From Candidatus Dormiibacterota bacterium (GTDB lineage: Bacteria; Chloroflexota; Dormibacteria; Aeolococcales; Aeolococcaceae): 64,000 bases of DNA. Below the pieces are notes generated by a model that was not told where the DNA came from, made no database searches, and saw only the letters and a list, made by a program, of their open reading frames with translations. The stretch is from assembly GCA_963748505.1 (NCBI GenBank), contig CAVVJH010000010.1, positions 24,765 through 88,764 of the forward strand, read 5' to 3'. A program made the position numbers and the translations under genes. Positions 1-64,000 of this stretch are shown one piece after another (the stretch's first letter is position 1; each line of letters begins with the position of its first letter).

Positions 1-648
1 GGCACCGCACCGAAGTTGCGGCGCGGCCGGCGCGCAAGCGGCTCCCGGTGGAGCGTGCCGCGATCACGCACAAGTTCGAAGTCGGCGGACACGAGGGCTA
101 CCTCACCGTCGGCCTCTACGAGGACGGCACCCCCGGAGAGATCTTCCTGCGCATGGCCAAGGAAGGCTCGACGGTCAGCGGTCTGATGGACTCCTTCGCC
201 ACCGTGGTGTCGGTCGGTCTGCAGTACGGCGTGCCGCTCCCTGCGCTCGTCGAAAAGTTCGCGCACACACGGTTCGACCCACAGGGGTTCACGCGCAACC
301 CCGAGATCCCGATTGCCAAGTCGGTGATGGATTACATCTTCCGCTGGCTGGCATCACGCTTCCTGCCGCAGGAGGACCGCGACCGTCTCGGCATCATCCG
401 GCGCGAGCCGGACGGCAGCGTGTCGGAACCTGTCGCCGAGATCGAAGCAGAACCGGTTGCGGCCGTCGCGGTCGCCGCGGCACCGTCAGCGGTGGACAAG
501 CCCGCCGCTGCCTATTCCGTTCACCAGCGCCGGCGCATTCATCAACCAGGAAGACGCACCAACCTGCAGCGATTGCGGCAGCCTGATGGTGCGTAACGGC
601 GCTTGCTACAAGTGCCACAACTGCGGCGCCACGAGCGGCTGCAGCTGA
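1..648 (+). CDS. nrdJ: Class II (B12-dependent) ribonucleotide reductase, C-terminal part (TSCPD domain plus Zn ribbon); 5'-truncated; apparent frameshift near 510
   Basis: THKFEVGGHEGYLTVGLYEDGTPGEIF...KEGSTVSGLMD in ORF 48..596; C-terminal DAPTCSDCGSLMVRNGACYKCHNCGATSGCS in the frame of ORF 457..648. Confidence 0.9.
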
Positions 649-676
649 CCCCCTAGAACCTCCTCCCCTCTCGCCC

Positions 677-718
677 GGGCCGCCTTCGAAACGCGTTTTG
701 GAGGCGGCCCCCTTTTTT
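677..718 (+). terminator. Rho-independent terminator after nrdJ
   Basis: Stem GGGCCGCCTTCGAAA/TTTTGGAGGCGGCCC with a CGCG loop, followed by CCTTTTTT. Confidence 0.85.
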
Positions 719-1051
719 GGCATCGCGCGGAGCTGCCAACTCTCTGCTCACGCACCTCCTCGCTCTCGACCGGAGTAGCGGGCGGCTGCCGGTATCGACC
801 TTCGGTGGAACTGAGCGGCGCCGCGGCTGAAATTGAGCGCGGCGCCCGCGCCGGTTGCGCGATCGGTGATCCACCTCGAGTACAGCCCACGTAGTGAGCC
901 TTAGTTGTCGTCCGATAGATCTGAGGCTTGGGTACTGCAACGGTTGGTTGTTGCAGATGTCCCGAGGAGGAGGATGCCCTTCGAATCACTGCAGCACGGC
1001 CCGATCGATAGTTTCTTCATGGTGACCAATACACAGATTCAGGAGGCTTTC

Positions 1052-1734
1052 ATGCCGCGATTTCATTTGACCCCGTGGCGCGCTGCAATTGGCGCCGTCA
1101 TTGGCGTCGCCAGCGTTTTCACCTTGACCCTGGGCACGGTCAGCGCTGCCGGCCACGGGACGCAACAGAAGTGCACGATCAACAATCCCTGCATCCACAC
1201 TGGAAGCGAGGGTGACGTCGATCATGGTTCGACCGCAGGATGGCTCAACGGCCGGACCGTCGAGTTCACATACAGCAAGAACTTCTATTGCGCGGCGCCC
1301 CCATCCAGCGGCGCGCCCACATTCTGCGAGGGCGGTGCAAACGCCGACTTCGCCCCCATCACGGGACAGGTCGACCCACTCTACGTGGTGGTACCGATCG
1401 GTTTCACGCCATCCACGAGCACCCTGCAGTGCCCGACCGCCGGCCGGTGCGTGGACCATCCGCATGACATCGATCTGTCACGGGTGTTTGGATCGAGTGC
1501 ATCCGATGCCCTTTGCCCCCGCATAGCCACGTGGTGACTACTGCCAACGCAGGCGTCGCCGAGTGGTGGCGGATCATCGTCGTCGGCGTGACCAGCCAGC
1601 GGCGTGGGACGGCATCGTTGACGGCAAGAGCATCAGCGCAGTGAAGTGCGTGCCAGACCAGTGCCGCCTGCACGAAGGATATTGCGTCAAACCTCTTCCT
1701 CTATTTCGCCGTGAAGTCGGCCGACAAGGCGTAG
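1052..1734 (+). CDS. Secreted Cys/His-containing hypothetical protein; frameshifted in the 3' part
   Basis: AGGAGG RBS before the ATG at 1052; signal-peptide-like N-terminus; continues in other frames as HSHVVTT..EWWRIIVVGV and ends IASNLFLYFAVKSADKA* at 1734. Confidence 0.65.
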
Positions 1735-1856
1735 ACACTCGCAAGGACCAACTCAGGGCGGTGGGTATCTCGGTCATGCACGACGCACGGCCGAGGCCCG
1801 CCAGCTCTCTTCGAATACTCATGAGGTGATATGGCAATGGATGCAGGAAGCTTCGC

Positions 1857-2809
1857 ATGGGCGTGGTGGGGTCGGCCTCGATGTCGCTGGCTCCCTCGGG
1901 CGTGGTCGCCGCACTTGGGATGACAGGAGGCGCGCTCCTGATCCTCGGATCGCTGCTGCCGTGGCTGTCCCTTTATGCCGGTGTCGACAGCATTAGCGGC
2001 ATTGCGGGAACCAATGGTCGGGTACTCCTCGGAGCGGGCATCTTGAGCGCGGCGCTGGGAATCCTCTACGCCGTGAGACCCTCGAAGCAGTTGCAGTACG
2101 GACTTGCGACCTTCGGATTTGGCATCTCCGCATTCGCCGCCTGGGTGCTGTCGCAACTTATCGGGTCGTATCAGCAGCTGCAGGCCGATCCGTTCGTCAT
2201 TGCGAGCTTGGGGGCCGGAGCGTTCATCGCGCTTGGCGGCGGCCTGGTCGTGCTCGGCACAGTACTTGTTCCACAGCGCGCACAGCAGTGCAAGGGAACA
2301 GCCCGGCCGCGATGGTTGTTACTCGTCGTGCCGACGCTCGGACGATACTGCTTGCAGGGGTCGTGGCAATGCTGGTCAGCGCGGCGCTGATACATCTCTC
2401 CGTGGTAGGCCCGCACCTGCAGGAATCGACTTTGTATGCCGCGTTTTTCGTCGGCGCGGCAATCGCGCAGTTGGGCGCCGCGATGGTATTGACGATGAGC
2501 CGGAATCGTCTCTTGCTGCTTGGGGTCGCAGTCGGCAATGCTCTCGTGATTGCCGTCTGGGCACTCTCCCGAACGGTCGGCCTGCCCATCGGACCGACAC
2601 CGGGAGTTGCCGAGGGCATATCCCTCCCCGATGTGCTCGCAAGCGCTGCAGAAGCGGCGATTGTGATGCTCTCGATCGCGCTCCTACTCAATGGGCGGGC
2701 CCGGATGGCGAAGCCTTGGTTGGTTGGCTTGGGAGCAACTGCCGTCTGCGCTCTCGCCCTCAGCATCACCATCGTGGCGATTCTTGGGGTGCAAGCAGGA
2801 GGCGGCTGA
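1857..2809 (+). CDS. Multi-pass membrane protein; ORFs 1857..2390 and 2288..2809 are probably one frameshifted gene
   Basis: Consecutive hydrophobic helices; AALIHLSVVGPHLQE motif in the second half. Confidence 0.6.
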
Positions 2810-2820
2810 GCGGCAACTGG

Positions 2821-3195
2821 CTATCGACGCGGCGAGAGCTGCGCGGCGGCCTCACGCTCCCGGGCTCGTGCGCGAACCAGACGGCCGATGGCCGCCATTG
2901 GCAGGTTGCTACCGAAAGGAAATTGAAGAGTGCCTTTCGCACTCGCAAACTGTTTGAGCTCTTCGGGGAGACGGTCGACGGGGCCAAGTGCATAGAGCCC
3001 GACGTGCTGCCGATGGGCGGCGAAGTAGGCCAAACGGCCGTGGTGGTGATAGGACGGCATCCCGTAGCTGATCCTCTCCTCGGCATTGGGCACCGCGGTC
3101 CTGATGGCGCGCCGCAACTGCTGCAATATCGGGCGCGCAGCTTCGGGCGCAGCGCTGATATAGGTTTCGACATCGTCGCGCGCGGGGTCCGTCAT
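2821..3195 (-). CDS. DUF1801/YdhG-like protein
   Basis: VETYI...LRRAIRTAVPNAEERISYGMPSY...HVGLY...KGTLQFP. Confidence 0.85.
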   Translation of the reverse strand: MTDPARDDVETYISAAPEAARPILQQLRRAIRTAVPNAEERISYGMPSYHHHGRLAYFAAHRQHVGLYALGPVDRLPEELKQFASAKGTLQFPFGSNLPMAAIGRLVRARAREREAAAQLSPRR

Positions 3196-3309
3196 GACGT
3201 GCTCCTCTGTTGGGCTATCGGCGCGCGCCGGATTCAGTCAGGCGCTCTGAGCGGCGTCATCCCTATCATCCCGTGCGCACCACGCCGCCTGGCTCGCGCC
3301 GCTGCCCAA

Positions 3310-3657
3310 TCAAACAAACGGCGCGGGGTCAAAGGTCAGCATCTCCGTTGCGATCCTTCCCGACGCAACAGTGAAGAAATCCGCGCAGAGCGCCGGAGAT
3401 CCGCCGGTCGTGAATATCCGGTAGAGCAACAGCACCGAGTTTTCGGCCTGCGTCGAAGCGACGAGCTCCCAACGCGGTTCGATGCGTTGCGAAAATGCGC
3501 GAATCATCTGCATGAATTGATCAATACCCTGAAGCCGCTGCCGCGGAGTCACGAAGACAACGTCGTCGGCAATATACCGAGCAGCCGCATCGAAATCCTG
3601 GCGCGTCCACGCGTTTTGGTACGCAGTTACGATGTCCAGCGTCGATTCTTCTGCCAT
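3310..3657 (-). CDS. SnoaL-like/NTF2-fold protein
   Basis: AYQNAWTRQDFDAAARYIADDVVF...GRIA..LTFDP; start taken at MAEES. Confidence 0.75.
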   Translation of the reverse strand: MAEESTLDIVTAYQNAWTRQDFDAAARYIADDVVFVTPRQRLQGIDQFMQMIRAFSQRIEPRWELVASTQAENSVLLLYRIFTTGGSPALCADFFTVASGRIATEMLTFDPAPFV

Positions 3658-3812
3658 GGTTTCCCCGTTAGGTAGCAATAGTGATTCGAATGTCGAGCGG
3701 AGAGGCGTCGCCTTGATATCGGATGGGAACGTGTTGATCGGAGCCCCCGAGTTGCTGGCCCGCCGCGCCCTCGGCGGCGAGTGCCAAGAGGACACGGCGG
3801 GCCAATCGAAAA

Positions 3813-4403
3813 TCAGCGCTGAAGTGCGCCCTCCCTGGTGGCCGAGGACATCGTGGATGCGGCCTCGTCGGCGTTGTCGAGTGCGGTTTGCTTCAGCTGA
3901 TCGGCATGCTCTTGACCGCTCTCTTTCGCGGTTTCACCCGCAGCCTGAACGACATCCTGCGCCACTTGCTTACCGTGCTCGAGTGCCTGCTGTCCGGTGT
4001 CCTTGATGGTGTCTTTCACCTGGTCGGCAGCTTGGCCGACCGCCTCGTCTTCGAACCGTGTCGCCGGAACCAGCATGCCGGCAAGGAAACCAAGCGCGGC
4101 AGCGCCCAAAGCGAGCCCGAGCGGATTCTGCTGCGCGACGCTCGCCGCCCGCTTGGCCGTCTGCTTCACGTCCTCCGAGCTCGGCGCAACACCCCCGACT
4201 GTGTCCGCAGCATTCGAAGCGCCGCCGACGATAGCGTCCTTCACGGCGGTCACCTTGCCGACCACCGCTTGCTTCTTGTCATCGATTGCGTCCTTGGTCC
4301 GAGCCTTGACGTCGGTCTTGTAGCTCAGGGCCTCGACAGTGTCGCCCATGCGCCCTCGGGTCGCCTCTATTGCCTCCCGGATTTCGCCTGGATCTTTGCC
4401 CAC
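3813..4403 (-). CDS. DUF3618 domain protein
   Basis: DPGEIREAIEATRGRMGDTVEAL..KTDVKAR; NPLGLALGAAALGFLAG. Confidence 0.85.
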   Translation of the reverse strand: MGKDPGEIREAIEATRGRMGDTVEALSYKTDVKARTKDAIDDKKQAVVGKVTAVKDAIVGGASNAADTVGGVAPSSEDVKQTAKRAASVAQQNPLGLALGAAALGFLAGMLVPATRFEDEAVGQAADQVKDTIKDTGQQALEHGKQVAQDVVQAAGETAKESGQEHADQLKQTALDNADEAASTMSSATREGALQR

Positions 4404-4817
4404 TCCACGTCCTCCTTAATGCTTTGTACTGTTTGCTCTGGCGCGGGCGGCACCGCCTTCTTAAGTCGTGCCTTGCCCGAGGAGGGCCAAGCAGGCCGCG
4501 ATAACCACGTAGATAACGACAATGACCAAACTCGACAGCCACACTGGCAGGGCCAAGCTGAGAGCTGCGATCAGACACGTCGTGAGCGCAGCGAATGCGA
4601 AGAACCCAAGCAAGCCGGCGCCGCCAAACAAGCCAGCAGCAATGCCTCCTTGCTTCGCTTTCTGCGCCAGCTCGGCCTTGGCCAAATCGAGTTCCTGACG
4701 CATGAGCGTTGACGTCTCATTCGCGAGTTCACGGAGCAACTCTCCAATGGGCTTGTCATGAAGATCGGTGCGCTCCAAAATGTCGGGCTCCCTCCCGGGC
4801 TGGAACTCGGCGGCCAC
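4367..4817 (-). CDS. Phage_holin_3_6-family membrane protein (chromosomal stress-operon type); frameshift near 4470
   Basis: PIGELLRELANETSTLMRQELDLAKAEL; C-terminus PPAPEQTVQSIKEDVEWAK in a shifted frame; typical DUF3618 neighbour. Confidence 0.8.
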
Positions 4818-5329
4818 TAGGAGATGCCGCGACGCTGCGGACCCGCCGGTTCGAACACGCGGGGCGATCCACTCGGGGAACGTTGCATGTAACGGCGGGA
4901 ACTCGATGCCTTGAGGAATCGAGAGGCGAGAAAGCCGGCTGCGATGCCACCGACAATGACCATCCAGGGCTGCTTGCGCCCAAAGTCCTCGAGGTCGTAG
5001 AGAAGCTGATCCGGGTCCGCAGTCTTCAGATATCCCGCTAGTTGCTCGGCTTTGTCGACCACCGGCGTCAGCAACTGTGCTGGAGTGTCATTCCCTTGCG
5101 AGCGCAACTCGCTCGTGCTGTTGCGCAGCGCGGTGCTGAGCGACGACAGCTGTTCGCCAGCCTGCGTCGACCGTACTGCAAGCTGTTCGCGGACTTGTGT
5201 GGTGACCTGCGTAGAGATCTGCTCGGCCGCGTGCTGGGCTTGTTCCTGAACGCCGTCAGGCAGCGCATCCTGCAGCTTGGTCATGATCGAACCGTCCGGT
5301 TCTGCGGTTATTGGGTCTGCCATGATCAC
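4817..5329 (-). CDS. Hypothetical protein of the DUF3618/holin operon
   Basis: AGYLKTADPDQLLYDLEDFGRKQPWMVIVGGIAAGFLASRFLKAS; stop overlaps the holin start. Confidence 0.75.
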   Translation of the reverse strand: MIMADPITAEPDGSIMTKLQDALPDGVQEQAQHAAEQISTQVTTQVREQLAVRSTQAGEQLSSLSTALRNSTSELRSQGNDTPAQLLTPVVDKAEQLAGYLKTADPDQLLYDLEDFGRKQPWMVIVGGIAAGFLASRFLKASSSRRYMQRSPSGSPRVFEPAGPQRRGIS

Positions 5330-5365
5330 CTCCGTACATCGCTTTGGTTTAGTCGCTGCAACAGA

Positions 5366-6293
5366 TCAACGTCGTGTGGGTTCGGCATACTGCGGCTCCC
5401 GAACTCTGCTTTGCGCGGTTTCATCCGCCTGCGCTTGCGCGTTCGGCGCAATGCTGCTTCCTGCTTGTGGAAATGATCCGGGATCCGGCGGGTGCAGCTC
5501 GGCATTGACCGAGCCGCCGAGCATGATGATTTGGGCCATCCAGAACGCCAGTGTCATGAGCAGAAAGAAAAGGGCGAATGTACTTCCGTACGTGGTGAAC
5601 CCATGGGACAGCTTGAAATACAGCGGGAAAACCAGCATGAAGAGCTCAAAGAGCACCGCCGCCATCAAAGTCCCGGCGAGAATGTCGCGGATTCTCTGCT
5701 TCCGATTGGGAACGACATAGTAAATGGAGCCGAACAGCAAGACCCCGTCAACGACGCCGAGTGCAATCTGGAGTAGCAACGCGACTGGTCCAGTTGCCAG
5801 AAAGGATGGGACGCCCGGAAGCTTCGTGAGAATCGAGAGGAGGCTCGCTGAGGCAGTTGCCGGTACCACCAAGATCGTGAAGACGACGATCATCACGATC
5901 GCCATCAACTTCTGGCGGACAAAGCCTCGTTGCCGGATTGGAAACAGCGCGTCGAGGCCTTGATCGATGGCGCCGAACAGCGATGATCCACTCCACAGAA
6001 GGCCGACGAAACCCGCAACGACGAGTGGTCCGGCCGCCCGATGAAAACTATGGAGCGCCTGGATGATCAACATCCCCTGCTGACCGGGGATGGCCGCGGC
6101 TATGTTGCGTTCCAAACCGCCACCAACATTCGACGCGCCGAAGAGACCAAGAATGAGGGTGATAGCCAGGATGATCGGAAAGAAATGCGAAGAGCGCGTT
6201 CCACGCGATGGCAGTAGCCCATGTCCCACCGCTCGCGGCGCCATATCGTTTGATCACGCGGGCCGGAAAGCTATTCGACTGCCGTTTGGCCAT
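5366..6293 (-). CDS. YihY/virulence factor BrkB family membrane protein; frameshift near 6185
   Basis: WATAIAWNALFA; GLLWSGSSLF; IYYVVPN; TTYGSTFA..LLMT..FW..QII.LGG..NA. Confidence 0.85.
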
Positions 6294-6607
6294 CCGGACC
6301 AGAGAACTGTTCATAGAGTTCGTTGCTTCATAGGTCCTGTCAGTCCTTCTTTGGATCAACCTGGCTGGACTCCACGCGCGGGCTGCGGTGAACTGTGGCT
6401 TTCCTGATTCGAGCCTTCCCGCCGCGCGGTGAGAGTGCCGCTAAATGCACTGAGGCGATGCGCTGGCGACGACGATACTGGTGCCTTTCTGATGGACGCG
6501 AGGCCACCCCATCGCCGCGCGGCAGTTGTCCTTCGGCGTCGGCGGCTTCATCTTTCAAAGCTCCCGCTTCACTGAGCTTCCATGCGTGAGCCCGCCCCCC
6601 CATGCCC

Positions 6608-7279
6608 TCAGGCCCCCGTCGCAAGGGCTCGGTCGACGCGGTGGTGGTAGCGGAGGCCCATCGTGCCGCCGAGCATTGCGGCTGCCAAGGTCACGACGGC
6701 GATGGCCACGACCGCAATAGCCGCACCGGCAGCGAAGGACTGTCCATTCACTGGAACCGACGGCAGGCGCAGTTGACTGAGCAGGTTGTACTGAGATCCC
6801 GCCAGAGCGCCGACGATCGCAAGTGCGACTGTGACCAAGAGGCCAATCAACCAGACGCCGAATCCTTGCGTGGCCCCAGAGAATCGGGACATGCGTCCCG
6901 CCACGTATCCGCCAGCGTAATACGCAATGAACAGAACGATGAGCAGGAGGACGGCTCCGGTGACCGATAGAGCAGCCACGTCCTTTGTGACCTGATCCCC
7001 GGTCAGCGCAATCGCCGCTCCGGTGGCGGCCAATCCTGCCGTCAGCAGGGCTGCGATGCCAATCACCACGAGCCAGCCGAACAGCGCGGCGCCCAAATTG
7101 AATCCTCGCAGACGGCTCAGTTCGCGCCGGCGCTCCTGTTCCTGTCGCGTCAGCTCACCTGGATCGATAGCGCCAGTCGGGCGAAATGGCGTTTGCGTGG
7201 GCCTCAGGCTCGTTGCGGCCTGCGTGCCAGGGGCTGGCGGCGGTTCCGGGACGCCGCGCTCAATGCCGCCAGCGGTCAT
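6608..7279 (-). CDS. Membrane protein
   Basis: GFNLGAALFGWLV...IAYYAGGYVAGRMSRFSG...GLRYHHRVDRA; hydrophobic segments. Confidence 0.75.
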   Translation of the reverse strand: MTAGGIERGVPEPPPAPGTQAATSLRPTQTPFRPTGAIDPGELTRQEQERRRELSRLRGFNLGAALFGWLVVIGIAALLTAGLAATGAAIALTGDQVTKDVAALSVTGAVLLLIVLFIAYYAGGYVAGRMSRFSGATQGFGVWLIGLLVTVALAIVGALAGSQYNLLSQLRLPSVPVNGQSFAAGAAIAVVAIAVVTLAAAMLGGTMGLRYHHRVDRALATGA

Positions 7280-7535
7280 CAGAGTTCCTCGGTCATGTGC
7301 TTGAGAGGGTCGTCGAAACCCCGCAGCGCGAGCCAGTGAAGGTCGGTGCCAGCGGCATGTTGGCCCCTCTGTGGGATTTTCATGAGTGAAGCGATATCAT
7401 AAAAAGTGGTACTACCGCTGTCAACTGCCGCGACGGGTCGCCTCGGCAAATCAGCATTCGGGGCATGGGTCGCTGGGTGTTGATAGCCTAGCGAAACGCT
7501 CAGATTTAGTTACAGTTGCTGTATCATTCTAGATA

Positions 7536-8993
7536 ATGGCGATCCGCCGACAGACCTCTCCGGCGGCGGAGGAGAGGCCCGACCCACTTCGCGCCGTCGC
7601 CGCCAAGCTCACCGGTGTTGCCGAAGAGCCCATGCCAGCGGACGTCGCCAAGGAGAGCCCTGCCGGCGATGCCGCTACGGGCACCCCCTCGGGTGGGCGC
7701 AGTGGCGTTGATGAGGCACTGCACCGCGGACCTTTCGGGGTTCTCCAACTCTTAGGCCCCGGACTTATTACAGGGGCGTCGGACGACGATCCCTCAGGAA
7801 TCGGTACCTATTCTCAGGCCGGTAGCCAGTACGGGCTCGGAACCCTTTGGCTCGCGCTCTTCACCTTTCCACTGATGGTCGCCGTCCAGGAAGCGTGCGC
7901 CCGCATTGCGCTCCAGACAGGCGTCGGGCTAGGTGTCTCGCTCCGCCGAAAGTTTCCCTCTGCGCTGGTCGGGATTTGCATTCTCGCGGTCTTCTGCGCC
8001 AACACCATCAACATCGGCGCAGATCTGGGCGCTGTCGCTGCTGGCGGGTCGCTCCTCACCGGGAGTCACATCCCAGCCGCGTGGTTGGTCGTCCCGGTTG
8101 CGCTGCTCATCGGCTTTCTGCAACTCCGCATGTCGTACTCGGTTATTTTCAAGATCTTCAAGTACCTGACCTTGGCTCTCTTCGCATATGTGATCACGGT
8201 TTTCGTGGTGCACCCCGCGTTGATACGGACGCTCGAAGCGACCATCGTCCCCCATGTCGAGCTCAACCAAGGGTTCCTCGGCATCGTCGTCGCCATCTTG
8301 GGCACAACGATCAGCCCTTACCTGTTTTTCTGGCAGGCCTCGAGCGAAGTTGATGAGATGAAGGCAGCAGGCGCCCAGACAGAGGACGAGCGACGCGGCA
8401 CGAACCGCAAGGAACTCAAAGCAGCGCGACTCGACGTGACTATCGGCATGCTTTTTTCCCAGCTCGTGATGTACTCAATAATCCTGACGTCGGGGACGGT
8501 ACTGCACGGATCTGGCCATGACGGTATTGCGAGTGCCGCCCAGGCGGCACAAGCGCTGCGTCCCCTCGCGGGGCCTTTCGCCTTCGTCCTCTTCTCGGTG
8601 GGCATGATTGGAACCGGTCTGCTCGCAATCCCCGTTCTCAGCGGGAGCGCCGCCTACGCCGTCAAGGAGTTTTTCGGCTTCCGCGGCGGCCTCAGCGAGC
8701 ACGTCACGGCTCGCCCAACCTTCTACGGCCTCATCGTAGCCGCCATTGCCGGTGGGCTAGCGATGAACTTTCTCAACATCAATCCCATCCAGGCATTGGT
8801 CGTCACCGCCATCATCAACGGCATCGTCGCGCCACCCATCCTCGTACTGCTTGCACTCCTTGCCAGGGATAAGACGGTGATGCAGGAACATCGGAGTGGC
8901 ACGTGGAGCAACGCCTTGGTCTGGATTGCAACGCTCCTAATGAGCGCAGCAGCAATCCTCCTCCTCGTGACGCTCGTTCGGTGGCCAGTGTGA
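7536..8993 (+). CDS. Nramp/MntH-family divalent metal transporter
   Basis: LGPGLITGASDDDPSGIGTYSQAG; ILGTTISPYLFFWQ. Confidence 0.92.
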   Translation: MAIRRQTSPAAEERPDPLRAVAAKLTGVAEEPMPADVAKESPAGDAATGTPSGGRSGVDEALHRGPFGVLQLLGPGLITGASDDDPSGIGTYSQAGSQYGLGTLWLALFTFPLMVAVQEACARIALQTGVGLGVSLRRKFPSALVGICILAVFCANTINIGADLGAVAAGGSLLTGSHIPAAWLVVPVALLIGFLQLRMSYSVIFKIFKYLTLALFAYVITVFVVHPALIRTLEATIVPHVELNQGFLGIVVAILGTTISPYLFFWQASSEVDEMKAAGAQTEDERRGTNRKELKAARLDVTIGMLFSQLVMYSIILTSGTVLHGSGHDGIASAAQAAQALRPLAGPFAFVLFSVGMIGTGLLAIPVLSGSAAYAVKEFFGFRGGLSEHVTARPTFYGLIVAAIAGGLAMNFLNINPIQALVVTAIINGIVAPPILVLLALLARDKTVMQEHRSGTWSNALVWIATLLMSAAAILLLVTLVRWPV

Positions 8994-9027
8994 TGCCCGA
9001 GGTACAGGCTGATAGCCTTCAATGTGA

Positions 9028-9324
9028 GTGACAGAGAGGGACACGCCACCAACCACGCGTGAGCGCGCACTTTTCGCGGCTGCTAGTCAGCCGGCGCCAG
9101 CGGAGTTTGTGCGTCTGTGCAAGGTCATCGGTCGCGATCCGCGCGAGGTACTCGACGGCTTCGAGGCCCTTCCCCACCGCTGGCTGATCGTGAGCTTCAA
9201 CACGGCGGGCGTGGTCACTGAGGCTGCCCGCGAGTTGTCATTTCCTGAGGACGTTCAGGTACGTCTCAAGGCGACGCGCGACTATGTCGAGAGGCCGTGG
9301 TGGCGCAGACTGGCCAGCCGCTGA
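9028..9324 (+). CDS. Hypothetical protein
   Basis: Plausible globular ORF downstream of the Nramp gene, ending RPWWRRLASR. Confidence 0.5.
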   Translation: MTERDTPPTTRERALFAAASQPAPAEFVRLCKVIGRDPREVLDGFEALPHRWLIVSFNTAGVVTEAARELSFPEDVQVRLKATRDYVERPWWRRLASR

Positions 9325-9890
9325 GGACCGTTCTGTCCGGTGCCGAACCGACGCGAAGCGACCCGTCCGGTACATTCGGATGAGGGACCAGGCAGGGTGA
9401 TCCCTCGAACCCCTCGCTGCGTGCCGTACCCCCTGTCCGCAGCCCCCTGCCTGGCCCTCGAATACTGCAACCAGGTGGGCTGAGCTCGGCCCGAATCTAG
9501 GCCTTGACCTCGCCCATTTCCGTTGTGCAAAATCTGGATTGGCACAATGCGAGGGCGGCGTTCCTAGGACCTTGATCGATCGAGAGAGTGGGGGCATGAT
9601 CTCGGGTCTGGACGCCGCTCTTTGCTGGAAGCTGCACCACTTTCCGGGTCGAGCCCGGGGCAGCGACGATGGTCCATGCCGTTCCATCCCAGTGCTCGAC
9701 CAGGTTGCCCATTTTGCTGAACGGCATTGGCAGTCCATCCCACCGCCCAGACGTCGTCGGCCGATCCCGCTGCGACGCTGACGTGGTTCGCGTTTGAAAG
9801 CGGATTTCGGTTTTAGCCGATTTTTAGGCACCCCTTGGACACTTCGGCTCATTCAGACGACCTGAGCACGAATGTGCGCAAGGAGACACC

Positions 9891-10430
9891 ATGACTCGAC
9901 GGACCCTTTTCGGTTGGAGCAGCGTGATCGCGGCAACCAGTGTGTTGCTCACGGCCTGCGGCAGCCCGGCATCTGGGACGGCGCCAAGCTCACCGGCGAA
10001 TGCAGCGACCAGTGCTCCCTCCGCGACATCGACTGCAGCTCCTGCGGACCCGGTCGCCGCAGCAGCTACTGGCGCGTGTGAACTCGTGACGCAGCAGGAG
10101 GCTTCGACAGCCATAGGCGCTGCAGCTGGGCCCGGCGATGGCAGTATCGGGTGCACATACAAAGGACCGGCCGGCGAGACCCTCTCTGTGGTCATCGTCG
10201 TCGGAAACAAGGCTGAAATCGACCAGGTCAAAGCGCCGCTGGCTGGAACTCCTGGCTACCAGGACGTCCCCGGCGTCGGCGAGGCGGCCTTCATGAAGAG
10301 CGGCGATGGAGGTGGGCAGTTCTACTGCGTCAAGGGCACGCGGGTTCTGATGATCACACTGTCACTGGTGAACCGATCGGTCGCCGATCCTCTCTTGACG
10401 GTCGGCACCACCGCCTGCGGGCGCCTCTGA
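9891..10430 (+). CDS. Putative lipoprotein (DUF3558-like)
   Basis: AGGAGA RBS; lipobox LLTAC; Ser/Ala/Pro linker; ACELVT...CTY...VPGVGEAAF. Confidence 0.75.
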   Translation: MTRRTLFGWSSVIAATSVLLTACGSPASGTAPSSPANAATSAPSATSTAAPADPVAAAATGACELVTQQEASTAIGAAAGPGDGSIGCTYKGPAGETLSVVIVVGNKAEIDQVKAPLAGTPGYQDVPGVGEAAFMKSGDGGGQFYCVKGTRVLMITLSLVNRSVADPLLTVGTTACGRL

Positions 10431-10552
10431 TCACGGAGAGCTGGTCGACGACGCGCGGAAGTAGGTCGCGGACCGCACACATCAGGACGTCACGCCTGAT
10501 GTAGGGTGACCGCTGTCACCCTGAGCGGTCACGCAGACATGAGAGCAGGAAG

Positions 10553-12038
10553 TTGAACCGGCCGCCATCGGAACGAGATTCGCTTGGGCCGACCTACGTG
10601 CTCTACGGCGCGGCCGCCCTCTGCATGGTCGCGGTGCATCTCGCAACCAACGCGACCCTCGGGTTCCAGACCGACGAGTTGTACTACCTCGCATGTGGAC
10701 GTCACCTCGCCTTCGGCTACGTCGACTTTCCCACTCGTCCCGCTGCTCGCACGTCTCGACACCGGCCTGCTCGGTGTAACTGCCGTGGGCGCTTCGCGCC
10801 CTCCCGGCGATCGTCAGCGGCATCACCGTCGTGCTGTCGGGCATGTACGTTCGCCGCCTTGGCGGCTCGCTCGTGCTGCAGGGCATTGCGCTGCTCCTCG
10901 CACTCACGATGCCGCTGATCCTGGGCACATGGTTGTTCCAGACGGTTGTCTTCGACCAGTTGACATGGATGCTCTCCCTGTACTGGTTTCTCTCACTGAT
11001 CGTCACCCGGAAGGCTCGCTACTGGATCCTGCTGGGCATCACCCTGGGATTCGGTCTCGAGACGAAGGACACGATCCTCGCACTCATCGCCGGCATGGGC
11101 GTTGCGGTGCTCGCAACGCCATCACTGCGGATGATGTTGCGGACGAAATACCCCTGGTACGGAGCCGCGCTCATGGTCGTCATCTGGGCACCGAACATCA
11201 TCTGGCAGATCGTCAATGGTTTCCCGTCGCTCACATATGCCTCCAACCATGGCGGCACGATTGCCGGCGGCGGTGGGATTGCCGCGTATCTCGGTGGACT
11301 GATCCTCATCCTGAATCTGCTGATTCCCCTGTGGATCGCTGGCGCGATCTCGCTCTTCCGCAATAAGGACCTGCGACCGGTCGGTATCGCGATCGCCGTC
11401 CCGCTCGTGGCGTTTCTCTTTGTCGGAAAGTATTACTACGCGGGGCCGACGATTCCGCTGGTGCTCGCGCAGGGGCTGATCGCGATATCACACCTGGATC
11501 GCCGCCGAACTCAGATCCGGGCTCACCGCGAGCGTTGTTGTCGCAACGGTTCTCGCCGGCGCGGCGCTCCTGAAGTACGCGCTTCCGATCACGCCTTCCG
11601 ATCGCCTGCATGCCACAGGCCTCGACAGCGTGGAGGTCTTCGCCGACACGGTCGGTTGGCCGCAGATCACCAACCAGGTGACCGCGATCTACGCGGCGCT
11701 CCCGGCGTCCGAGCGCAGTGCCACGGTGATCATCTCGAGTGACTATGGCGTGGCCGGCGCTCTGGACATCTTCGGCAACCCAACCATGCTGCCCGGCGTG
11801 TACAGCCCGCAGCTGAGCGATGCCTACTGGCTTCCGTCGCATGTGTCCGCCACCGACGCGCTGATGGTCGGGTATCTACCGTCCGATGTCGCCTGGATGT
11901 GCAGCGGCGGCGCAGGTCGTTGCACATCTCACCGTGCCGTATCAGGACGCGAGCCTGGAGCAGGATGCACCGGTCACGTTCTGCCGGCTCAGCGAACCCG
12001 TCACCAGCGCCTGGTCGCGGCTGCGCGACTTTTCCTGA
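10553..12038 (+). CDS. GT39/PMT_2-like membrane glycosyltransferase; several frameshifts
   Basis: GFQTDELYYLACGRHLAFGYVDFP; FQTVVFDQL; GLETK; WAPNIIWQ; ADTVGWPQ; DYGVAGAL. Confidence 0.85.
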
Positions 12039-12142
12039 AAGGGCGGTGGATTCGAGGGCAACGTTACGGACCGCCCCCACACGCGTCAGGAGGCGGCCCG
12101 TCCGTTCGCCACAACCGCAACGCACCACCGTGCGTCGCCGCG

Positions 12143-12571
12143 TTACGCCGTGGTGCCAGCGATTCGCGGTGTCGACGCCATGGGCGCGAAACCAACCACG
12201 AGCAGGACCAACGCGGAAGCGGCGTGGAGCGCAATATCAAGGCCGCCGATCGGCACGATTCCGAGGAAGTTCCCCGTATTGAAGAACGCGCCGAGCACGG
12301 CGAGCAGCAGGTAGACGAGGCCGACGCCCTGCGCGAACAGGCGCGAGGTGCTGGTGCCACGGGCGAATGCGAGCAGACCGAGCAGGCCGACTGCCATGTG
12401 CACGACGTTGTGCACCGCGTTCACCGGGAACAATCCGAGCAGGTTGTGTGCCGTGGTCCCATCCGCGCCGCCGACGGCGGGGATGAAGCCGATGACACCG
12501 ACGAGCAGGTAGACGGCCCCGAAGAGACCGGCCGTGGTCTTGGGAATGGACATGTGCTTGCCCTCATGCAA
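12143..12571 (-). CDS. DUF4383 domain membrane protein
   Basis: FGAVYLLVGVIGF...LLGLFPVNAVHNVVH...LH. Confidence 0.8.
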   Translation of the reverse strand: MHEGKHMSIPKTTAGLFGAVYLLVGVIGFIPAVGGADGTTAHNLLGLFPVNAVHNVVHMAVGLLGLLAFARGTSTSRLFAQGVGLVYLLLAVLGAFFNTGNFLGIVPIGGLDIALHAASALVLLVVGFAPMASTPRIAGTTA

Positions 12572-12689
12572 TCGGCCATTCGCGGCCGAGGTTGGTGGTT
12601 GGTCTGTAATGGGCTACGACGGGTGTACCGCGACCGGATCAGTCGCCGGGACGCAGTGATCCGGGTTTGGGCCGGCGCGCGTAGCAAAG

Positions 12690-13208
12690 GTGATGGACAT
12701 GGCAGGCGACCACGCCGTCGCCCTGATGGGCGTGCTTTTCCTTCCCGTCGCAGTGATACCGGCGCTCCTGGCGCTGCAAGTGCTCGCCGCGCGCTCGCGG
12801 TTCGCGGCCACACTGTGGGACCGCATCGAATCGGCTAGCCCCGCCACCCGCCTGGGCTCGGTGATGCTGCTTGCCACCGCAGACATCCACCTCACCCTGG
12901 TACCGGTGCACATGCTCGAGGAACCGGTCACCGGCGTGCTCTTTCTGCTCGACACTATCGCGCTGACCACAGTCGCGCTGATGGCGTTCTGGTCACCTCG
13001 CTGGCGCGGGCCCGCGCTGGCACTGTTGATCGCCAACGTTCTGGTGTATGCGCTCTATATCGGTGCCGGATGGGAGGGCGCGGACATCGTCGGCGTCGCC
13101 ACGAAGATCCTCGAACTGGCGGCGATTGTCGTCGTGGCGCGCGCAAGCCGTCCGGCGGTCGCCGCGCGCACATCGCCACGGCGATCCTCGGCCGTCAGCG
13201 CAATCTAG
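12690..13208 (+). CDS. Membrane protein
   Basis: Hydrophobic helices; ADIHLTLVPVHMLE and DIVGVATKILE motifs. Confidence 0.65.
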   Translation: MMDMAGDHAVALMGVLFLPVAVIPALLALQVLAARSRFAATLWDRIESASPATRLGSVMLLATADIHLTLVPVHMLEEPVTGVLFLLDTIALTTVALMAFWSPRWRGPALALLIANVLVYALYIGAGWEGADIVGVATKILELAAIVVVARASRPAVAARTSPRRSSAVSAI

Positions 13209-13930
13209 CGCGCTTCCGCCGATTCGCGTTCGTACTCGGTCGGATCCACGACGCCGGCGAGGGTGAAGGCCTCGCGCCGTTCGTAGCAGGTGCCGCACGT
13301 CCCGCAGTGCAGCTCGCGACCCTTGTAGCAGGACCAGGTCCGCTCGAACGGCACGTGCAACTCGGCACCGCGCCGAACGATGTCTGTCTTGTCCATCGCA
13401 ATCAGTGGCGCAAGAATTTCCAGCTCGCCGAATCCCTCGACTGCGAGATTCACCATGGTGGCAAAGGCACGCAGGAATTCCGGTCGGCAGTCCGGGTAGA
13501 TCGGATGGTCGCCGGTATGCGCACCGAAGGCAACAGCACCGATCGACTGGCTCACCGCGAGCGCGCACGCGATGCTCAGCATGATCGCATTGCGATTTGG
13601 CACCACCGTCGCCTTCATGCTGTCGTCCGCGTAGTGGCCGTCGGGAACGCCGACCGAATCATCGGTGAGCGCCGAGCCGGCCATGAACTTGGTGACACCT
13701 GCCGCATGCAGGTCAATGAGTGTCCACTGCGCGCCCAGGTCGGCACACATGCGCTCGGCGTAGGTCAGCTCCTTGCGATGTCGCTGCCCGTAGTCGAACG
13801 AGATCGCACTGAGGCCATACCCTTCAGCGCGCAACGCGTAGGCCATGGTGGTGGAGTCGAGACCGCCCGACACGACGGCGACGACCTTGCGTTCCACCGC
13901 CGTTGCGTCAGCCACGTCCTCAGTGTGCAC
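13205..13930 (-). CDS. queC: 7-cyano-7-deazaguanine synthase
   Basis: SGGLDS PP-loop, FDYGQRH, VVPNRN, YPDCRPEF, TWSCY...HCGTCGTC. Confidence 0.95.
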   Translation of the reverse strand: MHTEDVADATAVERKVVAVVSGGLDSTTMAYALRAEGYGLSAISFDYGQRHRKELTYAERMCADLGAQWTLIDLHAAGVTKFMAGSALTDDSVGVPDGHYADDSMKATVVPNRNAIMLSIACALAVSQSIGAVAFGAHTGDHPIYPDCRPEFLRAFATMVNLAVEGFGELEILAPLIAMDKTDIVRRGAELHVPFERTWSCYKGRELHCGTCGTCYERREAFTLAGVVDPTEYERESAEAR

Positions 13931-13992
13931 CGCCGTCTGTCCTGAGCCGCCAGACCGTCAGGCGGCCCAGGAGGACGACACGTCAAACCGCC

Positions 13993-14604
13993 TTACGAAA
14001 CGAGTTCGGCGAACCCAACCTCGAAGCTCTCGACCTCGGGGCTTGCGGCGCCCATGACGGCGGCAGCGGCCGCGCGGATCGTGGAGCCCGCATCGGCTGA
14101 TGCATCCAAGTCTGACTTCGTGGTCCACACAGTCACCGACACGCTGTTTCCGGACGTGCGGTCAACAAACAGGACCGCTGCCCTGAAGCCGGCGAGCGCC
14201 TCGACGCCGGGGATGACCTGGGAGTTGTAGTGAGCCACGCCCTCATCGACCTTCGCGGGATCGCCGGCCAGGTTGGTCACGCGCACCCAGTTGCCCGCCT
14301 CGGTGGGCAACGGCCGGTGCTGCGTCATGACTTCGAAGTACTCGGACACCGGGTCATCAGCCCCAAAGGCCGAGACCGCGTCACGCCGGACGCCACTCAG
14401 AGCCGCCTCGCTGGCGCGCGCAGACTCTTCATCACGCCAGAACGTGACGCTCATGCTCCGCCCCTGAGCGCGGTCAACCAGGAGCCTCGCTCCTGCATAA
14501 CCCGCCTGCTCGCGCAGTGCCGGAGCCACGCGCGATTGATAGTTCTCGATTGCGGCGTCAGCCTTCGAAGCGTCGCCACGCAGACGAAGAAATCGAGCGT
14601 ACAT
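13993..14604 (-). CDS. Antibiotic biosynthesis monooxygenase-like protein with two tandem domains
   Basis: Internal duplication GDASKADAAI..LLVDR..G..SVTFW / GDPAKVDEGV..LFVDR..G..SVTVW; GGAGG RBS. Confidence 0.75.
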   Translation of the reverse strand: MYARFLRLRGDASKADAAIENYQSRVAPALREQAGYAGARLLVDRAQGRSMSVTFWRDEESARASEAALSGVRRDAVSAFGADDPVSEYFEVMTQHRPLPTEAGNWVRVTNLAGDPAKVDEGVAHYNSQVIPGVEALAGFRAAVLFVDRTSGNSVSVTVWTTKSDLDASADAGSTIRAAAAAVMGAASPEVESFEVGFAELVS

Positions 14605-14673
14605 AGGTGCCTCCTCCAAACGGCGCCGGCATCCCTGGTGGGATCGGCAGGACGGTGACTGTACTCCATGGAC

Positions 14674-14689
14674 TGCAAGGCGGCTGCAA
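14674..14689 (+). promoter_or_regulatory. Candidate SARP-type operator (TGCAA-N6-TGCAA)
   Basis: TGCAAggcggcTGCAA about 70 nt upstream of the cupin start; the same motif lies at 20558-20573. Confidence 0.5.
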
Positions 14690-14759
14690 CCTGGGATCGC
14701 GAGGATGCAGATGAGCGTCGTGACGACGCGATCACCAATGCACCAGGAGGCACCGCGAC

Positions 14760-15125
14760 ATGACAACAGCAATCGCAGCGGAGAAGAAGACACTCTCGCA
14801 GCCGAACGAGGTTCGCACGTTCGACAAGGGACGGCTCGAGCTGGTTGACATCGGTGGTGGCACCGTTGGACGCCTCACACTCGAGCCGGGATGGAAGTGG
14901 TCGTTGCACGTCAAGCCGGTCGCTGGTACCGAGCTCTGCGAAGCGCCGCACTTTCAGTACCACGTCTCCGGCGCCTTGCACATCCTGATGGCCGACGGCA
15001 CGGAGTTCGACGCCTACCCCGGCGATATCACGGCCTTGCCTTCGGGGCATGACGCCTGGGTCGTCGGCGATGACCCCGTGGTGCTCATCGACTGGAACGG
15101 TGCGAGCAACTACGCGAAGACCTGA
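14760..15125 (+). CDS. Cupin domain protein
   Basis: LEPGWKWS.HVKP..GT..C...HFQY.VSG.LH...LPSGHDAWVVGD; CAGGAGG RBS. Confidence 0.88.
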   Translation: MTTAIAAEKKTLSQPNEVRTFDKGRLELVDIGGGTVGRLTLEPGWKWSLHVKPVAGTELCEAPHFQYHVSGALHILMADGTEFDAYPGDITALPSGHDAWVVGDDPVVLIDWNGASNYAKT

Positions 15126-15177
15126 ACCAAGCCGGTCTCGCCGCAGACGGCCCCCACGACCCGTATCGTTACGGGCC

Positions 15178-18100
15178 GTGGGTGGCGGCAAGTCGACGCT
15201 CCGCGTTCGTGTCATCGGCGAGTTCAGCGTTGAAGGATTCACCGAGTACGAACTCGGGAGCCGCAAAGCGCGAACGGCGCTCAGGTTGCTGGCGATCGCG
15301 GGGGGACGATCGGTGAGCGCCGAGCGAATCGCGGACGTCCTCTGGGCCGGCAATCAACCGCTCGACCCCGCTGGCCAGCTTGCCGTGATCATGAGCCGTC
15401 TCCGCGGCGTGCTCGGCTCGGAACGGATCGTCCATGGGGACAACGGCTACGCGCTCGTGGTGGACTGGCTGGACCTGACCGGCGCCACGGATCTCGTCGC
15501 CGAGGCTGAACGGCGTCTCGCAGCCGGCAACCCGGCAGCGGCGCTTGCCGCAGCGCTCTCTGCGCGCGAACTCCTCGCGCAACCACAGGTCGATGACGAC
15601 GTGTGGATGGAATCGGAGCGCCGGACCATCACGCAACTCACCGCGCGCTCCCGACATCTGGTTTCGCGGATCGCGCTCGCCGCGGGCGACATGGCCACCG
15701 GTATCGAGGCTGCTGAACAGGCGCTCGATGCCGACCCGTACGACGAGGAGGCGCTTCGCCTCGCCATGGCGGGGCTTGCAGCGCAGGGACGAACATCGTC
15801 AGCGCTCGCGTTGCATGAGGCCACCCGAGCAACGCTCGCTGACGAACTCGGCGCCTCCCCGTCGGATGCGACCGACGCGGCACACCGCGCGGTGTTGAAG
15901 GGTTTGCCGGTTCCTGGCATTGCTGTTGCCGTACATGCCGGACAGAGCGCTCGGAACACCGCAGCTTCCATCGTCGGGCGAGATGACGAACTGCGAACGC
16001 TCGATTCACTCTTCGCGTCGGTCGCTGATGGGATGCCACGCGTGGTGGTCATTGAGGGGGAGCCAGGCATTGGCAAGAGTGCCCTCGCCGCAGCCTGGAT
16101 CAGCGGTCTCCGTGCTGACATCAGAGTCTTCGAAACTCGGTGCGATCAGCTCTCCCGTGTGCTCCCTCTGCAGCCGGCACTGCAGATGTTGCAGGCGTTT
16201 CTCCGCCGAGCCGGCTCTGCCGATGCGGTCGCATTGCTGGGCGCCGACGCGGGAATGCTCGAGCCGGTCCTCAATTGGCAGGGCGGGACGGAGCCGAACC
16301 GCGACACGGCGCAGATGCTCGTGTCATCGCCTGCAGGCATCGCTGTGATCTTTGCGGCGCTCGGCCGTGTCGTGGCCCGTGCGAGCGCGCCGCAAAGCGT
16401 GCTCTTCATCGACGACATCCAGCGTGCGGATCCCATGACGTGGGAGTGGATTGCAGGTCTGGCCCGGACGCACCAATTGCCATTGCTCATCCTCTTGACC
16501 AGACGCAGCGAAGAGGGTCTCGTCCCCGCGGAGAGTCGCGTCATCCACCTCACTCCTCTTGCCGTCGACACGGTCGCGCGCATGGTCGGGGCGGATCGAG
16601 CGGTGGAGCTACACCGCCGCAGCGGCGGCAATCCGCTCTTTCTCACAGCCCTGGCCCATGCGGATCCGGGATCAGCACTGCCGAAGTCCGTGCAGGGTGC
16701 CGTGGTCGCGCGCTGCGCCGAGGCAGGTGCTGACGCCGGACCGATCCGCGATGCCGCTGTCCTCGGAACGCATGTCGACGTCGACATCCTTGCTCGCGTC
16801 CTCAAGATGGAGCCAATTCCGTTGCTCGGACAGCTCGAGACGGGGATCCGTCTGCAACTGCTCGACGAACGCGACGGTGCGTACGTCTTCCGGCACGAGA
16901 TAGTGCGCGAGGCGCTCGAGGCATCGGTCAGCTCGCCGCGCCGCGCGCTGCTGCATCGCGAGGCGGCACGCATTCTCACGACGCAGCCCGGTGTCGATCC
17001 AATGCTGATCGCGCACCACGCGCGACTGAGCGGCGCTCAGCACCTTGCCAGTGAGGCACTCACCACCGCAAGCCGGATCGCCATGGACCGGTTCGACTAC
17101 GCAACCGCGGTGAGCCTGGCCGATGAAGCCATCAGGGCCTCCAACACGTCGGCGGCTCGCATGCAGCGAGCCACGGTGCTGCTCCGTCTCGCGCGCTACG
17201 ACGACGCACGCGTCGACGCAGAGGTGGCGGTGGGGCGAGGCGACGATGTGCGCGCCTACGAGGTGGCTGGGGCTATTGCCTTCTACTGCCGCGATTTCCG
17301 GCGTGCGGCCGTGCTCGGCAGGGCACTCCTCGACGGTGCGGGCACGCCGGCGCAGCGTGTTCAGGGGCACATCATTCAGGCCCGTGCCCTGCACGCCGAA
17401 GGTCAGGTCCGCGAGGGCTACGAGCAGCTGCTGGTCGCGCTCGAGATCTGCGCCGCCGAGGGGATGCGACGGCCGGCTTCCCTGGATGCCTGGTTCAAGG
17501 TGCACATGGGTGAACCCGAGGCGGCAATTCTCGCGCTGGAATCCGGCTTCGCGGGACCCAACGAATTTCTTTCCACCATCTACACACCCGTGCACGCAAG
17601 CTTCGTCCACGGATATGCGCTGGCGACCCTGGGACGCCCAGGCGATGCGCTCCGCACTCTCGACCGGGCCTACGACGAAGCGCGTCGCTGGTCGCTCGCC
17701 CGATACGAACCGCTGGCTGCCAACATGAGTTCCTGGGTGCACCGGAACATCGGTGCCGTTGCACGGGCGCGTGAGGAGAATCAGATCGCAGCGGAGGGCG
17801 CCCGTGCTGTCGGTTATCGAGAGCTCGAGGTCTATGCGACCCTCGACCCCTGCGATGACGACCTCGCGATCGGTGAAGTCGCGACGGCCGAGAGTCGACT
17901 GAGCGTTGCGCACGATTTGATGCAGACGCCCTATGCATATGCGTGGCGACATCGCTTGCGCATTCGACTGCTCGAGGGACGGATCGCATTGCTGGCGGAT
18001 TTGCCCGAAGCGGCACTCGAACACGCGACTGGGCTGATCGACGATGCGCAACTCCGGAGCGCGCCCCGGTATGTGCGCCTCGGGCAGATGTTGTCGATAC

Positions 18101-18366
18101 GTGCACGGGCGGCGATCGGGACCGAACCCCCGGACGAGGCCACGCTCGACGCGCTCAGTGGTGCACTCGCAACCGTCGCCGGCGTCGAGGCGTGGTGGTT
18201 ATTCGATGAGCTTGGCGTCGCGCTCGGATCTCCCCACTGTTTCGAACTCGCAGCCGCGCATCGCGACCGCCTCGCGGCAAATCTCGATGCCGACGACCGA
18301 GCGCGCTTTGCCGACTACGCGGGTGCGCAGCTGGAGAGAATCAGGACGCGCGGCGCAAGTCCCTGA
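15178..18366 (+). CDS. SARP-family regulator (wHTH-BTAD) fused to a P-loop AAA ATPase and a TPR-like region
   Basis: LGSRKAR..LRLLA..LW..MSRLR; DPYDEEALRLAM (BTAD); Walker A GEPGIGKS; Walker B LFIDD; SGGNPLF; YVFRH. Confidence 0.9.
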   Translation: MGGGKSTLRVRVIGEFSVEGFTEYELGSRKARTALRLLAIAGGRSVSAERIADVLWAGNQPLDPAGQLAVIMSRLRGVLGSERIVHGDNGYALVVDWLDLTGATDLVAEAERRLAAGNPAAALAAALSARELLAQPQVDDDVWMESERRTITQLTARSRHLVSRIALAAGDMATGIEAAEQALDADPYDEEALRLAMAGLAAQGRTSSALALHEATRATLADELGASPSDATDAAHRAVLKGLPVPGIAVAVHAGQSARNTAASIVGRDDELRTLDSLFASVADGMPRVVVIEGEPGIGKSALAAAWISGLRADIRVFETRCDQLSRVLPLQPALQMLQAFLRRAGSADAVALLGADAGMLEPVLNWQGGTEPNRDTAQMLVSSPAGIAVIFAALGRVVARASAPQSVLFIDDIQRADPMTWEWIAGLARTHQLPLLILLTRRSEEGLVPAESRVIHLTPLAVDTVARMVGADRAVELHRRSGGNPLFLTALAHADPGSALPKSVQGAVVARCAEAGADAGPIRDAAVLGTHVDVDILARVLKMEPIPLLGQLETGIRLQLLDERDGAYVFRHEIVREALEASVSSPRRALLHREAARILTTQPGVDPMLIAHHARLSGAQHLASEALTTASRIAMDRFDYATAVSLADEAIRASNTSAARMQRATVLLRLARYDDARVDAEVAVGRGDDVRAYEVAGAIAFYCRDFRRAAVLGRALLDGAGTPAQRVQGHIIQARALHAEGQVREGYEQLLVALEICAAEGMRRPASLDAWFKVHMGEPEAAILALESGFAGPNEFLSTIYTPVHASFVHGYALATLGRPGDALRTLDRAYDEARRWSLARYEPLAANMSSWVHRNIGAVARAREENQIAAEGARAVGYRELEVYATLDPCDDDLAIGEVATAESRLSVAHDLMQTPYAYAWRHRLRIRLLEGRIALLADLPEAALEHATGLIDDAQLRSAPRYVRLGQMLSIRARAAIGTEPPDEATLDALSGALATVAGVEAWWLFDELGVALGSPHCFELAAAHRDRLAANLDADDRARFADYAGAQLERIRTRGASP

Positions 18367-19103
18367 CCTTGCTGCGCCACCGCGGCAACGGCTTCACGCA
18401 CCAATGCCTCACGCTCGAGGTGTGGCAACGACCGCACGAACGGCGCGAGGTGGGCCATGCCGGTTCGATACTCCACCATCGCTTCCGGCGAATCGATGCC
18501 CGAGTTGATGGTGACGTCGTCGATGCGAATATCGGCGAGCCCCGCTTCGGCCGCGCAGCCATGTAGCAGCGAAGGTGTGTTGCTGAGCGGCTCGGCAGTG
18601 GCCTTGAGATGCACGTACCAGGACGGCGCAACGTATCCATGCTGCGCCGCCAGCTCATCGACGATGTGCTTGTTCGCGTTTCTGGGTGCCGCGGCAAAGA
18701 CGGCGACGATGATCGGGCCCGAAGGTTTCACGACTCGCCGCAGCTCTGCGAGCGAGCGCACGGGTGTGTCGACATGCGATATCGCAAACGCGCTGACCGC
18801 AGCACCGAACGCGCCGTCGAGAAATGGCAATGCGCAAAGGTCGCCAACGATTGCGATCAGTGCGGCATCGCCCACCTGGGCCAGCATGTCTGCCGACGCA
18901 TCGAAGGCGACGGGCAGCGCACCGGCGCGCGCAAGAGCGCGGCATGCGGCACCGGTCCCCGCCCCTGCATCGAGCACCAGCTTCCCCGCGAAGCGCGGGG
19001 CATGCGGCTGCACAACTCGAAGCGCCAGGCGGTCGTAGACAAGCGACGGACCGCACGCCCATGCGGCGCCGGAGCCTTCATAGGCGGTCCGAACGTCGGT
19101 CAC
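18315..19103 (-). CDS. Class I SAM-dependent methyltransferase
   Basis: VLDAGAGTG; D.SADML; GD..ALPF.DG.F; ELRRVVKP. Confidence 0.88.
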   Translation of the reverse strand: MTDVRTAYEGSGAAWACGPSLVYDRLALRVVQPHAPRFAGKLVLDAGAGTGAACRALARAGALPVAFDASADMLAQVGDAALIAIVGDLCALPFLDGAFGAAVSAFAISHVDTPVRSLAELRRVVKPSGPIIVAVFAAAPRNANKHIVDELAAQHGYVAPSWYVHLKATAEPLSNTPSLLHGCAAEAGLADIRIDDVTINSGIDSPEAMVEYRTGMAHLAPFVRSLPHLEREALVREAVAAVAQQGQGLAPRVLILSSCAPA

Positions 19104-20096
19104 AGCAACCGCACGGCCTCATCAAGGCGGTCGCTCCACCAACCGAATTCGGTGGCATCTTCGTTCTTGGTCCAGCCGAGTTGCAGAAAGGCGCCTGCGA
19201 GCGCCGCGGTGAGCTGTGCGTCCCACCACGCCGACGTGTCAACCCCACGCTCTTCGAGCGATCGGCGGTAGCAGGCGATCGACGCTTCCTTCGTCTCGGG
19301 AAGCCGGTCGCAGTTGACCGCCAGGTACCAGGCAAGATCGATGAGCGGCGGGCCCGCACCGCAACGATCCCAGTCGAGGAGCACGGTGACCTCACCGATG
19401 CTGCCCAGGTTGCCGAGCTTCCAGTCACCCTGCACCAATGTGCTCGGGCCCACCTGCAGTGCGGCGACCAGCGGCGATGGGTCAGCCGCGAGGTCGAGCA
19501 GGACCCGTGCTTGACGCGGATGCTGTTCCTCCATCAAGCGCCATCCGCGACCGACCGCCGGCGGGACCGGATCGGCCGTGGCCACCAGGGCTTCGAGCGC
19601 GGACATCGTTGGCGTGAGCGCGACGTAGTGGTGCATGAGCGGAAAGAGACTGCCGTCGTCGGAAAATCCGAGATACGTCGCGTGCATCAGAGCCATGTGC
19701 TGGAGAAACTGGTGATGGAGCGGGATGGAGATGTCGTCACTCCCAGGAGGCACCAGCCCGGTGGCGACGTCATGCATGAGCAGCGCCGCCCCTCGATGAC
19801 CACGCGTTGAGATGTACGGCGCGCAGGCGACGATGGTGTGGTCGATGACGTCCGGAAGCAGATCGAGCACGCCGGACGTGAGCAACGTCAGCTGCCTGCA
19901 GTGCAGATCGCCGGTCGCGCGCATGATCCAGTCATCGTCGACGCAGAGATACTTGACCACGAACGGCTCTCGGTCGATCCTGACGCGCTCGAAATGGCTC
20001 CCCGACAAGGAGTTCGGCGGTCTTCCACGGCTGACGATCCACGGCGCCAGCGAGCATCTGGTCCACCGACTCGGCGTAGCGCACCGGTCGTGTCAC
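19100..20096 (-). CDS. Aminoglycoside/choline-kinase-like phosphotransferase; frameshift near 20005
   Basis: TLVQGDWKLGNL, LLDW, DLAWYL; N-terminus (TRPVRYAESVDQML) in a shifted frame. Confidence 0.8.
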
Positions 20097-20106
20097 CGGC
20101 GTCGGA

Positions 20107-20493
20107 TCAGCCAACTGCTGCAGCATCAGCCATCTCCGCCTGGAGCGCGGCGCCCCATCTTCCGCCGCACCAGGCGGTGTCCTTGGCGATGAGGCCGTTC
20201 CGAACCTCGAGACGATGCGCCTGGTGGCACATGTGTGGCTCTCCGTCCTCCTCCCAGGTGAGGACGAACTGCAGCAGCGCGCCGTCCTCCAGCGGTGTGA
20301 TGGCGAACTCCTCGAAGCGCCCGGGGTCCGCGAACCAGCGCGCAAGCTCAGCGGCAACGTTCTCGCCGCCGCGCACGCTGTAGCGCCAGTTGGGAACGGT
20401 TGCGTCGAGCGTTGCATCCACCGCGAACGCGCGCGACTCCGGAACGGACGCGCGCTCGATCGAGTGGATGAACCGGTCGATGGCATCGGTCAT
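20107..20493 (-). CDS. SnoaL-like protein
   Basis: DATLDATVPNWR...GLIAKDTAWCGGRW; AGGAG RBS. Confidence 0.7.
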   Translation of the reverse strand: MTDAIDRFIHSIERASVPESRAFAVDATLDATVPNWRYSVRGGENVAAELARWFADPGRFEEFAITPLEDGALLQFVLTWEEDGEPHMCHQAHRLEVRNGLIAKDTAWCGGRWGAALQAEMADAAAVG

Positions 20494-20557
20494 GGTGATG
20501 GCTCCTGTAACGGCGGTGACGCGTCTGGCGAGTGAGGCCAAGCGTGCGTCCATCGCC

Positions 20558-20573
20558 TTGCAGCCTGATTGCA
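20558..20573 (-). promoter_or_regulatory. Candidate SARP-type operator (TGCAA-N6-TGCAA)
   Basis: Minus strand TGCAAtcaggcTGCAA about 65 nt upstream of the SnoaL start. Confidence 0.5.
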
Positions 20574-20657
20574 CCTTCCGAGACCGCGGTACGAGGAGGT
20601 TGGGCCCGGCAGAGAGTGGACTCCGCCGGGCCCTTCCGTCCAGGGACAGCAGAGTGG

Positions 20658-21410
20658 CTACGCGGTCGTCCGCGACTGCGCCGATCGCCCGGGGACATCA
20701 ACGCCTTCCAGCGTCTCCGAATCGAAGATCTCGGTGATCCCTGGTATCGGCTTGTTGAAGTCGACGAAGGGTGGGTAGATCTTGGCGAGGTTTTCCTTGA
20801 ACCACACATCGAATTCGGACGTGGACGCGGCGAACTGCTGGTTGGCCGCCTCCGGATCCTCACTCTCGGTATACACCGCAGTGACCGGACCCTGTGGGGT
20901 CTGCATGAGCGTGACGATCTGCAAATTTGAGCGCCGGGTGCGCTGCGCCTGGGTCATCGCGTCGCGACTGAACGCATCGTTGGCCCATTCACGAGCGAAC
21001 GCCTCCATCTCGGGAATGATCGGCGCCATGAAGGCGAAGCCCTTGCCGCGCGCGACCTCCGGATCCGACCACTCGACGACGATCTCGGGCCCAGGGCCTT
21101 CAGGCGGGTGCGAGAGGTCAACGCCGTGAACCTCGAGCACGTGCGCGGCGAATATCTTGCCCATCGGGGTCTGGTCCTGGGCCGCTGCAGCAAGCGCCTC
21201 GCCGATCGTCGGGTGCGTTGTCTCGAGGTAGGCGACGACGAAATCGCCCATCGGGGTCTGCTGCCAGTACGCACGTTCGAGGGTCACGCCCATCGACCGC
21301 CTCGACTCCCAGTAGCCCGCAGGATCTGCCTCGAAGCGCTTGACGATGCTTCTGAGTTCGTCTTCCGACTTTCCGGGCATAACCGGAAACGCGACGGCTC
21401 CACGTGCCAT
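20658..21410 (-). CDS. Hypothetical protein with an internally duplicated domain (possibly DUF6176-like)
   Basis: AFPVMPGK...QQTPMGD.VVAYLE repeated as FMAPIIPE...MQTPQG.VTAVYTE. Confidence 0.7.
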   Translation of the reverse strand: MARGAVAFPVMPGKSEDELRSIVKRFEADPAGYWESRRSMGVTLERAYWQQTPMGDFVVAYLETTHPTIGEALAAAAQDQTPMGKIFAAHVLEVHGVDLSHPPEGPGPEIVVEWSDPEVARGKGFAFMAPIIPEMEAFAREWANDAFSRDAMTQAQRTRRSNLQIVTLMQTPQGPVTAVYTESEDPEAANQQFAASTSEFDVWFKENLAKIYPPFVDFNKPIPGITEIFDSETLEGVDVPGRSAQSRTTA

Positions 21411-21538
21411 ACCTCTACCTCCGCTCCATGGCCGCGATTGCGGCCACCTCCGAGGTGCATCCTAGTCCGCTCGACAGGGAGTTGCAAGCGCGCCGTGCTG
21501 CAGCTCTGATCCGACGATCGGCGATGCGAGCTCGCTTG

Positions 21539-22576
21539 CTACAGCGCCGCGGGACTTGTGTCGATGACAGCGATCTCGCGCAGTGCAGCGATGTCCGCGC
21601 TCCGCGGGTCAGCTGAAAGCGTCACCGTGCCTGCGTCGATGCGCGTCATCAACCGCCAGGCATCGTCTATCGAAAGCTCGTCGAACGGATTACCGACAAG
21701 CTTCGCAAGCCCGCTGATCGGCGCCAGGTCATCGATCGGATAGTCACTGCCGGTCACCACCGTCACGCCCGCATCGAGCAACGCGCTCCACCGGTATGCG
21801 AGCGGCCAGCCATCGCCGAGACCTGCGTGCGCCTCTGCAGCGTCGTCGACGGCAAACCCCGGTTGGATACAGGCCACAACGCCGAGTTCGGCCATGCGTG
21901 CGACGAGGTCTGGACGCAGCAGTTGCGCGTGCTCGATGCGCGGCGCGTGGGTACGACATTCGGCGCCGAACACCCGCTCATACGCGTCCAGCACCGCCTC
22001 GATCGCGCGGTCGCCGATCGCATGCGTCGCGATCAACCATCCCGCCGATGCGAGTGGTTCGATGCGACGCGCGAGATGGTCGGCGGGCTCGAAGAGCAGG
22101 CCGTGATTCCCCGGTTCGTCGACGAAGTCGCGTGAGCAGGCGCACGTGCGCGGACCAAGCCATCCGTCCGCATAGAACTTGACGCCGACGACGTCAAGCC
22201 ACGCATCGCCTGTCCGGGCCGGCATGCCTCGTTCGGCCAGTCCAGCCGCCACCAGCACGCGGACACGAAGCGGCAAGGCACCGCGGTCACGCAACGCACG
22301 CAGCGAGTCCCAGTACGCCATGTGGCGCATTCCCGCCTCCCAGATCTCGACGAGACCGGTCGACGCCGCACGTTGCAGCGCTTCGCGCAACACGTGCTCC
22401 AGGTCGTTGGCCGCCGGCGGTTCGTCGGCATCGACGGGGCTGACGCCGCGTTCGGCACACAGCTGATGGAGCGCGCGAACCTCCTCGATCCCTCCCCAGT
22501 CTCGCCCGGCGAATGCTGCGGAACGCAGGAGATGCGCATGGTGATCCACAAACCCTGGCCCGGTCCACGCGGTCAC
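21539..22576 (-). CDS. Amidohydrolase_3-family metal hydrolase (short form)
   Basis: PGFVDHHAH, KFYADG, HAIGDRA, RIEHAQ, GSDYP. Confidence 0.88.
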   Translation of the reverse strand: MTAWTGPGFVDHHAHLLRSAAFAGRDWGGIEEVRALHQLCAERGVSPVDADEPPAANDLEHVLREALQRAASTGLVEIWEAGMRHMAYWDSLRALRDRGALPLRVRVLVAAGLAERGMPARTGDAWLDVVGVKFYADGWLGPRTCACSRDFVDEPGNHGLLFEPADHLARRIEPLASAGWLIATHAIGDRAIEAVLDAYERVFGAECRTHAPRIEHAQLLRPDLVARMAELGVVACIQPGFAVDDAAEAHAGLGDGWPLAYRWSALLDAGVTVVTGSDYPIDDLAPISGLAKLVGNPFDELSIDDAWRLMTRIDAGTVTLSADPRSADIAALREIAVIDTSPAAL

Positions 22577-22758
22577 CGGCGCTTACCGCTCCTCGCGCAC
22601 GCTGAGCACGGGTGCGAGGCGGGTAAACCGATCTGCGCGGGTTGTCGTCATACCGTTGATTGTGCGACGCAAAGCCGGGGACCCGGGAGTTCGCGGCGCG
22701 CACTTCGCTGAGTCGTGGATTGCTCCGTGCTGATCCGTCAGGGCGACAGAATACGCAG

Positions 22759-23610
22759 GTGATCCTGCACATCGCCTCCGGCGCCAGATGGCGGGCCGCG
22801 ATGAGCGGGGGTGTCTACGACTGCCGCACGGAGAGCGAGCCGTTCATCCATTGCTCGACCGGACGTCAGGTTCGTACGCCGTGGCGAAGTTTCTTCGCCG
22901 AGACCGCGGACGTCGTGATGCTGTTGATCGACGAGACCATGCTGGAAGCACCGGTTCGCTACGAGGCGGCGGCTGAAGGCGAGGACACGTTCCCGCACGT
23001 CTACGGCTCAATCCCGGTCGAAGCCGTCGTTGCAGCCGAGCCGATTTCGGCGGGGATGGCCACCGCGCTCTCGCTTCCCGCCCCGATGGCCCGGTTGATC
23101 GCCGCAGCTCGCGGCAACAGTGAGCCGGATATCGACGAGTGGCATCACCTGCACTACACCGTCTCCACCGATCAATCGCGCCTCGACAGAGACGCCCTCT
23201 ATCGCTATCTCTCGGGTGAGGCGTACTGGTCGAAGGGAATCCCACGCGATGTGCTCGAGCGCGCGCATGCGAACTCGCTGTGTTTCGGCCTGTACGCACC
23301 GGACGGTGAGCAAGCCGGCTTCTGTCGTGTGGTGACCGATCGCGCGACCTACGGCTACCTCGCGGATGTGTTCGTCGTGCCCGCGCATCGTGGGCGGGGA
23401 CTGGGCGTGTGGATCGTCCAGTGCGCCGTGGATCACCCTGAGCTGTGCGGTCTGCGATCCTGGCAACTCGGCACCCGGGACGCCCACGCGGTCTATGAGC
23501 GCTTCGGGTGGCGTGCCGCAGATCCGCGACGATGGATGGCGCGCACGGTGGCTCCCGCGGAGATCTACGGCACCACGTCGGACGCCGAGTTTTCGGCTCG
23601 TGAGGCTTGA
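22759..23610 (+). CDS. DUF952 domain fused to a GNAT acetyltransferase
   Basis: ILHI...FIHCS...FPHVYG.IP..AV (DUF952), then STD..RLD...YWSKG...RVVTD..TYGYLADVFV...RGRGLG. Confidence 0.85.
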   Translation: MILHIASGARWRAAMSGGVYDCRTESEPFIHCSTGRQVRTPWRSFFAETADVVMLLIDETMLEAPVRYEAAAEGEDTFPHVYGSIPVEAVVAAEPISAGMATALSLPAPMARLIAAARGNSEPDIDEWHHLHYTVSTDQSRLDRDALYRYLSGEAYWSKGIPRDVLERAHANSLCFGLYAPDGEQAGFCRVVTDRATYGYLADVFVVPAHRGRGLGVWIVQCAVDHPELCGLRSWQLGTRDAHAVYERFGWRAADPRRWMARTVAPAEIYGTTSDAEFSAREA

Positions 23611-23912
23611 CCCGTTCCCCTCCTTGCCCTGGCTCACCGCCATAATCGTCCCAATCGCCGCAAATTGATCCACGAGACCGGACTTCTTCGAGGTGGCTCG
23701 GGTTCTGTTCGCTTGACTGAGCTGTGCCCGAATGAGCACACTGCCCGCCACGCGCATGACGCGTTGGTGGCCGTAAGCACGTTCTAGGGGAGCGAGCACA
23801 GAGCGCCGGAGCGGCGGCGTTCTGATGCTGATTCAGTCGTCGGGTGCCGATTCCAGGCAGTCCGACGATCTCCGGCCCAGGCGGGCCGACAAACGGGCGT
23901 ACAGGGGGTTTC

Positions 23913-25116
23913 ATGAAGGCACAGAGATTCGCGTTGATATTGCTGGCCGCGGTACTGGGCGCCGCCAATATGGGGATGCACCCGGCAACGGCCGGAGCCA
24001 CAACGACCAACGCGCTGCAGCGGTTCTCGCCACTCTATATGGGCACCGGCGCAAAACCCAGTGAGGCGCAGGCGATCGCATTCGCGAAGAACTACGACAT
24101 CATCGCCGAACACGACCATGTGTTGACGCCCTTTCTAGCCGCGATGAAGGCGGTGAATCCTTCGCTGAAGGTCATCGCCTACATCAACGGCGCGTTCGAT
24201 CAGAGCAAGACCGGAAACCAGTACCCATCGTCGTGGTACGCCATCGGCACTGATCACAAGCGTGTCCAGTCCCAGAAGTTCGGGAACTGGCTGATGCTGC
24301 CAACGCCGCAATGGGCTGCGACGGTCGGGCAGCTCTGCGCGTCGGCGATCGCGTCGTCAAAGTACGACGGCTGTTTTCTCGACACGCTCGGCATTGCGCC
24401 GCTCTCGGCCGGGTATGTGACCAGCCCACCGGTCAACCCGGCGACCAAGGCGATCTTCACAAAGCAGACATGGGTCGCGGATCAGTCCAATACCATCACC
24501 GCAACGAAGACCGCCAATCCCGGCAGGCTGATCATGGCCAACGGCTTGCACGATGGGTCGTACTTCCAGTACACGCAACCCCTGCTGACCGCCGACGGCA
24601 CCGCGATGGCGGAGACGTGGCTGCGGGTTTCAACCCAACCGGAGAACAACTTCCCGTCACTCAACGTGTGGCAGCAGGACATCAGCATGCTGGTGACCGC
24701 CGGCTCGAAAGGCGAGGCGATCGGTGTCGTGACCAAGCTCTGGACGAACGCGACGTCCGCGCAGGTCACGCAGTGGCACATCTTCACGATTGCATCCTTC
24801 CTGATGGGCACCAACGGCCAGAGCATGTATTGCTTCACCACCACGCAGACCGTCGCCGGCATGACACTGGACTTGCCGCTGGATCACACCTTGATCGGCA
24901 TGCCCACCGGCGCGATGAGCTCGAAGAATGGTGCGTACGAGCGCAATTTCACCAACGGGATCGCCGTGGTGAATCCCGGCACCAAATCGGTGACCATCTC
25001 GCTCGGTGGGTCCTACCTCAATCTCGAGGGACACACGGTGAGTTCGGCGACTCTTCCCCGCGCACTCGGGCGACGTCTTCATCAAGTACGACGACGCCCC
25101 TCTGCCAGCGTCCTGA
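23913..25116 (+). CDS. Secreted putative glycoside hydrolase (GHL15-like TIM barrel); frameshift near the C-terminus
   Basis: Signal peptide; MKAVNPSLKV.AY; YDGCFLD; YERNFTNG.AVVNP. Confidence 0.65.
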
Positions 25117-25123
25117 CGATTGG

Positions 25124-26077
25124 CTAGAGCCAGCCGCGCCGCTTGAAGAAGACCAGCTGCGTGACGATGGAGATGGCCATCAGTCCGACGCCGAAGGCAA
25201 AGGCGAACGGGCTGCCGATACGCGCGACCAGCCAGCCGAAGTTCATGCCGAAGAATCCGGTGAGAAACGTCAGCGGCAGGAACAAACTCGCGACCACCGT
25301 CAATGCCTTCATGGTGACGTTGAGCCGGTTCGACACGGTGGACAGGTAGACGTCCATCGCGCCGGTCAGCAGGTCACGGAGCGAGTCGACGTTCTCATAC
25401 TGCCGGATGATGTGGTCGTAGACGTCGCGGTAGTACGCGGTGGTCTCGCGGTCCTGATCCACTGACAGCGTCACCATGCGCTGGAACACGTCGCGTTGTG
25501 CGCCGAGCACGCGTCGTATCTCAACCGCGTCGTGTTTCAAGTGCTGCAGCAACGCAAGCTGCTTCGTCGTCGCGTCAACGAGGATCTGGTCCTGCAGACG
25601 GTCCACTGCCTCGTCCAGCGACTCGAGCGCACCGAAGGTCGTATCCACCAGCGTGTCCATGACGAGGTAGGTGAGGAATGACGCCTTGCGACAGACACTT
25701 TCCGGCGACTCGGCAATGCGTTGATTGAGCTTCTCATAGGACGGCTCCGGTTGCAGATGGACCGTCACCAGGAAGCTCGGCGCTATGTAGAGATGATGCT
25801 CTCGAAAGGTCACATGGCTCTTCGCGAAACCAACCACGAAGACGACCGCGAACAGATAGCCGTCGTATTCGTCCAGCTTGGGACGCTGGTTCTGATGTTT
25901 GACGTCCTCGATCGTGAGCTGATGGAACTTGAATGTGTCGGTGAGGAGCCGGTAATCGTCGTCGTCCGGCGATTCGATGTCGAGCCAGAAGATGTCGTGC
26001 GGTGCGGCGACCAGTCGCTTCACCGTGGCGGCATCAACCTTGCTGTGATGACCCTCGGCAGTGAAGAGCGTTCGCAT
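25124..26077 (-). CDS. corA: CorA-family Mg2+/Co2+ transporter
   Basis: WLDI; HQLTIED..QRPKLDEY; NRLN.TMK.LT..PLTFLTGFFGMNF; KRRGWL. Confidence 0.93.
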   Translation of the reverse strand: MRTLFTAEGHHSKVDAATVKRLVAAPHDIFWLDIESPDDDDYRLLTDTFKFHQLTIEDVKHQNQRPKLDEYDGYLFAVVFVVGFAKSHVTFREHHLYIAPSFLVTVHLQPEPSYEKLNQRIAESPESVCRKASFLTYLVMDTLVDTTFGALESLDEAVDRLQDQILVDATTKQLALLQHLKHDAVEIRRVLGAQRDVFQRMVTLSVDQDRETTAYYRDVYDHIIRQYENVDSLRDLLTGAMDVYLSTVSNRLNVTMKALTVVASLFLPLTFLTGFFGMNFGWLVARIGSPFAFAFGVGLMAISIVTQLVFFKRRGWL

Positions 26078-26371
26078 GGCAGGGTGATCCTACTGCGGCC
26101 CACGCACCGACCCATGACGGTCGACGTGTCCTCGCCTTTGGACGACGGAGTCGGTCGGGGTCAGCCGGGCCACTCTTACGGCCCGGCGACCCCTTCCGTG
26201 CCTCACCAGGTCTGAGTTACCAGTAGTACCAGCGCCTACCGCTCGGTCGCATCGCGAACCCGATCAGCCACACGACCAATGCGATGATCGCGATCCACCA
26301 CAGGACGTGGAGGGCCAGGCCAAGAGCAAACAGCAGTGCGACTACGAGGAGAAACGCGAGCAGTACGCCCA

Positions 26372-26665
26372 TCAGCGTTTCTTCCCATTGGCCATGAGCT
26401 GTCGCCAGCCCCGGGCTTCGATCTCGACGCCGAAGCGCTTGGCGGCCGTACGGATCCTGCGCCAGGCCTTGTCACGTTCCGCATCGCTGACGCCTTCGAC
26501 CTGGTCGAAGCGGGCGATGGCATTGCGGACATGCGAAGCATCTGTGAGCGGTTCCTTTCGCTCGGCCGGGAACGCGAACCGCTCGGCAGAGAGCCGATTA
26601 CGCTGCTTTGTCCCAAGATCGTGGGAGCGCCCCGACGTCTTATGGGCTGCCTGAGTGGCCATCAT
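26372..26665 (-). CDS. DUF6582-like small protein
   Basis: FAFP..RKEPLTDASHVRNAIARFDQVEGVSDAERD.AW.RI..AA. Confidence 0.8.
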   Translation of the reverse strand: MMATQAAHKTSGRSHDLGTKQRNRLSAERFAFPAERKEPLTDASHVRNAIARFDQVEGVSDAERDKAWRRIRTAAKRFGVEIEARGWRQLMANGKKR

Positions 26666-26720
26666 CTGACCTCCTACGTTGAGCGTCTGGTCCCGATATG
26701 CGGTCGATATGCTGATAGTG

Positions 26721-26730
26721 AGACTATAAT
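26721..26730. promoter_or_regulatory. Candidate -10 box(es) in a divergent intergenic region
   Basis: TATAAT at 26725-26730 on +, with an overlapping TATAGT on -. Confidence 0.4.
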
Positions 26731-26808
26731 GCAACATGATGGGGTCAGGTACTACTCAGCGCAAGTCGTCAGCGGTGCTGGACCAAGACGGCATCGGGAG
26801 GTTCGGTC

Positions 26809-27078
26809 GTGAGCAATATTGACGCCGGGGCATTCGAGGATCTCTCCGACGCGGAGCCGGGCACGCCCGAGCAACGCGCGCATTGGGTAGACCTCTACCA
26901 GCGGCTCATCGAGATGATGGAACGCCAGTTGAACGAGACCCAGTCGTTTGCCGAGGCCGCGCCCGAACCCCTGCGCCAGTATCTGGCTCGCGAGAACATC
27001 GCGATCCTCACTGAGGAGATTCAGGCATTCAGAGAGCGCCTGGCGCACTGGCGCCATTCCGGAGTGGCAGAGGCGTGA
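26809..27078 (+). CDS. Small helical hypothetical protein (paralog 1)
   Basis: GGGAGG RBS; HWVDLYQRL...FRERLAHWR. Confidence 0.7.
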   Translation: MSNIDAGAFEDLSDAEPGTPEQRAHWVDLYQRLIEMMERQLNETQSFAEAAPEPLRQYLARENIAILTEEIQAFRERLAHWRHSGVAEA

Positions 27079-27413
27079 GCCCCGACGGGAGCGACCGGGA
27101 TACTTCCACGGAACAGGCGGCACTCGATGAGGTCGAACCCAACCGGCTCCTGGCCGGCGAGGACGAGTCGACCCAGCACCTGGACGACGCGCTCCACTGG
27201 ATCAAGGTCTACGCGGAGTTGCTCGATTTCAAGCGCAAGGTCCTGAACACGACCGAGGACAGCCTCGAGACGATGGATCCGGACGCCAGTCAGGAGGTCA
27301 CTGATACCGACCTGATTGCATTGAATGCCGAGGCCCTTCGGTTCGATCGCCGCCTCGCGTACTGGCGACGGCGAGCGGCGGCGATGAGGGCACGCGACGA
27401 GGAGCAGCAATAA
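27075..27413 (+). CDS. Small helical hypothetical protein (paralog 2)
   Basis: GTGA overlap with paralog 1; LLAGEDES..LDDALHWIKVYAELL...FDRRLAYWR. Confidence 0.75.
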   Translation: MSPDGSDRDTSTEQAALDEVEPNRLLAGEDESTQHLDDALHWIKVYAELLDFKRKVLNTTEDSLETMDPDASQEVTDTDLIALNAEALRFDRRLAYWRRRAAAMRARDEEQQ

Positions 27414-27476
27414 CACTGCTCCGGCACGCGGCTCGCTCCGTTGGTCGCCGCGTGACCGACGCGCAGCCGCGCGGGA

Positions 27477-28088
27477 TCAGTCCTGCTGCAGGCCGTTCCA
27501 GCTGAGCAGCGCGGTCCAGTCGTGCTCGTAGCCGAGGGTTGAGGGCGCCGCGGTCGCGAGTTGCAGATGTTGTGCGGCCGCCGCGGCGAATCCCAGCCAC
27601 CGAGCGGTGAGAATGCGCAGCAGGTGTCCGTGGGCGAAGAGCAGGACATCACCGTCGACGGCGCGACAGCGAGCGATGACACGCTCCACGCGCACGGCGA
27701 CCTGGTCGATCGTCTCGCCCCCGATCACCCCATCCCGGAAGAGCGACCACCCCGGACGCTCGGTCTGGATCTCCTCGCTGGTGAGTCCTTCGTAGGCGCC
27801 GTAGTCCCACTCGACCAGGTCGGGATCGACCACTGCGACATCGTCATAGCCGGCGAGCGTGCAGGTCTGCCGCGCGCGCTGCAGCGGACTTACGAACACT
27901 GCGGCAAAGGTGAGGCCGGCAAGCTTCGCCACCAGCCCCCGCGCTTCATCCTCCCCTTTCGCATCCAGCGGAATATCACTCCGCCCCGTGTGGCGCCTGA
28001 CCTTGCTCCACTCGGTCTCACCGTGGCGCACGATGAATATTCGTTGTGTGGGCTCAGGTTTGCCGCCGTCGCCGGCCTCAGTGCTCAT
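27477..28088 (-). CDS. Histidine phosphatase family protein
   Basis: VRHGETEW...HTG; SPLQRA; EWDYG; FAHGH. Confidence 0.92.
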   Translation of the reverse strand: MSTEAGDGGKPEPTQRIFIVRHGETEWSKVRRHTGRSDIPLDAKGEDEARGLVAKLAGLTFAAVFVSPLQRARQTCTLAGYDDVAVVDPDLVEWDYGAYEGLTSEEIQTERPGWSLFRDGVIGGETIDQVAVRVERVIARCRAVDGDVLLFAHGHLLRILTARWLGFAAAAAQHLQLATAAPSTLGYEHDWTALLSWNGLQQD

Positions 28089-28935
28089 TCGAATCCTCTG
28101 TCGTACCCGCGGTTGCGTCGGGCTTGGTGCCCGTTACCTCCCAGAGCCGTTCGGCAACTGCCGCAGACACCACATCCGGATCCTGCGCGCGTTGATCCAC
28201 CCAGAATCGGCACCTGAGCAGCGGTGCCTCGCCGTCGAGCACCGGCTCGAATGACAGCGGGGGCTTGTCCTCAATCCCCGCGATATCCTTGAGCGCTTCG
28301 CGCGCGCGGCGCATCTCCTCGGCAATGTCGGCGCCGACCGGCAGGCGCACGCTGACGCTGAATCGACGCGTGTCGTAGTGCGTCGCGTTGATGACCACCC
28401 CGGTGAAGACGGTGAGATTCGGCAGGATCGCCAGCTCGCCGACGCCGGTGCGCAGCGTCGTCGTGCGGAGCGTGATGTTCTGCACGGAACCGGTCTGATC
28501 CGCAACCGTGATGGTGTCCCCGAGCCGGAAGGGTTGCTCGAGCAACAGCCAGATCCCGGCGAGCACGTTGCGGAGGAGATCCTGAAAGGCGAGTCCAACC
28601 GCGACCGTACCGACACCTGCGGCAGTGAGGATGACCGCGACGTTGACGCCGTAGACGACCAGCGCAGCAATGACTGCGACGACATAGGTCGCCACCGTGA
28701 TCAGGTTGCGGACGAGCGTCCGGACCTGACGGTCCGCTTTGCCGCGACGCATGGCCCAGAGCACGAGCATCCTCGTCAGCCGGCCGAGGATGTAGATCGC
28801 GATGAAGATGGCGATCGCGCTGAGCAGGTGCTGGACGAAGGGCCCGATCAGCCCGCTCTGGTCATTCGTCTGGATCGCATTGCAGACAAATGCGAACCAG
28901 TTGCTGGTGTCGCAGCTGCTAACGGCGGTGATCAC
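28078..28935 (-). CDS. MscS-family mechanosensitive channel
   Basis: AVGLAFQD.L.N..AG...PFRLGD.I...G.V..ITLR.T....IPN. Confidence 0.9.
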   Translation of the reverse strand: MITAVSSCDTSNWFAFVCNAIQTNDQSGLIGPFVQHLLSAIAIFIAIYILGRLTRMLVLWAMRRGKADRQVRTLVRNLITVATYVVAVIAALVVYGVNVAVILTAAGVGTVAVGLAFQDLLRNVLAGIWLLLEQPFRLGDTITVADQTGSVQNITLRTTTLRTGVGELAILPNLTVFTGVVINATHYDTRRFSVSVRLPVGADIAEEMRRAREALKDIAGIEDKPPLSFEPVLDGEAPLLRCRFWVDQRAQDPDVVSAAVAERLWEVTGTKPDATAGTTEDSNEH

Positions 28936-28992
28936 TGTCGCGCCCCGCGTGTGTCAGCGCACACGAGCGTCGGAACCCGGGTCGCTGCCGCG

Positions 28993-29655
28993 CTAGGAGG
29001 ACGACTCGCTGTCGTCGGCGCCGGCCTCGCCACCCTCGGCCTCACCTTCGACAGGAGCGGCCTCGGCATCTTCAGCCTCAGCGGCGACGCGGACCTGGGC
29101 GACTTTGAGGACGAGCTCATCCGGATCAACACCGGTCGCGAGTGTGACGCGATCGGGCAGGGGCACCTCGCCAAGGCGGATGCCCTGGTCGATCTCGACC
29201 AGCCCGGAGATGTCGACATTGAGCTGCGCCGGGATGTCGCCCGGCATGCATTCGACCTTGACCTGCGTGATGATCTGCTGCAGCACGCCCAGCTTGAGCT
29301 CGGTCACCGCCGGGGATTCTCCGATCGGAATCAACGGAATCTCGACCGTCAGCTTCTCGCGGAGGTTGACCGCGAAGAGGTCGACATGCATCAGCTCCGC
29401 GTTCCGCGGATTGATCTGCAACTCGCGAATCAAGACCTTGCGCGAGCGCCCGCCGTCGAGCGCCAGATCGACCAGGTGGCTGTGGCCCGCGTTGTGCCAG
29501 ACCTTGCGCAGGCTCCGGGCATCGATGGCGAGCACCTGCGGATCGACGTTATGCCCGTACAGGACGGCCGGAACCTCGCCACGACGCCGAACGGCGTGCA
29601 CATGCCGGCCGGTCTCGGACCTGACGGACGCGCTGAGTTGGAGGGAATCGACCAT
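28993..29655 (-). CDS. rplY: 50S ribosomal protein L25/Ctc
   Basis: RRRGEVPAVLYG; ELQINP..LMHVDL; IPL..IGES; P..IP....VDIS.L; acidic tail. Confidence 0.93.
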   Translation of the reverse strand: MVDSLQLSASVRSETGRHVHAVRRRGEVPAVLYGHNVDPQVLAIDARSLRKVWHNAGHSHLVDLALDGGRSRKVLIRELQINPRNAELMHVDLFAVNLREKLTVEIPLIPIGESPAVTELKLGVLQQIITQVKVECMPGDIPAQLNVDISGLVEIDQGIRLGEVPLPDRVTLATGVDPDELVLKVAQVRVAAEAEDAEAAPVEGEAEGGEAGADDSESSS

Positions 29656-29664
29656 GACTGGTGG

Positions 29665-30375
29665 CTACTCTACCGGCTCGGCCGCCCCCGCCGAATTGAC
29701 CGCTGCCGCAATCGCCTCCAGCGCAGCGTCCACACAGGCATCGCCACGCGCGGGCTTGGCCTCGGGATCCGGGCCCGTGCCTGCTTCGGGCCATGCCGCG
29801 CATGCCGCTGCGAGCAGCCGGCGCGCCGCCACTGCGCTGCCGTCGGGAAGCACGAAATATGGCCAGGCGATGTCGGAGATGTCCTCGCCGTCGCCGGGCG
29901 ATCCCAGGATCGCGAGCGAGCGCTCGAGCGCCGATCGGCGGACATCAGACGCACCGGCCGTCAACTCGGCGTTCACGGCAGCAGCGAGGCGATCCCCGGT
30001 GGCGGTGAGATCGGTCTGCCGCGGCCGCGGCGCTCCCGTCTCCTCCGATCCGTGCAGCATGTAGATCCCACCGTTCCAGACGGCGCTCCAGGTCTCATCA
30101 CCGTCGCGACGGATCACCCGGCACACCTCGGCGCCGCCGCTGACGTCCAGCCACGCTTCCCGCGAGCCGCGCTCGGCGAGGAATGCGAGCCAGAGGTCCA
30201 GGCTGTCGCCGATCGGCTCGAACGCCTGCCCATCCACCCAGATATAGGACATCTTGCGGAAGGCCGCGAACGCCGGGTGGGGCGGGACCAGCTTCGCTCT
30301 GGCGTCTGCCGGGTCCGCGACCAATCGCCCAGCACGGGCAGCGGCGACGGCAAGACAGAGCAGCGCCGGAGTCAG
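29665..30375 (-). CDS. Hypothetical protein; start uncertain (30252 or ~30375)
   Basis: Globular 3' part of ORF 29665..31914, between the B12-binding gene and rplY in the same orientation. Confidence 0.55.
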   Translation of the reverse strand: MTPALLCLAVAAARAGRLVADPADARAKLVPPHPAFAAFRKMSYIWVDGQAFEPIGDSLDLWLAFLAERGSREAWLDVSGGAEVCRVIRRDGDETWSAVWNGGIYMLHGSEETGAPRPRQTDLTATGDRLAAAVNAELTAGASDVRRSALERSLAILGSPGDGEDISDIAWPYFVLPDGSAVAARRLLAAACAAWPEAGTGPDPEAKPARGDACVDAALEAIAAAVNSAGAAEPVE

Positions 30376-30809
30376 GCTGCGGCCCCCGTGCCGAAGCGCT
30401 CTTTGACATAGGAGACGGCCTCGTCGAGCGACGTGCCCGGCGTGAACACCTTGTCCACGCCAATCTTCTCGAGCGCTGTCACATCCGAATCCGGGATGAT
30501 CCCGCCCCCGAAAACGACGATGTCCCCTGCATCGCGCTCCTTGAGCAGCCGGATGATCTCCGGAAAGAGCGTCATGTGGGCGCCGCTGAGCAGGCTGATT
30601 CCGATGCCGTCGACGTCCTCCTGGATCGCCGCCTCGACCACCATCGCCGGGGTCTGATGGAGGCCTGTGTAGATCACCTCGACGCCGGCGTCGCGAAGCG
30701 CGCGCGAGATCACCTTCACCCCGCGGTCGTGCCCGTCGAGGCCGACCTTGGCAGTGAGGATTCGGATCTTGCGCCCGGTTGCCGGAGCGGCGGTGGCATC
30801 CATGACCAA
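30372..30809 (-). CDS. Stand-alone cobalamin-binding domain (acyl-CoA mutase small subunit type)
   Basis: KVGLDGHDRG.KV...LRDAG.EVIY.G; S.LSGAH; FGGG.IP. Confidence 0.93.
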   Translation of the reverse strand: MVMDATAAPATGRKIRILTAKVGLDGHDRGVKVISRALRDAGVEVIYTGLHQTPAMVVEAAIQEDVDGIGISLLSGAHMTLFPEIIRLLKERDAGDIVVFGGGIIPDSDVTALEKIGVDKVFTPGTSLDEAVSYVKERFGTGAAA

Positions 30810-30893
30810 TTGATGTTAGAGCTTGAACCTCCCGTAGACTGCTGCCGTGCACAACCCGGCCGGTCGCGGGGTTCCTGGACGGAGCCCCTGGGC

Positions 30894-32424
30894 ATGACCG
30901 GCGCGCGTCGCGCGAGCCCTGGCAGGACTCGGATTGACGCTCTTCCTGATCTCGTTCGCGGGTGCCAATCCGCCCGGCGCCATCTCCGATGAGCCGGACC
31001 AGTACATCAAGGCGATCGCCGCCGGACATCTCGACCTCACCGGGGCGAAGGTCACCATCGCACAGGCGCGAGCCATGGACTACTGGCTGCCCTCGGTGAA
31101 CGCGATCCTGACCCGGGTTCCCGCCTTCGCCGCGCTGGCGCGCTCGTACACGATCCCATCGGCGCTCGACCCCCGGTATCTCGGGTGCACCGTGGAAGGG
31201 GCGCTCGCGACCTGCCTCAACCGCGTGCGGCCAGCTGCGACGGCGCCGACCGAAACGCTGGTCAGCTCGGTGGGGACCTATCAGCCTTTCATCTTCGTGC
31301 CCGCCGGCCTCGCGATGCGTCTCGCCACCACGACCACCGCAGCCTTGCTGCTCGGGCGGTTCACCTTCACGTTGCTCGCCGCGCTGCTGCTGCTCGGTGC
31401 GCTGCTCGTGGCAGTCCGCGCACGACCCGGCCCGGTCTCGATCGTGGCGATCGCACTCGCCGTCGCACCGACGTCGGTGCTGGTGATGTCGTCGATCAGC
31501 ACCAGCGGGGCGGAGACGGCAGCCGGCATCGCCTGGTGGGTGGCGCTGCTCGCCGCCTCCGAACCCACGGCGCCGCGCGCGGCATGGTGGCTCGCCATCG
31601 CGTCCGGCCTCGTGCTCGCGGTGGCTCGAACCACCGGTCCCGTCTGGCTGGTGTTGATCGCGCTGGTGGTGCTCATCTATCGCGGACGGCACGCGGCGTG
31701 GCAGGCATTTCGAGCCGGCGGCCGCCTGGCGGTTGCCGCGGTCGCAACCTGCGTCGCCGCCGGAGCGGTGACCTTCGTCTGGCAGCTCGCCGTGCAACCG
31801 GCATCCCTCGAATCGACCGTGGCGACGCTCGGTCGCGCGAGCCCTTCGGGGATCGGGGTCATCCTCGAGCGCGCGATCGCGACGATCGGATGGGGAGAGG
31901 TGGTTGGACCGCAAGCCCTCACCGACGCCTGGGCGCTGATGATCGCTGCAGTGGTTGCCCTCGGGGTGGCCTCAGCGCTGTCGCGACACGCGCTGCGAGA
32001 GATCGCGGCGCTGATCTCGCTCTGCGCCATAGCCGTGCTGGCGATCGCAGCATTTCTCGGCCTGGGCAGCCACGCGGGGCTCACCCAGGGGCGCTGGTTC
32101 CTCGCGCTGCTGGCAGGCATTCCCATCCTGGCGGGGTGGATGGCCGCGACCGCGCCCTCGAGCGCTCGGGTCGAGCAGCTGGCCGGCCGTGCGGTCCCGG
32201 TGCTGACGGTCGGCGTGGTTGCCTGTCTCGGGGCGTACTGGTGGCTCAGCGAGTACCACTACGCCGTCCGCGGCGGGTCGCTGTGGTTCCTCGGACAGAG
32301 CCGCTGGCAGCCGGCGCTGGGTTGGGCTCCCTGGATCGTGTGCGGGGCCCTCGGGTTGGTTGCCGTCCTCGTCGCCGGAGCATGGCCCGGCGGTCGCACG
32401 GCTCGGCTCAGCGCGCCGGCGTAG
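30894..32424 (+). CDS. DUF2142-like membrane protein (GT-C-like); start uncertain
   Basis: P.GAISDEP..YIKA; YQP...PAG; QGRWFL; many TM helices. Confidence 0.7.
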
Positions 32425-33154
32425 GCTCCTGATTCGCCGGGAGCGAGCTCACCGCCACGGCGGCCAGTCGATGCGCCACCCCGAGAGCGCGATCGGCGTG
32501 GGGGAGGTGCTCCAGATCGACGCTGGCGACCGCCGCGACCCCGTCCCGCGCTCCCACCAAAGCCCCGGCGAGGCTGGCCGCGACCGCCGTGCCGCTGGCG
32601 GCGGCTGCGAGCACGTCGTCGAATGGGTTGGGCGTGGCGAGGGCGCCAATGGCGCGCTGGAGCGTGAGGCCGGGGTCGGGATCGGAGACGTCGAGCGGCG
32701 GGCCGCCCTCCACCACGCGAAGCCGCTCGAGCAGGGCCATGGGCGCATCCTCGAGCAGCGACTGCCGGACCCGGACCAGGGCGGTTTCGAGATCGAAGCG
32801 CAGCAGGTCGGCGATCAGCAGCGCCGCGGCGACCGCCGTGACGGCGGTGCCCTCATCGGCCCCGGCCATGGCGACGCACCGGTAGGCGTCGCGACGGAGC
32901 CGTGGCCGGTCGAGCGGGCTGAGCAGGCCGAACGGAAGCGCGCGGAGCAGCAGCCCCGCGGCGCCCGCCCGCGACGGCAGCATCAATCCGCGCTGGCGAA
33001 GGTCGGCGTCGTCGAAACAGCCACAGGCCGCCGCTGACTCGGCAACGCCCACGAGGTCGGCGGTACCGGCGGCGGTCCCGGCGGCATGCTCGCCGGCCAG
33101 CGCCCCGATGAAGCTCGCCTCGATCCGCTCGGGCAGATCGTCTATCAGCGTCAC
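32408..33154 (-). CDS. ADP-ribosylglycohydrolase-fold protein, degenerate
   Basis: ERIEASFIGALAG; GA.GLLLRALP.GL; AASLAGALVGARDG match the ARH scaffold. Confidence 0.55.
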   Translation of the reverse strand: MTLIDDLPERIEASFIGALAGEHAAGTAAGTADLVGVAESAAACGCFDDADLRQRGLMLPSRAGAAGLLLRALPFGLLSPLDRPRLRRDAYRCVAMAGADEGTAVTAVAAALLIADLLRFDLETALVRVRQSLLEDAPMALLERLRVVEGGPPLDVSDPDPGLTLQRAIGALATPNPFDDVLAAAASGTAVAASLAGALVGARDGVAAVASVDLEHLPHADRALGVAHRLAAVAVSSLPANQEPTPAR

Positions 33155-33179
33155 CCGCAGAACGCTATCCTTTCGTCCC

Positions 33180-33566
33180 ATGCCGACGTCGGAGCGCGCA
33201 GTCGCCGTCGTCCGAGCGATCGCCAACAGCAGCGCGCTGCGAGCGGCACCTGGACTACTCGAGCAAGGCCACTGGCGTGGCCCTCGCCCGGCGGCGGTTC
33301 GCATCGAGCGGAGCCGCGTGCATGGTGACGACGGTGTGGTCGCCGATCAGACCGCCCTCACGATGTGGTTCGGCGAAGGCCCGGGGCTGTCAGGGATTTC
33401 GGTGCGCGGACGTGCGACCCGGGTGGCCGTCCGCACTCTGGCGGGCGTCGCCGCAGCGGTGGCCATCGGCGCGGCAAGCGCGATCGTGGCTCGCCAGGAG
33501 GCCGCTCGCCTCAGTCCGCGGCCTCGTGTCCTACTCGGCGAGCCAGGGCAGGACCACCGGTCCTGA
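33180..33566 (+). CDS. Hypothetical protein with a C-terminal hydrophobic helix
   Basis: Fills the gap between flanking genes; ATG at 33180 is in the frame of ORF 33108..33566. Confidence 0.5.
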   Translation: MPTSERAVAVVRAIANSSALRAAPGLLEQGHWRGPRPAAVRIERSRVHGDDGVVADQTALTMWFGEGPGLSGISVRGRATRVAVRTLAGVAAAVAIGAASAIVARQEAARLSPRPRVLLGEPGQDHRS

Positions 33567-34361
33567 GGTCCGCAGGCGGCGCGACATGGCGCGCAGTCCA
33601 CGTCCATCGGTCACGAACAGTGCTCTCGAACAGGGATTCATCGCCTCGCGAAACTCCTTGAGCACGCGGCGCTCGAATCGTTCCGCCGACGGCAGCGACG
33701 CCGGCAGCGCCAGCAACACACCGCGATCGGGGACGCCGAGGAGCACGTCGCCGTCCGCTCGCCTCGCAAACGCCTCCAGCACCGCCGGAGCCATCAGCAC
33801 GCTGCTCTGAAAGAGCGGATCGGACGCAACCCGCCACCCATCGGCGGGAATCCTGTCCGTCTTCCCGATGCGCGCAACCAGCGTCTCGAAACGAGCTGCG
33901 GTGTTGACTGTCGCCGCCGCCTGGACGTCCTCGTCGCGCAGTCCGATCGACGTCCATTCGTCGCGCGGCACGCCGCGCATGATCGATCCCGGGAGCTCCT
34001 CGGCCGCAAATGCGGAGAGGTCGCCGGCGACATGCGTACGGAGCAGATCACCGGCACGTCCATGCCGATCCACAAAGCGCTCGTTGCGGACGCACCAGAG
34101 CAGGCGCGCCGTCGACAGCGCCATCGCAGGCTGGGGAGTCAGCTGATGCTCCACCGATGCGACGTACTCGCCGATCAATGCGGGCATCCGCTCCGGGTCA
34201 CGCTCACACGCATGAAAGAGCGGAGCGAGTGGCAGCGTGATGTCCAGACCTGATCCGGTGACGTGCAGCGCGAACCGAGGGCCATCCACCTCCACATGTG
34301 CACCTGTGTATCGGGCCGTCAGCTGCAGACGGATGCGCTCCGCGAAGGCCCCCCGATCCAT
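33531..34361 (-). CDS. Hypothetical protein (DUF1444-like)
   Basis: W..IGL...V..AA..N; LLGVPDRGVLLA; translationally coupled to the upstream gene. Confidence 0.6.
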   Translation of the reverse strand: MDRGAFAERIRLQLTARYTGAHVEVDGPRFALHVTGSGLDITLPLAPLFHACERDPERMPALIGEYVASVEHQLTPQPAMALSTARLLWCVRNERFVDRHGRAGDLLRTHVAGDLSAFAAEELPGSIMRGVPRDEWTSIGLRDEDVQAAATVNTAARFETLVARIGKTDRIPADGWRVASDPLFQSSVLMAPAVLEAFARRADGDVLLGVPDRGVLLALPASLPSAERFERRVLKEFREAMNPCSRALFVTDGRGLRAMSRRLRTSGPVVLPWLAE

Positions 34362-34364
34362 CGG

Positions 34365-35099
34365 CTACTGCGTCGCAGCCACAAGGCGCGCTCGCAGCAA
34401 CTCGACCTTGGTCTCGTCGCCGCTGACGCTGACCGCCTCGATGCCGGTTCGCCCCCAGAGATACAGGAACACGTCCGCTGGTTCGCCGGTGAGCACCGCA
34501 TCCGCACCAGGTTGCTCGCCTGCTGCGACCTCCGTCGTCGCATCGCTGAGCAGCACCGACCATGACGAACCGGCCGCGATGACATGCACACTTCCCGCAC
34601 CGGGAGCTTCGGCCGCAGCCTCAGCTTCGTCGTCGAGCATGACCGTGAGGATTTCGTCAATGCCGTCGACGGCGAGCTGCTCGTCGATGGCGCTGCGCGC
34701 TCCGAACGGTGTCTCGACATCGACGCGATGCACGACCGTTTCCAAAGCCATACGACGGAACCAGAATCCAACAGTCTGATCGGGCGGCCACCACGTCCAT
34801 GCCGCTTCCGTGGGGTCATGTGCCTCGAGCTCGGCAAGCAGCTTGGCATGCTCATTGCGAAACCACTCGACGGTGTCCTGGCCATAGGGTTCATCGGTGA
34901 GCCATTCGCCGTCGACGGGTTGCCGCCCCAGACGAAGGGTCATCACCTTGTGGTCGTACACCATCGCGAGATGCGCCACCACCTCGCGCACGTCCCAGGG
35001 TGCGCATGCCGGCACCAGAAGGTCGAGCCCGCGAGGAGCAAGGTCGGCGACGATGTCACCGTCCTGCGTGATGTGCTGGAGATACCGCCGGGGCTCCAC
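34365..35099 (-). CDS. Maleylpyruvate isomerase (MDMPI/DinB-like) family protein
   Basis: VPACAPWDVREVVAHL; FWFRRMALETVVHRVD; LAVDGIDE; LYLWGR. Confidence 0.88.
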   Translation of the reverse strand: MEPRRYLQHITQDGDIVADLAPRGLDLLVPACAPWDVREVVAHLAMVYDHKVMTLRLGRQPVDGEWLTDEPYGQDTVEWFRNEHAKLLAELEAHDPTEAAWTWWPPDQTVGFWFRRMALETVVHRVDVETPFGARSAIDEQLAVDGIDEILTVMLDDEAEAAAEAPGAGSVHVIAAGSSWSVLLSDATTEVAAGEQPGADAVLTGEPADVFLYLWGRTGIEAVSVSGDETKVELLRARLVAATQ

Positions 35100-35102
35100 T
35101 GC

Positions 35103-37271
35103 CTATGCCGCTCCTCGCTTCGAGCTCACGTAGTCGACGAGCACGTAATCGCCCAGGCGATCGGGGCTGATGAAGAAGGCGCGACCGCGATTCAACCGGG
35201 TCATCTGATTGACGAACTGCACCAGGTGGTGGTTCGACTCCAGCATGAAGGTGTTGATGACGATGTTCTCCCGCGTGCATCGCTTCACCTCGAGCAATGT
35301 CTTGTGAAACGTCTCCGGCAGCGGCGGATAGAAGAACACCGGACGCCCATTCTCGATGTGTGCCGTCGGCTCCCCATCACTCACGATGATGATCTGCTTG
35401 TTCTCCCCCGGATCCCGTGCCAGCAACCGCCGGGCCAGCATCAACCCGTGCTGCATATTGGTGCCGTACACATACTCATTCACGGAAAGATGGGGCAATG
35501 CCGCCGGCTTGATCTCCCGTGCCAGATCCGAGAAACCGATGATGTGCAACGTATCTCGAGGATATGCACTGCGAATCAACGAGTCCAAAGCGAGTGCCAC
35601 TTTCTTCGCAGCATAAAAATATCCCCGAAGTGGCATCGACCAACTCATATCGAGCATAAGAACGGTCGCCGACCGCGTCAAAGTATCCGAGCGATGAACA
35701 ACAAAATCGTCAGGCGAAAGGCGAGGAACAGAACGCCGCGGACGAGACGATGCCAAGGCCGATGGGGACCCCGGCGGAGACGCCGTAGCCAGGGGAGGCG
35801 CCGGAGCCGGGGTCCCCTCGGCCGCAAGTCACGCGACTGAGTCAGCGTCGACGCGTACCTCGCTCTGGAGCGCAGCTTCGCGGCGCACAGCATTCATGAG
35901 CGTCTCGCGAACGTCCAGATCGAAGACGTCGCCGAATTCGTAAGGCTTGGTGTCCTCTTCGCGCTCGCCACCCTGCCCGTGACGAGAGACCGGGTGGTCG
36001 CCGAATCGGTCGCGGCGCAGTCGGGCGAAGAGGTCGCCGAGCGCCTTCTGACCGATGCGTCGCAGACCCCTGGCGGTGAGCTTCATGCCTTCGTCGTCGC
36101 GTTCGACGAGACCTCGCTGCTCCAGTTGATCGGTCATACGTTGCAGGCGTGACAGGTCGCGCGCCGCGTTCTCGCCAAGCACATCGCGCAACGCCTCCTC
36201 CGTCGGCGCATCGAGCGGCTCACCGCGATACATCCCGCGCAGCCCGCGTTCCAGCGCTTCGATGGATTGCAGGCGATCCATGACGCCCATCGCCTCGTCG
36301 AAAGGCAGTTGCTCGTTGCCGAAGAAACCATATCGCTGCCCCAGATGGCGGCGGTCGGAGAGCAATTCGAGGCCACCCATCAGCTCAGAGAGCTGCGCCT
36401 GCAGCTCCGGGTCGCCGAAGGTTGCGGAGATCATCTCCTCGAGCTGATGACGCATCTCCGGCGAGAGCGACTGCATCAGCGAGTCCATGCGGGCCATCTG
36501 TGCCGCGAGCTGCGCGAGAAACGCATCGAAGGTTTCCGGCGCATCGGGGAACATCGATCCCCACTTCTTGAGGAAGTCCTCGTAGTTGTGCTGCAACTGC
36601 GCGTCGGGAACGCCTTCGAGCTTCTGGCGCACCAGTGAGTTCAAATCGCGGGCCATCTCGCGCAGCGCCGCGATGTCCTGCTTGGACATCTGGCCCATCT
36701 GCTCGGACATCTGCTTGAAGTACGTGTCGACGACGTTCTGCTTGATCTCCTCGAGCAGCTTTTGAAAGGCCTGCTCCGCGTCCTGGTCCATGAACTCGTA
36801 GCCCTGCAGCTCGCGGATGACGCCACCCGGCTCCTGGGGAAGGTTCTCGAGCGTGTCGCGACGCTTCTTCGCGACCCGTTCCAGGATGCGTTGCGCACGC
36901 TCGTCGGTCGCGTTGGCGAGGCGTTCGTCGATGCCTTTGCGCTCGAGCCGCAGCACGTTGTCGAGCTTTTCCTCGATGTCCTTGAAGACGTTGTCGAGGC
37001 TGTATTTTTCGAGTTGCTTCTGGCGTTGCTTGCGCAGCCGCTCCATCAACTCCTCGAGGCCCGCGAACTTCTTTCCGTCGCGATCCCGCCAGCCCTGACT
37101 GAGCAGGCGGCGCAGCGCCGTCTCGAAATCCCAGCCGTGATAGACGTCCTCGCTCAGGCGGTCGAAGAGTGCATCGGCGTCATCGCCAAGCGGATCCTGA
37201 CTCCCGTCCCACGTGCTGAAGCGATGCTGTCGCGCAATCCGCCTCAGCTCGCCGAGTGGTTCATCCGCCAT
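35103..37271 (-). CDS. VWA-domain protein (partner of the chelatase-like AAA ATPase), with an in-frame UGA at 35829-35831 and a low-complexity insertion
   Basis: RFSTWDGSQDP N-terminus; LTARGLRRIGQKAL; PYEFGD..LDV..TL.NA; MIDAS DMSWSM; YGTNMQHGL; SDGEPTAH. ORFs 35829..37412 and 35103..35756 are in the same frame. Confidence 0.88.
35757..35823. repeat. Intragenic palindromic element (18-bp stem)
   Basis: GGCCGA(T)GGGGACCCCGGC at 35757-35775 pairs with GCCGGGGTCCCCTCGGCC at 35806-35823. Confidence 0.85.
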
Positions 37272-38661
37272 AGACCGCGCTTCCGTCGAGTGCGGTCTTG
37301 TTGAGACGCTTCCCGAGGTGCAGTCCTTCCAGCACGAATTCGAGCACCGCCACGCGCATTGCGTCGGAGTCGGGCTCGCCGAGACGCTGCCGTGCGCGCT
37401 CCACGCCGGCAAGTTCCGTCAGTGCCTGTGCGTACTGCGCGATCGTGTGCTGATCTCCCACCTCGACAGTGAAGCCGCCGTGGTCGAAGCGCTGCACCAG
37501 GTCGCTGAACTCCTGCACCGTGAAATGGCGGCGGAACACGTTGTTGCACGCGGTCCGCATCAGCTTCTCCAGCACGGCGCCGTCGTCCGCGTCCTCCCAG
37601 GTCTCGAGCTCGATCTTCCCGGCCGTCGATGACGTGAGCGCGGGCAGGTCGCTGATTCGCGCCACCGCCTCGCGCTCGCCGGTGCGCAGCGCGCGGCGCA
37701 ACGCTCCCGCCGCAAGGTTTTCGTAGTTCGCAGTCGTGAGCCGGACGGAGACACCGCTGCGCTGGTTCACCTGCGGATGCCGGCGCGCGACGTGGGAGAG
37801 CTCGGCAACGATCTCCTGCATGAAGCCGGGCACGGTGACCGGGACCGGCATGTCGTCGAAGGTCATGCGCTCCTGCTCGGCAATCGCGATCTCGTCGTCG
37901 ATGGTGCGTGGATAGTGGGTGCGCACTTGCGCGCCGAAGCGGTCCTTGAGCGGCGTGATGATGCGTCCGCGGTTGGTGTAGTCCTCAGGGTTCGCGGTCG
38001 CGACCACGAACACGTCGAGGGGCATGCGCAGCCGGTAACCGCGGATCTGCACGTCGCGCTCTTCCATGATGTTGAGCAGACCGACCTGGATGCGCTCCGC
38101 CAGGTCGGGCAGCTCGTTGATCGCGAAGATCCCGCGATTGGTGCGGGGAATCAATCCGTAGTGAATCGTCAGCTCGTCGCTGAGGTAGCGGCCTTCGGCC
38201 ACGCGGATCGGGTCGACCTCGCCGATGAGGTCCGCGATCGAGGTGTCCGGGGTGGCGAGCTTCTCTGAGTAGCGCTGCTCAGGCGTGAGCCACGCCAGCT
38301 CGGTGGCGTCCCCGTGGTCGGCGACCAGGTCGCGGCACCGCCGGCAGATCGGCTCGTAGGGGTTGTCGTTGATCTCGCACCCGGCGATCGCGGGGACGGC
38401 ATCGTCGAGCAGGCTGACCAGGGACCGGGTGAGGCGTGACTTCGCCTGCCCGCGCTCGCCGAGCAGGACCATGTCCTGGCCCGCGAGGATCGCGTTCTCG
38501 ATCTGCGGGATGACCGACTCGTCGTAGCCGCGGATGCCGCTGAACAGTCCCTCGTGGTTGCTGAGCTTGCGAATCAGGTTGCGTCGAAGCTCGGTTCTGA
38601 CAGGCAGCACGCGGTATTCCGCGCGACGCAATTCGCCGATCGTGGATGGAGCCTGGGACAT
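37261..38661 (-). CDS. Mg-chelatase subunit I-like AAA+ ATPase
   Basis: LGERGQAKSR; EKLATPD..ADLIG.VDP; NRGIFAINELPDL; TANPEDYTNRGRIITPLKDRFG. Confidence 0.92.
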   Translation of the reverse strand: MSQAPSTIGELRRAEYRVLPVRTELRRNLIRKLSNHEGLFSGIRGYDESVIPQIENAILAGQDMVLLGERGQAKSRLTRSLVSLLDDAVPAIAGCEINDNPYEPICRRCRDLVADHGDATELAWLTPEQRYSEKLATPDTSIADLIGEVDPIRVAEGRYLSDELTIHYGLIPRTNRGIFAINELPDLAERIQVGLLNIMEERDVQIRGYRLRMPLDVFVVATANPEDYTNRGRIITPLKDRFGAQVRTHYPRTIDDEIAIAEQERMTFDDMPVPVTVPGFMQEIVAELSHVARRHPQVNQRSGVSVRLTTANYENLAAGALRRALRTGEREAVARISDLPALTSSTAGKIELETWEDADDGAVLEKLMRTACNNVFRRHFTVQEFSDLVQRFDHGGFTVEVGDQHTIAQYAQALTELAGVERARQRLGEPDSDAMRVAVLEFVLEGLHLGKRLNKTALDGSAVYGG

Positions 38662-38713
38662 CGCTTCCCAAGCCTACACCGGGGCGCCGACTCGGGTCCC
38701 GCGCGGCGAGAGC

Positions 38714-40184
38714 TTACGCGGTGGCGAACCGAGCCCCGGACCCGGTGAGGTCGGCATGCGCACGCCGCTCCAACGAGGCCCGTGCCGCCGCCACCAGGCG
38801 GCCCGCCAGCTCCTGCTCCTGACCGAAGTGCAGGTGGATGAACGACGCCAGCATGAGCGGGTCCGTCCAACCCTCGCAGCCCAGTGGCTCGCCGTCGCAG
38901 TCGTGCATCGAGTAGGCGGGGCTGAGACAGTCGGCTCCGGAGAGCGGCCGGCTGAAGTGAAACTCGTGACCCCGCAAGCGAGTTCCGGCCGGGCCCAGCA
39001 TCGAGTCGGTGGCGATGCTGAGGTCGCGATAGCCGCTGTGCAACGTCCCCGCTTCGAGGGCGATGTCGACCGGGATGAGCCCGGCCATCTCGTGCACGGT
39101 GCCATCGCTGGTGCGCAGTGAGCGCGCCGAATACTGCAGCCCGCACCCCTCGGCGTACACGGGCACGCCATGCAGGTGAGCGCGCCGGAACGACTCGAGG
39201 AACGGCTGATTGGCGGCGAGCCGCGGAACCAATGACTCGGTGATCCCGCCGCCGAGGTAGATGAGCCCCAGGTTGCGGGGAAGCGCTGGAGTCCTCGAGC
39301 GGCGAGAAGGTGACGATCTCCGCTCCCGCGTCCTCGAGCAGCTCGAGATTTTCCGCGTAGTAGAAGCAGAAGGCGTCGTCGAAGGCCACGCCGATGCGCA
39401 CAGGCTCCGCCGTGCGTGCCACCGACGGATGGTGATGCGACACCGGGTGCACCGGGTGAGCGCTCTCCATGAGCCGCTCGATGAGGTCGAGGTCGCAGTG
39501 CCGGATGACCGCGTCGCCCAGCTCGGCGACGGCCTCGTCGACGTGCGGATTCTGCAGCAGTGGCAGCAGTCCGGTTCGCAGCTCCGGAATGCGCACCGAG
39601 TCGAGGTGGGGGAGCGCACCCAGCACCGGCATCCTTGCCAGCGACCAGATCGCGTCCTCGATGACCCGGCGCCGGTAGTCGTTGGGCACGTTGTTGAGGA
39701 TCACGCCGATCACGCATCCCGACCGGTCGAGCTGCTTGATCCCGAGCGCCGCGGCAGCGGCGGTTTCGCCCATCGCCCATGCATCGATCACCAGCACGAC
39801 AGGTGCTCCGATGATGCGTGCGACTTCGAGCGTGCTGCCCGCGAACTGCGGCACGCGCCCAGCCGTCTCGTCGGCCATCCCGTGACCGTCGAGCACGCCC
39901 ATGGCTCCTTCCACGATCACCCGATCGGCGCCGATTGCTCCATGTGCGAATGAACGTCGAACACCTCCGGCGCCGAGGAGCCACGAGTCGAGATTCCGGC
40001 ACGGCCTGAGGCTGGCGTGTGCGAGGTATGAGGTGTCGATGAAATCAGCGCCGACCTTGAAGGTCTGCACGGTCCGGCCACGAGCTCGGAGCGCGGCGGT
40101 GAGGCCGAGGCTGATCGAGGTCTTGCCGGAACCCGAACCCAGGCCACCGACCACGAGCCGAGGAATCCCGTTCTCCTCGAGCAT
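38714..40184 (-). CDS. Cobyrinate a,c-diamide synthase-like protein (CobB/CbiA family), divergent; frameshift near 39290
   Basis: SGSGKT; FKVG.D.ID; RNLD.W; EG.MG..DG; D.AF.FYY.EN..LL; GHEFH; HLHF. Confidence 0.85.
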
Positions 40185-40409
40185 GAGCTGCCTCCGGATG
40201 AGCCTCCATACCGGTGCGGCGCACGGTGCAGCTGATCGGGGGAGGGTTGATCTCGTCGCGCGGGCCGCCGACGTTCGCCGGGCTCGCTGGCACCGAAGCT
40301 AGCACTGGCTGATGGCTGAGGCAAGTGCGAAGTTGTAACGCCAGGACCTAAGCCCTCGCGGGGTTCGCGCTACAGTCGCAGGACAGCGCTGGGATCTGGA
40401 GGTGCGACC

Positions 40410-41033
40410 GTGGCAGGCAATCAATGGCCGCTGATTCATGGGGAGCGGGTGGCGCTCATCGCCGACCTCGGGGGTCTGACCGACGAGCAGTGGTCAACTC
40501 AGTCGCTGTGCTCGGCCTGGACCGTGCGTGACGTGCTCGCACACATGACCCGCACCGCGACGATGACCCCGGGTCGCTTCATCGGCAGGCTCGCCGGCGC
40601 CGGCTTCAGCTTCACCTCCTTCAACGCCAAAGGTGTCGCCGCCGAGCAGGCCGCCAGTGGCGCCGACACGCTGGCGGCCTTCAAGGGATATCTCGACCGC
40701 ACCACGAGCCCGCCCGGGCCAATCGACGCCATGGTGGCCGAGGCGGTCATTCACGGCGAGGACATCCGCAGACCGCTCGGGATCAGGCGGACGTATCCAC
40801 CTGAGGCGCTGATGCTGGTGGGCAACTTCGTCACCAAGGGCAACCTGCTCCTTGGCGGCAAGCGGCGAGCGACCGGCTTGAAGGTGACCGCGACTGACGT
40901 CGATTGGAGCCATGGCTCTGGACCAGAGGTGAAAGGCCCGCTGGCCGCCATCATCGTCGCGCTCACCGGTCGCAAGGCCGGGCTCGCCGATCTCTCCGGC
41001 GACGGCCTGGCGACACTTTCGGGACGCGTCTAA
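40410..41033 (+). CDS. Maleylpyruvate isomerase (MDMPI) family protein
   Basis: ER..L...L..L..EQW..QSLC..WTVRDVLAH; HGEDIRRPLG; ATDVDWS.G.GPEV.GP; LTGR. Confidence 0.88.
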   Translation: MAGNQWPLIHGERVALIADLGGLTDEQWSTQSLCSAWTVRDVLAHMTRTATMTPGRFIGRLAGAGFSFTSFNAKGVAAEQAASGADTLAAFKGYLDRTTSPPGPIDAMVAEAVIHGEDIRRPLGIRRTYPPEALMLVGNFVTKGNLLLGGKRRATGLKVTATDVDWSHGSGPEVKGPLAAIIVALTGRKAGLADLSGDGLATLSGRV

Positions 41034-42766
41034 CCGGTACTCGCGCTCTCGGCCGCGACCAGCGGGCGACCGCTCAGCGCAACGCTTTGCGCTGGACGCA
41101 GATCGCGCAGTCGCGCACGCACGCGCTGGAAGCCCTGATAGGTGTCGACCTCGAGCCCGAAGCAGGCGTCCACCACGCGCCCTCGCGGCAGGTGCTCGGC
41201 GAGCCCTGGCTTGTGGAAGGCGATCGCCTCAACGATTCCGGAGCCGGTCGCCATGGTCACGCGGATGTGCTGCCCCTCGGAACCGAAGGTCGAAGTCCCG
41301 AGGACACGGGCACCGCAGACCGCGAGCAGCGGCGAGGGATTGCCCTGACCGCTCGGCTCGAGTTGCTCGAGCGCGTGGACCAGCTCTGGGGTGACGTCGA
41401 CGCCGGTGATCTCGCAGTCGATGGCGAAGTCGCGGCGGCGCTCGACCCCCGCGTTCTGTTCGCCGATTGAGGCCGTGATCAGCGCTCGGAACTCTTCGAA
41501 ACGGGTGGCGTCGAGACTGAACCCAGCCGCCGCGGCGTGGCCGCCATAGCGCAGGAGCGCCGGAGCGGCGCCGTCGAGCGCCTTGACGATATGGACCCCG
41601 CCCGCGGTGCGCGCCGAGCCCTTGGCCTCAGACGCGTCCAAGCAGGCGATGAAGGCCGGCCTCGCATAGCGCTCGGCAAGCCGCCCCGCCACGAGGCCGA
41701 CGATGCCCATCGGCCAGCCCGCATCCCCGAGCACGATTGCCGGAGCGTTCTCGTCGATCTCAGCAACCTGCGCCTCCGCCTCGGCCAGCGCCACCGCGAC
41801 CGCCTGCTGCCGGAGGCGGTTCTGGGTGTCCAGCGCAGCCGCGAGACGCTCCGATTCCTCGGGGTCGTCGCACAGGCAGAGCTCCAGGGCGAGGCGGGCG
41901 TCCTCCATCCGACCGGCCGCGTTGATGCGCGGGCCGACCGCGAAGGCGATGTCGGTGCCGCGCGGGGGCAGCGCGGTGCCGGCGGCCGCGCAAAGCGCGC
42001 GCAATCCCGGGAGGTCGCCGATCCTGGGAAGGCCGTCGCGAACGATCACCCGGTTCTCGCCGCGCAGCGGCATCATGTCGGCGATCGTGCCCAACGCGGC
42101 CAAGCCCAGCGATGCCTCAGCGCTGCCCGCCGGGACCGCCCCGCGCGACTCCAGGGCCTGGACCAGCTTGAACGCGACCCCGGCGCCGGCGAGACCGTCG
42201 AAGGCGTAGGTCGACCCCGGGAGCTTGGGATTGACCAGCGCATCTGCAGGCGCCAGTTGCGGTGGCGTCCCGCCCGGGGCGAGCGCGAGATGGTGGTCGG
42301 TGATCACCAGGCGCATGCCCGCCGGCCGCCCTGCGGCGACCGCGACGCTGCTCGTCCCGCAGTCCACGGTGATGACACAGCCGACGCCGCGATCGGCCAG
42401 GTCGGCCAGCGCCGCGGCATGCAGCCCGTAGCCTTCGGTCATCCGGTTGGGGATGTACGGGACGACCGTCGCACCGGCGGCCCGAAGACAGCGGGTGAGC
42501 ATGGCGCACGCCGTGACACCGTCGGCGTCGTAGTCACCGTAGATGGCAATCGCGCTGTGCTCGGCCATCGCGGCGCAGACGGCGGCAACCGCCTCCTCCA
42601 TTGCCGGGAGCCCGAACGGGTCGTGGTATCCGCCGCTGACCTCAAGGAACGCGGCAGCGTCCTCGGCGCCGAATCCGCGCGCGGCCAGCACCTGTCCGAC
42701 GACCGGGTGCAGTCCGGGAAGGGGCTCAGCGTCGCTCAGCCGCCAGCTGCGGGGCGCCGGCTGCAA
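41030..42766 (-). CDS. recJ: ssDNA-specific exonuclease RecJ
   Basis: YGDYDADG; IPNR..EGYGL; TVDCG; TDHH; LGTIAD; PRINAAGR; GSAR; GGHAAAAG. Confidence 0.95.
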   Translation of the reverse strand: MQPAPRSWRLSDAEPLPGLHPVVGQVLAARGFGAEDAAAFLEVSGGYHDPFGLPAMEEAVAAVCAAMAEHSAIAIYGDYDADGVTACAMLTRCLRAAGATVVPYIPNRMTEGYGLHAAALADLADRGVGCVITVDCGTSSVAVAAGRPAGMRLVITDHHLALAPGGTPPQLAPADALVNPKLPGSTYAFDGLAGAGVAFKLVQALESRGAVPAGSAEASLGLAALGTIADMMPLRGENRVIVRDGLPRIGDLPGLRALCAAAGTALPPRGTDIAFAVGPRINAAGRMEDARLALELCLCDDPEESERLAAALDTQNRLRQQAVAVALAEAEAQVAEIDENAPAIVLGDAGWPMGIVGLVAGRLAERYARPAFIACLDASEAKGSARTAGGVHIVKALDGAAPALLRYGGHAAAAGFSLDATRFEEFRALITASIGEQNAGVERRRDFAIDCEITGVDVTPELVHALEQLEPSGQGNPSPLLAVCGARVLGTSTFGSEGQHIRVTMATGSGIVEAIAFHKPGLAEHLPRGRVVDACFGLEVDTYQGFQRVRARLRDLRPAQSVALSGRPLVAAESASTG

Positions 42767-42775
42767 CGGCGGTCC

Positions 42776-43438
42776 TCAGGCGCCTGACGTCGGTGGCGTT
42801 CCCGGTGTTCCAGGTGCCGGCGTGGGGGCAGCTGCGGCGCTCGGGGGCGTCCCGTAGCTGGCGTTGGTGATGGCGCTGAAGTCAACCTTCGGCGCCTCGC
42901 CGACCACAGCGCGCTGGGCCGCATCGATCTGGAAGAACTCGGCGTTCTGGAAGTGGAACATGTTCGCGATCACGTTCGAAGGGAAGGCCTGAACGCGACG
43001 GTTGAACTGCTGGACGTTCGAGTTGTAGATCTGACGGGACGACTGGATGCGATCCTCGGTGTCGGACAGCGTCGCCTGCAACTGCAGGAAGTTCTGGTTT
43101 GCCTTCAGTTCGGGGTAGGCCTCCGCGACAGCGAACAGGTGCCCCAGGGCCATCTGGAAGGGACCCTCAGCGGCTGCCGCGGCAGCCGGGCCCTGCGCCT
43201 GCATCCCCGCGGAGCGCGCCTGCGCGACCTCCTCGAAGACGCCGCGTTCGTGGGCGGCGTAGCCCTGCACGGTCGAAACGAGGTTGGGGATGAGGTCGTA
43301 GCGGCGCTTGAGCTCGGTATCGATGTCCGCCCACGCGTTCTGTACGGCATTCCGCTGGGAGACGAACCGGTTGTACGAGGCCACCACGCCCAGCGCGATC
43401 ACCACGATGACGACGATGACAATGATCAGGGGTATCAC
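42776..43438 (-). CDS. lemA: LemA family protein
   Basis: YN.FV..RN.VQNAW.DID.ELKRRYDLIPNLV.TV.GYAAHE; AEAYPELKAN.NF; FPSN. Confidence 0.93.
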   Translation of the reverse strand: MIPLIIVIVVIVVIALGVVASYNRFVSQRNAVQNAWADIDTELKRRYDLIPNLVSTVQGYAAHERGVFEEVAQARSAGMQAQGPAAAAAAEGPFQMALGHLFAVAEAYPELKANQNFLQLQATLSDTEDRIQSSRQIYNSNVQQFNRRVQAFPSNVIANMFHFQNAEFFQIDAAQRAVVGEAPKVDFSAITNASYGTPPSAAAAPTPAPGTPGTPPTSGA

Positions 43439-43522
43439 GAACGTCTCCTTCGGAGCGGACGATTGCCGGCCTAGGGTACCGCGCAGCATGCGGCGTCCAA
43501 ACCCTTCTGGGGTGGTGCGGCG

Positions 43523-44892
43523 CTACCGGACGTCCCAGATGCCGGCGATCCCGCCGACCTCAGGGATCCATTTGATCTGGACAACCGTGACGCCGACCGG
43601 CACCTGAAAGACGACGCACCCCGTGCTCGACTGATGGGGTGCAACGCTGTAATCGCCGTTCGTGAAATTGGTGCATTCGCTCACGTCGTTGAGGTCCGCC
43701 GCATAGACGTGGTGGTTGTCGCCGATCAACGATGCGTCGTTGTTGGCATTGTCCGCGGAGGTTCCGCGAACGCCCGTGAGCTTGAACTCGGAGGCCACCA
43801 AACGATTGCCGGTCCTGGGCTGATCGAACTCATTCGCTCCGTGCGCTGGATCGATCATCGAGGTGAGCGCAATGCTCATCGTGTTGCTCAACTCGTCGGT
43901 CTCCGTGAACGACGTGCCGAGCGATCCCCGCTGTGGTGTCGGCGCCGCGGTTGCGGAAGGTTGGATACCGAGCGATGTCCCGAACTGGCCGAGGCCGTTG
44001 CTTGCCACACCGCCGGCAAGCGCGACGAGCCCCGCGGCGAAGGACCACACGTTGACCATGCGTTGCTGCGCAGCGCGTCGTGGTCCGGTGCCCTGGCCGA
44101 GCGGATCGCGCGCAGCCTGCACCGGCGCCTCAACACGCACCAACTGAGGGATCCTCTGGATCACCGCGAGGGCGGCGTCGAAGATGCTGCCCAGTTGGTC
44201 CGGGTGCGGTTGCGGCTTGAACACCATGAGGTACTCAGGCCCGAACACCGCGCTGCAATGGGGATCGATGCCGAGCAGCGTCTCGATCATTCGTGAGTCG
44301 ATCAGCTCAACGGCAAATGCCGTATCGATGGACTCGACCTCGAAACGTTGATTGAAGTCGATGGACTCAGCTGCACGCGCTGCGCGCTGGGACTGTAGCC
44401 GACCCCGCCGCGGCCCGATGCCGATGCAACGCTCACCGCCGGAATCCGCATGCCCAGCGGCAGGATGACGCAGGAGTACGAGAAGGTCACGGCACTCCTC
44501 CCCGTCGAGCGCGTGTAGCGATACTCGCAGTAGGTCAGGGGTACGCCGTTCCAGGCACCACGGAGAGCGTTGTCGAAACCGCCGTGTTGGTTGAACAGGA
44601 GGAAGCCGCAGTCATCGAAGGTCCAGTCGCCGGTTGCAGCCGTGAATCCGTGCGCGGCCGCAAAGGCGAGGATGCCCTGACGTCGCTGGCGCGCCCTGCG
44701 CGCTTCGACGCTCCACACGCCGCGAACCAGCAGCCAGACCGGCGCGAAGATGATCGCGAAGAACACCACGAGCAGGACGACGATCAGGCCGAATCGGTCG
44801 GCGAACCTGCCCACGGCGAAGGCGAGGACGACGATGCCGAGACCGATCAACCACACCAGCCTGCGGCGGTGCGATGCCTGCTGCGTCGACAT
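43523..44892 (-). CDS. Membrane-anchored DUF3137-like protein with a C-terminal DUF4352-like beta domain; frameshifted near 44300-44370
   Basis: ORFs 44302..44985 and 43523..44290 are colinear with the upstream paralog; C-terminal GCVVFQVP. Confidence 0.6.
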
Positions 44893-44914
44893 CAAGCAGT
44901 CCTCCCGGCGACGT

Positions 44915-45586
44915 CTAGGTCGGAGGAGGCGACTGTTGCGGCCCGAATTGCGAGCGCACCAAGGCCGGAATCCGCTGTTGGACAAGGACCGTCGCGTCGA
45001 ACAGAGCGCTGATCTGCGCGACCGCTTCGCGGTGAGCGTAGACCATCATGTCGTAGGGCCCGAGGACGACGTGAAAGCGTTGGTCGAGGCCGAGAAGTGT
45101 TTCGATCATCTGCGCGTCGATGAGCTGGATGGCGAAGCTGTCGTCGTCACAGTGCACGTCGAAGCGGTCGTTGAAGGCGATCGATTCGAAACGTATGCCG
45201 GGTGCGCCGACGGTCCTTTCTGCGAGCAGTCCTAAAGCACCCCTGGGGGACACGGTGACCTGCGGTATCTCGAGGCCGAGTGGGCCGATGACATTCGAGA
45301 ACGAATAGGTCTCCGAGCTCCGACCGCTCTGCACCACGTAGCTGTAGTCGCAGTACGTGACCGGCGCACCATTCCACACCCCGCGCAGCACGTTGCGCCA
45401 GGAGCGCCGGTTGCCACGGCTGAAGAGCTCGAAACCGCGCTCATCCATGTCCCAGTCGTTGCCGAGCACATTGAGGCTGTGCGCCGCCGCGAAGGCACGG
45501 ATGTCGCGGATGCGCTGCTGTCCAAGGAAGTACGACACCGCGCCGGCGCCAAGAGCGACGATCCCGATCAGGACGTACAGCGCCAT
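44915..45586 (-). CDS. Membrane-anchored DUF3137-like protein
   Basis: N-terminal TM helix; IRFESIAFNDRFDVHCDD..FA..LI...M. Confidence 0.65.
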   Translation of the reverse strand: MALYVLIGIVALGAGAVSYFLGQQRIRDIRAFAAAHSLNVLGNDWDMDERGFELFSRGNRRSWRNVLRGVWNGAPVTYCDYSYVVQSGRSSETYSFSNVIGPLGLEIPQVTVSPRGALGLLAERTVGAPGIRFESIAFNDRFDVHCDDDSFAIQLIDAQMIETLLGLDQRFHVVLGPYDMMVYAHREAVAQISALFDATVLVQQRIPALVRSQFGPQQSPPPT

Positions 45587-45637
45587 TCAGCCACCCCTGC
45601 GAGGCGATGGCACGCGCGTGTGCAGCACGATGCCCGG

Positions 45638-48383
45638 TCAGTCGCCCATGAGCTGACGGAGGACGAGCGGGAGGATGCCCCCGTTGCGCAGGTACTCGAC
45701 GTCGGTCTCGCTGTCGAGACGGCAGACCGTCTCGAACTCGATATCCGGCTGCCCCGCGCGGCGCGCACTCACATGCACTGCAGCACCGGGCCCTGCCTTC
45801 GCCACACCCCGAATCGTGTACAGCTCGGTGCCGTCGAGGTGCAGTGACTCGGCGGTCTCGCCCTGACGGAACTGGAGCGGCAGGATGCCCATGCCGACCA
45901 GGTTGCTCCGGTGGATGCGCTCGTAGGATTCCGCGATCACGGCGCGAACACCTTGCAGGAGCGGGCCCTTTGCCGCCCAGTCGCGCGACGAACCTGACCC
46001 GTACTCCTTGCCGGCGATGATCACCAGCGGGACGCCTTCGGATTGGTAGATCGCCGAGGCGTCAAAGATCGACATGACCGCGCCGTCGGGAAGATGCGCG
46101 GTCCATCCGCCTTCCTTCCCATCGGCGAGCTGATTGTGCAGGCGGATGTTCGCGAAGGTGCCGCGGACCATCACGTCGTGGTTACCGCGCCGCGCGCCGT
46201 AGGTGTTGAAGTCGCGAGCTTCGACGCCGTGCGCGCGCAGATAGTCGGCCGCCGGACTGAGTCCCGAAATGCTTCCCGCCGGCGAGATGTGGTCGGTGGT
46301 GATCGAGTTGCCGAGGAGCGCGAGCACGCGTGCGTCCACAACGTCGCCGGGCGCCTCGGGTTCCGGCGACATCCCCACGAAATAGGGTGGCTCGCGAACG
46401 TACGTCGAACTCCGGGTCCCAGTCGTAGAGCGCCCCCTCCGGCGAGGGCAGCTGTTGCCAGTGCTCATCGCCATTGAAGATTCGTTCGTATTCGCGCGTG
46501 TAGAGATCACTGCCCAAGGCGCGTTGCACCGTCTCGGTGACCTCGTCGGCAGTCGGCCAGATGTCGCTGAGGAAGACTGGCTTGCCGTCGTGGCCGGCGC
46601 CGAGTGAGTCGGTGGTGAGGTCGATGTCGAGATGGCCGGCGAGCGCATAGGCGACCACGAGCGGCGGCGACGCCAGATACGCGGCGCGCACCTGCGGATG
46701 GATGCGTCCTTCGAAGTTGCGGTTGCCGCTCAACACCGCGGCGACCGTGAGGTCCTCCGCGTCGATGCGCTCGGCGACGAGCTCGGGCAGCGGCCCGCTG
46801 TTGCCGATGCAGGTCGTGCAGCCGTAGCCGACGAGGTTGAAACGCAACTGCTCCAGTGATGAGAGCAGACCGGCGCGCTCCAGGTAGTCAGTGACCACAC
46901 GTGAGCCCGGGGCGAGCGACGTCTTCACGTACTCCGGCGGCATCAAGCCGCGCGCGACGGCGTTGCGGGCAAGCAAACCGGCCGCGACCATCACGGCCGG
47001 GTTCGACGTGTTGGTGCAGGAGGTGATGGCTGCGATGACCACTGAGCCGTCGCGAACGGAGTCGGCGTCAGCAGGTCCGTTGGGGATGGATGTCTCGGTG
47101 AGCGCCTCGGGGTCGATGCCGCCTTCCTCTTCCTCGCGCCGCACCTCGCCCTCGGCGGTCACGTCGCTGGCGGGTGTGGGGACGGGCTGCTCCCAGACGT
47201 TGCAGAACGACTGCCAGACGTTCGGCAGCGCAACCCGGTCCTGCGGTCGTTTGGGACCGGCGACACTCGGCACCACGCTCGCCAGGTCCAGCTCGACCAT
47301 CTCGCTGAACACGGGGATCGCCGATTCGTCGGTGCGGAACATGCCCTGTTCCTTCGCATAGCGCTCGACGAGGTCGATGTGCTCCGCGTCGCGACCTGAG
47401 GCGCGCAGATATTCGAGGGTGCGCGCGTCGACGGGGAACAGCGAGGCGGTGGCGCCGAACTCCGGGGACATGTTGGAGAGCGTCGCGCGATCCGGTACCG
47501 ACATGGACGAGAGTCCGCTCCCGCAGAACTCGACGAACTTGTTGACCACGCCGTGACGCCGGAGCATCTCGGTGAGCGTGAGCACGAGGTCGGTCGCGGT
47601 TGTGCCCGCGGGGAGTGCGTTGTGGAAACGGACACCGACCACCACCGGCGCGAGCAGGAACAGCGGCTGGCCGAGCATGCACGCCTCGGCTTCGATGCCA
47701 CCCACACCCCAGCCGAGCACGCCGATACCGTTGACCATCGGGGTATGCGAATCGGTCCCGACCAGCGTGTCCGGGAGGGCCATCCGCTCGCCGTTCGTCT
47801 CGCGCACCTGCACCACCTGGGCGAGGTATTCGAGGTTGATCTGGTGGACGATCCCCATGCCCGGGGGTACGACCCGGAAGCCGCGGAAGGCCTGCTGCGC
47901 CCAGCGAAGCAGCGAGTAGCGCTCCCGGTTGCGTTCGTACTCCCGAGCGATATTGCGTTCGTAGGCCTCGCGGTTGCCAAACGCATCGACCTGCACCGAG
48001 TGGTCGATGACGAGATCGACCGGCACGAGCGGGTCGATGCGCATCGGATCACCGCCCGCACGGGCCACCGCGGAGCGCATCGCAGCGAGGTCGACCACCG
48101 CCGGCACGCCGGTGAAATCCTGGAGGAGCACCCGCGCAGGCATGAACGCGCGCTCGCGGTCCGAGCTGGCGACCGTCCCATCCCAACCTGCGATCGCCTC
48201 GACGTCGCCGTCGCGGACGGAAGGGGCGCCGGCGTTCCGCACGCTGTTCTCGAGCAGGATCTTGACGGTGACCGGCAGCCGGGAGACGTCGCCGACCCCA
48301 CGCTCGGCGAGCGCGCCGAGGCGGTGATAGGTGACCCCCGGTATCAGTTCCGCTCTGGTGCCGAAGGGATCTCTGCCAGCCAT
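45638..48383 (-). CDS. acnA: Aconitate hydratase A; frameshift near 46410
   Basis: PARVLLQDFTGVP; DHSVQVD; GTDSHT; AAITSCTNTSNP; GYGCTTCIGNSG; TTDHISPAG; YGSGSSRDWAAKG. Confidence 0.96.
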
Positions 48384-48535
48384 GTGCACCAATCTTCGCA
48401 CCCGGTCACGGCGCGGGGCGATCCGGCGGCCGGGGCACCGCCGCCGGTGCGCGAAACCGTCGGATTGACCACAACCGGCGTCCTGCATGGCTATTCTTCT
48501 CAACCTGACAAGGCACCTCAGGGGGTTCCACTATC

Positions 48536-49420
48536 GTGGCCAGCAGCCAGAGCAGCGACGTACGCCCGGAGCATCAGCTCTATCACTCCTATTCGACCGA
48601 CGTCGATCAGGCGCGGACGAATGTGCACTACGAGCAGCCTCCGGAATTCTTCCTGCTCATCACCGGCGGTGAGTGGAACGTCTACTCAGCCAACCTCTGG
48701 GACCCGGGCACCGAGGACGACACCGCCTCGCAGGAGGCCAAGCTCGACCTGATCGCGCGCCTCGCCGGGCTCGAGCGGGGCATGCGCCTGATCGACGTCG
48801 GCTGTGGCTGGGCGGGCCCGCTCTCCTATCTCACGACGACCTACGGACTGACCGGCACCGGGCTGACGCTCTCGCCAACCCAGAAGGGCTACGCGGAGGA
48901 GCGGATCGCGCGGCTCGGCGCGGACGCGAACATCGTGCTCAGCCACTGGGAGGACTACACCCCCATGGAGAAGGTGGATGCGATCTACACCGACGAGGTG
49001 ATCGTCCACTTCTTCAACCTCGGTGGGTTCTTCACCAAGTGCCACGACTGGCTCAAGCCGGGCGGCGTCATGATCAACAAGGAGTTGCATCTCAAGCACC
49101 CGCGCCACGCCAAGCTCGAGCGCGGAGGCGAGTTCGTCAGCCAGATCTATGGCGACACCGGCAACTACCGCACCCTCGCCGAGGAGTTGCGTCTCGCCAA
49201 CGACGCCGGCTTCGACATCGAGCGGGTCCACCACATCGAGCGGCGTCACTACGAGGTGACGATCGATCACTGGCTCGCCAACATGCACAAGCACGCGGAC
49301 CGTCTCAAGGAGCTGGTCGGCGATCAGCACTACCGCGACTTCCGCGTGTACCTGCGGCTCGCCCGGCACATTCAGCGCAACGTCACGCTCGACGTCGTGG
49401 TCTGCCGCAAGCCCGCCTGA
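48536..49420 (+). CDS. Cyclopropane-fatty-acyl synthase-like SAM methyltransferase
   Basis: HYE.P.EFF...YS..W; QEAKLD; LIDVGCGWAG; GLTLS..Q; HY..T..HW. Confidence 0.85.
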   Translation: MASSQSSDVRPEHQLYHSYSTDVDQARTNVHYEQPPEFFLLITGGEWNVYSANLWDPGTEDDTASQEAKLDLIARLAGLERGMRLIDVGCGWAGPLSYLTTTYGLTGTGLTLSPTQKGYAEERIARLGADANIVLSHWEDYTPMEKVDAIYTDEVIVHFFNLGGFFTKCHDWLKPGGVMINKELHLKHPRHAKLERGGEFVSQIYGDTGNYRTLAEELRLANDAGFDIERVHHIERRHYEVTIDHWLANMHKHADRLKELVGDQHYRDFRVYLRLARHIQRNVTLDVVVCRKPA

Positions 49421-49442
49421 GGGTTCGCTGCGATCCCCGCCG

Positions 49443-50177
49443 TCAGGCAGGTGTGGAGAGCTGGGCGAGGTAGGACGTGAGGTGCGTGTACGCCCCGGTT
49501 GCGAGCAGGACGCCGAGCACAACGGTGATGACGCCGCCGGCGAGGGTGAGCGGGCGCACGAAGCGATTCAGTCTTCGGGGCAGGTCCGGCAGTGACGCCC
49601 AGACCAATGCCACCGCGATGAAGGGAAGACCCAGCCCCATCGAATAGACGACCAGCAGGATCGCCCCGGTGACAGCGTGGGAGCTCAGTGCCGCGAGCGT
49701 GAGCGCGGCCGCCAGGTAGGGGCCGACGCAGGGCGTCCATCCGAGCCCGAACACGACACCCACCAGGAATGCCCCCAGCACGCCGCGCCTTCGGAGCCGT
49801 TCGGGAAGCTGGAATCCCTGCGTCCGCTCCAGCAGTCCGACGCGAACCACGCCGATGATCGCCAGGCCGAAGAGGATCACCGCGACGCCACCGACGATCT
49901 CGACAATCCGTCCGCTCACCGCGCCGTTCGCCACCCGCGCGATGCCGCCCGCACTGAGCCCGAGCAGCACGAAAACACAGGTGAATCCGGCGACGTAGAG
50001 CAGCGAACCTGCGAGCAGACGCATGCGGAAGCTGTGCCGGCTGGGGGTGCTCAGTTCGGCGGCGCTCACGCCGGAGACGCAGGCCATGTAGGCCGGCAGC
50101 AGCGGAACCGTGCAAGGTGCGAGAAAGGAGCCGAGCCCCGCGACGAAGGTCGCGAGCAGCGTGGCGATCGACAGCAT
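49443..50177 (-). CDS. ccdA: Cytochrome c biogenesis protein CcdA
   Basis: AG.GSFLAPCTVPLLPAY; FGLGWTPCVGP.L; YS.GLGLPF. Confidence 0.88.
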   Translation of the reverse strand: MLSIATLLATFVAGLGSFLAPCTVPLLPAYMACVSGVSAAELSTPSRHSFRMRLLAGSLLYVAGFTCVFVLLGLSAGGIARVANGAVSGRIVEIVGGVAVILFGLAIIGVVRVGLLERTQGFQLPERLRRRGVLGAFLVGVVFGLGWTPCVGPYLAAALTLAALSSHAVTGAILLVVYSMGLGLPFIAVALVWASLPDLPRRLNRFVRPLTLAGGVITVVLGVLLATGAYTHLTSYLAQLSTPA

Positions 50178-51209
50178 CAGCCGAATGTAAACGTATAGAT
50201 GCGGAAGCCGGCCGGCACGGTGAGATCGATGAGATGGTAGCCGGACGAGACTTCCGGTCAGGACTTGGAAGAGGTCCTGCCGGGACACGGTGAAGCCGGA
50301 ATTGGTCAGCGCGCTGCCGGCATCTGCGGTCGATATCTGCTTTCCGTCAAGTTTGACGGAAACAGGCAGAGTCGCCCCGGGTGTGCCGGCAACCACGTAG
50401 ACCGTGTCGGCGGTGAACTGCAGGCGTACGTGACCGGTCGAGTCCGCCTGTAGGTACTGACCCTCGTTACTCCAGGACCCGGTCACCTGAATCGCGTCCT
50501 GGGTCTGCGGCGGTCCGGTGTCCGGGTAGTGCGTGGGCTGTCCGGGCTGGCCGTACTGCTCGCCGTCGGCGAGCTGGCCGCGCTCACTTCCTGCGTACAG
50601 CTCCGGCGTGGTGTTGGCAGGCACCGCCGTGGAAGAGGGGAGCGGCGCAGCCTTCACCTTGAGCAGCGAGGCAACCGCGGCATCGGTCGCGGCGTAGTCG
50701 CCCTCACCGAAGCTCTTGTAGGCGATGCGGCCCTGCTGATCGATGAGGTATTCCGCGGGCCAGTACTGGTTGTGGAAGGCATTCCAGGTGGCCATCTGAC
50801 TGTCGATGGCCACCGGCCAGGTGACGCCCAGACGGGTCACCGCCGCGGCCACATTGGCAGTGACCTTCTCGAAGTCGAACTCCGGGGAGTGCACCCCGAC
50901 GATCACGAAATCGTCGCCCTTGTAGGCGTTGTAGAGCACCTGGAGGTGCGGGATGGTGCGCACGCAGTTGACGCAGGAGAAGGTCCAGAAGTCGATGAGC
51001 ACCACCTTGCCGCGCAGCCCGGTCATGGTCAGCGGCTGGGTGTTCAGCCAGCCATCGATGCCCGCGAAATTCGGGGCGAGGGGACGAGCGCCGGCCGGCT
51101 CGACCTGCCCTCCGGTGCTTGCCGGCGACGGGTTGCTCAGCCACGCGAAACTCACCGCGGCGACGACCAGCACGGCGACAGTGGCGAGCGCGAGGCGATA
51201 TCGATTCAC
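50177..51209 (-). CDS. DipZ-like redoxin (TlpA thioredoxin plus C-terminal beta domain); frameshift near 50250
   Basis: LRGKVVLIDFWTFSCVNC; GVHSPEF; N.YWPA.YLID; ends FRIYTFTFG* with a TGATG overlap into ccdA. Confidence 0.85.
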
Positions 51210-51299
51210 TGGGACCGGCTCACTGTACGGCGCTCATGTTGAGGAACCATTACGAATGGGGTCCGGTCTGCTAGTTTGTGAAGCGACGTCCTGTCGCAG

Positions 51300-53311
51300 A
51301 TGAATCCGATGAGTACCCCCATTCCCGATCGGATACTCGGCGACCGGCGGCGGGTGGTGGTCGAGCACGTGCGACCCACCGTCGACGGCGGCGAATTCCC
51401 CGCTAAAGCCACTCGTGGGCTCCCCCTGCGGGTGAGCGCGCGGCTGTTCGCGGACGGTCACGACCCGTTGATTGCGTGGGTATGGCACTGGCCCAGCGGC
51501 CGTTCGCTCGAGCCGGATGCGCCGCCTCCCGGGCTCGTCGAAGTCCCGATGGAGGCGGAGCCGCAGGACTGGTACGGCGCCTGGATCACCCCCAAGAAGG
51601 TTGGACCGGCGAGCTTTACCGTGGTCGCGATCATCGACGTCTGGGGTGGTTGGGCACGCGATCTCATGATTCGTTTCGAAGCCGGAATGGACGTCACCCT
51701 CGACCTTGCCGACGGGCGGCACTGGCCGCAGCGCGAGCTGATCTTCCGGTCGTGACCCGGGCCGACCGCCGGGCCCTGACCGCCCTTGCGACGACGCTCG
51801 GCGCCCCATCCGCACCGGAGAAGCTCGTCGAGCTCGCGACACGCGACTCGACCATGCTGCTGATGCGGCGGACCGCCGACCTGGTCACGCCACCATCGCC
51901 GGATCCTGTCCCTGTGGGTCGACCGCGAGATCGCCGGATTCTCCGCCTGGTACGAGATGTTCCCCAGGTCAGAGGGCGCGGTGCCACCGCGAAGCGGCAC
52001 CTTCCTCAGCGCCCAGGCACGGATTCCGGCAATCGCGGCGATGGGCTTCTCGGTGCTCTACCTCCCGCCCATACATCCCATCGGTGTGACCCACCGCAAG
52101 GGGCCGAACAACGTCGTTGACTGCGGACCCGATGACCCCGGGAGCCCCTGGGCGATCGGAGCCGCCGCCGGGGGGCACACAGCGGTCCATCCCGACCTCG
52201 GGACCATCGCCGGCTTCGACGCCTTTGTCGCGGCGGCAGGCGCTGCCGGGCTCGAGGTCGCCCTGGACTACGCGCTCCAGTGCAGCCCCGATCACCCCTG
52301 GGTCACGGAGCATCCGGAGTGGTTCCGTCACCGCTCGGACGGCTCGATCCGCTACGCAGAGAACCCGCCGAAGCGCTATCAGGACATCTATCCCATCGAC
52401 TTCGACAGTGAGGACGCGCCGCGGCTCTGGGAGGCGCTGCGTGACGTCATGCGTTTCTGGATCGGTCACGGCGTCCGCATCTTCCGGGTGGACAACCCGC
52501 ACACCAAGTCGTTCGCATTCTGGGAATGGCTCATCGGTGAGATGCACCGCGACATCCGGACGTCATCATGCTCGCCGAGGCCTTCGCCCGCCCCTCGGTG
52601 ATGCAGCGCCTCGCCAAGATCGGCTTCTCGCAGTCGTACACGTACTTCACCTGGCGCAACAGCGTCTGGGAGCTCCGCCAGTATCTGACAGAGTTGTCAC
52701 AGACTGAACTGGTCGACTGGTTCCGGCCGAATTTCTGGGTGAACACGCCGGACATCCTGCACGAGGTCCTGCAGCGCGGCGGCCCTCCGGCCTTTCGGAT
52801 GCGGGCGGCGCTCGCCGCCATCACGGGCCCGTCGTGGGGTATGTACAGCGGCTACGAGCTCTTCGAGGGAACGCCTGTCCGCGAGGGCAGCGAGGAATAT
52901 CTCGACTTCGAGAAGTACCAGTTGCGGCCGCGCGACTGGAACCATCCCGGTTCGATCGCGCCGTTGATCACACGCCTCAATGAGATTCGAGTTCGGCACC
53001 GCGACGCGATCGCCCAATTGAGCACACTTCGCCTGCACCACATGACCGACGACTCCATGCTCTGCGTCTCGCGCTCCACGCCCAACAAGGACGACGTGCT
53101 CCTGCTCATCGTCAACCTCGATCCGCATCACCCCCGTGAGGGATCCACGTGGCTCGATCTCGGCGCACTCGGTGTTCCATCAGATCGCCCCTTCGAGGTG
53201 CACGATGAGCTCGGTGGTGCGACCTACACCTGGCAGGGCGCGGTGAATTACGTACGGCTGGATCCCGCAGTGCTGCCGGCACACGTCCTGCACGTGCGGC
53301 CGCGCTCGTGA
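51300..53311 (+). CDS. glgE: Alpha-1,4-glucan:maltose-1-phosphate maltosyltransferase; several frameshifts
   Basis: P.VDGG.FPAK; ADGHD; WYEMFPRS; YLPPIHPIG; QCSPDHPW; [14 protein letters not shown]; FRVDNPHTK; NTPDIL. Confidence 0.93.
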
Positions 53312-54973
53312 TCACGCGCACCAACCCGGTCGAGGATCCGCTCTGGTTCCAGAAGGCGGTGTTCTACGAACTGTCGGTCCGTGCCTTTCACGACGGCAAC
53401 GGCGACGGCATCGGTGATTTCACCGGGCTGATCACGAAGCTGGAATATCTCGAATGGCTCGGGGTTGACTGCATCTGGCTGTTGCCGTTCCAGCAGAGCC
53501 CCTGCGCGATGGCGGCTACGACATCGCCGACTACCGGACGGTGCTCCCCGATTACGGCATGGTGGAAGACGTGGCGTTGCTGGTCGCGGAGGCCCATCGC
53601 CACGGCATCCGGGTGATCATGGATCTGGTCGTCAACCACACGAGCGATCAACACCCGTGGTTCAAGAGCGCCCGCTCGTCACCGGACAGCGAGCATCGCG
53701 ACTGGTACGTGTGGTCGAACACGAAGAACCGGTTCACCGACGCGCGCATCATCTTTCTCGATACCGAGACCTCGAACTGGACCTGGGACGACCAGGCCGG
53801 CGCCTACTTCTTCCACCGTTTCTTCAGCCATCAACCCGACCTCAACTACGACAATCCGCGCGTCCGCGCCGAGATCATCGACGTCGTGCAGGTTCTGGCT
53901 CGCGATGGGCATGGACGGATTCCGTCTCGACGCGGTGCCCTACCTGTTCAAGCGCGAGGGGACCAACTGCGAGAACCTGCCGGAGACACACGCGTTTCTT
54001 GCGGAGCTGCGGGCGATGGTCGACCGCGAGTTTCCCGGCAAGGTGCTGCTCGCCGAAGCGAACCAATGGCCCGAGGACGTCGTCGACTACTTCGGGACGC
54101 CGGAGAAGCCAGAGTGCCACATGTGCTTCAACTTCCCGCTCATGCCGCGCATGTTCATGGGGCTGCGGCGTGAGCAGCGCTATCCGATCACGGAGATCCT
54201 GGAGCGGACGCCGGCATTGCCTCCCAAGAAGTCAGTGGGGCATCTTCCTGCGCAACCACGACGAGCTGACCCTCGAGATGGTGACCGATGAAGAACGTGA
54301 CTACATGTGGGGCGAGTACGCCAAAGATCCTCGCGCCAAGCTCAACCTCGGGATTCGCCGGCGCCTCGCGCCCCTGCTGAACAACGGCCGGCGACAGATC
54401 GAGCTGTTTCACGGGCTCATCCTCTCGTTGCCGGGCAGCCCGATCCTCTACTACGGCGACGAGATCGGCATGGGGGACAACGTGTACCTCGGCGACCGCG
54501 ACGGCGTTCGCACGCCGATGCAGTGGAATGCCGACAGCAACGGCGGTTTCAGCAAGGCCGATTTCGCGCAGCTGTACCTGCCGCCGCTCATGGATCCCGT
54601 CTATGGCTACCAGGCATGCAATGTCGGCGCGCAGCGGCGCAACGAGTTGTCGATCCTGCACTGGGTCCGCAGGTTCATCGCCGTCCGCAAGCGATTTCCG
54701 GTCTTCGGCGAGGGGGCATTCGAAGCGCTCGATGCCGCCAACCCCTCGGTGTTCGCGTTCCTGCGCAGCCTCGACGGACAGGTGGTGCTGTGCGTCAACA
54801 ACCTGTCGCGCTTTGCGCAGCCGGTCGAGCTCGACCTGCGCAAGTACGCCGGCACGACACCCGTGGAGATGCTCGGACGCGTGCACTTTCCTGCCATCGG
54901 CGAGCTTCCGTACCTGCTCACCATGGGCCCGCACGGGTTCTACTGGTTCACGCTCGACCCCCCGGCATCATGA
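53308..54973 (+). CDS. treS: Trehalose synthase (maltose alpha-D-glucosyltransferase); several frameshifts
   Basis: W...[18 protein letters not shown]; [10 protein letters not shown]; [11 protein letters not shown]; FRLDAVPYL; [14 protein letters not shown]; [11 protein letters not shown]. Confidence 0.94.
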
Positions 54974-56486
54974 GCAACCAAACCCCGGGGGTCGACGCGG
55001 TCCTTCGCGAGCACGGGCTCGAGGGATGCGAGACCGCGCTCGGCGCGTACATCGCGCAGCAGCGGTGGGCGGGGGCGCACGGACGCACCATCGACACCGT
55101 CGAGGTCGTCGACATTGCGGTGATCAACTCGGCGGCACCTGTGTTGTTGCATGCGCTCACTGCGGTCACGTACACAGACGGGTTCACGACGCGATATGCG
55201 CTCCCGCTCGGCATCCGCAGCAGCGGCGACGAGATTGCGGAGCGCGCGCCGGACTTTCTCATCCCGATGCCCGACAAGCGTGGGGTCCTGGTGTACGACG
55301 CTGTCGGCGACCCGGACTACATCGAGTGGCTGCTGGCGGCGATTGGTGAACAGCGCGTCCTCCCCACATCCGGCGGCGAGATGCGCTGTTCGTGCCCCGA
55401 TCCCAGCGCGCTGGATCGAGGGTCGGTGTCGTCGGTGCGGCACCTCCGCGTCGAGCAGAGCAACACCTCGGTCGAAGTCGGCGACGCGATCTACCTCAAG
55501 CACCTCCGTCGTGTCGAGCCCGGTCCATCGCATGAACTCGAGATGTCGGACGGCCTCGAGGCAGCCGGATTCACGCACCTGGCACCGATGCTCGGCCGCG
55601 TGGTGTGGGCGGCCCACGACGCCGAGCCGTCGCCACTCGTCCTCGTCCAACCCTTCCTGCACAACAGCACCGACGGCTGGGCGCTCGCGCTCACCTCGCT
55701 GCGCGATCTCTACGCCAACGCCGAGGAAACCGGGCACGTCGATGCGGCCGTCCGACGAGCGCTGGTCGACGATCAGGATGCGGCGTTCCTCTACGAGTCG
55801 ATGCGCCTCGGTAAGGTGGTGGCCGAGATGCACCTCGCGCTCGCGTCAGCCAAGGCGGGCGCTCTGGCAACCGCCCCGCTCACCGAGGAGGCGCTCCGCA
55901 CCTGGGCCAACACCATGACCCTGGAGCTGGATCGGCTGCTGACCCGAACCGATCCCGCACTCGATCCGCTTCGCGACGCTCGTGACGCCATCGCCGCGCG
56001 CATTGATCAGATCCGCGGGATCACACCGAGCGGGTTGCTGACGCGTGTCCACGGCGATCTCCACCTCGGCCAGCTGCTGCGCGTGGACACCGGCTGGGTG
56101 GTGCTCGACTTCGAGGGCGAGCCCGACCGCACGCCGGACGAGCGCCGCGAGCTGAGCACACCGTTGCGCGACGTCGCAGCCATGCTCCGCTCCTTCGACT
56201 ACGCGGCCGCTGCCGCGATCGTCGAGCGGACTGCGCCCGACAGCGAGGACGCGGAGATGCTTCGCGGCTACGGAGAGGCGTGGGCGGATGCCAACCGCGA
56301 CGCCTTCTGGAGCGCGTATCTCGAGGCGGTCGGTTCCAGTCCGATGCTTCCGGCTCCTGGTCCGGCGATCGTGCTTCGCCGCGCCTTCGAAGTCCAGAAG
56401 GCGATGTACGAAGTCAGCTACGAGCTCGGGCATCGACCGTCGTGGGCGCCGATTCCACTGCGGTTCCTGCTCCGCGGCGCCTCGTC

Positions 56487-56490
<4 letters not shown>
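54970..56490 (+). CDS. mak: Maltokinase (Mak/Pep2)
   Basis: QRW; EQSNTS; RVHGDLHLGQ; DFEGEP; PLRDVAAMLRSFDYA; KA.YE..YE; lies between treS and glgB. Confidence 0.88.
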
Positions 56491-58676
<2,186 letters not shown>

Positions 58677-58824
58677 GCATTGCTTAACGGGTACGCAGTG
58701 GTGAGAATGGGGCTATACCTGCGGGCCGAGAGTGGGACGAGCTGCGATGGATCCTTCGAGGAGCCGTCGCGGGCACGTTCCGACGGGCGAGACCGCTTAG
58801 CAGACACGGGGGACACCCACGACC

Positions 58825-59202
58825 ATGAACAGCGAAGAGGCCCGCACCCGGCTGATGACCGAGCGGGCTCGGATCGAGGAGCTTCGCACCGCTGCCAATC
58901 GGCTCACAGCGGACGCGCAGGACGCCACCGAGCGCGAGCTGTCCTCCGCGGAGCAACATCCCGCCGAGCTGGCGAGCGAGACGATCGGACTCGAGCTTGA
59001 CCACAGCGTCGCGCAGCACGCCGACCTCGAGCTTGCCGAGCTGGAAGAGGCGGTCAAGCGCGTTGACAGCGGCAAATACGGAAAGTGCGAAGCCTGCGGT
59101 CAGGAAATCAGCGAAGCCCGGTTGGAAGCCATCCCCACCGCTCGGTTCTGCATCGAGGACCAGGCCAAGCACGACAAGAACGGACGGCGCAACGGGCGCT
59201 GA
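58825..59202 (+). CDS. TraR/DksA C4 zinc-finger protein
   Basis: QHPAE.ASE; YGKCEACG..I..ARLEAIP.ARFC. Confidence 0.88.
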   Translation: MNSEEARTRLMTERARIEELRTAANRLTADAQDATERELSSAEQHPAELASETIGLELDHSVAQHADLELAELEEAVKRVDSGKYGKCEACGQEISEARLEAIPTARFCIEDQAKHDKNGRRNGR

Positions 59203-59210
59203 CCCTCGGC

Positions 59211-60734
59211 TCAGTGGCGGAAGTGGCGCTCCCCGGCGAGGACAACTGCCATGCCGAGCGCGTCCGCGGCAGCGGTGACCTTCGGGTCATTCTTGCTGCC
59301 GCCTGGGTGAATCACCGAGTGCACGCCGGCTTTGCCCAGCGTCTCCAGCCCGTCAGGCATCGGGAAGAACGCGTCCGACGCTGAGGCCGCGCCGGCGCAG
59401 CGATCGCCTGCTCGCGCGACCGCGAGCTCGGACGATTCGACGCGCGACATCTGTCCGGCGCCGACACCGACTGCCATGCCGTCCTTGACGATCACGACGG
59501 CGTTGGACTTCACATGCCTGCACACGCGCCAGGCGATGAGCAGGTCCTGCCATTCGGCTTCGTCAGGCTGGCGCGCACTCGCCACCGTCATGGTCGCCCG
59601 ATCGGTGATCACGCGATCGCGAGTCTGCACGAGCATCCCGCCGTCGATGCTGCGCACGTCGAGCGGCTCGGCACCCGACGGCCGGTCGACCACGAGCACG
59701 CGCAGGCGTTGTTTGGTGGCCAGATGCTCGGCGGCGTCGTCATCGACGGCAGGGCACACGACCGCCTCCAGGAAGGTGCCCGTCAGCTCCTGCGCCGTGG
59801 CCAGATCGATGGGCCGATTGATGCCGACGATGCCGCCGTAGGCGGCTCGCGGATCACACTCGTATGCCCGGCGGTATGCGTCCACGGTGGTTTCGCCGAC
59901 AGCGAAACCGCAGGGGTTGGTGTGCTTGATCACGCAGGCGGCGGGCTCCTCAAAGTCGGCGACGAGCGCGCGTGCGGCGTCGACGTCGAGCCAGTTCGTG
60001 AAGGACAGTGCCGCGCCCTGCAACTGCGTCGCGTGCGCCATTCCGCCGGGGCGGCCCGGGACCGCGTAGAGCGCCCCGCGCTGGTGCGGGTTCTCGCCGT
60101 AGCGCAGCTCGTGCAGACGCGCACCACCGACGGTCAGCTCCGCAGGCAGCGTCTCCGCCGCGCCGTCGCCGCGGAGCCAGGCGGCAACCTGCGTGTCGTA
60201 GGCGGCGACGTGCGCGAACGCCTCCGCCGCCAGCCTGTGCTTGGTCGCCACCGATATCGCGCCGTGCTCACGCAGCTCGGCGAGCACGCCGTCGTACTGC
60301 GCCGGCGAGATGACCACCGCAACCGAGTCGCGGTTCTTGGCCGCGGCGCGGATGATGGTCGGGCCGCCGATGTCTATGTTTTCGACAATCGTGTCCGCAT
60401 CTGCGCCGCTCGCGAGGGTTGCAGCGAACGGGTAGAGCGACGAGACGACCAGATCGATGGGGTCGTACTTGCTCTCCGCCAGCTGTCGCATGTGCTCGGG
60501 AATATCGCGACGGGCGAGGATGCCCGCGTGGATTGCCGGATGCAGCGTCCGTACCCGCCCGTCGAGCATCTCGGGAAACCCGGTGACATCCGCGACCGAC
60601 TGCACTTCGATGCCGGCTTCGGCAAGAGCTTTGCCGGTGCTGCTGGTCGCGATGAGATCGAAGCCGCATTCGATGAGACCGCGCGCGAAGTCCAGGAGAC
60701 CCGTCTTGTCGCTGACCGAGATGATCGCCCGCAT
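59211..60734 (-). CDS. purH: Bifunctional AICAR transformylase/IMP cyclohydrolase
   Basis: ISVSDKTG; TGFPEMLDGRV.TLHP; IDIGGPT; LRYGENPHQ; KHTNPCG; VKSNA; ASDAFFP; RHFRH. Confidence 0.96.
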   Translation of the reverse strand: MRAIISVSDKTGLLDFARGLIECGFDLIATSSTGKALAEAGIEVQSVADVTGFPEMLDGRVRTLHPAIHAGILARRDIPEHMRQLAESKYDPIDLVVSSLYPFAATLASGADADTIVENIDIGGPTIIRAAAKNRDSVAVVISPAQYDGVLAELREHGAISVATKHRLAAEAFAHVAAYDTQVAAWLRGDGAAETLPAELTVGGARLHELRYGENPHQRGALYAVPGRPGGMAHATQLQGAALSFTNWLDVDAARALVADFEEPAACVIKHTNPCGFAVGETTVDAYRRAYECDPRAAYGGIVGINRPIDLATAQELTGTFLEAVVCPAVDDDAAEHLATKQRLRVLVVDRPSGAEPLDVRSIDGGMLVQTRDRVITDRATMTVASARQPDEAEWQDLLIAWRVCRHVKSNAVVIVKDGMAVGVGAGQMSRVESSELAVARAGDRCAGAASASDAFFPMPDGLETLGKAGVHSVIHPGGSKNDPKVTAAADALGMAVVLAGERHFRH

Positions 60735-60736
60735 GC

Positions 60737-61381
60737 TCAGACCGGCGCCGCAGCAGGCGCCGGCAGCACGCGCATCCGGTTGCCGTCGCGGCGCAGCCGT
60801 CCGGTGCACCACAGCGCAACGGCCTGGGGCAACAACTCCCACTCGCACTCGTGGATGCGGGCGCGCAGGGTGTCGACGTCGTCGTCCGGCTCAACCGGCA
60901 CGGCGCCCTGGAGCACGATCGGACCGCCGTCGGCCTCGCCGCGCTCGAGCAGCTGCACGGTGCAGCCGGTCACCCGGACGCCGCGCGCCAGCGCGCGCTC
61001 GACCGCGTCCATGTCCCCGCCAAAGGCGGGCAGCAGCGACGGGTGCACGTTGAGAATGGCGTCCGGATACCCGTCGATGAACTCATCGCTGAGGATGCGG
61101 TCGTAGCCGGCGCACACGATGAGGCGCACACCGGCGGCGCGGAACCGTGCAGCTGCCTCCCGGTCACGGACCGCCGGGTCGCCGCCGAAGTCGGACTGCG
61201 GCAAGGCGACGGCATCGACGCCCCAACGGCGCGCCACCTCGAGCGCGCGGGCACTCCGCTTGTTGGAGACAACCAGCGCGACCTGGGCCGGAAAGTCCGC
61301 CGCACTGCACGCCTGGAGCAGCGCGTCGAGGTTCGTCCCAGCTCCTGAAACCAGCACCCCGACCGGGGTACGTTCGCTCAC
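60737..61381 (-). CDS. purN: Phosphoribosylglycinamide formyltransferase
   Basis: VLVSG.GTNL; AGY.RIL; NVHPSLLPAF.G; TGCTV; D.GPI..Q. Confidence 0.93.
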   Translation of the reverse strand: MSERTPVGVLVSGAGTNLDALLQACSAADFPAQVALVVSNKRSARALEVARRWGVDAVALPQSDFGGDPAVRDREAAARFRAAGVRLIVCAGYDRILSDEFIDGYPDAILNVHPSLLPAFGGDMDAVERALARGVRVTGCTVQLLERGEADGGPIVLQGAVPVEPDDDVDTLRARIHECEWELLPQAVALWCTGRLRRDGNRMRVLPAPAAAPV

Positions 61382-62402
61382 CGGAGGATGACCCGCCGTG
61401 GTCCCGATTGTGCAACCACTTCGCCGATCCGCCAGACCGGGACGCCCGCCACCGAGGTGATCGGCGGTGCGTCGGGGGGAACGACGACGACCATGCCCAC
61501 GCCCATGTTGAAGGTGCGCCACATCTCTTCCAGGTGAATCCCGCCCTCGCGCTGCAGCGCAGCGAAGATCGGCGGAATGTTCCACGTGGAACGCTCGATG
61601 GTCGCGGCCAGCCCTTCGGGAAGCACGCGCGGGCACGTTGTCGATGACGCCGCCGCCGGTGATGTGCGCCATGGCGCGCACCTCGGTCAAGCGCGCGCAT
61701 CTCACGGATGGCGTTGAGGTAGCAGCGGTGGGGCTCGAGCAGCAGATCGACGAGCGGCCTGTCGGTACCGGGGAGCACGTCGCCCCACTGCAGCTCGTGA
61801 TCGGCGACGATGTGGCGGACCAGCGAGTAGCCGTTGGTGTGGAGTCCGCTGCTCGGCATGGCCAGGAGCGTGTCGCCCGCCCTGACCTTGCTCCCGTCGA
61901 TGATCTCGTCCGCCTGGACCGAGCCCACGATGAAGCCGGCGATGTCGTAGTCACCGAGCGCGTACACCCCCGGCATCTCGGCGGTCTCGCCGCCGATGAG
62001 CGCGCAGCCGGCGGCGCGGCACGCCTCGGCGATGCCCTCGATGAGCTCGGCGAGGTGTTCGGGCACGAGCTTGCCGGTGGCGTAGTAGTCGAGGAAGAAG
62101 AGCGGCTCGGCGCCGCAGCAGAGAATGTCGTTGACGCAGTGATTGACCAGGTCGATCCCGATCCCGCGGTGGCGGTTGGCGGCGATGGCGACCTTGACCT
62201 TGGTCCCCACCGAGTCGGTGCTGGAGGCCAGCACACGCCCGTTCGCTGACCCCGGGTCGAGCGCGAAGAGCCCGCTGAAGGCCCCGATCCCGCCCAGCAC
62301 CTGCGGGTTGTGGGTGGACGCGATGGTGCGCCGGATCAGGCTGACGGCACGGTTGCCTTCATCGATGTCGACGCCGGCATCCGCGTATCGAAGATCACCC
62401 AT
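61378..62402 (-). CDS. purM: Phosphoribosylformylglycinamidine cyclo-ligase; frameshifts
   Basis: YADAGVDI; STDSVGTK; GAEPLFFLDY; GGETAEMPG; SSGLHTNGYSL; AHITGGG; TFNMGVG. Confidence 0.95.
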
Positions 62403-62524
62403 CGCAACAAGAGTGTATCGACGGCCGGTTCGGGCTCGCGGAACGGCAACGAGGGTCCGCGCCCGAGGAGATGGGTGTCACCATGTATGGGTCCATCTCA
62501 AGCCCAGGAAATCACACCCAACCC

Positions 62525-64000
62525 TTGAACCCCACCGATACCTCAGATCCGAATTACTTTCATCGGGTCGTGGACTGCCAGTGGGCCTGCCCGGCTCACA
62601 CCAACGTCCCTGAGTACATCCGGCTGATTGCGCAGGGACGGTACACGGACGCGTACATGTCCAATCGTGAGTCGAATGTATTCCCGGGGATCCTGGGGCG
62701 GACCTGCGACCGCCCCTGCGAGCCGGCCTGCCGCCGGACGCGGATCGACGGCGCCCCGGTGGCGATCTGCCGCCTCAAGCGAGTGGCCTCCGATCTCCGG
62801 GGTGACATCTCCGACCGCCTGCCGGTCATCCCGAAGACCAAGAGTGGGCGCCGCGTCCTCTGCGTGGGCGCCGGCCCGGCGTCGCTGACCGTGGCCAACG
62901 ATCTCCTCCCGATCGGCTACGAGGTCGTGATGCTCGAGCAGCACGACAAGCCCGGCGGGCTGATGCGGACCAACATCCCAGCCTTCCGGCTGCCGGCCGA
63001 GATACTCGACGAGGAGATCGCGACGATCGTCGACCTCGGGGTCGACCTGCGCCTCAACACCCCGGTGACCAGCCTCCGCGCCCTGCTGGAGCAGGACTTC
63101 GACGCCATCTTCATCGGGACGCGGCGCGCCGCGCGGCAAGAACCTCGACATCCCCGGACGCTACGACACCGACCGCGTCCACATCGGTATCGACTGGCTC
63201 GAGTCGGTCGCGTTCGGCCACACCGAGACGATCGGTGAAAAGGTGCTGATCATCGGTGTCGGCAACACGGCCATGGACTGCTGCCGTTCCTCGCTCCGCC
63301 TGGGCGGGAAGGACATCAAGGTCATGGCGCGTCGTCCCCGCGGTTTCTTCAAAGCCTCGTCGTGGGAGCTCGAGGATGCCGAGGAGGAGGGTGTCGAGAT
63401 CCTGGTGGATCACGCGCCGACCCGGTTCGTCGTCGAGGACGGGAAGCTCGTCGGCATGGAGTTCGAGCGCCTCGCGTGGGACGAGCAGGCACGGCACTCG
63501 ACGGTGGTCGACACCGTGATCATCCCCTGCGACGACGTCATCCTCGCGATCGGCCAGGAGAATGCCTTCCCCTGGATCGAGCGGGATCTCGGTCTCGACG
63601 TCGGCGAGTGGGATCTGCCCGTGGTCGATCCGGTGACCTTCCAGTCGACGCTTCCCGGCGTCTTTTTCGGTGGCGACTCGGCGTTCGGTCCCAAGAACAT
63701 CATCTGGGCGGTCGAGCACGGCCATCAGGCGGCGATCTCGATCCACAACCACTGCGAGGGCATCGCAGTGACCGATCGACCGGCGCAGGGAATCAACCTG
63801 GTCAGCCAGAAGATGGGGCTCACCGAGTGGAGCTACCACAACGATTACAACCCCTCGGTGCGGCAGCGCATGCAGCACGTGGAGCTGACGCATCGGTTCC
63901 AGAGCATCGGCACCGAGGTGGAGTTGGGGTTCTCGGCGGAGCAGACCGCGCGCGAGGTGCAACGGTGCCTCAACTGCGATATCCAGACCGTCTTCCAGGC
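62525..64000 (+). CDS. FAD-dependent Fe-S oxidoreductase (GltD/SudA-like); 3'-truncated; frameshift near 63125
   Basis: CQWACP; LGRTCDRPCE.ACRR; VGAGPA; IG.GNTAMD; GGD; EVQRCLNC. Confidence 0.88.

Follow-up and report, generated by a model that had tools for sequence, protein, structure and literature searches.

An in-frame palindromic repeat and the C-poor silent-site stretch that follows it in a VWA-domain gene of a Dormibacteria genus

Palindromic repeats that lie in frame within genes are commonly regarded as neutral passengers in protein linkers. Among described systems, the Rickettsia palindromic elements (RPEs; Ogata et al. 2000, summarised in PMC10969869) are a dispersed palindromic repeat that also occurs in frame in unrelated housekeeping genes, where it lengthens the product by a peptide at a tolerant position and leaves the gene intact. 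The repeat described here resembles RPEs as outlined in PMC10969869 in being dispersed, palindromic and in frame in unrelated genes (a likeness of form and placement), but it is shorter (about 80 nt as opposed to about 150 bp), belongs to an unrelated host lineage and is mostly intergenic, at gene ends. The passages on RPEs in PMC10969869 make no mention of a silent-site shift downstream of the repeat, and a literature search for such a shift returned nothing relevant.

The RAYT-mobilised REP/BIME sequences offer another comparison, since they too are GC-rich hairpins, with many copies per genome, found immediately downstream of genes as well as between convergent ones. However, the present repeat is about 80 nt long, compared with 20-40 bp for REPs as described in PMC3733652, its loop core is oriented, and some of its copies are translated. 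The preliminary description of this DNA had pointed to a RAYT/IS200-like TnpA as a possible agent behind the element, but no match to the corresponding Y1_Tnp profile (PF01797) was found in any of five genomes of the genus (62-84% complete by marker count), which include the two with most copies; the same search was positive in 6 of 14 control genomes.

Two further phenomena concern silent sites themselves. Transcription-associated strand asymmetry produces an excess of C-to-T changes on the non-template strand, and T and G do exceed C on the coding strand at this locus; here, in contrast, a single gene is affected over about 450 nt, G as well as T takes the place of C, and turnover is not raised. 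Rare-codon clusters at domain boundaries are linked to translational pausing, and the run of non-preferred codons described below likewise begins at a linker-domain junction, but only C-ending codons are lost, A-ending rare codons are not increased, and only the genus with the hairpin insert shows the run.

The locus lies in a window of 64,000 nt (the whole stretch of DNA analysed) from assembly GCA_963748505.1, here called G000. Its main features, in window coordinates, are as follows:

35103..37271, minus strand: VWA-domain gene of about 722 codons, MoxR partner, recognised by translation and broken by one in-frame TGA in this assembly
35829..35831, minus strand: in-frame TGA, where two small indels shift the conserved codons S-R-D-L-R-P out of frame (from alignment and reading frames)
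35748..35830, minus strand: palindromic repeat copy of about 80 nt, with a 19-bp outer stem, a 3x3 internal loop, a 6-bp inner stem and an oriented loop core

The C-terminal part of the gene product matches VWA_2 (Pfam; E 1.4e-07), the upstream neighbour (37261-38661, minus strand) matches AAA_5, and orthologs of the VWA gene, mostly as a single open frame, occur in 39 of 41 relatives. The hairpin had been called intragenic on first description, which holds for the same-genus orthologs examined, where the linker with the hairpin is read through and the frame is intact, but not literally for G000, in which the TGA (35831-35829) stands just 5′ of the hairpin in the frame of the gene. As judged from the sequence, this TGA is probably an assembly indel error; one missing base falls in the outer stem of the G000 hairpin copy (column 19 of A1), and both the E2 acyltransferase gene and the ribosomal-protein operon are likewise split into several frames in this assembly.

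The repeat copy is translated in frame as EGTPAPAPPLATASPPGSP and matches the covariance model of the family with 75 bits (G000:C10:60512-60590). Its perfect 12-nt arms occupy 35817-35806 and 35775-35764 of the minus strand, and the 101-nt hairpin stretch folds at -59.1 kcal/mol (z -4.0), a stability equalled by none of 200 shuffled sequences. Among copies, the arms are inverted repeats that vary with compensation: 93% of outer-stem cells are paired, 14 of the 19 pairs show changes on both sides, and 63 cells are changed on both sides, compared with 17.8 (sd 3.4) in shuffles, none of 500 of which reach 63, and 1-6 cells in slid controls. An exact search for the 12-nt arms had returned a single copy and misleadingly suggested a unique sequence, because the arms differ between copies; nhmmer and the covariance model bear out the earlier proposal that the hairpin is part of a repeated element.

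This family, and the in-frame position of some of its members, are direct observations. The repeat was detected in all 42 genomes of the genus that were searched, in 1-32 copies each, and 97 copies were located at 70 loci, representing 62 distinct flank groups. Across a draw of 101 genomes of the taxonomic family it was found in g1 (25/25), g18 (1/1), g16 (2/3) and g6 (1/4), and in none of 18 other genera. Most copies are intergenic, at gene 3′ ends; in-frame copies occur in unrelated genes, namely in the VWA linker, in both linkers of the E2 gene, in a helicase-like gene and in an Fe-S protein gene. G000 holds two copies, the second of which is in frame in a linker of the E2 gene (nhmmer E 2.6e-9). 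Several other identities were considered and rejected. Rfam gave no matches in 34800-36400; the loop CUUCAAA on a 5-bp stem is tRNA-like, but ARAGORN found no tRNA in three loci; no terminator-like site was found in 34900-36300, the bases after the stem being ATCGGCC, with no U tract; and copies about 6.5 kb apart in several genomes do not mark rRNA operons but lie between ordinary genes.

Downstream of the hairpin on the coding strand, a one-sided and strand-specific shift in silent sites had been counted by hand, and the counts were reproduced exactly: the 70 third positions of 35756-35547 comprise 30 T, 8 C, 25 G and 7 A, and the 76 third positions of 36059-35832 comprise 39 C, 19 G, 11 T and 7 A. 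Leu in the former stretch is encoded by TTG and never by CTG, and the bias has faded by about 35300-35250, as reported; the shift is therefore real. Against a background of 50,532 windows of 70 codons drawn from 1,666 long ORFs of the G000 genome, in which T at third positions averages 7.1 (sd 3.3), at least 30 T is reached in 13 windows, and the T/(T+C) of 0.79 at 35756-35547 is unmatched, the maximum being 0.739. The sole look-alike inspected (contig C1, bases 194-1463) is spurious, being read out of frame across a gene junction. The shift sets in sharply at the linker, where GC falls from.665 to.53-.58, and decays gradually over about 450 nt without a second sharp border. In a set of 2,328 codons from EF-Tu, EF-G and ribosomal proteins, those ending in C are enriched; they are the preferred class in highly expressed genes, so that the C-poor stretch doubles as a series of non-preferred codons. 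Avoidance of Rho-loading sites, which would likewise call for C-poor RNA, was dropped because no Rho gene was found in five genomes of the genus, two of them single-contig (PF07497 in 0/5; TIGR00767 at best 42.9 bits, with a cut-off of 509).

The shift is common to all 24 other VWA orthologs of the genus (25/25 with G000) and absent from all 27 orthologs of other genera, none of which carries this element in the VWA linker; both are direct observations. Specifically, among 60 third positions T occurs 11-23 times in 18 orthologs of the genus and 26 times in G000, compared with 1-7 times in 10/10 sister-family orthologs and 17/17 published loci of other genera. Across the 24 orthologs, T/(T+C) is.41-.66 over 35740-35441 versus.07-.31 upstream, while A/(A+G) is unchanged and A at third positions does not rise. 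As all 24 share it, the shift is long-standing and maintained, as opposed to the product of recent mutation in G000. Two regions differ in what replaces C:

35501..35740, minus strand: region B, proximal part of the shift, where C at third positions gives way mainly to T (from the composition of 4-fold and 2-fold sites)
35261..35500, minus strand: region C, distal part of the shift, where C gives way to G at 4-fold sites and to T at 2-fold sites (from site composition)

The 4-fold sites of region B show T.20, C.20, G.53 and A.07 in the genus (24 orthologs) versus T.05, C.39, G.52 and A.04 in outgroups, with T at 2-fold pyrimidine sites.56 versus.18. In region C the 4-fold values are T.06, C.19 and G.71 versus T.04, C.39 and G.52, T at 2-fold pyrimidine sites is.50 versus.09, and TTG makes up 38% of Leu codons versus 2%, with Ile ATC still at.94. 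The original label of a C-to-T shift is thus apt for the one-sided loss of C and for its replacement by T over the proximal 240 nt or so, but over the next 240 nt or so the replacement is mostly G.

The association with the hairpin is less uniform than that with the genus. One ortholog of the genus (G024) has lost the hairpin and keeps a typical shift (T14 and C15 among 60 codons of region B), a finding that speaks against the mutator proposed in the preliminary description, for which T-rich codons in orthologs free of the hairpin had been named as counter-evidence. Other-genus linkers L040 (-128.8 kcal/mol) and L058, for their part, carry other large hairpins and show no shift.

The preliminary description had also anticipated the same oriented skew at other copies, which is seen in part. 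Flanks of the 62 other, mostly intergenic, copies are nearly flat (C.335 upstream versus about.31 downstream), and two other in-frame copies, both in G120, show no shift (T/(T+C).19 to.10 at L101 and.21 to.16 at L100); the covariance model finds hits at the L101 site only in G120 and G010, and this insertion therefore looks young. A weaker shift does follow in-frame copies in the E2 gene. On the 3′ side of the G000 copy, seven 20-codon bins range from.33 to.75 in T/(T+C), versus 0-.20 in the lipoyl domain, and in the 15 E2 genes of the genus with an element in linker 2 the median over the first 80 catalytic codons is.33, versus.18 in the rest of the genes. One genus E2 gene without the element, L177, stands at.11; L154, in which the model detects no linker-2 element, nevertheless reaches.33, and in the g18 genome, where both E2 linkers carry elements, the flanking domains are little shifted (PSBD.08; first 80 catalytic codons.22). 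Near outgroups are already at.16-.21 in the same E2 segment, which makes this a weak replicate. Very few independent events connect the hairpin with the shift, namely one insertion in the VWA gene and one or a few in E2.

These observations bear on whether the two features are merely neighbours. A genus-specific run of non-preferred codons could mark the start of the VWA domain (e.g. as a pause for N-terminal folding), with the hairpin sitting by coincidence in the adjoining tolerant linker. The onset at the domain boundary, the non-preferred status of the codons, the shift in G024, the unshifted in-frame copies of G120 and the unshifted linkers of L040 and L058 would all fit. Coincidence does not readily explain why the shift accompanies the VWA-linker element in 25/25 cases and appears in 0/27 published orthologs elsewhere, why in-frame copies in a second gene are followed by a similar, weaker shift that is missing from L177, or why A-ending rare codons are not raised, and this reading is judged possible but on the improbable side.

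A mutational origin was the first explanation put forward for this DNA, in the form of local deamination or an element-linked mutator. In a wider form of this idea, the hairpin would stall ribosomes or polymerases, and the coding strand, exposed in an R-loop, a transcription bubble or a stalled fork, would lose C (by deamination) and G (by oxidation) to T. In keeping with this, the shift is strictly confined to the coding strand, starts at the element and decays. Minority states of the G>T type increase 11-fold in 35740-35501, from 0.14 to 1.58 per site, which could also be explained by damage to single-stranded DNA. At the residue that separates the MIDAS serines, CGG>TGG (R to W) arose in two non-sister genomes, and a third has a TGA in this position (in the VWA gene of the near outgroup G055, from g18, the MIDAS segment was not found in the stretch examined). 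A C>T rate raised 11.5-fold predicts T.13-.17 and G.52 at 4-fold sites, and with T.17, C.26 and G.52 it resembles region B.

The same model is unlike region C, however, where C at 4-fold sites turns to G and not to T. Furthermore, the rate test, which uses nine sister pairs only and assumes equilibrium and equal divergence times across regions, counts 22 C/T differences in region B versus 76.7 expected under a C-to-T mutator and 30.6 with unchanged exchangeability, and 8 in region C versus 16.3 and 6.2, respectively. Unchanged turnover is also observed directly, with 4-fold divergence in the nine pairs of.320 upstream,.323 in B and.284 in C, and with exchangeabilities (U/B/C) of.96/.69/1.24 for s_CT,.42/.45/.57 for s_CG and.40/.47/.54 for s_GT. 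Minority states of the C>T type per C site rise from 1.72 to only 3.0 in B (1.7-fold) and change 0.9-fold in C, and T>C counts fall by half, from 6.3 to 3.0-3.3 for each T site. Together with the near-flat flanks at the 62 other copies and the five genomes in which no Y1/HUH transposase was found, these results fail to support local deamination or a mutator linked to the element, since turnover between sister species is not raised and C is also replaced by G; local strand-specific mutation is regarded as unlikely. A broader version, in which translated copies cast a strand-specific mutational shadow that turns C (and G) into T over hundreds of bases and the rate test is misled by saturation or local constraint, would amount to a repeat-linked local mutator acting within genes, and is judged distinctly unlikely.

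The stretch could also be the relic of a past event, e.g. of the replacement of the C-terminal part by DNA of a lower-GC donor, or of one burst of damage at insertion, and be slowly reverting. The sharp onset at the linker and the accompanying fall in GC are compatible with such an origin. Yet the absence of a rise in A at third positions means that there is no symmetric GC-to-AT shift, and the change tails off gradually instead of ending at a second sharp border. Reversion would, moreover, give mostly T>C minority states, but these are near-balanced (24 T>C and 21 C>T in region B, which indicates equilibrium there; 20 and 19 in region C), and 4-fold differences involving C are.153-.184, compared with about.235 if reversion proceeded at normal rates (a hand calculation). 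A relic is therefore considered highly improbable.

The explanation preferred here, put at evenly balanced between right and wrong, is that an RPE-like repeat lies in frame and that the C-poor stretch downstream of it is kept by selection. The repeat would have been inserted in frame, in the genus ancestor, into the disordered linker that joins the N-terminal region to the VWA domain. A stable state may then have been reached in which, over roughly 450 nt on the 3′ side of the translated hairpin, silent sites disfavour C on the coding strand and thereby in the mRNA: T would stand in for C at sites where the amino acid permits T or C alone, G or T at sites where any base serves, and TTG would substitute for CTN in Leu codons. 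A fixation bias against C (S=1) models the 4-fold sites of region C as T.04, C.20 and G.69, close to the data (.06/.19/.71), although S differs by site class (about 2.4 at 2-fold and about 1 at 4-fold sites) and one coefficient does not fit both. Both selection as the keeper of the shift and the hairpin as its reason are what we infer from this pattern. The likeliest mechanism might, tentatively, be compensation for a very stable translated hairpin, in that (i) ribosomes could be slowed just after the hairpin, or (ii) the downstream RNA could be kept free of C-rich partners for the G-rich arm.

What sets this locus apart is that a single in-frame repeat is tied to a long, one-sided and strand-specific change of silent sites that is held across a genus. 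Were the link causal, codon choice over about 150 codons of a host gene would be reshaped by a stable translated hairpin, and the genus would offer a natural experiment on the mutual constraint of mRNA structure, translation and codon usage. A cautionary point is that a clean one-strand 'C-to-T' pattern can arise by fixation bias and not by deamination.

Overlapping genes were considered within the shifted stretch and rejected. On the same strand, the other two frames contain scattered stops and no conserved peptide. On the opposite strand, a 418-aa ORF (34584-35840, plus strand) is, judging from its coordinates, the codon-for-codon antisense frame, and it is disrupted in orthologs that use TCA (e.g. 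L015). One further feature was recorded in the T-rich stretch:

35653..35681, minus strand: promoter-like TTGACG-17-TATGCT, by consensus match only (1 found versus 0.2 expected)

The T's that form this promoter-like motif are partly private to G000.

The codon shift lies in a VWA-domain gene that adjoins the gene for an AAA_5 (MoxR-like) ATPase, next to a palindromic repeat element in the linker of the gene. The segments concerned are as follows.

37271-35103, minus strand: VWA-domain gene, an ORF with a product of about 722 residues and the VWA domain at the C-terminus
35748-35830: hairpin, a copy of the element, in the linker
35740-35501: region B, 3′ of the hairpin on the coding strand
35500-35261: region C, also 3′ of the hairpin on the coding strand

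The third-position counts of the preliminary description proved exact on recount, both in 35756-35547 (30 T, 8 C, 25 G, 7 A) and in 36059-35832 (39 C, 19 G, 11 T, 7 A). The long ORFs of the genome under study (G000; 2.79 Mb, 66.8% GC), 1,666 in number, were scanned in 50,532 windows of 70 codons. The mean was 7.1 T-ending codons per window (sd 3.3), and none of these windows matched the T/(T+C) of 0.79 in 35756-35547, the scan maximum being 0.739. The single look-alike window inspected was an out-of-frame artefact.

Counted over 60 codons from VPRL, T-ending codons number 26 in G000, 11-23 in 18 same-genus orthologs (one of them, L020, frameshifted inside the counted segment) and 14-17 in three additional genus loci; upstream, G000 and the same-genus set have 4-12 of 72. 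The sister family, whose orthologs have no linker insert, shows 1-7 T and 20-31 C in 10/10 orthologs with almost the same amino acids, and other genera of the same family show 1-7 T in 17/17 published loci, some of which have different large linker hairpins. Among other genera, L040 (genome G068; −128.8 kcal/mol over 210 nt) and L058 (G044) have large hairpins at this place in the linker that are unrelated to the element, with no codon shift downstream. The mean T/(T+C) of 24 orthologs is.07-.31 ahead of the linker, then.53,.43,.66,.41,.49,.25 and.48 down to 35321, and.17-.27 beyond, while A/(A+G) does not rise across the linker; these relatives are non-independent samples, and many of their assemblies have indel errors. 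The hairpin has been lost in G024, the sister of G000 (linker of 31 residues, no match to the element model there), and the shift is retained (14 T, 15 C). One unpublished locus (L055, from G042) entered some comparisons; the key outgroup figures were recomputed without it, and none of the conclusions rests on unpublished genomes.

The shift had been described as a one-sided change from C to T. The loss of C at silent sites holds, but a plain C-to-T change does not, since G gains at 4-fold sites in region C.

Silent-site composition in 24 genus orthologs and six published outgroups
Region B (35740-35501), genus: 4-fold T.20, C.20, G.53; 2-fold Y, T share.56
Region B (35740-35501), outgroups: 4-fold T.05, C.39, G.52; 2-fold Y, T share.18
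Region C (35500-35261), genus: 4-fold T.06, C.19, G.71; 2-fold Y, T share.50
Region C (35500-35261), outgroups: 4-fold T.04, C.39, G.52; 2-fold Y, T share.09

Among leucine codons TTG makes up 28-38% in the genus versus 2-3% in the outgroups, and CGC is replaced by CGG, GGC by GGG and AGC by AGT. As highly expressed genes (2,328 codons) are enriched in C-ending codons, the shifted stretch is a run of non-preferred codons.

A local C-to-T mutator, as proposed in the preliminary description, is disfavoured by the rate data. Had only C>T mutation risen, 76.7 C/T differences would be expected in region B and 16.3 in region C, versus 22 and 8 observed. Across nine independent sister pairs, divergence upstream, in B and in C is.320,.323 and.284 at 4-fold sites and.194,.260 and.219 at 2-fold Y sites, and the exchangeabilities are the same in the three segments (s_CT.96/.69/1.24, s_CG.42/.45/.57, s_GT.40/.47/.54). 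With C>T raised 11.5-fold, a rate model predicts T.13-.17 and G.52; with a bias of S=1 against C it predicts T.04, C.20 and G.69, near the observed region C. At conserved sites, minority C>T states per C site are 1.72 upstream, 3.0 in B and 1.58 in C, minority T>C states per T site go from 6.3 upstream (only 3 sites) to 3.0-3.3, and T>C and C>T states occur about equally often (24 vs 21 in B, 20 vs 19 in C). Three findings count against a clean selection account: (i) G>T minority states are up 11-fold in region B, (ii) no single coefficient fits both 2-fold and 4-fold sites and (iii) Ile ATC is unaffected in region C. Coding-strand C is lost at silent sites over about 450 nt 3′ of the hairpin across this genus and not in other genera, with turnover unchanged; we infer that selection maintains this shift and that the translated hairpin causes it.

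The hairpin itself is real, folding at −59.1 kcal/mol over 101 nt (z −4.0), and belongs to a dispersed palindromic repeat, of which it is an in-frame copy. An exact arm search found one copy in G000, and a profile search added a second outside the window (contig C13, 39700-39778; L061:900-979), located within an E2 acyltransferase gene, where it is read in frame in the linker that follows the lipoyl domain; the peptide of this copy, GTSAPAPPLATSPP, is nearly that of the VWA copy, and the E2 reading frame breaks directly after it and again ahead of the catalytic domain. A covariance model built on 23 copies matches 42/42 genus genomes searched (1-32 copies each). In a draw of 101 genomes from the family, it matches 25/25 of the same genus, 1/1 of genus g18 (12 copies), 2/3 of g16 and 1/4 of g6, and none in 18 other genera. 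Copies have a common oriented loop core, and their arms vary yet remain complementary: among 22 VWA-linker copies, 14/19 outer-stem pairs show changes on both sides, with 63 such cells versus 17.8 (sd 3.4) after shuffling (0/500 shuffles reach 63) and 1-6 in slid controls. Because the paired changes give different amino acids, it is the hairpin that is conserved and not the peptide. Most of 62 distinct copy sites have no ORF through them. The element resembles the in-frame palindromic repeats (RPE) of Rickettsia, likewise dispersed palindromes read in frame and already known there according to PMC10969869. The suggested link to RAYT found no counterpart, no Y1/RAYT transposase being found in 5/5 genomes.

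In the one multi-copy locus inspected (L103), copies are placed just after genes, between convergent ORFs. If the host lacks Rho, gene-end copies of the element might act as terminators. Several genomes have copies at a spacing of about 6.5 kb (L103, at 1494, 8061 and 14733; L125, L129, L137, L142, L114, L133); in L103 the three copies are flanked by ordinary ORFs, which converge on two of them, and no rRNA lies between the copies. Tandem copies occur in L095 (three within about 260 nt) and L098 (two, 125 nt apart), and the element is partially duplicated inside the VWA linker of L014 and L034. The commoner type (e.g. L062:1501-1580) has an inner 5-bp stem and a 7-nt loop, CUUCAAA, and so is shaped like an anticodon arm, UCA being mid-loop; ARAGORN called no tRNA in three element loci tried.

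The preliminary description asked for the same oriented skew at other copies. Around the 62 distinct ones, most of them intergenic, the flanks show almost no skew, with C on the element strand at about.335 upstream and.31 downstream and T/(T+C) at.30-.35 and.34-.375, a small difference that gene orientation could explain. In-frame copies differ from each other.

T/(T+C) before and after in-frame copies
VWA gene, G120:.23 before;.55, then.42 after
E2 linker 1, L086:.23 before;.53 after
E2 linker 1, G000: 0-.20 before (lipoyl domain);.33-.75 after (seven bins)
E2 linker 2, genus (n=15): median.18 in the rest of the same genes; median.33 (.13-.57) in the first 80 catalytic codons
Helicase-like gene, L101:.19 before;.10 after
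Fe-S protein gene, L100:.21 before;.16 after

In element-free E2 genes from other genera the median is.07 (n=18), and a genus locus without the linker-2 copy (L177) has.11. This replicate is weak, because a genus locus with no linker-2 model match (L154) is at.33, near outgroups are already at.16-.21 and the shift is slight in a g18 genome that has two E2 copies. At the helicase-like-gene site the model matches G120 and G010 alone, which suggests a young insertion. The tie of the shift to the element rests on few independent insertion events. As a leading guess, avoiding C would make translation slower or less structured just after a very stable hairpin. A literature search on shifts of codon usage next to in-frame palindromes gave no relevant result, which does not prove absence.

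Among other candidates, avoidance of Rho loading fails, as two models found no Rho termination factor in any of five genomes (G000, G120, G011, G019 and G074), two of them single-contig; for an intrinsic terminator, no terminator-like U tract is present, and neither strand has a conserved ORF that would make an overlapping gene.

In the G000 assembly an in-frame TGA (35831-35829) comes before the hairpin, and two small indels, separated by about 13 nt and one of them within the outer stem, shift the conserved codons S-R-D-L-R-P out of frame relative to orthologs. The E2 gene is split over three frames, the ribosomal-protein operon, EF-Tu and neighbours (contig C13, 1-16000; contig C3, 1-6000) are broken into many short frames, and EF-Tu is additionally interrupted at two contig ends. 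Indel errors seem to be numerous in this assembly, consistent with its marker completeness of 61.6%, and the TGA and indels of the VWA gene are probably such errors rather than marks of a true pseudogene. Most orthologs have R (CGG) between the two MIDAS serines (DMSWSM, codon 35638-35640); G000 and the genome of L014, which are not sisters, have W (TGG), and L009 has a TGA stop. A promoter-like TTGACG-17-TATGCT (35681-35653, minus strand), a sigma-70-like consensus match inside the T-rich stretch, points downstream and is the sole match of its kind in 34900-36300, resting partly on T's private to G000.
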